Notes: generated from the letters alone by a model not told the origin. Positions 1 through 35,651 are shown, counted from the first letter of the stretch. The stretch is DNA of 35,651 bases from a virus (IMGVR_UViG_3300021408_000054:1-35651), one strand, 5' to 3'. Numbers and translations: made by a program.

Positions 1-498
1 AGCGCCTGGAGCCACTACCGGGTCTTGTGACCCTTGCGTTGCCGTTGCGAGCGACGTCGCGTCTTCCGCGATTGTTCCACCGGTGATTCCAGCTGCCAAA
101 TTGGCCGTGCCGATTTGAACACCGGGCGTTGCGTAGGACGTGCGCAGTTTGCAGTTGCTCGTGGACAGTGTGAGCGCCGTAGCGTTGGTGGTGCTCTGTA
201 CGGTGTAAGAACGACCAACGAATAGTTGTAGCGTCGTTTTAAGACCAGCAGCGCTAGCGGCAGCGATAGCCATCGGCACTACCTGAGCTTTAACGTTGGT
301 AATCAGTATTAGGTTCGCGCTCGCATTGCGGAAGTCCCAAACAACAACGTTGTTAGTAAATGCTAACCCAGCAGCCGTAGTTTCCCAGCCCGCCGAGTAC
401 TGTCCACCCGCAGTTGGTACCAGTTGCGTCGATATCGCGAAGTTCGCGCTGACGTTGGCCTGGTTCGTGGTGCCCGTTCCGCCTTGAATTACTGCCAT
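1..498 (-). CDS. Partial (runs off window) tail-associated beta-rich structural protein
   Basis: Not in the ORF track. ATG at 498 lies 1 nt after the stop of the collagen gene; the frame is open to position 1 (MAVIQGGTGTTNQANVSANFAISTQLVP...). Thr/Ala/Gly-rich. Confidence 0.75.
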   Translation of the reverse strand, partial: MAVIQGGTGTTNQANVSANFAISTQLVPTAGGQYSAGWETTAAGLAFTNNVVVWDFRNASANLILITNVKAQVVPMAIAAASAAGLKTTLQLFVGRSYTVQSTTNATALTLSTSNCKLRTSYATPGVQIGTANLAAGITGGTIAEDATSLATATQGSQDPVVAPGA

Positions 499-499
499 A

Positions 500-2617
500 T
501 CAGAACCTGTTTCCCAAGTCTTTCGACTCGAATGCTACATAGTCTACGTCAAGCGAGCGGTTAGCGCCGCCGGTGGATTGAATTGCCAAACCGATGTTCA
601 AGCCTTCGGTATCCGGCACGTTCGTTGAGTGCGTAGCCGCCAGAACATCGTTAATGTAAAACTCGATGGTTCCGAGTGTGTCTTGCAGAATGCGCAGACG
701 ATACCAGGTGTTCAGAACCATCGCGATGCCTGTGTCGATATCTGTGTTGACGCCGGCTTCGCGCGTAAACGTGTGAAAGCTAGAGTCGGACGCAGAGTCG
801 AGATAGAATAGAATCGAGTCGGTCGTAGCTGCGAAGACGTTGTTTTCGAAACCTATCTGGATAAAAACGCCAGTCACACTTGGGGCCCGCACGATGGCCT
901 CGAACGAGTAGACGTCCTGACCTAAAATCCACTCGTCGGAGCGTGAGCGTCCCTTGAACATAATGACCGCGTCGCCAACCACGTTGTCCGTGGTCATACG
1001 AAGAATGCCAGGATGATTGTCTTCACCTGGAGGCACTGTTGCCGTGCCTAGGTCCGCCCCGCCACCAATGGTCATTCCAGTCCAGTGAGTCTGGCCCAGG
1101 TGTAGCTCAGTGCCCGCAGTTGCCCATGACTCGTCTCTAACGTGATCGAAGTCCTCCCAAAAAATCATGCGACGTTGCTGTTTGCGAAACGTTAGCCCGC
1201 TCGTATCCTGGTCCATATCCGAATCGGGACGCAAGTCGAGACTGATTGTGCCGTCAGAGTTGGATCTCAGCGCCAACCCGTCGCCAATGAACTTCCACAC
1301 GAGACCGATGGTGCTCGCGTCGCGCACTAGCGTCATACCTGGTGATCCGGCGGCAATATCTTGCCTAACAGCGGTAGCGCTGGTCGGGTTTCCCAGTACC
1401 GTGTAAGGAGGCGCCGTCCCGAGGTTCGTGAGCGTGATGCTAGAGCCAACGGCGTATCCGAACTTGATATTACCAATGATTGGGCTTTCAACAGCGTTCC
1501 AGTAAGCAGTAATCGTTGTCGAGCTTGTGACTTGTGCCGATACCGAAACCTGATCCTCAGCTTCATCAGCTAGCGTTCCCTTACCAGTGTAAGGTCCGTT
1601 TATTTGAGTTATCAGAACGTTGGTGCCTGGAGTTAGCCCTGACAAACCAGTGATCTGAAACGTTCCCGATAGAGTAGGGATAGAACCAAGGTTAACCTCG
1701 ACGACGGTAAGAGCCATGAGCGTCGTTCCGCCGCCGCCTCCCGATCCGTCTGCTCCAGGTGGACCAGCTGGACCAATGAAAAACGTCGCTTCAGCGTCTT
1801 GCCCGTCTTGCCCCGGAAAACCGATCGGTCCAGCAATACCGGCTATGCCAGGAGAGCCAGCGGCTCCAGCTGTACCTGGAAATCCCGGTAGTCCGTCAGC
1901 ACCGTCAGCACCGTCAGCACCAGAGAAACCGATCGGACCTGGAACGCCAGCGGCTCCAGGTGTTCCGGCTACGCCGTCAGCGCCATTGGCACCCTGCTGA
2001 CCCGGTAGGCCGTCTTGCCCGTCTTGCCCGTCATAGCCTGGGAAACCTACAGGGCCGCGCTCGCCAGCGGCTCCAGGACTCCCAGTAGCCCCCGCGACCC
2101 CTTGTTGGCCTGGTAGACCGTCCTGACCGTCAACGCCGTCCTGACCTGGGAAACCGATGGCACCCATAACCCCGTCTACACCAGGGGCTCCAACGGGTCC
2201 CTGGAGACCCGGCAAACCATCGGAGCCATCAGCGCCGTCAGCTCCAGGGAAGCCTTGGACGCCAGGCGAACCAGGTGAACCAGATATGCCGGGTAGACCA
2301 TCGGCGCCATCCTGACCGTCTCTACCGTCTTGCCCAGAGAAACCTACAGGGCCGCGCTCGCCAGCGGCTCCAGCCACTCCAGGAAATCCCGGTTGACCGT
2401 GTTCTCCAGGCTCCCCACGTTCACCTTGTACACCTTGCGTACCTTGTAATCCGGTACCCACTGGAATCGGAGCAACAGTGACAACAGTGTTGAAACCGTC
2501 GTCGTCGATCGTTACTCCGATAAACTTTAGAGTGTGACGTCTACGATATGCAGCGTCGTTTTCGTCAAGGATTTCTACATATCCCTGTATGTCTCTAATC
2601 CAGCTCAGGTTTGGCAA
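500..2617 (-). CDS. Collagen-like tail fibre protein with C-terminal ConA/LamG-like beta-sandwich
   Basis: Long Gly-X-Y run (~aa 55-290); C-terminal domain with WYRLRI...IEFYINDVL...DVDYV pattern; located after the baseplate genes. Confidence 0.8.
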   Translation of the reverse strand: MPNLSWIRDIQGYVEILDENDAAYRRRHTLKFIGVTIDDDGFNTVVTVAPIPVGTGLQGTQGVQGERGEPGEHGQPGFPGVAGAAGERGPVGFSGQDGRDGQDGADGLPGISGSPGSPGVQGFPGADGADGSDGLPGLQGPVGAPGVDGVMGAIGFPGQDGVDGQDGLPGQQGVAGATGSPGAAGERGPVGFPGYDGQDGQDGLPGQQGANGADGVAGTPGAAGVPGPIGFSGADGADGADGLPGFPGTAGAAGSPGIAGIAGPIGFPGQDGQDAEATFFIGPAGPPGADGSGGGGGTTLMALTVVEVNLGSIPTLSGTFQITGLSGLTPGTNVLITQINGPYTGKGTLADEAEDQVSVSAQVTSSTTITAYWNAVESPIIGNIKFGYAVGSSITLTNLGTAPPYTVLGNPTSATAVRQDIAAGSPGMTLVRDASTIGLVWKFIGDGLALRSNSDGTISLDLRPDSDMDQDTSGLTFRKQQRRMIFWEDFDHVRDESWATAGTELHLGQTHWTGMTIGGGADLGTATVPPGEDNHPGILRMTTDNVVGDAVIMFKGRSRSDEWILGQDVYSFEAIVRAPSVTGVFIQIGFENNVFAATTDSILFYLDSASDSSFHTFTREAGVNTDIDTGIAMVLNTWYRLRILQDTLGTIEFYINDVLAATHSTNVPDTEGLNIGLAIQSTGGANRSLDVDYVAFESKDLGNRF
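2042..2373. repeat. Exact 35-bp direct repeat in collagen region (2042-2076 and 2339-2373)
   Basis: GAAACCTACAGGGCCGCGCTCGCCAGCGGCTCCAG occurs twice, 297 bp apart (in frame). Confidence 0.9.
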
Positions 2618-3472
2618 TTACACACCGCTTCTGTCAGCGATCGAAGCACGAAGCGAAACGAAATCGACAACAGTGCTCATGCTGGTTGCGCCAGCAGCAC
2701 TACCGACTTCTTGATAACCACCAAACGTGCATCCGCCTGTAGGCAAAGCTGCAGTCAAGATCGTTTCGAACAACACACCGTCAACGTAAACGTTGATACC
2801 GGTAGCGTCGCGTTCGAATTTGAAAACCACATATTCGCCTAACACGACTGGAGCCAACACCACAGAGCTTGAGACGCCCGCAACGCGCTTTAGACGCAAC
2901 CAGTTAGCCCCACTGACTTGTGGGTTATACTGAATACCAAGCGCGTCAGCTCCGCCCAACGTATCGTCGGCGTCGTCGGCTAAGCCAATGCGGAAAACGG
3001 GCACACCAAGGATCGTGTTATTGGTAGCAATCTTAGCGACGATCGTGAATGACTCCACTGTAGAGAAATCTAGAGGAGTAGACGTGGAAGCTGGGCCTAT
3101 GAACCAGCTAAATTGTTCGTTACCTAATGTGCCTGGAGTAGAGACAACCAAACCACCTGGATTCTTAAGCGTGCCGTCGTCTTGGAATACAGACTGTCCA
3201 CCAGACGTCGTAATAATGTTCGTCCATGGAAACGAACCCAAGAACCTAGTTGATCCTTCAGCAATACCGCCTAGCCAGTCTTCTCGAATGATAACGAAAG
3301 CTTCAGGCGAAGCGGCCGCTTCAGGTGTGAGCGATCGCAGAAATTCGATTCGGTTTCCTAGAGCAACAGCGGTGTCTGTTAGCCGCGCTTCCGTTAGGAC
3401 TTCGCCCGTTGCTGCCACGTCTACGATCGCCGTGTAGACTGGGGTGATTAAACCTTGAACTTGAGTAGGCAT
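2618..3472 (-). CDS. Baseplate-anchored fibre/receptor-binding protein with ConA-like domain
   Basis: N-terminal ALGNRIEFLR resembles the LANRT.YLK baseplate-attachment motif; C-terminal INVYVDGVL...VDFVS; directly follows the wedge genes. Confidence 0.6.
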   Translation of the reverse strand: MPTQVQGLITPVYTAIVDVAATGEVLTEARLTDTAVALGNRIEFLRSLTPEAAASPEAFVIIREDWLGGIAEGSTRFLGSFPWTNIITTSGGQSVFQDDGTLKNPGGLVVSTPGTLGNEQFSWFIGPASTSTPLDFSTVESFTIVAKIATNNTILGVPVFRIGLADDADDTLGGADALGIQYNPQVSGANWLRLKRVAGVSSSVVLAPVVLGEYVVFKFERDATGINVYVDGVLFETILTAALPTGGCTFGGYQEVGSAAGATSMSTVVDFVSLRASIADRSGV

Positions 3473-3478
3473 GTCGTT

Positions 3479-4144
3479 TTATGGTCCGTCGTAAACGTAA
3501 GCCGCGTCTTTGAATCGCTTCTTACCTTGAAGCCTGATAAAATTGCCAGGCGTGTTTTCGAACTCGAAATCCCATACAACCCATTGCATAGGCTTATAGC
3601 GCTTGCATATCGCTGTCAGCAAACGATAGTAGCGCTCTCCAGTCTCAGAATCTATACCCTGAGGGCCGATTCGTTTTACTCCAACAACATCCGTCCCGAC
3701 AATGAAGCCTGTTCCGCTAGTCACCGGATGAGACCCGAAAGGAATACGGATCCAGAATCGAGACCAATAATCATCAGGATCCGGTACAGCGGGTAAAATG
3801 ATCTCAGCGTTCGGGTAACCAGCTGCCGTCAGCTCATCTAGCAAACCTTGCTTAGGATCGCCTGTCCAGAAATCCCATTTTCCGAGAATACGAGCGCGCG
3901 CCGAATCGTATGTCTCTCCAGTGTAGTGCGGGCGCATGCAATCATTGCCCAGAAGGTCCACGGCGTCCAACGGCTGAAACTCTGGAATCGTAGAAAACTG
4001 AGCAAGCAATGCGATGCTAGCTCCATCTGTAAGCATGTCGTTCAGGACACCAACGACAATGCCTATAAACTTGGATCCGTAGTCTCCGCTCCAACGTGGC
4101 AGATTCAGAGAATCTACTAAATCAACATGAGTATCAACTGACAT
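3479..4144 (-). CDS. Baseplate wedge subunit (P2 gpI / Mu gp48-like)
   Basis: Follows the J-like gene; LLG.D...ET..SARARI and terminal RYKP motif typical of this position. Confidence 0.6.
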   Translation of the reverse strand: MSVDTHVDLVDSLNLPRWSGDYGSKFIGIVVGVLNDMLTDGASIALLAQFSTIPEFQPLDAVDLLGNDCMRPHYTGETYDSARARILGKWDFWTGDPKQGLLDELTAAGYPNAEIILPAVPDPDDYWSRFWIRIPFGSHPVTSGTGFIVGTDVVGVKRIGPQGIDSETGERYYRLLTAICKRYKPMQWVVWDFEFENTPGNFIRLQGKKRFKDAAYVYDGP

Positions 4145-5276
4145 TGACCGGCACTCTTGTGAAGCTGATTGTGCCTTCTATGGCTTTGGTGTTGGCCGCA
4201 ATCGTAAAGTTACTAAGACCTTCAATGCTCTGAACGCCAGGCACAGTCTTTAACACTCTGTCAATTTGCGAAATCATGATGATATTGCTTGGACCTGGAG
4301 AGAAGTCGTAACCACCCAGCGGAACCGCGTTGAGGAACGCTCGCCACGCCAGCTCAAGCCCATTACGCAGATCAACGTCGTTCACTCCCTGATAGTAAAC
4401 GGTGCCGGAAATGTTGATCGTTTGCGTCGGTGCCGCGATTGCTAAAACCAACTTGTCACCGCTCGGATCGTTTCCGAAGATAGCGGCGTCTAGCGCGGCC
4501 TGAACGAGAATCACATCAGCTCCGCCAGCCGTTGCATTGAGCGCCGCCAGGTACAGATCGGCAGTGCCCGGACCGCGAGGATTCTCGTCATCTATGCCAA
4601 CACTAACCACTGCTGGAGCCGCGTTACGCGCAAGGTTTCGGAATCCTTCGGCAACGCGATCGATTCTTAGCGCGCCCCATTTGGTTTGATTGCGCTCTCG
4701 ATATCTAGGATCTGATTCTGTGTCGGAACCAGCAGTAGTGAAGGCTCCACCGAACGTCACAACTACTCCAGCTAAAGGGGTCACAAGCTCAAGAGTTTGC
4801 GGCGGAATATTTCCCAAGCTACCAGCGAACTCAGCTTCAACTTCCACGACAGTAGTGAGACCAGCCGTAACTGTCTCGATACCAGTGCTCAGAAACGTTT
4901 GCCCGTTGCTCGCCTTGACGGTGATAGCTCTAGCAGCGAGCGGACCATGTGTTGAGGCTCCCTGGTTTATAAAGTTCAGATCCATCACGGTGCGCGTGGC
5001 TTGCTGTCTCAACTCATCATAGTGAGACACGCCAAGATGATCTAGAAAGTCGCCTTCGGACGTCGGTAAAAAAGCCATCTTAGCGATGGCCGCAACCACC
5101 TTGCTCTGCTCAACACCAACGGCGCTCTGAGCTTCAACGAACGATCGTGCCGCTCCGTTTACTTGCCAAGCTTCAACAGGAAAACCTAGAGCTGGAGTGC
5201 TAAGGATATCGAGAATGACGGTTCTGATCTGCTCAAGCGTCGGAGCCGTCTGCATTTCTTTTACGCTCAACGGCAT
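4134..5276 (-). CDS. Baseplate J-like protein (Mu gp47 / P2 gpJ)
   Basis: SEGDFLDHLG, VEAEFAGSLGNI, GSDTESDPRYRER and RGPGTADLY motifs. Start moved to ATG 5276 (MPLSV). Confidence 0.9.
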   Translation of the reverse strand: MPLSVKEMQTAPTLEQIRTVILDILSTPALGFPVEAWQVNGAARSFVEAQSAVGVEQSKVVAAIAKMAFLPTSEGDFLDHLGVSHYDELRQQATRTVMDLNFINQGASTHGPLAARAITVKASNGQTFLSTGIETVTAGLTTVVEVEAEFAGSLGNIPPQTLELVTPLAGVVVTFGGAFTTAGSDTESDPRYRERNQTKWGALRIDRVAEGFRNLARNAAPAVVSVGIDDENPRGPGTADLYLAALNATAGGADVILVQAALDAAIFGNDPSGDKLVLAIAAPTQTINISGTVYYQGVNDVDLRNGLELAWRAFLNAVPLGGYDFSPGPSNIIMISQIDRVLKTVPGVQSIEGLSNFTIAANTKAIEGTISFTRVPVNVS

Positions 5277-5404
5277 CGCACCCAACTCCCATTCCAGTAA
5301 CATTCAGAAGACGGTACAAGGATCTTGTACGTAACCTCTGGTATCCAAGTTCTGTCGTCTCTGACAACTCGAACCCAAGTATAGCACTTCGTGTCAGGCG
5401 ACAT
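5267..5404 (-). CDS. Small 45-aa Trp/Cys-rich ORF between baseplate genes
   Basis: MSPDTKCYTWVRVVRDDRTWIPEVTYKILVPSSECYWNGSWVRCR; fills the gap and overlaps both neighbours. Confidence 0.45.
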   Translation of the reverse strand: MSPDTKCYTWVRVVRDDRTWIPEVTYKILVPSSECYWNGSWVRCR

Positions 5405-5777
5405 TTAACAGAGCCTCAAATTGAGTGACCGTAAGCGTAAGCTCGAGGTCAGTAGCGTTTTCTTCAACCAACGTTATGCTGATTACCAACGTGATCGAGT
5501 CGCCCTTAGTGTTGACAGAAGCGTCGCACGTTGCTGACTGGACACGTTCGTCTAGCTCGGCTTGTCTCACGACTTCACGTTCAATCTTTTCTTGATCGAA
5601 CGTGTTATGAAGGTTCTGACGCAAGTTGTATCCAACCGTGGGGGCCCACCAAAGTAGACCCGGATCGTGTAACAACTGAGTAGCTACGGACTCGCCTACA
5701 GATTGTCCGGCACTCACGAAATTCAGCGTAGGATCGATATCGTCAACACCGCCGATGTCTATGCCTAACGCGCTCAT
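5394..5777 (-). CDS. Baseplate wedge/sheath initiator (gp25/gpW/Mu gp46-like)
   Basis: 127 aa; PG.L.W.P..GY.L and DERV motifs; lies between spike and J. Confidence 0.75.
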   Translation of the reverse strand: MSALGIDIGGVDDIDPTLNFVSAGQSVGESVATQLLHDPGLLWWAPTVGYNLRQNLHNTFDQEKIEREVVRQAELDERVQSATCDASVNTKGDSITLVISITLVEENATDLELTLTVTQFEALLNVA

Positions 5778-6874
5778 TCGGTACTCAGCTTCTGTGATGC
5801 GACTTCAGCGATCGGGCTAATCAACGTAAGAGTAGGAGCCGTGCTACCTGGGGCGGCCGCCACAGCGTGAATGTGAGCATCAAACACAGTCGCTATCCTG
5901 TCCAACTCAGCCTTCACCAGCGATGCCAGCGCTACCTTCAGTGTACCACCCAACTCGATAGACGTCACCTGGCCTTCATGCCAAAGCGAGGCATAAGGCT
6001 TGCTCGGGTCGCCACCGTCAAAGGCCAGCAGCACCCTCTCTCCATTAGGCACCCTGACTATGCAACCTGGGAGCCCGTGAAGGATCGGGACGCTCTGGAG
6101 GCCTGTTCCGCGCAACCGTGAGTCCTCTGGGAGCAGGTCCAGCGTACCGTCAGCGGCCTGTCTCACGACTTTCGCCGTGTACGTTCCTAGATAGATCTGA
6201 TCTCGGGTTACCCAACGCACATAGCGTTCAAGAACCCTACCACGACCTTCTGTCCAGTATCTGCAAACCAAACGCCCGTCTTGCTTGAGTGTATAGATAA
6301 CTTCACCAACTGAATCGTCCCCAACTAAGCAACCTGGAAGCACTACAGCTTTTTCTATCGCCAGCTCTATCATGCCGCGAGACTCATCTCTGTAGGTCTC
6401 GATTGCTTCAGGCTCCACTTTGACAGGATCTTCAGATTTGATCCTGACTGTTCCGTTGGGATTGATTCTCCAATTGAAGCTCAGGTGTTTAGCTAGCAAC
6501 TGAATGCTTTGACCGATCGTGCCTTCAAGTCGAGTCCAGAAATTGAGCTGAGTAGACAGAGCTTGATCTGTCACCACTCCCATATCGGATAGAACCTTGT
6601 CCGCCTGAACTTTACCGTAATTCAAACCGGTAACCGATTGCTGCCAGTCCGATAATCCTCCAGACATGCGAACCTGTACGCGCTCTGCGTAAAGCTGAGA
6701 GCGCACGACCCTGCCCACCAGTGATTGGCCCGGCATAGTCAGAGTGGCCGTGGAACCCACGATAAATGGAACGCCGTCGGCACAGTGAATCTCAGCGCTC
6801 CAGGCGCCGTTGATTGGCATATGAAGAGACAGATCGGAAACGGGAGAACCGTTCAAACGAATAGGAATAGTCAT
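5774..6874 (-). CDS. Fused baseplate hub + central spike protein
   Basis: N-terminal hub-like region (WRINPNGTVRI); OB-fold spike part (VP.GERVLLAF.GGDPSKPY); terminal HxH (DAHIH) apex motif. Confidence 0.75.
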   Translation of the reverse strand: MTIPIRLNGSPVSDLSLHMPINGAWSAEIHCADGVPFIVGSTATLTMPGQSLVGRVVRSQLYAERVQVRMSGGLSDWQQSVTGLNYGKVQADKVLSDMGVVTDQALSTQLNFWTRLEGTIGQSIQLLAKHLSFNWRINPNGTVRIKSEDPVKVEPEAIETYRDESRGMIELAIEKAVVLPGCLVGDDSVGEVIYTLKQDGRLVCRYWTEGRGRVLERYVRWVTRDQIYLGTYTAKVVRQAADGTLDLLPEDSRLRGTGLQSVPILHGLPGCIVRVPNGERVLLAFDGGDPSKPYASLWHEGQVTSIELGGTLKVALASLVKAELDRIATVFDAHIHAVAAAPGSTAPTLTLISPIAEVASQKLSTE

Positions 6875-7413
6875 CGTGGTTTCACGGCACCGTCAAGCGT
6901 GGTATCAAACGCTTTTATAATTGGGCCAGTGGGTGCCTGGTGTTTATTCTTTCCCTTATTGGGCTCTGACTTTGGATTGAAAACAGAGTCAGACCACTCA
7001 CGCATATTGATCGATACAGAGCGACCGTGAACAGGATCCGCTTTACCAATGTCGTAATCATCGATCATCACGGTCGTAACGCCGGCCCTGTTGACTGTTG
7101 CATTGGTGATATCCAGAGGCAACGCCCGCCCACGCTCACCAGGCATCTTGAGCAACGTGAACGTGTCTTCCCAAAACTGTTTCTCATCTTCCGGAAGCAA
7201 GATGAATGAGACCATGATCTTGGTAAGCTCTACGCCCTTGAACTTGACTCTCGCTTTATTGGAGCCGCCAGAAGTTTGGCCGTCGATCTTGTTCCCGCCC
7301 TTTACGTGAACGTCGGCTGTCTGAGATACCAACACAGGCGGATCGCCTGTGGTACCTAGCAACAGAGTACACTCAGCAGCTCCGTTGTCTTCGTACGTTT
7401 CGATATCAGACAT
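6871..7413 (-). CDS. Tail tube initiator/distal tail protein (gpU-like)
   Basis: Position between tape measure and hub; 180 aa; C-terminal SINMREW strand. Confidence 0.5.
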   Translation of the reverse strand: MSDIETYEDNGAAECTLLLGTTGDPPVLVSQTADVHVKGGNKIDGQTSGGSNKARVKFKGVELTKIMVSFILLPEDEKQFWEDTFTLLKMPGERGRALPLDITNATVNRAGVTTVMIDDYDIGKADPVHGRSVSINMREWSDSVFNPKSEPNKGKNKHQAPTGPIIKAFDTTLDGAVKPR

Positions 7414-9131
7414 TATCCCCCAGCTCCCTGAAGCAAACGATCGAAGTGTGCGCCGATCTCATCTTCAAATTTGCTTTGAACATGTTCAGCTGCTTCAGAA
7501 GCGGAGCCGGCTGTAGAGATTGGTATCGTCACGATGATATCACCAGTCGTAATCGACTTAGAGGAACGGTCGCCTATGCCATCAGCAGCGGCGTTGGACA
7601 TAGCGTCATAGTTTCTAAGGTTCATTGGTAGCTTTCCTGACGCTTCGTACGACTCCAGCAGGCTACCTCCGTACATGGCAGAATCAGCCATGGGAGTTAC
7701 ACCAGCTTGATCGAACAGCTGCCAAGCGTCAGCCGAAAAAGCTCCCATCTGATCCATTGGTGTGACATCGGGTCCAAGCTTTGGTGCGCTTGTACCAGTC
7801 ATCCAGTCTTTAACGGTATCGATAGCACTACTAGGAGACGTGTTTAGAAGCTTTCCAGTCAAGCTCTGAGAATCGATACCTAGAATATCTGTAGCTCTTA
7901 CAGACGTATCTCCGTTGAACAGATTCCACACCTGTCCAATTTTCATCACGTGTCCAGCGATAGTTGACATGTGCCCGGCTATCGTGCCTAGCGTTGTAGC
8001 CATCCTAGGTAACGAGTCAGCGAACATTCTGAAGCTATTCGGATCGAACCCAGAAGCTGAGTTAAACGCCTTCATGAAGTTCTCAGCGATAGACGGTAGC
8101 TTCGGACCGATCGTCTCAAGCGTGGTAGCGATAGCCTGAAGCACGCCAGAGAACTTGTCAGCGAACGGGCTAGAATCGATCTTGCTAGCGCCTTCAAAGA
8201 TAGCGTTGAAGCCTTTAGCTAGAGCCGGCTCAGCCTCTCTGGTGACCTGGAAGAACCCAGCAGAGAGCAGAGAACCGATACGCCCGAGCGTCCCTCCAAC
8301 GGTCTTCTTAGCCGCTTCTTCACCAGCTTGCCCTAGCTGGCTCTTGTTCACGGTCATCAGAAGAACTTCAGCGATTGAATTCAGAGCGACGTCTGATTCG
8401 ATCTTGCCAGCTTCTTTTAGTTTCTTGACCTGAGAAACTACGCTTTTCCCGCCTTTAGCTACTAAGCCTAGGTTCTCTCCGATGCGTTGGTAAAGCTTGC
8501 CTACGGGCAGCCCGGCTTCGCCTAGCTGCCTGATCTCATCGCCTTCAAGCTTTCCAGCTCCCTGAATCTGAGACAGAGCTAACGATACACGCTTCAGCTT
8601 CTCATCTGTTGCACCCAAGAAACGCATGTCCGCAACCAAGTCAGACATCGTGTTGGCTTGCCCAGCATTGAAGCCGAGTGCCATAAACTGTTGCTGGCCT
8701 TCAATGATATCTTCAATCGCTATGCCGTACTTTTTCGATTTAGCAATCGCGATATCGATTTGAGCGTCAGCCTTATCGTCTCCACCTAGCATGGCAGAGA
8801 ATGCTAGCTTTGAGCGTCCAGCTAAGTCAGCGGTCTTTATGATCGCTTCGCCTAGCTTGTACGTAATAGCTGCTGCCGCGACACCAGCGGCCAGAGCTAG
8901 CATTTTCAGCTCTCCAGCCATGCTGCTTATGCCGCCAGTGTCAGCTTTCCCAAATGAACCGAGTAAACCTTTACCACCGCTACCAGATCCGGCAATGAAC
9001 CTGCCTCTAGCGTCGTGTTTACGGCCCAAACGATCTAGTTTGGCCTGGAGCTTGGTAGCGGCCGATCCCATTTTCTTGGACGGCCCTGTTACTTGATCAT
9101 GCAATCCAACGGTAAAGAATTCAGAACCCAT
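7413..9131 (-). CDS. Tail tape measure protein
   Basis: Ala/Gly-rich helical protein; LSQIQGAGKLEGDEIRQL tape-measure motif; N-terminal L.D.VTGP. Start set to ATG 9131. Confidence 0.9.
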   Translation of the reverse strand: MGSEFFTVGLHDQVTGPSKKMGSAATKLQAKLDRLGRKHDARGRFIAGSGSGGKGLLGSFGKADTGGISSMAGELKMLALAAGVAAAAITYKLGEAIIKTADLAGRSKLAFSAMLGGDDKADAQIDIAIAKSKKYGIAIEDIIEGQQQFMALGFNAGQANTMSDLVADMRFLGATDEKLKRVSLALSQIQGAGKLEGDEIRQLGEAGLPVGKLYQRIGENLGLVAKGGKSVVSQVKKLKEAGKIESDVALNSIAEVLLMTVNKSQLGQAGEEAAKKTVGGTLGRIGSLLSAGFFQVTREAEPALAKGFNAIFEGASKIDSSPFADKFSGVLQAIATTLETIGPKLPSIAENFMKAFNSASGFDPNSFRMFADSLPRMATTLGTIAGHMSTIAGHVMKIGQVWNLFNGDTSVRATDILGIDSQSLTGKLLNTSPSSAIDTVKDWMTGTSAPKLGPDVTPMDQMGAFSADAWQLFDQAGVTPMADSAMYGGSLLESYEASGKLPMNLRNYDAMSNAAADGIGDRSSKSITTGDIIVTIPISTAGSASEAAEHVQSKFEDEIGAHFDRLLQGAGG

Positions 9132-9135
9132 CTTG

Positions 9136-9348
9136 TCATCTCCGTCGCTTGGCAAGCGCCTTAATCAGAGACTCCAGCAGCTTGAATGTGCCTTTTACCG
9201 CTTCTATGCCGTCTACGATAAACAACGCGCCAGAGAGTTGCTCTGGCGTGTAGTCTGTCGTCCCGTCATAGGCCTTGAACGCCAGCAGCGACTCAGCGAT
9301 TCGGCCTAAATCGCGTTGTCCAGTCTTCCACTGCTGGATACCTATTTT
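9136..9348 (-). CDS. Tail assembly chaperone -1 frameshift extension (lambda gpT-like)
   Basis: Open -1 frame (KIGIQQWKTGQRDLGRIAESLLAF...AKRRR*) overlapping the chaperone stop, with no ATG of its own; ends 4 nt before the tape measure ATG. Confidence 0.75.
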   Translation of the reverse strand, partial: KIGIQQWKTGQRDLGRIAESLLAFKAYDGTTDYTPEQLSGALFIVDGIEAVKGTFKLLESLIKALAKRRR

Positions 9349-9692
9349 ACCGTGATCTTGGCTTCTCCCGTTGCCATCTTCACAAGGTGTTCTGCTACGC
9401 CGTCAAACTCGGCTGAACCAGCGAACGCTAGGCAATAATCGTTCGTCATTTCTTCAAACTCAGCAAGCAATCCGGGTCCCACGAAGCACTGACGACAGAG
9501 CCCGATCGCGTGTTCAACTCCCATCTCTGGAGATGATCGTTGACCCTTATTCATGATAACGATCTCTGCCTTCTTAGGTTTGCGGAAGCAGAGAGTCTTA
9601 TCACCGATCTCTATCGTGACAAGCTTACCGTGAAGGCTCCTAAGAGCGTCAACCTTGGAATCAGACGGCGTTTCGGTTTTGGCTTCAGACAT
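9342..9692 (-). CDS. Tail assembly chaperone (lambda gpG-like)
   Basis: 116 aa between tube and tape measure; FRKP motif; ends ...GTA AAA TAG. Confidence 0.8.
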   Translation of the reverse strand: MSEAKTETPSDSKVDALRSLHGKLVTIEIGDKTLCFRKPKKAEIVIMNKGQRSSPEMGVEHAIGLCRQCFVGPGLLAEFEEMTNDYCLAFAGSAEFDGVAEHLVKMATGEAKITVK

Positions 9693-9694
9693 GT

Positions 9695-10132
9695 TCAAAT
9701 CAACTCTTTCCCATTGACCTTCATGGTCATAAAACTAAACGGATATTCGATCTGCAAAGCTCCAGCGCCTTGCTCGTGATCAATGTTGAACGCCTTCAGA
9801 CGACACGAAATGCACTCAACAGAACGCACTAATCCAGACTCGTTAACGAGACTGTAGTCCAGCGTCCATAGCTTCAAGAGCGGCTTCTCTCCCAGGTCCG
9901 TCAAGAAGTCGTTACCCTGTTCAAAGTCAGAGAACGTGAACGAGCCTACACCACCCTGAAGCTGTCCAGGCGTACGGCGTAGCGGCTTATTCGAAGCTCC
10001 AAAGACGAACTCTTCTTCAAGTTCTTGAGCCAGAGAGACGTTGCCGATACACAGATACTGTTTATCGTTCGCCACGATCCGACCGTGCGAAAACGAAAAC
10101 GCGAAACCTTCATGATCTGGGAACGTCGCCAT
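9695..10132 (-). CDS. Tail tube protein (copy B)
   Basis: 145-aa beta-rich protein upstream of the chaperone; clear paralog of 10274-10771. Confidence 0.8.
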   Translation of the reverse strand: MATFPDHEGFAFSFSHGRIVANDKQYLCIGNVSLAQELEEEFVFGASNKPLRRTPGQLQGGVGSFTFSDFEQGNDFLTDLGEKPLLKLWTLDYSLVNESGLVRSVECISCRLKAFNIDHEQGAGALQIEYPFSFMTMKVNGKELI

Positions 10133-10277
10133 TTTCTTTTTCCTTCAGAGTAGAGATAACTTCACGCTTACATTTCTCGATTTCTCTAGCGAGCAATATT
10201 GCGTGCGTTGAATTTCCAACCAAGCTAGCTCCGTATTCAGCTAGCCCAGCGAACGCCTTTTCAATCTTGGACTTCAT
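10110..10277 (-). CDS. Small 55-aa helical protein between tube paralogs
   Basis: ATGA overlap with the tube A stop; MKSKIEKAFAGLAEYGASLVGNSTHAILLAREIEKCKREVISTLKEKENGDVPRS. Confidence 0.55.
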   Translation of the reverse strand: MKSKIEKAFAGLAEYGASLVGNSTHAILLAREIEKCKREVISTLKEKENGDVPRS

Positions 10278-10771
10278 AGCAGGTTCACCAGATTCTGTGC
10301 GATGCCTAGAACCGCTTGAGCGATGCCAGCGGGTGACAGGATAACATCTGCGCCGTCAATGCGCATAGACAGAAACGAGAAAGGGTACTCAGCGCCAAGC
10401 GCTTCAGCGCCAGCCTGATGATCGAACGATACACTAAGCAATCGACATGCCTTGCACTCGATAGAGCGTACGGTGCCGTCTTCCTTAACCAGCGTGTAAT
10501 CCAGAGTCCAGAGCTTCATGAAAGGATCTGGCTTGAGCGAACGAAAGAAATCGGAGCCTTGCTCGAAGTCAGAGAAACGCAAGTTTCCCATTCCCATTCC
10601 AAGCTGTCCCGCGCTACGCCGCAAAGGCGCTCGACTGGTACCGTACACAGGCGTGTCAGACAGATCCTGTGAGATCTTGACTCCGTCAATTCCAATGTAC
10701 TGACGATCGTCTACCTTGATCACAGCGTGCGAGAACGAAATCGCAAAACCGGAATGATCTGGAAAGCCCAT
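10274..10771 (-). CDS. Tail tube protein paralog (copy A) with C-terminal amphipathic extension
   Basis: Shares FPDHxGFAxSFSH, FSDFEQG, KLWTLDY, VRSxEC and EYPFSF with copy B; extra SPAGIAQAVLGIAQNLVNLL. Confidence 0.75.
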   Translation of the reverse strand: MGFPDHSGFAISFSHAVIKVDDRQYIGIDGVKISQDLSDTPVYGTSRAPLRRSAGQLGMGMGNLRFSDFEQGSDFFRSLKPDPFMKLWTLDYTLVKEDGTVRSIECKACRLLSVSFDHQAGAEALGAEYPFSFLSMRIDGADVILSPAGIAQAVLGIAQNLVNLL

Positions 10772-11064
10772 TAGTACGGTTTCCTAAAGTCGTGTTGCGT
10801 GTATGCAAGCTCTATAGAGTCCTGAATCGTCTGAGTCTCATCTTCGCTTTGATCCCAATCACGCTTATGGCCCTGAGACAGGCTCAGTTTGGATTTCTTA
10901 TCCAATTGCGCCTTTATCATGTTGGCCATTTGGATCCTGAGAATCTCGGTCTGAGCCGCGTTGGCAATCGACTGACGCATACACACGAGACTGAAATAGG
11001 CCGACGATCCTGTCAGAAAGACAAGAGCGATAGCATAAATCAGAATCATGGTTCCGGTTGTCAT
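10771..11064 (-). CDS. Single-TM membrane protein, holin/spanin candidate
   Basis: N-terminal hydrophobic ILIYAIALVFLTGSSAYFSLV; ATGA coupling at 11064; two genes downstream of the endolysin. Confidence 0.5.
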   Translation of the reverse strand: MTTGTMILIYAIALVFLTGSSAYFSLVCMRQSIANAAQTEILRIQMANMIKAQLDKKSKLSLSQGHKRDWDQSEDETQTIQDSIELAYTQHDFRKPY

Positions 11065-11318
11065 TTTGCTATATCTCGCAACAGTCCGCGCGCTCTGTAA
11101 CTCAATACAGAAGGACAAGGCGGCGGGTTTGATCGACGATATGCGCGTTTCAGACGTTCTACTTCAACAGTGACTTCAGGTCTTGGATCCGAGCCTCTTG
11201 AAGATCGTCGTTTCGTTTTTCTGTTTCCAGAAGGCGGTTCCAGAGCTTCCAAACCGCGAAACCCAATAGCCCTGCCAATGGCCCTGAAGCAACTAATGAT
11301 TCTCCGATTGATTGCCAT
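11061..11318 (-). CDS. Basic hypothetical protein (lysis cassette)
   Basis: 85 aa, Arg-rich; purine-rich leader (AGAGGAAAAATGGA) before the ATG. Confidence 0.55.
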   Translation of the reverse strand: MAINRRIISCFRAIGRAIGFRGLEALEPPSGNRKTKRRSSRGSDPRPEVTVEVERLKRAYRRSNPPPCPSVLSYRARGLLRDIAK

Positions 11319-11332
11319 TCCATTTTTCCTCT

Positions 11333-11932
11333 TTACCGGGTGACGTTTCCGCCAAACGGCAATCCCGGGGGAATGCCTGGCATTTGAGTTGGTGCAACAG
11401 ACCTGAGAAATTTGACCTGATCGCCCTGACGAGTAACGACCCTGACGGCGCCGTTGTTGTTGCCTTCAACGGTCATCAGAGAGCCCAGCTCAGAGCCCAG
11501 CAACAGACCACAGTGGCCTGTGCCGTCCGAATGCAGGTAGTATACCACGTCAGCCGGTAAAGGCTCAGTCACATTCGGCAGTAGCTTGGACAGGCGCTGA
11601 ACAGAGGCCTCTTTGATTTCAGGGTACCCAGGCAAGCTGATGCACCATGAAACGAACGCGGCGCACCAGGGCAAGCCCAGTGCGCCGCAACGTCGTGTGA
11701 ATATGTCGATCGTCGGGCTCCGATTCGACAACGGCGGAGATTCACACGTTCCAACGAACCCAAGCGCTCTCGCTATGATCTGCTGACGCGGCACGGAATG
11801 CAGCGACAGATCAAGAGCCCATTGCGTTTTCTTACCGATCTTGCCGTCGTCTAGCAGCCTGACGCCTAAGTGATCGGTGTGTTCTCTCTGAAAGTCTGCG
11901 ATTGCAGAACCACTCAGGGATAGCGAGAGCAT
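11333..11932 (-). CDS. Endolysin: PG-binding-like N-terminus + CHAP domain
   Basis: DG.IG..T..AL motif; CHAP signature PWCAAFVSW...GHCG...VEGN. Confidence 0.85.
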   Translation of the reverse strand: MLSLSLSGSAIADFQREHTDHLGVRLLDDGKIGKKTQWALDLSLHSVPRQQIIARALGFVGTCESPPLSNRSPTIDIFTRRCGALGLPWCAAFVSWCISLPGYPEIKEASVQRLSKLLPNVTEPLPADVVYYLHSDGTGHCGLLLGSELGSLMTVEGNNNGAVRVVTRQGDQVKFLRSVAPTQMPGIPPGLPFGGNVTR

Positions 11933-11955
11933 AGTAAATTCCTTTACCCGTCAGC

Positions 11956-13461
11956 TTAAGCAAGTTGAAGCTTAAACGATAGAGTAGTTGTGAAGCGCTT
12001 TGCATATCCCAACGGGATCGAGCTCACGGTCGCAATGATCGTCTTGGTTGAAAGTACATTGTTGGTTCTGTCGACTTGGTAACCAATGTCAGAGACATGA
12101 CCAATCTTACCGTCAATACGGGTCGGGCCAACGCCACGAAGCGACGAACCGATCACATTGTCTAGCGCGCGCTGAACTCGCTTCTCAATGCTCTGTGCCG
12201 CGTCTTCAGTCAACGAACCAGTGCCGTCACCCTTGACCGTGAAGCTCTGAGAAATCAGATCCGTATGCTGAGCGGACACGGTCCGACACGCCAGATCCAT
12301 GATGCGCCGGTGCTGCCAGAACTCGAAATCAGAGCCTAGCGGGCTCGACATTGGCGCATTGGTCAGGAAGAATCCGGGCTTGTTCGGATACGTGCGAAGC
12401 GTTGCGAACTTCGCGGTATCTAGCCCAGCGTTATTCAGAAACTCGTTCTGAGAAATCGACTGGCAACCTGGAATTGCTCCAGCGCTGTCAGCTCCAGACA
12501 CGATTGCAAGGTCAGTGCTAACAACGTTGCCGGCTGCCCTGAGCCCGACGAAGTTGACGGTCCCCATCTTCGCAAACGCTCTTCCTACCAACGGGAACGG
12601 TGCCGGCACATAGAAGTTTCCGAAACATTTAAGGCTTCGTTCGCTAGCAAAACCAGTCGTTGCGTAAGACGTGATTTGGGTAGCGGCCACATCTCGACCG
12701 CTGTTCATAATCGCCCCAAAGTAACGATCGAACGTGGTAACGAAACTGTCCATTTTCGTCTCAGTTGCAGCGAGCAACAGAGAACCAGCGACAGACGTTG
12801 GGGCATCACCAGCAATCAGGAAATAATCCCATTGAAGCAACGAAAGCTCAGCAGCCGTGAACGCGAGGTTTAGGTTCGTTGCATCAAAGTGCGGCGCATT
12901 CGCTTGTACCACGTAGAACGATCCAGCGACGTACGGAGCGACCGTGCCGACGCCAAACTCGGCGCTTACACCAGACGTTCCTAGAGCGACGATAGCGGCA
13001 GCCTGAAGCTCTGGGGACTGAGTAAGGCCACCGTCTAACGAATAAGTGAATTTCGTAACGGTGCGTGCGCCACCAACCGTAATCGTAATCTTGACGTCAA
13101 AGTCATTCTTGGGTGCGCTAGTAGCCACAACGAATGCAACGGCGTTATCAGCACCACCACCAGAGCTTGCCACAGTAGAAATCGTCGTAAGGTTCGTCGA
13201 CGTATACGAAGCCGCAACGTTGCTCGTTACTCGCGTGCAGACCACAGGGCCACCAGCAAGGCCTAGAATGAACCCAGCCATGTCATTACCAGGACCGTGA
13301 ACACCGAAAGCGTCCTTCAGGTTACGCGGGTTGCCGATAACAGTAGGAAGATTGACGGTTCCGCTTTCGAAAACACCAATGATATGAGGGATAGAACTAG
13401 CTGGCGTGGAGATTCCCAAGCCGCCGTCAAGGATGGTATTAGTAACGCCAGGTAGAGGCAT
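11956..13461 (-). CDS. Contractile tail sheath protein (DUF2586-like)
   Basis: MPLPGV...DGGLG start; TLRTY...GFF...SDF...RRIMDLACR; terminal PLGYAK. Confidence 0.9.
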   Translation of the reverse strand: MPLPGVTNTILDGGLGISTPASSIPHIIGVFESGTVNLPTVIGNPRNLKDAFGVHGPGNDMAGFILGLAGGPVVCTRVTSNVAASYTSTNLTTISTVASSGGGADNAVAFVVATSAPKNDFDVKITITVGGARTVTKFTYSLDGGLTQSPELQAAAIVALGTSGVSAEFGVGTVAPYVAGSFYVVQANAPHFDATNLNLAFTAAELSLLQWDYFLIAGDAPTSVAGSLLLAATETKMDSFVTTFDRYFGAIMNSGRDVAATQITSYATTGFASERSLKCFGNFYVPAPFPLVGRAFAKMGTVNFVGLRAAGNVVSTDLAIVSGADSAGAIPGCQSISQNEFLNNAGLDTAKFATLRTYPNKPGFFLTNAPMSSPLGSDFEFWQHRRIMDLACRTVSAQHTDLISQSFTVKGDGTGSLTEDAAQSIEKRVQRALDNVIGSSLRGVGPTRIDGKIGHVSDIGYQVDRTNNVLSTKTIIATVSSIPLGYAKRFTTTLSFKLQLA

Positions 13462-13463
13462 GA

Positions 13464-13964
13464 TTACGGGTCTCCAATTTCAAAGGCTAAACTTGTGTCA
13501 TCAATCACAACGGACAGAGGCACAGGCGGAGCAACTCTCAACTTAATGATCAACTCAAAAACCAAAATAGGCTGGCGCACCGTATGTGCTCCACCCTTAG
13601 AATCTTGTCCGCCCCATTCGTAAGCGTTCTCAGCTTCAAACGCATTCGGGCCCATGATATCGAAAATCGCGTTAATTAAGTTGTCGAACAACTGATCGAG
13701 CGTGTCTTCGTTCTCGGCGGCAAGTGTGACCTTCAGGCGCTCGTTCCGAGCGAAACGCCCATGTCGAGTGACGTTCCTGACGCTTAGAGGGACGTTCGCG
13801 CTACTGAACTTTACGGTGCCTGACGCGCGCTCGAACGAGATACGGCGCTTCTGGTCGCGACGTCCAGCAAGCTTGCCTGTAGCGCCTTCAGTGAACAGCA
13901 CAGAGGCGTCAGCAAGCTGTGCCTCCACCGCCTGAACGAAGTCGTCAAAGCTACTGTCTGCCAC
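13464..13964 (-). CDS. Putative tail terminator/neck protein
   Basis: 166 aa immediately upstream of the sheath; synteny only. Confidence 0.5.
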   Translation of the reverse strand: MADSSFDDFVQAVEAQLADASVLFTEGATGKLAGRRDQKRRISFERASGTVKFSSANVPLSVRNVTRHGRFARNERLKVTLAAENEDTLDQLFDNLINAIFDIMGPNAFEAENAYEWGGQDSKGGAHTVRQPILVFELIIKLRVAPPVPLSVVIDDTSLAFEIGDP

Positions 13965-14379
13965 GAAAGTGTTCTTTCAGAGCTTGCGGAAGGATCTTCA
14001 CAATGCGCGCTCGCCATTTCGGAGACAGGCGCTTATCCGGGATCATCTTGCGAGCTACCATCTTGCGCGTTGAGTCCTGATGCCAACGCGCGTAAGGGGC
14101 ATCGTTACCGAACGAGCATGCGTACTTTGCGACCCTGACGAACCAGCCTTGACGCAACGTAAGCGTCTTGTTCATGAGGGGGTAAGGCGTCCCTCCACGC
14201 TTCAGATACAGGCTATACCAACTCTTTCGCCTTGCCCATTTGCGTCCAACCGGATCCGTTTTAGTTCGGAAACCTTCGTCGATTAGCGTCAGAGCTTCTT
14301 TTCTGATCAGCTGAGACGACCTGAGCAACGCCTCATCAGACTTCTCTAGCCGACGAATGAAGCGCTTAAATTCTGCCAT
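13951..14379 (-). CDS. Virion morphogenesis/tail completion protein (Mu gpG / P2 gpS-like)
   Basis: F....DP.G..W...L..T..L...YA..HQ...AR..I pattern; basic. Start set to ATG 14379. Confidence 0.85.
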   Translation of the reverse strand: MAEFKRFIRRLEKSDEALLRSSQLIRKEALTLIDEGFRTKTDPVGRKWARRKSWYSLYLKRGGTPYPLMNKTLTLRQGWFVRVAKYACSFGNDAPYARWHQDSTRKMVARKMIPDKRLSPKWRARIVKILPQALKEHFRGRQ

Positions 14380-14776
14380 CGTTGCGGATGCCGAGATTGC
14401 GGACAATGCTTCTAACGATAGGCCCGCCTTCGTGCACAGCGTCAGTAGCATCAGCCAAAATATCTAGACTCACTTTGCCGCAAGCGAGTTTCTCAAGCCA
14501 TTTCACAGTGTCTTGATAGCCAGACTTGATCGATTCATCCGGACCAGCCTCTGGGTCCCAACCCAGAGACTGGAGCGCGTACCACATAGAGATTCGAACG
14601 CTCGAATCCTTGATCTCCAGTGGAGTACTACTCAGCGGAAGCGCGTAACGTCCTCGCAAGTGACTATCGATGAAAGCGTCAGCTCTCGCGATAATCGCTG
14701 CTGGATCCGCTAGCTCATCAACGGCGGCTTGACGTAAGCCGCCGTTGACGAGATCCGCTTCCACTGAGTAAGCCAA
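14366..14776 (-). CDS. Head-tail adaptor (Mu gp36 / DUF1320)
   Basis: AYS..ADL, IDSHL.GRY.LPL and Y..T.KWL..LA.GKVSL motifs; follows the capsid gene. Confidence 0.9.
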   Translation of the reverse strand: MAYSVEADLVNGGLRQAAVDELADPAAIIARADAFIDSHLRGRYALPLSSTPLEIKDSSVRISMWYALQSLGWDPEAGPDESIKSGYQDTVKWLEKLACGKVSLDILADATDAVHEGGPIVRSIVRNLGIRNDGRI

Positions 14777-14777
14777 C

Positions 14778-15692
14778 TTAGATAGCCTTTGCCATCAAGA
14801 ACCACGGACCGTAACTCGCCACAGCGCGACCGTCTTGACCCCAAACGAATTCCTTGTGAAAGAATACGTTCGCGTCATCAACGTTCGTAAGCGAAGTCAT
14901 CTTGACCGCTTCACGAAGCTGGTAGATCAAAGGCTTGATCGACTTCGTGGTATCAGCAACGAACCATTCAGTCGGAGCGTTGGCAAGCTCAGGAATTACA
15001 ATGTAATTCATGTCTCCTTTTTGAATGTTCGTTGAACCGTTCGCGGCGCGCTCAGCAAACAGAATCGTCTTTGCAGCAAACTCGAGTTGCGGCGGGACGA
15101 TCAACAGGTTCGGATAGACACCCATTGGAAGCCCGTCTTCACCCGTGTAGCTGATCATGGCCTGACGAACCTTGTCCAGGCCGACACCAGCGCCCGCAAC
15201 CAGAGGAGTCGCGCCAGACGTTGCAGCGGTAAACAGATTGCTCTGGACACCAGCCGGATTCAGCGTGTGCAACGCGCTGAAGAACGGGAGACCGTCAAAG
15301 CCGAGCGAAGCAGCGGCGGAACCAGCCTGGAGAGCACCCTGAACCAAGATGTCAGGGAGTTTCTTGCCCTGACGCCCCATCTCAGACATGAGCGGAGACC
15401 AGATACCCAAGTTATCGTCAGCAAAGTCGTTCCTGGGAACCTTCACGGTCAATTCCCAGTCCTTATTTTCGACAACGAACGAATGGGTATTCAGGTTCTG
15501 AAAGAGCCTTGGTCCAACCCATTCACGCATCTGTAGAATGCGTTGCATCCAACCGTAAGTGTTCGTCTTGGTAGACGACGGAATAACGGTTGCGATATTT
15601 TGATACCAGTTGGGGGTTTCGCTCCATGCTGCACCATACAGCATGCTGAACGTGGTCTGAAGAATTGAGATAGCAGTTTTAGTGATGAGCAT
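14778..15692 (-). CDS. Major capsid protein (Mu gpT-like)
   Basis: YGW.....MREWVG.R, NK.WE.T..V.R.D..DD.LG, FDG.PFF...H and L.VPP.LE motifs. Confidence 0.95.
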   Translation of the reverse strand: MLITKTAISILQTTFSMLYGAAWSETPNWYQNIATVIPSSTKTNTYGWMQRILQMREWVGPRLFQNLNTHSFVVENKDWELTVKVPRNDFADDNLGIWSPLMSEMGRQGKKLPDILVQGALQAGSAAASLGFDGLPFFSALHTLNPAGVQSNLFTAATSGATPLVAGAGVGLDKVRQAMISYTGEDGLPMGVYPNLLIVPPQLEFAAKTILFAERAANGSTNIQKGDMNYIVIPELANAPTEWFVADTTKSIKPLIYQLREAVKMTSLTNVDDANVFFHKEFVWGQDGRAVASYGPWFLMAKAI

Positions 15693-15704
15693 TGTCGTAA
15701 AACC

Positions 15705-16148
15705 TTAGGTCGCATCAACCGTCTGCGACGAGTTACGCGGCCACTGAATGGTAACGAACACCAAAGTCGTTGAAGCGACTTCGTATACGATACCAGCGAT
15801 AGCGTTGGTGCCAGCCGTCACGCCAACGGTTTCGTTGTCGATAGCGTAGACTTCTTTGCCGACGTCGTTCTGAGCAATACCAGCAGCCGCATTTATGAAA
15901 CCGAAAGTGCCGGTGTTAAACTGAATCTTTCGCGTATTGCTTGCGCCCGTAAGAACGGTTTCCTGACATACACCGCAAACAACCAGTGTCGCGCCAGCAG
16001 AGCCTACAACCGGCGCAAGCTTTCCGTTTGCGTCGACATAAACCATCATGCCTTTGAAATACTGAGTCGAGTCCAGACCCTGAATGGCATGAATGCCACC
16101 AGAGGAATGCTCGAGCTCAAGAACAGATTTTTCAGCAGTAATTGCCAT
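15705..16148 (-). CDS. Capsid cement/decoration protein
   Basis: 147 aa between protease and capsid; DVGKEVY..D..TV motif. Confidence 0.75.
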   Translation of the reverse strand: MAITAEKSVLELEHSSGGIHAIQGLDSTQYFKGMMVYVDANGKLAPVVGSAGATLVVCGVCQETVLTGASNTRKIQFNTGTFGFINAAAGIAQNDVGKEVYAIDNETVGVTAGTNAIAGIVYEVASTTLVFVTIQWPRNSSQTVDAT

Positions 16149-16654
16149 TACGACACCTGAGCCTTCTTCATGGGAAACTCACCTGGCACGAAGGCGCCGT
16201 TATGAGCCGAAAGGAAAGTCTGCATTTCCGCAAACTCCGAAGTCTTTGAAGTGAGACCAAACATCTCAAGGATCTTGTTCGTCTCTTCCGCCACAGCGAC
16301 GGGAGCCGTTGCGACGGGAGCCGTCACAGAGGTAGACGACGCAACAGCAGCCGGCGCGGCCGCTCCGAAACTCTCCAGGACGCCGAAGGTCTGGGTTTTG
16401 GCCCAAGCATGTAGCGACGGGGCTAGCTTGCCAGCCGCACTCAGCGTGGCAATTAGACCGTCCCGTTTGGCCGTCTCAGCGGCGGTGGACAACTCAGTCA
16501 CCTGAGTCGCAAGCTTCGTGTTATCGGCCGTCAGCGTGGCAACCTGAGCCGTCACGGTGGCAGCATGCGTACCAAGTGCTTTGATCTTGGGCTCGACTTC
16601 AGAGACTGCGGCGCAGCCTAGAATCCCGAGCAAGCGGGCCAATTCTGGATCCAT
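16148..16654 (-). CDS. Putative nested in-frame scaffold protein (Mu gpZ-like)
   Basis: In-frame ATG (MDPELARLLG) preceded by GGAG at 9-nt spacing, at the protease/coiled-coil boundary. Confidence 0.6.
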   Translation of the reverse strand: MDPELARLLGILGCAAVSEVEPKIKALGTHAATVTAQVATLTADNTKLATQVTELSTAAETAKRDGLIATLSAAGKLAPSLHAWAKTQTFGVLESFGAAAPAAVASSTSVTAPVATAPVAVAEETNKILEMFGLTSKTSEFAEMQTFLSAHNGAFVPGEFPMKKAQVS

Positions 16655-17134
16655 CTTGATTTTCTCCGTTACTCGGGTCTTAGACCCTACACTCGTGGCA
16701 ACGATCGGCTTCTGACCGTTCGTTGCAGGCATACACAGCAGAGCCACGTTCATTAGCTCTAGGATTCGTCCGTCTTCATATCCGACGTAACAGAACGGCG
16801 AATAGAACCGGTATTCTCGATTGGACAGAGCGGTTAGAGCGGCTGGTGTCCACTGAATTTGAGTGGCCCAAAGCTCCCCGCCTCTGCCTTCTGGAACGAA
16901 CCAAGCTGAAGCTCTATGATCCGTCCCGTAGACCATTCCGTGACCGTAATCAAAAGGCAGCTTGTCTAAGCCGCGCTTCTGGAAACGAGACATAACCATC
17001 TCGCAAGCTTTCGCGTCGCAGATGATCGGGCCCTTAGTTGTCTCGTTCAGGCCATTCGCAAACAGACGTAGCTCGGTAGGCGGATCTTTCGATTCGCCTA
17101 ACGAGAGAATCAGTGTTCTCTTACGAGTTTTCAC
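16148..17134 (-). CDS. Prohead protease (Mu gpI-like) with C-terminal scaffold
   Basis: P.DY.H, A..W, LWA..I.WT..A...L...EYR..SP.. and VAL...PA motifs; coiled-coil C-terminus. Confidence 0.9.
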   Translation of the reverse strand: MKTRKRTLILSLGESKDPPTELRLFANGLNETTKGPIICDAKACEMVMSRFQKRGLDKLPFDYGHGMVYGTDHRASAWFVPEGRGGELWATQIQWTPAALTALSNREYRFYSPFCYVGYEDGRILELMNVALLCMPATNGQKPIVATSVGSKTRVTEKIKMDPELARLLGILGCAAVSEVEPKIKALGTHAATVTAQVATLTADNTKLATQVTELSTAAETAKRDGLIATLSAAGKLAPSLHAWAKTQTFGVLESFGAAAPAAVASSTSVTAPVATAPVAVAEETNKILEMFGLTSKTSEFAEMQTFLSAHNGAFVPGEFPMKKAQVS

Positions 17135-17483
17135 TCTCCCAAGCTTTCATCTCTTTCTCAGAGAGTTTGCGCTCAGTCAGCAACGTCTTGCGAACATGCT
17201 GACGCTCGAAAACGTGCCGCTTCTCGGTCTCAACATAACCGTCTTTCATGACGTTCTTCCCTTCAGCCGTAAGCTTAGGGACGTTGATTTCGATCAGCTT
17301 GTCTTCAGGGATACGATCACACGTATCCTTGATCGACTTGTAAGCGTAGCTACGGAGGAACTGATTCGTTAGCGACGGAACTTCGCCGGTCTTAACGAGT
17401 CGTTCGAATTCTCTAACGCCAACTTCTTCAAATTTGGCGTGAAGCTCATTGATTGGGGCGTTCGGATGCTGGATTTCTGACAT
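17121..17483 (-). CDS. Hypothetical protein leading the head operon
   Basis: 120 aa, AGGAG SD, overlaps the protease start. Confidence 0.75.
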   Translation of the reverse strand: MSEIQHPNAPINELHAKFEEVGVREFERLVKTGEVPSLTNQFLRSYAYKSIKDTCDRIPEDKLIEINVPKLTAEGKNVMKDGYVETEKRHVFERQHVRKTLLTERKLSEKEMKAWESENS

Positions 17484-17532
17484 GGGTAAGGCTCCTGAAC
17501 AGAAGCCTACCCGAAATCAGGGAAAGACGCAA
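17484..17532 (-). promoter_or_regulatory. Sigma70-like promoter overlapping an SD-sequestering hairpin
   Basis: TTGCGT-N17-TAGGCT; GGGTA-GGCTTCT-gttc-AGGAGCC-t-TACCC inverted repeat covers the SD. Confidence 0.55.
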
Positions 17533-17545
17533 CGTCAAGTTAATT

Positions 17546-17722
17546 TTAGTTAACGGCCTGAAGGCCCATTCGCACGAGACCGTCCAACGGGATCTTGTGC
17601 TTCTTATTTAACTTGACAATCCTATTTATCTCCTTCAGCCAATTCGCGCGTGTGTACGGTCTATTGGTATCGAGCCGGCGCGCAGCCTGAAAAATCTCTT
17701 CAATCAGCTTATCTCGTGTCAT
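17546..17722 (-). CDS. 58-aa ORF coupled to the MuF-peptidase; immunity candidate
   Basis: ATGA overlap with the MuF stop; MTRDKLIEEIFQAARRLDTNRPYTRANWLKEINRIVKLNKKHKIPLDGLVRMGLQAVN; below the ORF-track cut-off. Confidence 0.6.
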   Translation of the reverse strand: MTRDKLIEEIFQAARRLDTNRPYTRANWLKEINRIVKLNKKHKIPLDGLVRMGLQAVN

Positions 17723-18888
17723 AGCAATCCCCTGAGTCTTAGCACGTCTTCCACTAACTTGTGAGCTTTAGGGGCATTCTTCAACAACCATTCAGGGTGC
17801 GCTTTCGAATGGTACGCAGCAAACGATTCAGCAAAGTACTCTTGGCGGTTCTCCCTTGCGTAATCCGAAATGTGCTCACGGTCGCTAGCATTGAAACGAC
17901 TGTTGATCAGGTTGTCTATGTCGTGATGAGCGGAGCCTACCTGATCGTTCAAGTGCAACATATGACCGAACTCATGCACAGAAACATTAGAGACATAATC
18001 AGAAACAGAAACCTCTGTTTGCGCTATCAAATATCCTTTTCCAGGCGCCACAGACCTTGCTACGTTAAGCGCTGCTCTGCCATGCACCTTGAGAGCTTCT
18101 CCACCAAAATTCCGAGCAACGCCAGCTGAGAAAGCGAGCCCACTGCCGCCCTCTATCGTGTCAGACATTGAAGCGAAGTTTTCGAATCCAACTCGTTTAT
18201 CAGTAATCGTTAGCGAATCCAGCGAGCGACCCGGCACACTCCAGAACTTCTGAAAACCAGCTCTGTTCAAACCATCGTAAATCGCTTCACGGTGTTGCTC
18301 GGAATGAGAACCGACAATTCTTACCCGTTTAACGTTGTCCCCTAACAATCCTGGAGTGTCATTAAATCCGGACACTATCTCAGTCGCGCTAGGAACTTTA
18401 GGTTTCTTGATCTGTGGCTCTAAAGGCTTAGCTACGTTGCGGATTTTGCGTTGTGCAGTCGCTACTAACTGAGCATCATACTTAGCAGCTCCAAGCATGT
18501 CCAAAGCGTTCACACGGGCTTGCGGCGAGAGACCCCAGCCGCCTGAAGGCCTCTCTCTAGGGAGCCCCACAGTGATGCCCCTACGCCCGGCAGTGCGCAT
18601 GGAGACCATGCGAACGAGAGAGCGGCAACCCCAGTGCAATGGAGGCCAGTGAAATTGCCAGAAGCCAGCGTCCCACGGTAACAGGATCGCGTTGTACTTC
18701 TTACAGACACGAGTCGTGCGAAGATCGATGATAGCGTCAAACAGATAGTAGCCTAGACGCTTCACAAGGTCAGGGTCGTGCATCATGTGCCAACGACCCT
18801 GATTCATGTGATCCATGATCAGCGTGCGTGTAACCACGTCCACACCTTGTGGTATGTGTTTCGCCGTACGCTTGATCGGTCTAGCCAT
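17719..18888 (-). CDS. MuF (gpF/SPP1 gp7-like) minor head protein with C-terminal zincin metallopeptidase domain
   Basis: A..D.RTT..C...PPLHWGCRS MuF motif; C-terminal HEFGH...ISDYARENRQEYFAESF. Confidence 0.9.
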   Translation of the reverse strand: MARPIKRTAKHIPQGVDVVTRTLIMDHMNQGRWHMMHDPDLVKRLGYYLFDAIIDLRTTRVCKKYNAILLPWDAGFWQFHWPPLHWGCRSLVRMVSMRTAGRRGITVGLPRERPSGGWGLSPQARVNALDMLGAAKYDAQLVATAQRKIRNVAKPLEPQIKKPKVPSATEIVSGFNDTPGLLGDNVKRVRIVGSHSEQHREAIYDGLNRAGFQKFWSVPGRSLDSLTITDKRVGFENFASMSDTIEGGSGLAFSAGVARNFGGEALKVHGRAALNVARSVAPGKGYLIAQTEVSVSDYVSNVSVHEFGHMLHLNDQVGSAHHDIDNLINSRFNASDREHISDYARENRQEYFAESFAAYHSKAHPEWLLKNAPKAHKLVEDVLRLRGLL

Positions 18889-19002
18889 TACGTGTTGGTA
18901 GGTGGCACGTCTTTAACCTGACCTGTGCCTGTAGGGTTTACCCATTTCTCCGCTTCTTTATCGATCGGCAACGTGAAGCCGCGATCGTCGGGTTCGTCAA
19001 AT

Positions 19003-19182
19003 TCATTTGCGCGTTTTTTGAGTCGTCTTCCCACGGAAATCTCGATTCGTAATCTCGTTAATTCGAGCTGCGTCCTGATGCGATAGCCCCTTAGCCGGCT
19101 TAGGCCTGTCTCTCCAGGCCTGGAAAGATTTACCGATCGTCTCAACGACTTTCGGAACCAAGCTCAACAGATATTCAATCAT
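19003..19182 (-). CDS. 59-aa hypothetical protein with amphipathic N-terminus
   Basis: ATGA overlap with the upstream stop; MIEYLLSLVPKVVETIGKSFQAWRDRPKP...; competes with the overlapping TTG ORF 18888-19145. Confidence 0.5.
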   Translation of the reverse strand: MIEYLLSLVPKVVETIGKSFQAWRDRPKPAKGLSHQDAARINEITNRDFRGKTTQKTRK

Positions 19183-19703
19183 ACAACCTTTAGCTTAGGC
19201 CCAACGGATAGCTTGATTTCGAAATCCAGCCAACGGGTGAAACCACCAACTGTGCGATTGTTCTGCCAGGCCTTCTGAACTTCAACCAAGACTTCGAGAC
19301 GAATCTCTTCTTTGCGATCGCGCACCCTGACGGTGCAAGCGTCAACCCTAGCCTGTTCGTCTCTGACAGCCTTGACCGGCGATACACGTGCGCGCGCGCG
19401 ATCGTTGTATTCGATCTGACGCTTAGCACAGACGGTGCAAGATTTGATCTTATGTCCGCGCCTGTCTATTTGGCCATTACGATCGTTCTCGCGTCCACAG
19501 TCGCACTTACCGGCAGCATAGTTTCGCTCTTTAGCGAACTTCTTTTTCTTGGCGCAGTAAAGATTGTAGGTTCGTTTGCGCGCCTCTTGTTCACTGTTGG
19601 CTTCAACAACGAAAGCGAAAGAAGATTCACTCTTATAATCGGTAAGAAGTTCGCAACGGAGCACGTCCCCGTTGTCGGCGTATTCAACTAGGTAGTGATT
19701 CAT
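19179..19703 (-). CDS. Hypothetical protein with Zn-finger (CxC...CxxC)
   Basis: GKCDCG...SCTVC; ATGA coupling at 19703. Confidence 0.7.
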   Translation of the reverse strand: MNHYLVEYADNGDVLRCELLTDYKSESSFAFVVEANSEQEARKRTYNLYCAKKKKFAKERNYAAGKCDCGRENDRNGQIDRRGHKIKSCTVCAKRQIEYNDRARARVSPVKAVRDEQARVDACTVRVRDRKEEIRLEVLVEVQKAWQNNRTVGGFTRWLDFEIKLSVGPKLKVV

Positions 19704-19933
19704 AACCATACTTTCTCCAGATGCTCAAGGATCTTAGCTTTGCAATCTTCAAGCTCAGCTCCTCGGATCTGAAACTCTGTCATGATTCGTAATGGCTTAT
19801 CGTGCAAGCGAATGTATGTGTTTAACGACACTAGCCAAGACTCTTTCTCAGCAAGCTCAGTCAGCGCTTGCAAATCGGAAGACTTGATAGGCGTCTTCTT
19901 TAGGAACGCCGTTATCTGTTTAAACAGGTTCAC
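19700..19933 (-). CDS. Hypothetical protein
   Basis: 77 aa overlapping the portal end and the next gene. Confidence 0.55.
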   Translation of the reverse strand: MNLFKQITAFLKKTPIKSSDLQALTELAEKESWLVSLNTYIRLHDKPLRIMTEFQIRGAELEDCKAKILEHLEKVWL

Positions 19934-21428
19934 TCTGAGCGTCCTTCACAACGGCGTAACGCCCGTCAAGCTGAGCAAGAGTCATTGCTTGCTCCAGAAG
20001 GTCAGCTAACGCGCTAGGATCAGCCTGACCAAACGCTACCCGGATCCTGTTGTCTAGGTCAGGGTAAGACGTTGCAGCGCGAACCATGAGCATCAACGTC
20101 TTGACGTCGGCTCGCATCAAGCGCGCTGCCTCCAGTCCAGTCGTATCGGCAACCCGGTCCGCATACTCCACGCCCTCCAGGGCGCCATCCGCTTCGTCTC
20201 CAGAGGCCAGAGAGAGCTTCTTACCAACCGGCTTAGGTTCGATCGGCTCAGGCTTCACGAAGGTCAACTCTAGCCCATACTGACCAGCGACTTCTTCCAG
20301 GTTCTCTATCGTGTAACCAGCGGTTCCGAACGTAGCAAACCCGGTAGCAAGACTAGATATAGCCGTTGCCTTCTGATTCTTGTCTTCCGGTGGATCGGTC
20401 GTCCAACACGGATACGGAACTTCTTTGCCTTCACCAAAGTTCAAACGAACGAACGGCGCAAAGATCTGAACTTGAATGTCTTCCGATAAACGTTGCGCTA
20501 TCGCTTTCGCTTTGATTCTATCGATCGACTTCTCATGCGTCTCAGCAGCAGCGCGATTCGCTCCAGTGCTAGCCACTTCAGAACCTAGGTTAGCGCCTTC
20601 AAGTAGAATCTTGATCTTTCTATCAGCGCGCTCGATAGCTGCCTGAAACGTTTGCCAGCTCTGATCCGTTGGCTCCAGAAGCTCCAGATCATAGGAACTC
20701 CACTCATCAGTATCGCGCGGCAAACCAACAACGCCTTCAGATCCCATGTCCTGAACGTCATCAACGAAATCTTTCTTTTCGTTGCTCTCACTATTCAGTG
20801 GAACATAAGCCTTTACAATCGGTAGGCCGTGACGTTCGTTGTAACGATTCCAGTCGCGAAACGTTGCCTGTTTGAAATACCAGAGTCGAGCTAGCGCGCG
20901 GATCACACCGCGATAAAAACCGTAATCTCCGTCAGTGTGAAGAAACCAGAGACCGTCTCCAGGCGTAACGTCAAACATGCATTCACGAGCCATGTAACGC
21001 CAAGTATTACGCTCAGCGTCATAGAACGAAAACTCCGGATCCAGAAATTTCAGAACCGGATACCAAACGCCTTCAGTCGTTACCCACTGAAGCACGCCGA
21101 TCGAAACTCCCATCGCTACTTTCGTTTCGATTATCGAGTAGAGCTGAGCGTCTGGAATGATTTTCTTGTGAAGCTCTTCTGTCTGGAGCTTAATCGCTTC
21201 GTCTTCACATTCGATAGTGAACGGCGCCTTCAGGATCGCGTTTACAAGCTTTTGCATGGAAGAAGGAATTTCGTCGTCTTCTCCCATCGATCGCCACATC
21301 TGAGCCGTTCGCGACATGTCGCCCGTCATATGCTGACGGAGCGCGCTGAGAATAGATGCCAAGCTCCAGCTGGTTTGGATCGATGGCTGCCAATGGCTAA
21401 TGGTCTGCTTAGGTCTAGTGTTGGCCAT
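19920..21428 (-). CDS. Portal protein (Mu gp29 / DUF935)
   Basis: G..R.LA..W.FK.....W..Y.ER.G.P...A, A..H and C-terminal L...L..AM..A.L.GR motifs. Confidence 0.92.
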   Translation of the reverse strand: MANTRPKQTISHWQPSIQTSWSLASILSALRQHMTGDMSRTAQMWRSMGEDDEIPSSMQKLVNAILKAPFTIECEDEAIKLQTEELHKKIIPDAQLYSIIETKVAMGVSIGVLQWVTTEGVWYPVLKFLDPEFSFYDAERNTWRYMARECMFDVTPGDGLWFLHTDGDYGFYRGVIRALARLWYFKQATFRDWNRYNERHGLPIVKAYVPLNSESNEKKDFVDDVQDMGSEGVVGLPRDTDEWSSYDLELLEPTDQSWQTFQAAIERADRKIKILLEGANLGSEVASTGANRAAAETHEKSIDRIKAKAIAQRLSEDIQVQIFAPFVRLNFGEGKEVPYPCWTTDPPEDKNQKATAISSLATGFATFGTAGYTIENLEEVAGQYGLELTFVKPEPIEPKPVGKKLSLASGDEADGALEGVEYADRVADTTGLEAARLMRADVKTLMLMVRAATSYPDLDNRIRVAFGQADPSALADLLEQAMTLAQLDGRYAVVKDAQSEPV

Positions 21429-21621
21429 TATCAGGCGGGCCTTTCACGGCGCACGAAAGGCAGCAATAGCCCTTGCGCATTTCAGGAAGTAAATGGAAAC
21501 GGGTGTTAGGAAGAAAATCCGTCCTACAGGACGGACACTTCCAGAATTCTGCTGATACAAGCGCGCGCCTGGGGTCAGGCGGCTGCCAGCCTTCTGTAAA
21601 CGCTACGGAACGCTCTCTCAC
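21415..21621 (-). CDS. Small Zn-ribbon protein
   Basis: CPSC...CLSC; overlaps the portal start. Confidence 0.55.
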   Translation of the reverse strand: MRERSVAFTEGWQPPDPRRALVSAEFWKCPSCRTDFLPNTRFHLLPEMRKGYCCLSCAVKGPPDNGQH

Positions 21622-21634
21622 GAGCGGAAGCGTA

Positions 21635-21955
21635 TCATAGAAGGCGCTTGATTTCTAATTCGTTTTGATCCAGCCAGGCCTGCCCAGCTTCAGGGTCCGA
21701 GAGCTGGCCGTCAAATTCGAGCTTGCCGCTCAGGTTGACTCGGACATGAATCCCGATCACTCCGTAATAGGCCAGGCTCTGAGCTACAGACAGCTCCAGG
21801 GGCTTCGCTCCAGGGAGCGTGGCAAACGGAGAGCGCTTTAGAGGAACGCTCTCTCTGGCCAGCCTACGCTTAGCAGCGGCGCTTGCCGGTTTCTTCTTTG
21901 ACTTCGGAAGAGCCGCCGAACGTTCCTCTGTCCACAGGCTGTCTTGTTTCTTCAA
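21635..21955 (-). CDS. Hypothetical protein, C-terminus resembles a TubC-N docking domain
   Basis: GIHVRVNLSGKLEFDG...WLDQNELEIKRLL. Confidence 0.55.
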   Translation of the reverse strand: MKKQDSLWTEERSAALPKSKKKPASAAAKRRLARESVPLKRSPFATLPGAKPLELSVAQSLAYYGVIGIHVRVNLSGKLEFDGQLSDPEAGQAWLDQNELEIKRLL

Positions 21956-22191
21956 TTAACGTTCCTGTCCCACGAAGGCAACTTCTCAAGCGAGCCGTAA
22001 CGCCAATCGAGGAATATATCTACGGCTTGATTTCGGAAGCCTCTGAAGCCACGCAAGTCCTGTTGCGTGGCCCTGACGTTCTTCAAGGCAAGATCGTACA
22101 TGTGCGCGTAGCGGTTCACCTGATCGCAATATCTCAGGTTGATTACGGTTTGAGCCACGAACCTGGCTCCAGTCTGAGTTACGTCTTTCAT
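21952..22191 (-). CDS. Hypothetical protein
   Basis: 79 aa; 4-nt overlaps with both neighbours. Confidence 0.6.
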   Translation of the reverse strand: MKDVTQTGARFVAQTVINLRYCDQVNRYAHMYDLALKNVRATQQDLRGFRGFRNQAVDIFLDWRYGSLEKLPSWDRNVN

Positions 22192-22379
22192 TTGAACGTT
22201 ACCGTGGCTTTGGTTCCGTCTGAAAACACGTGAAGCATGTTTTCTTCATCAACCCATATCTCCACGTAAGCGCCTGTGGCAACGGTTAAAGTAACCGTTA
22301 TCTCAAGCTCTACCGAGCCAATGATCTTTTTCGTGGCTTCGTTAACTATGGCTTCGATTTTTTCAAACATGTCACTCAC
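22188..22379 (-). CDS. Hypothetical protein
   Basis: GTGA overlap with GGAGG SD upstream; 63 aa. Confidence 0.6.
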   Translation of the reverse strand: MSDMFEKIEAIVNEATKKIIGSVELEITVTLTVATGAYVEIWVDEENMLHVFSDGTKATVTFK

Positions 22380-22618
22380 CTGATCCTCCTTATCGGTCTG
22401 TCCAGTTCTTCCCATATCGATTCACCGTGACTCGGATTGAACTTGCAGGCTCCCAGTCCAAAGCCTCTGGAGCCGATCCTGTGAGGCATGCTCGAATCTT
22501 TCTTTCCTACCATGCCGCCACAATCGCATATCTGGCCCTGGGCTAGTCTGCAGTATCGGCAACGTGGACGGCCCTTGCGACAGAGCTTGGACACGCAACG
22601 TATTTTAGGTTCTGACAC
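22376..22618 (-). CDS. Cys-rich hypothetical protein
   Basis: C...C..CxxC..CxC..H...C pattern. Confidence 0.6.
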   Translation of the reverse strand: MSEPKIRCVSKLCRKGRPRCRYCRLAQGQICDCGGMVGKKDSSMPHRIGSRGFGLGACKFNPSHGESIWEELDRPIRRIR

Positions 22619-22639
22619 GTGTCCAAGCTTAACAGATAA

Positions 22640-22942
22640 TCAATACGAAGAAAGCGTCTTTCCGTCCCTGGAGATGAAACGGTGAACAGCGCGGTTCCCG
22701 TTTTTACGGATGATCCGAACCTTCGCATTGGGGTGAGCTTTGGCATAGGAAGATGCGATCGAAATCAGATCCTTTGCTCGTTCAGCAGAGTTGTGAAATG
22801 TCACGAAACCTTGTCCACCTTCAACCTGGATAACGAACGGTTCGTCTTTCTTGATCTCTGTAAACTGAACTCCCTTGACCTGTAGACGGCGCTTGACAGT
22901 GGCGTTGGTGCGGGCGGCATTGAGTTGGTTGTTCGTTTGCAT
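22640..22942 (-). CDS. Hypothetical protein (100 aa)
   Basis: Start moved to ATG 22942 (MQTNNQ), preceded by AAAGGA SD. Confidence 0.7.
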   Translation of the reverse strand: MQTNNQLNAARTNATVKRRLQVKGVQFTEIKKDEPFVIQVEGGQGFVTFHNSAERAKDLISIASSYAKAHPNAKVRIIRKNGNRAVHRFISRDGKTLSSY

Positions 22943-22970
22943 TGTCGTATTTCCTTTTAGAGTTGTTTGC

Positions 22971-23045
22971 TTCGTTGGCTCTAGGCGGTATCGGATGCGC
23001 ACCACACGTTGCATTCGATACCCGCTAGAGCCCCCGATGGGGCTC
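22971..23045 (-). ncRNA. Structured intergenic element, copy A
   Basis: GAGCCCC-atcg-GGGGCTC hairpin overlapping a long imperfect hairpin (GGCTCTAG..GGTATCG..ATGC / GCAT..CGATACC..CTAGAGCC), followed by AACGAA. Confidence 0.65.
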
Positions 23046-23052
23046 GTTTATC

Positions 23053-23136
23053 TCAGGTCGTCTCTGCCAGCATTTCTTGAACCTTGGCAAGGTGCTTTGC
23101 CTTATCATTCGTCTTCAGTCCGTTTCCGCGACTCAC
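23053..23136 (-). CDS. 27-aa leader-like ORF
   Basis: GTG start just downstream of the promoter; MSRGNGLKTNDKAKHLAKVQEMLAETT; stops 7 nt before element A. Confidence 0.4.
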   Translation of the reverse strand: MSRGNGLKTNDKAKHLAKVQEMLAETT

Positions 23137-23149
23137 AACCTACACCCTG

Positions 23150-23196
23150 TATATACGGTCGCTCTGTCGAAAGGTAAACATAAATCGACAGAGCGA
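23150..23196 (-). promoter_or_regulatory. Promoter/operator repeat copy 1
   Basis: AAACATAAATCGACAGAG at 23176-23193; TTTACC-N17-TATATA on the minus strand; TCGCTCTGTCGA/TCGACAGAGCGA inverted repeat flanks the -35. Confidence 0.75.
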
Positions 23197-23209
23197 ACCG
23201 TATTTCTTT

Positions 23210-24028
23210 TCAGGCCTTCAGAATCTTGCCTGACGGGCGCTTACCGAAAGCGAATCCCGCGTCATCCTTGCTTTGCTCCAGGGTGGCCGTCAACTGGACA
23301 CGAAGACCTTTCAAGTTACCGTAGTCTTCCGAGATTCCCTGAACCTTAGGAGCGTCCCGCAAGATAGCGACAGGGCAGGATACCCAGCAGCGCCAGCCGT
23401 CGTCAGACTGAACAATGATCTTGGTTTGCGGACCGTATGCGCCAATCGTGTGTTTCACCTTCACAATCTCACCTGAGAACACAACGCGCCCGACTGGAGC
23501 TGGAGGCAACTTGGTTCCGAGTGACTTGATAAAGTCAACCGTTGCGACGCTCAGATGTCCGAACGCAATCAGCTTACCCAGCAGCTCCTTTGCCATAGCG
23601 CGCTTGGCGCCCTTGAGAGCGACTTTGAAGGCGGGAATGAGCCCGTGTGCCTGAGCGAATGCGTTGGCTTGCTTGCGGGCCGCCTGACGGCGAATACGAG
23701 CCATCTCCAGGCTACGCGCGGCGAACGTCTTGGCTTTGGCTTCGTTGCGAGCTACGCGCAATGCCTTGGCGCGCGCTGAACGAACTTGCTTGATCTTGGC
23801 AATCAAACCCAGGTCACCAGTCTTCTTTACGCACTCACAGCCGACCTTGAACGAACGGCCGTCTGAAGACTGAATGTGGTACATATCGACAATGCCCGTT
23901 CCGCAGTAGTCGCAAGACCCGCCGCACTGGAGCGGAGCGCCCGGGCAAGCCTGAAAATACTTGCGCTCGTTGCCAACGAACGTGAACGGAGCCGAACCCA
24001 AACCAGCCGTTTCAAAAATGTGTGTCAT
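23210..24028 (-). CDS. Hypothetical protein: N-terminal Zn finger, C-terminal OB-fold-like domain
   Basis: CDYCG...VGCEC; GRVVFSGEIVKVK..YG..KIIV; GGAGG SD. Confidence 0.75.
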   Translation of the reverse strand: MTHIFETAGLGSAPFTFVGNERKYFQACPGAPLQCGGSCDYCGTGIVDMYHIQSSDGRSFKVGCECVKKTGDLGLIAKIKQVRSARAKALRVARNEAKAKTFAARSLEMARIRRQAARKQANAFAQAHGLIPAFKVALKGAKRAMAKELLGKLIAFGHLSVATVDFIKSLGTKLPPAPVGRVVFSGEIVKVKHTIGAYGPQTKIIVQSDDGWRCWVSCPVAILRDAPKVQGISEDYGNLKGLRVQLTATLEQSKDDAGFAFGKRPSGKILKA

Positions 24029-24051
24029 GTGAATCCAAAGCCTCCACTGAT

Positions 24052-24114
24052 ACAGTACGGCGCCGTTCAGAAAGAATAAACATAAATCGACAGAGTCTGT
24101 GTCTTTTTATGTTT
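24052..24114 (-). promoter_or_regulatory. Promoter/operator repeat copy 2
   Basis: 37-bp imperfect palindrome AAACATAAAtcGACAgagtctgTGTCttTTTATGTTT (24078-24114); TTTATT-N17-TACTGT. Confidence 0.75.
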
Positions 24115-24394
24115 CGGGCCTAGTTATCGGAAGATCCAGAAAGAACGCGAGTGGCTCCGCTTCCGCCGAATGATTGTCGAATCCGTACATAAAGAAACGT
24201 AAACACTTAGGAGTGTTAACGATAGGCATGTAAGTTCCGTCTTTCAGACAATAGCTTATGTCTTTCGAGCACAGGCTGATGCCACTGATCTCGGGGAAAG
24301 CTTTCTGAATCGCAATCACCCCAGGGCAAGCATGGCAATGACCTGGGAGCCCGTTCTTTATATCGTCTTTCGTTATCTCGACTAGGCGGTTCAT
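24107..24394 (-). CDS. Hypothetical protein
   Basis: 95 aa; IT..DI..G......CP..IAI...F...FD pattern; ATGA overlap. Confidence 0.65.
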   Translation of the reverse strand: MNRLVEITKDDIKNGLPGHCHACPGVIAIQKAFPEISGISLCSKDISYCLKDGTYMPIVNTPKCLRFFMYGFDNHSAEAEPLAFFLDLPITRPET

Positions 24395-24597
24395 TTGTAA
24401 TCGATCTCCAGCTCGACACGACCTTTTGATTCAGCTTTATTAATCGCATTCTTGATTCTAAATACCTCATCTTGCACATGAACCACGTCTCTCATGTCGG
24501 TTAACAAGCTAACCTGTAGTCTCTCGTGATAAACTATCATTTCAGCAAGATGTCTCTTGTGCCAGCTGAGCGGTTTAGTCTCTTTCTTATTAGCCAT
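24391..24597 (-). CDS. Hypothetical helical protein
   Basis: Start set to ATG 24597 (MANKK). Confidence 0.55.
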   Translation of the reverse strand: MANKKETKPLSWHKRHLAEMIVYHERLQVSLLTDMRDVVHVQDEVFRIKNAINKAESKGRVELEIDYK

Positions 24598-24610
24598 TGT
24601 CGTTTTTCTT

Positions 24611-24814
24611 TCAGCTCTCGATTCCGTCTTTAACCAAACCAAGTTGTTCACACGCTTCCCAGGCCAGGATACGCGCCTCTTTAGCTCCTTTGAGCGACTG
24701 GACTACCACGATCGGCTGAACGCCTCCCTTGAGTGTCACAGAACAATAAACGCGCGGCATGTTCGGCTGGAGCTTGTAAAAGTTGACAACTGAGCCTCTG
24801 GGAAATCTCATCAT
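24611..24814 (-). CDS. Hypothetical protein (67 aa)
   Basis: Start set to ATG 24814 with AAGGA SD, directly after element B. Confidence 0.6.
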   Translation of the reverse strand: MMRFPRGSVVNFYKLQPNMPRVYCSVTLKGGVQPIVVVQSLKGAKEARILAWEACEQLGLVKDGIES

Positions 24815-24836
24815 AACTGATCCTTGAGTGTGTAGT

Positions 24837-24927
24837 TTCGTTGGCCCTAGTCCGGGCGCCGGGGACAATGACGGCCGCGTATCCGTCGTGCCTTGCCGGT
24901 CGCCCAGGCTGGGGCCCCCGAGGGGGC
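24837..24927 (-). ncRNA. Structured intergenic element, copy B
   Basis: GCCCC-ctcg-GGGGC hairpin overlapping a long imperfect hairpin (GGCCC..GGGCG.CCGG..GACGG / CCGTC..CCGG.CGCCC..GGGCC), followed by AACGAA. Confidence 0.65.
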
Positions 24928-24933
24928 GGGTGG

Positions 24934-25101
24934 TTACTTGCGACACTCATCGCACGGGCAAGGCACCGGCCCCAATTGCGCGGCGGTGAATTGTAGCGCC
25001 TTGCGCTCCGCCGAACGCCGGTCGCGACATGCGCAGCATGCGGGATGGTCGCACCGGCAAGCGCTGGTCTCGATTGGGCGGGTCGTGTTGCTGGCGTTCA
25101 T
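24934..25101 (-). CDS. 55-aa Cys-rich protein
   Basis: AAGGA SD; CRCDHPACCAC...CPCDEC; first ORF after promoter copy 3. Confidence 0.6.
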   Translation of the reverse strand: MNASNTTRPIETSACRCDHPACCACRDRRSAERKALQFTAAQLGPVPCPCDECRK

Positions 25102-25145
25102 GGTGGTCGTCCTTCGTTCCGGGCCACGACTTGCGGCACTCAATG

Positions 25146-25209
25146 AGTATGGATCAACGCGAAACGAAGTGCAAACATAAATCGACAGAGCGTGTGTCTT
25201 TTTATGTTT
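25146..25209 (-). promoter_or_regulatory. Promoter/operator repeat copy 3
   Basis: 37-bp imperfect palindrome AAACATAAAtcGACAgagcgtgTGTCttTTTATGTTT (25173-25209); TTGCAC-N17-CATACT. Confidence 0.75.
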
Positions 25210-26656
25210 ATCGGCGGAAAGCACTGCGAATCTGCTGGGCTCTCGACTCTTGAACCGCTCGCTTGATTCCCGAATTCAGGTCTTTCGCTTCTTCCGCAAT
25301 ACCCGAAACTCCCAGAAGCTTCCAGAGTGCCGCTAGCGCGTCCACACGGTCGTCACACAGGTCTTTCACGCCTGTGAAGCCACAGACTTCGTCAACGAAG
25401 TCGCTCACCCATTCGGCGCTGTCAGGCTCGGGAACGAGTATGTTTCCAAGGTTCCAACCGTCTTGAGCTGCTGGCGTAGCTCGAACGTACTTATCTGCTG
25501 AAGCAATTCGGTAAGTGAATCCCTTGACGCTACGTTTTATATGTTGCGCCGTTCCTTTTTCCGTGCCTGAGCATAACCACAATGTGCGACTTTGTTTCGT
25601 GGCTCGCGCCATGATGTCTGTGAACTCTGGACTCTGGCACTGGCGGCGAATCTCGTTCGTTAGGTAGACCTTCTTTCCGTAGCGTCTACCCTGGAGCAAC
25701 ACAGACCAGTCCGATCGCGTCTTCTCTGAGTAAGCAAGGTCAGCTCCGTTGCCACGTGTGAATCCAACGCCTCCAGTTGGAAGCTCAGTGTAGAACGTTG
25801 GCTCTCCGAACAGAGCTTCTCCACGTGGACGTGGACGCCCCTGATACATGCTCGCCCATGTATAAGGGTTGTTCTTGAACTGCTGAAGCCACGTACTTGG
25901 ACGTCCGGCTTCCCAGAGAGCTTCACCAATAGCGCGACCGTTGACGTCGTCTTCCGAATCGCACTCTGCTGGTATGCGCAGATACACCCATTTGAAGAGC
26001 TTGATCAGTCTCCCGATCATGTCGTCAACGTGCCAGCGTGTAGCCATAGCAACGCAGCTGGAGCCCGGGTGACGTCGGGTCTGCGCAACGTCTGTGAGCC
26101 ACTCCCAGCCACGTTCGCGAATCACCTTGGACTCAGCGTCTTGCCTGTCTTTCGTTGGATCGTCGATTAACGTCAGGCCGCTAATCGGATTACCCGTCAA
26201 GCCACCACCTAAACCAACGAAACGGATCTGTGTGCCCCCATCACAGTTCAGCTCGCCTTCAGCCTCACGTAGCTTAGGATTCAACCCAGCAAGCGCGCAT
26301 AGGTCTCTTACCTTGCGCGCTACCTGAATCGCTCTGGTGAAGTTATACGTAGCGTAAGCATGAGACAGGCCTGGAGCGCGCTGAGACAGCGACACGAAGG
26401 CGTGCTTAGCAATCTCCGTCTTACCGTGCTGTGGCGGCCCGCTGAAGGTTAGGTTGACTTCTTGTGGTCGTCCCTTCTCATCGATCGTATTGTCGAGAGC
26501 TTCAACGTAGCTATCAAACCAAACGGGCGGCTGAAGCTTAGGACTGCACTGTTGCATGCAGTCATAGATCTTGAGCTTAGGTCGGTCCCTTTCTTTCGCT
26601 TTGGCTTCCTTCAGTTTCTCCCGACGTTTCAGAGCCTCTGCCACCAACGGATTCAT
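25208..26656 (-). CDS. terL: Terminase large subunit
   Basis: Walker A PPQHGKT, Walker B LIDDP, coupling motif ATRWH, nuclease DLA...DDRVDA. Confidence 0.95.
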   Translation of the reverse strand: MNPLVAEALKRREKLKEAKAKERDRPKLKIYDCMQQCSPKLQPPVWFDSYVEALDNTIDEKGRPQEVNLTFSGPPQHGKTEIAKHAFVSLSQRAPGLSHAYATYNFTRAIQVARKVRDLCALAGLNPKLREAEGELNCDGGTQIRFVGLGGGLTGNPISGLTLIDDPTKDRQDAESKVIRERGWEWLTDVAQTRRHPGSSCVAMATRWHVDDMIGRLIKLFKWVYLRIPAECDSEDDVNGRAIGEALWEAGRPSTWLQQFKNNPYTWASMYQGRPRPRGEALFGEPTFYTELPTGGVGFTRGNGADLAYSEKTRSDWSVLLQGRRYGKKVYLTNEIRRQCQSPEFTDIMARATKQSRTLWLCSGTEKGTAQHIKRSVKGFTYRIASADKYVRATPAAQDGWNLGNILVPEPDSAEWVSDFVDEVCGFTGVKDLCDDRVDALAALWKLLGVSGIAEEAKDLNSGIKRAVQESRAQQIRSAFRR

Positions 26657-26979
26657 TACGTCTTTCTTTTACACGAAGCTCTGACGCGAGCAATGACCAC
26701 ACGCCAGTCGGTCCCCATATAGCGAGAAACAGCAATGCAAAAGCTCCGTACGCCGCGATTGCCTCTAGCACTGTTACAACGGTAGCAAGCTGTTGCGAGG
26801 TTAGTTCTAGCATTCGTTCCGCCTTTGCTTCGTGGTCTTATATGATCCAACGTTAGCCGTTCGCGCGAGAGACAATAAACACAACAGTTATTGTCTCTAG
26901 CATAAATTGCTATACGCTTCTTACGGGCCGCCCAACTCGATGAGCGGCCCGGGCGCTTGTTGTGTGCTTCAGTCGCCAA
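26656..26979 (-). CDS. HNH endonuclease (packaging-associated)
   Basis: RD...CVYC...LTLDHIRPRSKGG....NL..AC..CN; TAATG coupling to TerL. Confidence 0.92.
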   Translation of the reverse strand: MATEAHNKRPGRSSSWAARKKRIAIYARDNNCCVYCLSRERLTLDHIRPRSKGGTNARTNLATACYRCNSARGNRGVRSFCIAVSRYMGTDWRVVIARVRASCKRKT

Positions 26980-26984
26980 CTTAT

Positions 26985-27701
26985 CTACGGAACGTAGGCT
27001 TGAATAGCATTCTTCTGTGACGCAGTGAAGTCAAGCAATCCGTTCTTTAGTACATCATTGCTGTTGACGGCCATCGTACCAGCGGACGAGTGCCCCCAGC
27101 CTCCACAGTGCCCAAGCTCATGAAGTGTAGAGTTTCGAACGATACGATTGCGCTCTACTTGAGACAGGCCATTCCAAACGAACGCGCCTCCGTACGAAGT
27201 CTCAATCACCTTGAAAAAGATCGACACGGCGCAACCTTGAAACTTGCATACTCGGCCCGATCCAGCGACCTGAGTACAAGCCGACGCAATTGTCGATTTA
27301 GCCTTTGGTGAACCAGCTGGCATCGCATCGAATATCACCTGCACAACAGTTTCCGAACCAGCTCCACTAACCAAAGCGTCCCAACCGCGCGAACCATAGA
27401 CAGCGGTGAATTTCGTAATTCCGTCTCCAATGGCTTGAGACCAATTCACGCCGTTGCTATCTGGTGGAGCGAACGAGCGAATTCGCATCACCTTGTCAGC
27501 GGGTAAGAAGCATCCGTTGTTCGACGGGAACGGAGCCGCGCCACATGGAAACGAGTCCGTGCCAGCAGCAAACTCTTGAATCCCGTATCCCGATGGCACC
27601 GTTAGAGCTTGCTCTAACGTACCTATTTTAAGCCCGTCAACTTCTTCGTATTCAGCGCCGCACCCAATAAGGAGAAACGCGAATGCTAGTAGATGCTTCA
27701 T
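26985..27701 (-). CDS. Lipoprotein zinc metalloprotease (metzincin/matrixin-like)
   Basis: Lipobox LIGC; HELGHCGGWGH (HExxHxxGxxH) followed by a Met-turn (GTM). Confidence 0.8.
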   Translation of the reverse strand: MKHLLAFAFLLIGCGAEYEEVDGLKIGTLEQALTVPSGYGIQEFAAGTDSFPCGAAPFPSNNGCFLPADKVMRIRSFAPPDSNGVNWSQAIGDGITKFTAVYGSRGWDALVSGAGSETVVQVIFDAMPAGSPKAKSTIASACTQVAGSGRVCKFQGCAVSIFFKVIETSYGGAFVWNGLSQVERNRIVRNSTLHELGHCGGWGHSSAGTMAVNSNDVLKNGLLDFTASQKNAIQAYVP

Positions 27702-28570
27702 AGACAGTTCCCCGCAGCAATCGAAAAGCTAGTTGGGTTTTGGACCTTGTTGTAGCTGTTTGCTTGGCAGAGCCGCCCAGGCTCGAACTCAAAGAAATCA
27801 GTTGACGTCCCGCTGAAGGAGTCGGCCCGTTGAGAGCAGGTAGCATTCCACCACCTATCACTGCATGGTGTTAATGGATTCCATGGAATGAATCCTTGCC
27901 CTGTCGTCATCACAGCCGCCGCTTCTATGCCGTGCTCAAAAAGCTGCTCGCGTCCGCCGTCGAAGGTGTTAGCCGCGATCCTTGTTGCGTCCACAGTGAT
28001 TAGCATGATGTGCTTGTTTCGATAGTACAGTCCCGGTAGTGACTCAGTGAGTAGCACGTCATTGACAACCGGGTTGGCGGCTCTATGGGTCAGACACACG
28101 AAGTGACTGATTAGATGATCGCCGTAGTTCCCGCAGCTGCCGACACGGATAATCACATTAGGGTTCCCAAATTGTACGGTAGATACCTCTTGAAACGTCC
28201 AGCTAGAGTCAAGATAGCCGGGCGAGCTTAGGATGTTGTAAGCGCGCACCATCTCAGTTTTTGGGGTTCTGCTCGGATAGACGCCGGCAATTTGGAAGTC
28301 CGCCGCTCCCGGCTCGAAATAGTACCGGATATTTTTCGTGTCGGGCAGAAAGCAGCTCTCCGGAGCCGGCATGTCCGTAGTGCACGACACTTCCCCTGTA
28401 CCCTGGTATCCGAACGTGCGCTTAGAGCCATCGATAAAAGTGGTAGGCTTCACGCTCACAGCTTGTTCAACGGTTCCAAGCTCGAATTCTTCTAACTCAC
28501 CAGCGTCCCCACAACCACAACCCACAAGGGCTAACAGAAAACCTAAAACGAAAGCTTTGATACTGTTCAC
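27698..28570 (-). CDS. Lipoprotein paralog with degenerate metalloprotease site
   Basis: GTG start with GGAG SD; lipobox LVGC; shares GTxEQAxxV..GY..C..CFLP..K..R with its neighbour but has no HExxH. Confidence 0.7.
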   Translation of the reverse strand: MNSIKAFVLGFLLALVGCGCGDAGELEEFELGTVEQAVSVKPTTFIDGSKRTFGYQGTGEVSCTTDMPAPESCFLPDTKNIRYYFEPGAADFQIAGVYPSRTPKTEMVRAYNILSSPGYLDSSWTFQEVSTVQFGNPNVIIRVGSCGNYGDHLISHFVCLTHRAANPVVNDVLLTESLPGLYYRNKHIMLITVDATRIAANTFDGGREQLFEHGIEAAAVMTTGQGFIPWNPLTPCSDRWWNATCSQRADSFSGTSTDFFEFEPGRLCQANSYNKVQNPTSFSIAAGNCL

Positions 28571-28665
28571 GGTGCACTCCAGAGTAATGGGTAGAACGCG
28601 ACAATCACGCCTACCAGAACCATAACCGCTATGCATGCGGCCAATGCGTAACTTTGCTTCTTCAT
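28567..28665 (-). CDS. 32-aa single-TM peptide
   Basis: MKKQSYALAACIAVMVLVGVIVAFYPLLWSAP; GTGA overlap with the lipoprotein start. Confidence 0.55.
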   Translation of the reverse strand: MKKQSYALAACIAVMVLVGVIVAFYPLLWSAP

Positions 28666-28669
28666 ATTT

Positions 28670-29143
28670 TCATCCAATCAATGATTGAGCTTGCTCAGAT
28701 GCAAACGCATCCAGCAACATCTCCCAGGCTTCTTCACCTGAGAGCATTGGCTTCGCCTTCAGGTCTTTCTCCAACCTGTCAAGCGCTTTCTTAGCTAGCG
28801 GAGCTAAACTGACGTCTACTTTCTTGCTCCAGCGCGTTCTACACCTTTCGAGATACGCGAGGGCTGTTTTGGAGTCTGTACTAGCATCAACCTGAGCGCT
28901 TCGCTTTATCTCATATCGGGCGTAATGTTTAATTAACAATCGCCTTAACTTTTCGTTACGCCCAAGTAGTTCTTGAAACTCCTCTGGAAGCCAACCTTGA
29001 GCTGCAGCTGCAACTTCCGGATGCACTCCTTTCTCGATTGCAAGAACTATTTCTTTAACGTTTTTCCAATTAAACCTGGCACCTTTCGTGTACTTAGGTG
29101 CTGAAGGATTTACTGCTATTCCAGTGTTGGAATGTGTAGACAT
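28670..29143 (-). CDS. Putative terminase small subunit
   Basis: N-terminal HTH-like segment; D.K.A..YLER....W motif; upstream of HNH/TerL. Confidence 0.65.
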   Translation of the reverse strand: MSTHSNTGIAVNPSAPKYTKGARFNWKNVKEIVLAIEKGVHPEVAAAAQGWLPEEFQELLGRNEKLRRLLIKHYARYEIKRSAQVDASTDSKTALAYLERCRTRWSKKVDVSLAPLAKKALDRLEKDLKAKPMLSGEEAWEMLLDAFASEQAQSLIG

Positions 29144-29170
29144 AAGTGAAACCCAACTTTACCCAACTAG

Positions 29171-29552
29171 TCAGCTACATTCAAGGCAAACAGCGCCCTT
29201 GACTCCAGGCTTCCACCAAACTTTCTCTCCTACTTCAATTGTCTCACCACATTCGCGGCATTTACCCGGGAATTTTGAAATTATGCAGACCGGAGGATTC
29301 TTCAGATCCTCTAATTGTTTGGTCAGCCGAGCCACAGCTTCCTGAAGGTCGCGCTTGTCACGCCGCAACAGGGCACAGCCTGAGCAAGGGACGTTAGAGG
29401 AACGCTCCGGCTTGCCCTCTGATTGCGAGTCCTGCCCGACGTAGGCGAGCGAGCATGTGCTTGCACGCCAGAAGCGCCGCTGAAGCGCTCTCAGGCCCGT
29501 TGCCGCCCATCGTGGCGAGCCGGATCAGGTGAGCGACCTTAGGCGGGATCAT
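29171..29552 (-). pseudogene. Frameshifted DUF2786-like + Zn-finger gene
   Basis: ATG 29552 frame (MIPPKVAHLIRLA...) stops at 29394; removing one copy of a tandem 4-mer (29447-29454) fuses it to the 29171 frame. Confidence 0.55.
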
Positions 29553-29896
29553 TACTCAACGAACTCCGCTCCAATGATTTGGATAGCCAGAAGAAGCTTC
29601 TTCATCTTGAGCTTATCGAGAGTCAATCCGCCGTCTACGTTTCGAGTCCAAGATCCAGGCGGGTAACAGAATCTGCCTAACGTAAGCCAACCAGCTTCTT
29701 TCAGCTTATCGTAAGCGATTGCTTCAGCCTCACACCTGAGCGCACATTCATAAGAATGTGGAAGCGAATCTAGCTCTCCGAACGAATAACGACCGTCAGA
29801 AACCAGTTTCCAACCGCGCCATTTAAGCCATCTTTCATAGTCACTGGAAAATTTAACAGGGATTTTGGACTTTATGCAGTTAACTAGCGAGATCAT
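29552..29896 (-). CDS. Hypothetical protein
   Basis: 114 aa; TAATG coupling downstream. Confidence 0.6.
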   Translation of the reverse strand: MISLVNCIKSKIPVKFSSDYERWLKWRGWKLVSDGRYSFGELDSLPHSYECALRCEAEAIAYDKLKEAGWLTLGRFCYPPGSWTRNVDGGLTLDKLKMKKLLLAIQIIGAEFVE

Positions 29897-29909
29897 TTGA
29901 TGAAAACCT

Positions 29910-30060
29910 ATGTTTCTCCGGGAGGCCCGGTAGAACCGGGGTTGCTGGAGCCCGTAGGGTATTCTGGGAGAGAGAAAAATTCAAGTTTTTTTTGGAACTC
30001 TCTCACGTAGGCTGGCCACACTCCCGGTTCTCCCGGTTCTCCCGGAAATTCTCCGAATAA
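29910..30060. repeat. Iteron-like repeats + AT tract (putative replication origin)
   Basis: CTCCCGGTT/CTCCCGGTT/CTCCCGGAA tandem at 30021-30047, related words near 29913-29940, and AAAAATTCAAGTTTTTTT between; just downstream of the helicase-like gene. Confidence 0.5.
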
Positions 30061-30137
30061 CTTAACGTATTCACATAGTTGCAACATAAACGCGCTAAGT
30101 GCTTGATTGTCACAATGGCAAAACACAAGACATTCTG

Positions 30138-31868
30138 TCACTTAACCTGCTTAGCGCTCCAAACTATTGAATTAGTTGAAGAATCCTTTAAGGAATTGAG
30201 CTTGAATCCTCCTCTAACCGCGTTCTTTCGTTTCTCTAGCATTCGCGCAACGGTGAATGTGCCAGGTCGACCCTTCATATCACGTGAGTTTGAAGTGATC
30301 AAATGGTCGAAAGCCTCCCTTAACTCTGGAAATACAGGCGCTCTAGTGGGTGGACTGTACGTAATAGTTTCCTCAAGGTAAGCAGCGTCTAGGATTTCTT
30401 TGGTGCTTAGATACTTAACTTGCCTTACATCTTGAAGCGCGCATATCGAACGCAACAGCATAACTTCCGCTTCACGAATTGGATCAGCCGTCTCCAGCTC
30501 TAAGCGACAGTCCAAAACGTTATGTCCGGTGCTCCAGTGGATGGCCGCTGCCACGAGTGCGCTCCAGGCTCCGAACGAACCAAAGCCCTTGACAGCTGCT
30601 TTGGACTGTGTATCTCCGCTCAATACATAGGCTCTAAGGATTGTCAAGGCTGCTCTTACAAGCTCAGGTCGTTTCTGCTTCACCCAGCCCACGAGATCGG
30701 CGTGCTTGAAGTTCGCGCGCTTGCTCGGTAGCTCGACTGGACTCTCTTGCCGGCAGTTCAGGACCCTCCGAGCTGTGTCGCCATGAAAGCTCAGCTGGTT
30801 GCCTGTGAAGGCCAGCACGCTCTGCCAGCTGAGCTTGCGTATCTCGGACACGCCTAACACTCGGAACTCTACGATCGGAGTCGTTGCGATTTTCTCCAGA
30901 GCATCGCCACGAATGATCTGGGAGCAGTTGTCGAAGCAGATGAGTTGTGATCCGGCTATCGCGTGTGAAGAGAGAACTTTTTCCATCTCTTCAGCGTTGC
31001 CAGCGGGGAAGGTTGACTTCGCCGCTTCTCTGCCTGTGGCGATGATTGAAGCGACGTCTACGGCCATGCCTTTGCCGGTGCCAGCGTCTGTTGCGTCGAA
31101 TCCGAAGAACGGAACACAACCCTCGATTGCTGGCCTTACCAGAAGCGTCATGGCCATGGCTATCGGTAGCCAGCGATGCGACTCAGACACGAACGGGAAT
31201 GAGTCGTAACCTTCGTGTGCTTTGAACGGCTCAGCGAGGCACGCTACAGACGCTTTAATCTGAGCTTCGTTAGGCTGGTCCGGAACCTTTAGAAAGGTGC
31301 CTGACGGGCGAAAGAACCAGCCTGTAGCTTCGTCGTATCCTGGTATGTCCAGTATCGATCCGTCAGCGCGCATTGACGGGCTCTGAACGATACCCTTGAG
31401 AACTGGTACGCGCGGATACTCTTTGAGAGACGTGACTAGGTTTACGATTTTGCTGTTGGGCTCGATACGCTCCCACGAGTGCGTATTATGATCGTAACCT
31501 ATGTACTTCCAGAAGCGTGTAGCTTTGCACAGAGCTTTGGACGTCAGCGGCGGATCGAGATCTTGAATCGCTAGCTGAGTGCCAGTGCGCGGCTTACCCT
31601 TACCGTCTTTTCCGAGATAGACATCCGTCTCTATCACGCGCACGAGAGCACCGTTCCTCTGCCAGGTGTCGTCAAGGTCGCTGAGCTTATCGATCGACTC
31701 TCTGGCGCTCGCTTCAGTGGCCTTGAAGCCCAGAGGGACGCTCACGCATATGCCGTCAGGCCTCCAGTTTTCGTCACTGTTGCCTACGATTTTCTGAGTG
31801 GCTTGCGCGACTCTGGCTCTCAGATCTTGCGCTTCTTTAAATTTATCAGTAGTGTCGTGCTCGGACAT
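30138..31868 (-). CDS. Primase-associated P-loop NTPase/helicase-like replication protein
   Basis: L.GI...P..R.DGS....GYD..T, Walker A AGTGK, Walker B ICFDN and TGN...GD..RR motifs. Confidence 0.8.
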   Translation of the reverse strand: MSEHDTTDKFKEAQDLRARVAQATQKIVGNSDENWRPDGICVSVPLGFKATEASARESIDKLSDLDDTWQRNGALVRVIETDVYLGKDGKGKPRTGTQLAIQDLDPPLTSKALCKATRFWKYIGYDHNTHSWERIEPNSKIVNLVTSLKEYPRVPVLKGIVQSPSMRADGSILDIPGYDEATGWFFRPSGTFLKVPDQPNEAQIKASVACLAEPFKAHEGYDSFPFVSESHRWLPIAMAMTLLVRPAIEGCVPFFGFDATDAGTGKGMAVDVASIIATGREAAKSTFPAGNAEEMEKVLSSHAIAGSQLICFDNCSQIIRGDALEKIATTPIVEFRVLGVSEIRKLSWQSVLAFTGNQLSFHGDTARRVLNCRQESPVELPSKRANFKHADLVGWVKQKRPELVRAALTILRAYVLSGDTQSKAAVKGFGSFGAWSALVAAAIHWSTGHNVLDCRLELETADPIREAEVMLLRSICALQDVRQVKYLSTKEILDAAYLEETITYSPPTRAPVFPELREAFDHLITSNSRDMKGRPGTFTVARMLEKRKNAVRGGFKLNSLKDSSTNSIVWSAKQVK

Positions 31869-31896
31869 TCGTGTCCCGTCTTCGTTGCTGGAGACA

Positions 31897-31936
31897 GAAC
31901 CGCCCGGCTAGGTAGGCTTCCCTAGCCGGGCGGTTC
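31897..31936. promoter_or_regulatory. Perfect 16-bp inverted repeat upstream of the helicase-like gene
   Basis: GAACCGCCCGGCTAGG-taggcttc-CCTAGCCGGGCGGTTC. Confidence 0.75.
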
Positions 31937-32010
31937 GCTATTTGGGGTGTAAGTGTGGCGTAGCGCTTGTGTGCTGTTGTGGCCGATTTGCGCTAGTCAT
32001 AAGTTAAGGG

Positions 32011-32056
32011 AAATCGATAATTCTCGATTTATGTTAGGTTGGCACAGAGTTAGCAT
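32011..32056 (+). promoter_or_regulatory. Operator-like palindrome + sigma54-like -24/-12 box
   Basis: AAATCGA-taattc-TCGATTT; TCGATTTATGTT identical to the island repeat core; TTGGCACAGAGTTAGCA (GG-N10-GC). Confidence 0.55.
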
Positions 32057-32067
32057 TGAGTTTGAGC

Positions 32068-32358
32068 ATGAGCGACATGCAACGAAGAATCAAAATGCTA
32101 GAGGAAACGATCGCGCAACTTAAGGCGTCTATGGTTAGCGTCACTGATGCGCTTGACACAGCGATTATGACTCAGGTAACGGAGCGTCCACAGACGATCG
32201 ACGAATTATCGAAATCACTAAAACGAACTAGGGCTATCGTGCGGAGCGCGGTAGGGCGCATGGCATGGTCTGAGACGGTGCGCATGGTATCGGAGAAAGG
32301 ACAGAAGCGAGAGCGATTCAGGGTGTACCCAGCGGACAGAATCAAAGGGTTGCTTTAG
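32068..32358 (+). CDS. Coiled-coil + winged HTH putative regulator (only plus-strand gene)
   Basis: N-terminal coiled coil; PQTIDELSKSLKRTRAIVRSAVGRM...V.. wHTH pattern; start 32068 or 32077. Confidence 0.65.
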   Translation: MSDMQRRIKMLEETIAQLKASMVSVTDALDTAIMTQVTERPQTIDELSKSLKRTRAIVRSAVGRMAWSETVRMVSEKGQKRERFRVYPADRIKGLL

Positions 32359-33178
32359 CTTTCCCAGTGAACTCTTCAGTCAGATAGGCGCAGTGCGAAT
32401 GCAGGCACAGCACGGCGCCTATCGGTTCGCTGACCCGGGTGAAACCGAGCACGTTGGGAGCGTACAGAACTGTGGAACCATCGAAATCTTTACCGCACGT
32501 ATGGGAGCTGGAGTTAGGACACCTAATTGCCCAGACTCCAGGCTTGATTTGAATTCCGAGGTCACCTTGAACTTCGAAGTAACACCCCAGCAGAAACGCT
32601 CTGTGGTCGACCGATTGGGCGTGGACGGAGCCATTGATTTTCGCTTTCGACATTCCGAGCAAGCGCGCGACTAACCATGCGGGCGGATCGGAAACGGGTA
32701 GCTGACCAAGATATGACGAATCTTCGTACCTGTAAACACCCTTAGGTGTTTCACTGGGTGGAACCAACACGTAGCCGTGGCCTAAACCCTTGACGTCTAT
32801 ACCGATTCCCATGCCTCTGACGCGGCAAGCTTCAAGCTCTGGAGTCTTGCGAAACCAGTGGTGGCGATTGGGCCAGCCGCTTGCGCTGATAACCGTGACC
32901 GTGTCCGGAAGCTTACCGTTTTCTTCTTCAACGATATCTAATAACTCATCTCCGCCAGAGCGTGAATCGATATCGAGAGCGAAGTAAGGAGTGAAGCGTA
33001 GCGCCGCGCCTATGTTGTACGGAACGCGAGCCCACCAACGTTTGATCACGTCAGTGTCCAGAGTACCGTCTAGCTCGCCGTGAGTACCCTTTAGAGGCCT
33101 CTTGTCACCAGGCTGCAGCGGGAATACCGAAATGCCTTGCTTGGCGTGCCACAGAGCCGCCTGGAGATGAGAATTCAC
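32342..33178 (-). CDS. Bifunctional primase/polymerase (Prim-Pol) with C-terminal Zn-binding domain
   Basis: A.....G.SVFPL....K.P, WW....YNIG, LDID, H.WF, IDVK....YV..PPS motifs; CP....H...C.H..C. Confidence 0.9.
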   Translation of the reverse strand: MNSHLQAALWHAKQGISVFPLQPGDKRPLKGTHGELDGTLDTDVIKRWWARVPYNIGAALRFTPYFALDIDSRSGGDELLDIVEEENGKLPDTVTVISASGWPNRHHWFRKTPELEACRVRGMGIGIDVKGLGHGYVLVPPSETPKGVYRYEDSSYLGQLPVSDPPAWLVARLLGMSKAKINGSVHAQSVDHRAFLLGCYFEVQGDLGIQIKPGVWAIRCPNSSSHTCGKDFDGSTVLYAPNVLGFTRVSEPIGAVLCLHSHCAYLTEEFTGKAKATL

Positions 33179-33876
33179 AGCGAGCCTCTGGCTATGTAAT
33201 AAAGGCGCTCAACAGCAGAGATAGAGGATCCTGATATGCCTGAATTAACAGAAGTGCGTTGCTCTCTCTCGAATAAGATAGTTCCGAAAGGCATATTATA
33301 TTCAGACACGAAAACATCAGTGAAGGCTGACCATTCTCTTACGTTAGAGCAAAAACGATCGTGATCAAAATTTGATCCGTATCCAGTTACCCCAGAGTAC
33401 GGCGGGTCCATATAGATTATTCCAGACGTCGGCTTTATTGGTTGGTTAAGAAAATCTAAGCACCCGAACTTTGCTCCACACGACACGTCCCTTTTTACGA
33501 TCTTTGCGGCGCCTTCTATTGGACGTGCGTACTTAGGCCTAGAAGATGAGTAGCCTCCAAACCATTTCCCGCCAAACGAGCAACCGAAACCCACGAAAGC
33601 CTTCAAAGGATCTGTGTCTGGAAGCAATCGCGCCGCTGAATATTCTTCACGAGTCAGAGTGATAGGTGGTTCCCATCCGTTCTGGACAGCCTTGTATAAC
33701 GCGATCAGTGGAGCGCAAATATCGGTAGCGTAAACAGGTCCGTTTTTCGATAGAGCAACGCTTACACTGAGACCGCCACAGAACGGATCCCATACCCATT
33801 GACCGGGCTTGCGGATCTTATCTATCTCGGCTGCTATCAGCTTTGCGATTCGAGTCTTGCCGCCAAGGTATTGCAT
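33175..33876 (-). CDS. DNA adenine methyltransferase (Dam/D12 class)
   Basis: YLGGK, PFCGG SAM-binding motif, catalytic DPPY. Confidence 0.92.
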   Translation of the reverse strand: MQYLGGKTRIAKLIAAEIDKIRKPGQWVWDPFCGGLSVSVALSKNGPVYATDICAPLIALYKAVQNGWEPPITLTREEYSAARLLPDTDPLKAFVGFGCSFGGKWFGGYSSSRPKYARPIEGAAKIVKRDVSCGAKFGCLDFLNQPIKPTSGIIYMDPPYSGVTGYGSNFDHDRFCSNVREWSAFTDVFVSEYNMPFGTILFEREQRTSVNSGISGSSISAVERLYYIARGSL

Positions 33877-34091
33877 TAACCTAACGCCTTAAGCACCCTG
33901 ACGGCCCGTTTCTGAATCGCGTTTAGGCAACCCTCAGGCGTAGAGTTCACGGTTCCGATACCGTGAACGTTGGCGCTATATCCACCACCCTTGGCCTTAC
34001 GTACCCATCCGCCAGGAATATTCCAAATATAATTTCCGCTGTTGTCAGCTGGGTAGATTCTACCGAAGATCGTAATGCTAGGGATTTTCAC
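33876..34091 (-). CDS. Hypothetical protein
   Basis: 71 aa; translationally coupled on both sides. Confidence 0.6.
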   Translation of the reverse strand: MKIPSITIFGRIYPADNSGNYIWNIPGGWVRKAKGGGYSANVHGIGTVNSTPEGCLNAIQKRAVRVLKALG

Positions 34092-34369
34092 TTGAGTGCC
34101 TTTCGATATGCTCTCGCGTAGAGAACAGCCTTCTCTCGATTTTCGAGTCTGTAGATTTCGTTCTTGAGCTTGATTTCTTCCTTATGATCCAGCCGATACT
34201 GTCTCTGTCGAGCTAGTTCGCGCTCACGGTTGTTGTCTCGATAGACGGAGCAACGCAGCGACTCGAATCCAGGGTCACGCGCTCTCGCGTCAGCTCTCTG
34301 GCAGCGCATGCACTTGAGTCCTCCAGGGTGTCGCGTAGCGCGATCACAGGCGCAACGATTCCAGGTCAC
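34088..34369 (-). CDS. Zn-finger/basic helical protein
   Basis: CAC...CMRC, then YR..N/H.E repeats. Confidence 0.6.
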   Translation of the reverse strand: MTWNRCACDRATRHPGGLKCMRCQRADARARDPGFESLRCSVYRDNNRERELARQRQYRLDHKEEIKLKNEIYRLENREKAVLYARAYRKALK

Positions 34370-34782
34370 AGAAGCGAATCCTCCAGAGCTTGGACAGCTT
34401 CAGCTTCAGAGCGAACTTCCCGAGCGTAACCGCCGCAACGATTCACCAGATCCAGAAACATCTGTTGATCAGCAGAGAGCTTGTCCGGGCCTTCCTTCAC
34501 TTCGAAAGCGAGAAAACGACCATTGGCGTTGATCCCGAGCAAGTCAGATCCACCCTTTCCTACTCCGTAACGAACCCAGCGTTCGTTTTCCAGGAACTTT
34601 TCAAGCGTTCCTATCACAGTGTGAACGTGGCCCGCCTTGAGCTGGTTGAGCATGCCGCGCACCACAGCTGTCTGAAGCTGGGCTGCATTGTATTGTCCTG
34701 ACTGGTTGCGCCAGATGGCACAGCGCGGATCAGAGCCCAATGTGAGCCTGATTTTCTCCTGTAATTTAATAGTTTTCGGCAT
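34366..34782 (-). CDS. VRR-NUC (PD-(D/E)xK) nuclease
   Basis: G.SDL.G....GRF..FEVK.....S..Q..F......GG....RS motif. Confidence 0.9.
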   Translation of the reverse strand: MPKTIKLQEKIRLTLGSDPRCAIWRNQSGQYNAAQLQTAVVRGMLNQLKAGHVHTVIGTLEKFLENERWVRYGVGKGGSDLLGINANGRFLAFEVKEGPDKLSADQQMFLDLVNRCGGYAREVRSEAEAVQALEDSLL

Positions 34783-35038
34783 AGGGTAACCCGCAACCTT
34801 TCGGGGTTGGACAGAGCCCGTCTACCGGTCGAGCCCTGGGAATGTTTGAGCAGAGCTTGCATACTTTCACTGGTGTTCTGTTTTCAGCGCGCAGCTCTGC
34901 ATGCTTCTTACGTGTCTTGTGATTCTCGCTACCAGCCCAACGCGCTTTAGCCGTTGTGAATTGAGCGACATGGCAATCCTGATGCCATTTTCGATTCTTG
35001 GTTACTTCCTTTCCGCAGCCACACTTACACGTTTTCAC
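34766..35038 (-). CDS. Cys-rich hypothetical protein
   Basis: CKCGCG start; CKLC...C....C. Confidence 0.6.
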   Translation of the reverse strand: MKTCKCGCGKEVTKNRKWHQDCHVAQFTTAKARWAGSENHKTRKKHAELRAENRTPVKVCKLCSNIPRARPVDGLCPTPKGCGLPYAENY

Positions 35039-35352
35039 AGCATAGCCCGTATAGCGTTGATTACGCCCGTTGGTGTCTTATTGTGGATCTTCTGAACGGC
35101 GTTCATGATAGTCGTGTGATCGCGTAAGAACGCACGTCCAAGCTCAGGATAACTCATGCCGCATGTCTCGCGAGCAATGTACATAGCAACGTGGCGCATA
35201 AACACTACGCTCTTGTGTCGATCTTCACAGAGTATCGCGCCTGAAGTTGTCGAGAAATACTTAGCTGTTGCATCGATGATACGATCTACAGTAACTACAG
35301 GCTTGAAGTTGACCTGACACCTATAGAGCTGGGATGAGCCTTCACAATTCAT
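35035..35352 (-). CDS. Stand-alone DnaA C-terminal HTH domain protein
   Basis: R.VAMYIARE....SYPELGRAF.RDHTTIM.AV.KI. Confidence 0.9.
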   Translation of the reverse strand: MNCEGSSQLYRCQVNFKPVVTVDRIIDATAKYFSTTSGAILCEDRHKSVVFMRHVAMYIARETCGMSYPELGRAFLRDHTTIMNAVQKIHNKTPTGVINAIRAML

Positions 35353-35492
35353 CGTTTAACTTTCTTCCAAAACCAAACACACGTGGTCTCGTGCTTCTCG
35401 GGTGAGCAGTTGCATTGCGGCCTGTCGCACGTCTCAGTGTGGTTGCCGGCGTACCCGCCGCAGTAAGTGCAGTGCATGATTGTCCTAGCCAC
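35349..35492 (-). CDS. 47-aa Cys/His-rich protein
   Basis: GGAGG SD, GTG start, ATGA overlap; HCTYC..H...C....CNC....H...C. Confidence 0.55.
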   Translation of the reverse strand: MARTIMHCTYCGGYAGNHTETCDRPQCNCSPEKHETTCVWFWKKVKR

Positions 35493-35651
35493 GGAGCTCC
35501 TCCAGTGCTTCGCGAATCGAATGGTTCGCGCTGTAGCGCACGTCCTTGAGCGCAGCGACCGCCCGCTCTACCTTGGCTTGCAGGTCATCCAACAAGTTCA
35601 GCACTACCAATGCGTCTGCGCCTTCCTTCTCAAGCATTACGACCTTGTTGG
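35485..35651 (-). CDS. Partial coiled-coil protein (5' end outside window)
   Basis: Open frame from the window edge to TAG at 35485. Confidence 0.55.
   Translation of the reverse strand, partial: NKVVMLEKEGADALVVLNLLDDLQAKVERAVAALKDVRYSANHSIREALEELRG

What the first reader, a model, noticed from the sequence alone, without database searches (positions are those of the whole stretch)
22971..24927. Twice-repeated two-hairpin element in identical promoter-short ORF-element-RBS-gene units
Seen: two intergenic segments (22971-23045 and 24837-24927) share one plan on the minus strand. A small GCCCC-(a/c)TCG-GGGGC hairpin overlaps the 5' arm of a long imperfect hairpin, which closes with CTAG(A/G)GCC-AACGAA. 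An A/C-rich spacer, an AAGGA SD and an ATG follow. The long stems differ in sequence but keep base-pairing. Each starts 6-7 nt after the stop of a short ORF (27 aa; 55 aa) that is the first ORF behind one of the repeated promoters. Inference: a conserved cis RNA that I do not recognise. The overlapping hairpins are partly exclusive, so it could be a translation-coupled switch, an RNase III processing signal (as in T7 early RNA), a put-like antiterminator, or a DNA hairpin for cassette exchange.
Basis: partly seen in the sequence, partly recalled or inferred. Interest (0 to 1): 0.85.

Follow-up and report, generated by a model that had tools for sequence, protein, structure and literature searches.

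The report
Self-capping RNase III-like phage hairpin
Two copies of a folded element between the small genes of an uncultured soil phage belong to a family found between genes of several otherwise dissimilar phage genomes; it likely marks where a host enzyme cuts the message, and a built-in small hairpin would then seal the cut end, a new twist on a signal long known from phage T7.

Summary
Both copies exist, fold strongly and match no Rfam family. I found 21 copies in 19 viral or metagenome records, with compensatory changes at 11 of 19 pairs in a 15-sequence alignment. No real copy turned up among 14 GTDB hits or in 401 Myxococcota genomes. The core is a long stem with a fixed mismatch and a fixed U·G wobble. 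The 5' UUCG hairpin is the common phage terminator hairpin without its U-run, and it is displaced once the long stem forms. The promoter plus short-ORF context is not general: copies also follow ssb, precede a tRNA or a terminator, or face a convergent gene. Best reading (about 0.5): a T7-like RNase III site. The U-A and U·G pairs have the T7 R1.1 box spacing, which predicts a cut at GGCC^AACGAA and an upstream end of CCCC-UUCG-GGGG. Against it: a C-G pair at proximal-box position 4 in 20 of 21 copies, and both window copies fit the boxes poorly. No RNA data were available. Verdict: new variant of a known kind.

The parts
24837..24927 (-). element copy A (whole)
24914..24927 (-). copy A 5' hairpin GCCCC-CUCG-GGGGC (5 bp), no U-run after it
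24843..24916 (-). copy A long stem; mismatch at stem position 6, U·G at position 11; predicted cuts 24915|24914 and 24843|24842 (inferred)
24837..24842 (-). copy A tail AACGAA; CGA can pair with the UCG of the small loop across a GG/AA internal loop
24821..24825 (-). Shine-Dalgarno-like AAGGA behind copy A
24611..24814 (-). 67-aa ORF downstream of copy A, no PHROGs family
24934..25101 (-). 55-aa Cys-rich ORF upstream of copy A, no Pfam or PHROGs family
22971..23045 (-). element copy B (whole)
23028..23045 (-). copy B 5' hairpin GAGCCCC-AUCG-GGGGCUC (7 bp); its central GGCUC pairs either with 5' GAGCC or with 3' GAGCC
22977..23032 (-). copy B long stem; predicted cuts near 23031|23030 and 22977|22976, possibly shifted by one base (inferred)
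22971..22976 (-). copy B tail AACGAA
22952..22956 (-). Shine-Dalgarno-like AAGGA behind copy B
22640..22942 (-). 100-aa ORF downstream of copy B, no Pfam or PHROGs family
23053..23136 (-). 27-aa candidate ORF (GTG start) ending 7 nt before copy B; unverified, an alternative 27-aa frame 23025-23108 overlaps it
25173..25209 (-). promoter-like self-complementary repeat 1 (context; not part of the family elsewhere)
24078..24114 (-). promoter-like repeat 2 (its 272-aa first ORF has no element behind it)
23176..23212 (-). promoter-like repeat 3

Best explanation
The element is a conserved, covarying hairpin family between phage genes that likely works in the mRNA as a host RNase III (or similar double-strand RNase) cutting site, with a built-in UUCG hairpin that would protect the upstream piece after the cut. 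Shown: the long stem and its fixed positions; the small hairpin lacks a U-run; the element sits just behind stop codons. Predicted by folding: the small hairpin forms first and is displaced when the 3' arm and the AACGAA tail arrive. Inferred: polymerase reads through; RNase III docks with its proximal box on stem positions 3-6 and its distal box on the U·G at position 11, and cuts at GGCC^AACGAA, at the edge of the GG/AA loop. The downstream RNA would then start with an unstructured A/C-rich leader and its SD. The upstream RNA would keep the long hairpin (single cut), or end in CCCC-UUCG-GGGG, which refolds at the very end (double cut).
For: (1) Covariation: 94.9% of cells paired and 11 of 19 pairs changed on both sides, against at most 4 pairs in slid controls (members were picked for strong stems, which inflates this). 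(2) In an otherwise G-C stem, position 11 is non-G-C in 20 of 21 copies (U·G 16, always with U on the 5' arm), and in 14 of the 15 copies found without that position in the pattern. Position 5 is U-A in 13 of 21; position 5 or 6 is U-A in 17 of 21. (3) PMC1540722 defines E. coli sites by A-U/U-A at proximal position 2 and a polarity-sensitive U·G in the distal box. In the T7 hairpin before gene 1.1 these two lie 6 bp apart and the inferred cut is 10 nt past the wobble G. The family has the same 6-bp spacing, both pairs in 11 of 21 copies, and 10 nt past the wobble G is exactly the GGCC/AACGAA junction. (4) The paired 5' cut leaves four G behind NUCG, matching the four C that pair in 15 of 15 aligned copies, while the two outer hairpin pairs hold in only 12 and 6 of 15 (part of this was in the search pattern). 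(5) The extended form dominates in full-length RNA (basal pair probability 0.56-1.00 in 21 of 21); the 5' fragment alone folds a hairpin of -9.2 to -16.6 kcal/mol in 19 of 21. (6) The same CCCC-UUCG-GGGG hairpin is followed by a run of four or more U in 21 of 40 viral hits but in 0 of 21 family members. (7) The stop-to-hairpin distance is 5-10 nt in 16 of 19. (8) Contexts suit a transcript-punctuation signal: SD plus start codon downstream in 15 of 21, a tRNA in one, a terminator-like hairpin in one, a convergent gene in two. (9) RNase III is present in 5 of 5 Myxococcota genomes tested; the host assignment itself is only inferred.
Against: No cut was observed. [quoted passage not shown] Both window copies have C-G at position 5, the binding antideterminant; copy B fits only if the register moves by one base, and copy A fits neither. 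T7's own hairpins show U·G at that distal position in only 2 of the 8 rows examined. The register was chosen after seeing the data, and two other registers are also arguable. The 16S flanking stems of 4 operons from 3 Myxococcota genomes do not share the motif. Strand bias is weak: G·U 27 against A·C 18, the sense strand is more stable in 15 of 21, but both window copies are more stable on the opposite strand. The strong primary-sequence conservation across dissimilar phages is more than RNase III is known to need (PMC3867540 section 7 calls cellular proximal boxes degenerate).
Confidence: 0.5

Rival explanations
1. An uncut 3'-end barrier or pause: a terminator hairpin that lost its U-run plus a long G-C stem that blocks 3'-to-5' exonucleases or slows polymerase, giving upstream genes more stable mRNA (REP-like segmental stability, recalled).
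For: It lies right behind stop codons. The 5' module equals the common phage terminator hairpin. It occurs at transcript ends between convergent genes and is dispensable there (2 of 4 related junctions). The G-C antideterminants would protect it from RNase III.
Against: It does not explain the fixed mismatch at position 6 (never G-C, 0 of 21), the polar U·G at position 11, or the NUCG/CGA extension kept in L275, which has lost the small hairpin.
Confidence: 0.2
2. A two-state RNA read by a protein or by RNA polymerase (put- or nut-like antitermination, or a translation-coupled switch): the small hairpin plus the inner stem form first, and the tail then flips the structure.
For: In copy B the central strand and both alternative partners changed together (GGCUC with 5' GAGCC and 3' GAGCC). 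The hairpin starts at about the edge of a terminating ribosome (5-10 nt; footprint recalled). The sequence is conserved across dissimilar phages.
Against: Two copies face a convergent gene with nothing downstream to antiterminate or translate; L159 lacks both hairpin and tail, and L275 lacks the hairpin. The SD is outside the folded part in both window copies. Upstream open frames are 28-190 codons long, not leader peptides.
Confidence: 0.15
3. A DNA-level hairpin or shared homology patch that promotes gene exchange or moves as a small element.
For: Present at the ssb/HTH junction in L157 and L159 but absent in L158 and L161. It lies among ORFans in an accessory block. Strand bias is weak.
Against: One copy in 8 of the 9 homolog-bearing records searched whole, two in G411, none in G008 and G010. 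The interior varies freely while staying paired, unlike a MITE. There are no attC-type end motifs at the element ends in the 4 copies checked and no bulged bases in the basal 16 bp. No real hit in GTDB or 401 Myxococcota genomes.
Confidence: 0.08
4. A self-cleaving ribozyme of an undescribed class that processes the message without a protein.
For: Intergenic position between a stop codon and an SD, or before a tRNA, is typical of phage ribozymes (recalled); conserved non-canonical pairs.
Against: No Rfam ribozyme match. It is a single irregular helix with no junction. The HDV-like reading fails because the strand that would form P1 lies downstream, not upstream (sequence, topology recalled). 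The core alone occurs without flanks (L159).
Confidence: 0.05

Closest known systems
RNase III processing signals of phage T7 (hairpins before genes 0.3, 0.5, 1, 1.1, 1.3, 4.7, 6.5, 18.5; the R names and their status as cut sites are recalled, record V01146 as served does not annotate them)
   Same: An irregular hairpin between a stop codon and the next SD; an internal loop next to the inferred cut; U-A and U·G pairs 6 bp apart as in the hairpin before gene 1.1; the short duplex CAAGGYC/GGYCU also occurs in both.
   Different: Much richer in G-C; a C-G pair at proximal position 4; usually one copy per genome rather than a series; a latent UUCG hairpin is built into the lower stem; the shared duplex points the other way; the family model finds nothing in T7 (best E 0.69).
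Lambda tI/sib retroregulation (mechanism recalled; only a reference-list entry seen in PMC5371410)
   Same: A short terminator-type hairpin is absorbed into a longer RNase III-type stem in read-through RNA.
   Different: Here the short hairpin has no U-run (0 of 21), so it should not terminate; no integrase was seen nearby; the predicted outcome is protection rather than decay of the upstream RNA.
cUUCGg intercistronic and terminator hairpins of phages (T4 CUUCGG hairpins recalled; the common GGCCCC-UUCG-GGGGCC-U-run terminator seen)
   Same: The same 5' hairpin just after a stop codon.
   Different: The U-run is replaced by the 5' arm of a long stem that displaces the hairpin.
PeSL promoter/stem-loop cassettes of T4-like phages (PMC2839356 passages; PMC4122927 first third)
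   Same: Describes the window's three promoter-like hairpin repeats among ORFans rather well.
   Different: The element itself holds no promoter boxes and is mostly single copy.
HK022 put antiterminator (recalled; the one search gave no paper on it)
   Same: Two adjacent stem-loops can be drawn for the nascent RNA, located after the first ORF behind a promoter-like repeat in the window.
   Different: The hairpins overlap; the element also occurs at transcript ends; one hairpin can be missing.

Membership tests
RNase III processing site (T7 type) | Double helix of at least 11 bp on one side of the cut | tested here: met
   Counting Watson-Crick and G·U pairs, 13-16 of the first 16 stem positions pair in all 21 copies; requirement from PMC1540722
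RNase III processing site (T7 type) | A-U or U-A at proximal-box position 2 | tested here: inconclusive
   U-A at stem position 5 in 13 of 21; C-G in both window copies
RNase III processing site (T7 type) | No G-C or C-G at proximal-box position 4 | tested here: not met
   C-G in 20 of 21 in the favoured register; rule from E. coli and Aquifex enzymes, unknown for the host enzyme
RNase III processing site (T7 type) | U·G (U on the 5' strand) in the distal box, 6 bp beyond proximal position 2 | tested here: met
   U·G at position 11 in 16 of 21, including copy A but not copy B; the distal box is not conserved across species (PMC3867540)
RNase III processing site (T7 type) | Located in an intercistronic stretch of a read-through transcript | tested here: inconclusive
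   Intergenic, behind a stop codon, in most copies; transcription itself not observed
RNase III processing site (T7 type) | Cleavage by RNase III with rnc-dependent RNA ends | not testable with these tools
   needs RNA or an in vitro assay
Intrinsic (Rho-independent) terminator | G-C hairpin followed by a U-run | tested here: not met
   0 of 21 have four or more U after the hairpin
Any Rfam 15 family | Covariance-model score at the gathering threshold | tested here: not met
   Window: 2 weak hits elsewhere; 13 homolog loci: only a tRNA passes
Integron attC site | RYYYAAC at the 5' end, GTTRRRY at the 3' end, extrahelical bases (definition recalled) | tested here: not met
   No such end motifs at the element ends in 4 copies checked; one RYYYAAC match lies in the tail of L082, on the wrong side; symmetric mismatches without bulges
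PeSL cassette | Sigma-70 promoter joined to a stem-loop, repeated many times | tested here: not met
   No promoter called in the element; one or two copies per record
put antiterminator | Factor-independent suppression of downstream terminators | not testable with these tools
   Context argues against it in 3 of 21 copies
Host rRNA processing stem mimic | Same motif in the 16S flanking stems of the presumed host group | tested here: not met
   Absent from the 16S flanks of 4 operons in 3 genomes; 23S stems not examined

The most novel reading that the evidence does not exclude
A self-capping, two-state processing switch shared by phages of myxobacteria. A terminator hairpin was rebuilt into the lower half of a cleavage stem, so that folding kinetics or the ribosome stopping 6-7 nt upstream decides between 'hairpin, no substrate' and 'long stem, cut', and the cut itself releases a ready-made UUCG end cap. 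The fixed G-C-rich sequence, which breaks the E. coli RNase III rules, would be read by an RNase III of different specificity or by an unknown nuclease.
Probability: 0.2. Interest if true: 0.75.

Novelty: new variant of a known kind. Interest (0 to 1): 0.45.

Why it matters
If true, it gives a natural, portable RNA part that both splits a message and protects the new end. It also gives 21 natural substrates for learning how RNase III of a G-C-rich host reads sequence, since the family breaks an E. coli rule. It marks a group of uncultured soil phages, probably of myxobacteria, about whose gene control little is known. The basic kind of signal has been known from T7 since the 1970s, which limits the surprise.

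Tried and rejected
Rfam: no match for the window or 13 homolog loci. Cultured phage collection, blastn with one homolog: 26 weak partial hits, none covering 80%. GTDB pattern scan: 14 hits, none with the basal stem; core pattern in 0 of 401 Myxococcota genomes; model R1 in 0 of 5 large genomes, with only 150 candidates scored each. The R1 hit in G006 is L041, a chance pattern match with a weak stem. L012 was dropped as borderline; L087 and L088 are the window's own record, and L070, L147, L157, L259, L262 and others are repeat finds of the same records and were counted once. Relatives of the window by terminase: only 2 distant loci (29-30%), neither with a model hit, so conservation in close kin could not be tested. 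The last two viral scans gave 5 real hits among 42, all already known. Expression: no RNA holder listed. DNA contigs of the probable source sample cover both copies without listed variants or joints; this is not independent and contigs cannot show absence. Literature searches: the exact tail 10-mer gave only unrelated papers; sib/retroregulation, myxobacteria plus RNase III plus phage (103), UUCG plus RNase III plus phage early genes (0 papers, 104) and put (105) showed no description of this element. Supplements of PMC10690425: 0 hits in files 3-6, but the two zips and three large files could not be searched and I did not check that the tables hold sequences. The supplement of PMC5737381 was unreadable. 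An earlier computational listing of this motif there cannot be excluded. Considered from recall and rejected on anatomy: HDV-like, hammerhead, twister, pistol and hatchet ribozymes, fluoride and ZTP riboswitch look-alike words (present in copy A only), c4 antisense RNA, MITE, REP/REPIN, attC.

Full report
Setting. The window is a whole 35,651-base virus record with its genes on the minus strand: Mu-like portal, protease and capsid, tape measure, baseplate, terminase, primase. Between the terminase (25208-26656) and the portal (19920-21428) lies a block of small genes, nearly all without a family, punctuated by three self-complementary repeats with an identical 18-nt core. The two elements are in this block.

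Observation. Both copies are present at the stated coordinates, with exact matches to the shared 5' and 3' motifs and fold z-scores of -4.9 and -3.0. The lowest-energy fold is not two hairpins but one long irregular helix, in which the UCG of the small loop pairs with the CGA of the tail across a GG/AA internal loop. The small hairpin forms when the 5' part is folded alone. There is no Rfam match. The repeats are promoter-like by position and spacing only; the consensus scan called none.

Family. Pattern scans gave real members, judged by a paired basal stem, as follows: 2 of 9 (checked in 16); 4 of 29; 0 of 14 in GTDB (22, 25); in metagenomes 9 new of 38, plus the window's own two and one repeat find; 2 of 54; 2 of 80 ssb loci; 6 of 42 with the inner stem only; and 5 of 42, none new. 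In all, 21 copies in 19 records. That the metagenome contigs are phages is inferred from their genes. The window shares only four proteins, at 26-46% identity, with the other records compared, and no DNA, so the family crosses lineages. In 15 aligned copies 11 of 19 pairs change on both sides; members were chosen for strong stems, so this is an upper view. A model from six loci picked by the inner stem alone recovers both window copies (E 2e-9, 8.6e-4) and nothing in T7.

What is fixed and what is optional. The core is the basal stem of about 16 bp: position 6 is never G-C (17 of 21 mismatched), position 11 is U·G in 16 and G-C in only 1, and position 5 is U-A in 13. The top of the stem varies freely in length and sequence. 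Among the six members found without flanks in the pattern, UUCG precedes the stem in 5, a Watson-Crick hairpin in 4 and AACGAA follows in 3; the two with no tail at all face a convergent gene. The small hairpin is the ordinary phage terminator hairpin: 21 of 40 viral hits carry a U-run after it, against 0 of 21 family members. It starts 5-10 nt after the nearest stop of a frame open for 25 codons or more in 16 of 19 cases (gene calls unverified).

Context. Upstream open frames are 28-190 codons long; four are ssb (L069, L092, L116, L159) and one resembles an anti-restriction protein. Downstream there is an SD with a start codon in 15 of 21, a tRNA-Arg 13 nt after the stem in L092, a terminator-like hairpin with a U-run in L097, and a convergent HTH-like gene in L116 and L159. 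Two related phages have the same ssb/HTH junction without the element (L158, L161). The 'promoter, short ORF, element, gene' unit is therefore a local arrangement. The host is not established: the L116 SSB is 71% identical to one of a large Myxococcota genome, against 46-54% for the best hits in four others, and a window protein resembles metallopeptidase clusters, some of them rich in Myxococcota.

Mechanism. PMC1540722 (abstract, first parts of Results, legends and Discussion read) defines E. coli RNase III sites by an 11-bp helix with a proximal box (A-U or U-A at positions 2 and 4) and a distal box with a polarity-sensitive U·G; one set suffices. On the fetched T7 genome the intergenic hairpins share CAAGGYC/GGYCU, with A-U at the position-2 equivalent in 7 of 8 rows and a G on the 3' strand 6 bp further in 7 of 8 (U·G in 2; one row was off by one through my indexing). 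Ten bases past that G gives CCUUUAU^GAU in three rows, which agrees with the T7 ends as I recall them. The family has U-A and U·G at the same 6-bp spacing (both in 11 of 21), and ten bases past the wobble G falls exactly between GGCC and AACGAA. The matching cut on the other arm leaves CCCC-NUCG-GGGG at the end of the upstream RNA. This one register accounts for the wobble, the U-A pair, the internal loop, the tail and the four-C hairpin. PMC3867540 (section 7 and passages) notes that loops at the site give single cuts that leave stabilising 3' hairpins.

Against it. The register was found after the fact, prompted in part by an earlier AI note on another phage. Proximal position 4 is C-G in 20 of 21, which inhibits the E. 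coli and Aquifex enzymes (PMC3074117 passages). The window's own copies have C-G at position 5. Host-group 16S stems lack the motif. Strand bias is weak and reversed in the window copies. Nothing was measured on RNA. I therefore say that it likely works like a T7 RNase III site, at about even odds, and do not file it as a member.

Comparison and novelty. The closest known systems are the T7 processing hairpins, lambda tI/sib and phage UUCG hairpins (the last two recalled; PMC5371410 passages and reference list only). The window's promoter-like repeats resemble PeSL cassettes (PMC2839356 passages, PMC4122927 first third). Ten paper searches showed no description of this element, but the alignments in the supplements of PMC10690425 and PMC5737381 could not be read. 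Earlier notes of this scan report many T7-like hairpin families in other phages, so the kind is common. What is new is a sequence-conserved family that is mostly single copy, crosses lineages and embeds a U-less terminator hairpin in the lower stem. Verdict: real, new variant of a known kind, interest 0.45.

Noticed in passing
window 25173-25209, 24078-24114, 23176-23212 (minus): Three promoter-like repeats with an identical 18-nt core; each overlaps the upstream stop codon, and the first two fold into an AU-rich hairpin with a 2x2 internal loop (z -3.0, -2.6). PeSL-like in plan; they could be operators, terminators or further RNase III sites.
   Followed up: partly
window 23140-23215 (minus): The third repeat is part of a longer inverted repeat that encloses the -35-like box (fold z -6.0), unlike the other two.
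   Followed up: partly
window 21415-25101: A block of about a dozen small genes, almost all without a family, sits between terminase and portal; a weak terminator-like hairpin lies at 21517-21536 just before the portal.
   Followed up: no
window 26985-27701 and 27698-28636: Two tandem genes with signal-peptide-like starts; the second resembles M10/M57 metallopeptidases by Atlas features and has a 30% homolog in G001, another carrier of the element.
   Followed up: partly
window 17719-18888: Mu F-like head protein fused to a C-terminal zincin-like domain (Pfam ATLF hit, E 1.9e-9), like polymorphic MuF fusions (recalled).
   Followed up: no
window 9695-10132 and 10274-10771: Two similar genes in tandem, probably a duplicated tail tube (repeats D6 and D16).
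   Followed up: no
window 500-2617: Long collagen-like Gly-X-Y protein, probably a tail fibre.
   Followed up: no
window 24934-25101: The 55-aa ORF has two Cys clusters and no family.
   Followed up: no
L001 2001-2085 (-), L005 2001-2085 (+), L006 876-961 (+): A different conserved intergenic RNA candidate in three phage contigs of about 49% GC: stop codon, UUCG hairpin, a three-way fold closed by GGCCG/CGGCC, then a terminator. Not this family.
   Followed up: no
L173-L177, L181, L183, just after the ssb stop: A conserved hairpin with a variable A-rich loop follows ssb in a group of related contigs of about 44% GC.
   Followed up: no
L092 740-814: tRNA-Arg with anticodon GCG directly behind the element and in front of an SD.
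   Followed up: no
L157, L158, L159, L161, after the ssb stop: ssb and a small HTH-like gene converge; the gap is 84, -4, 69 and 1 nt, and the element fills it where it is long.
   Followed up: yes
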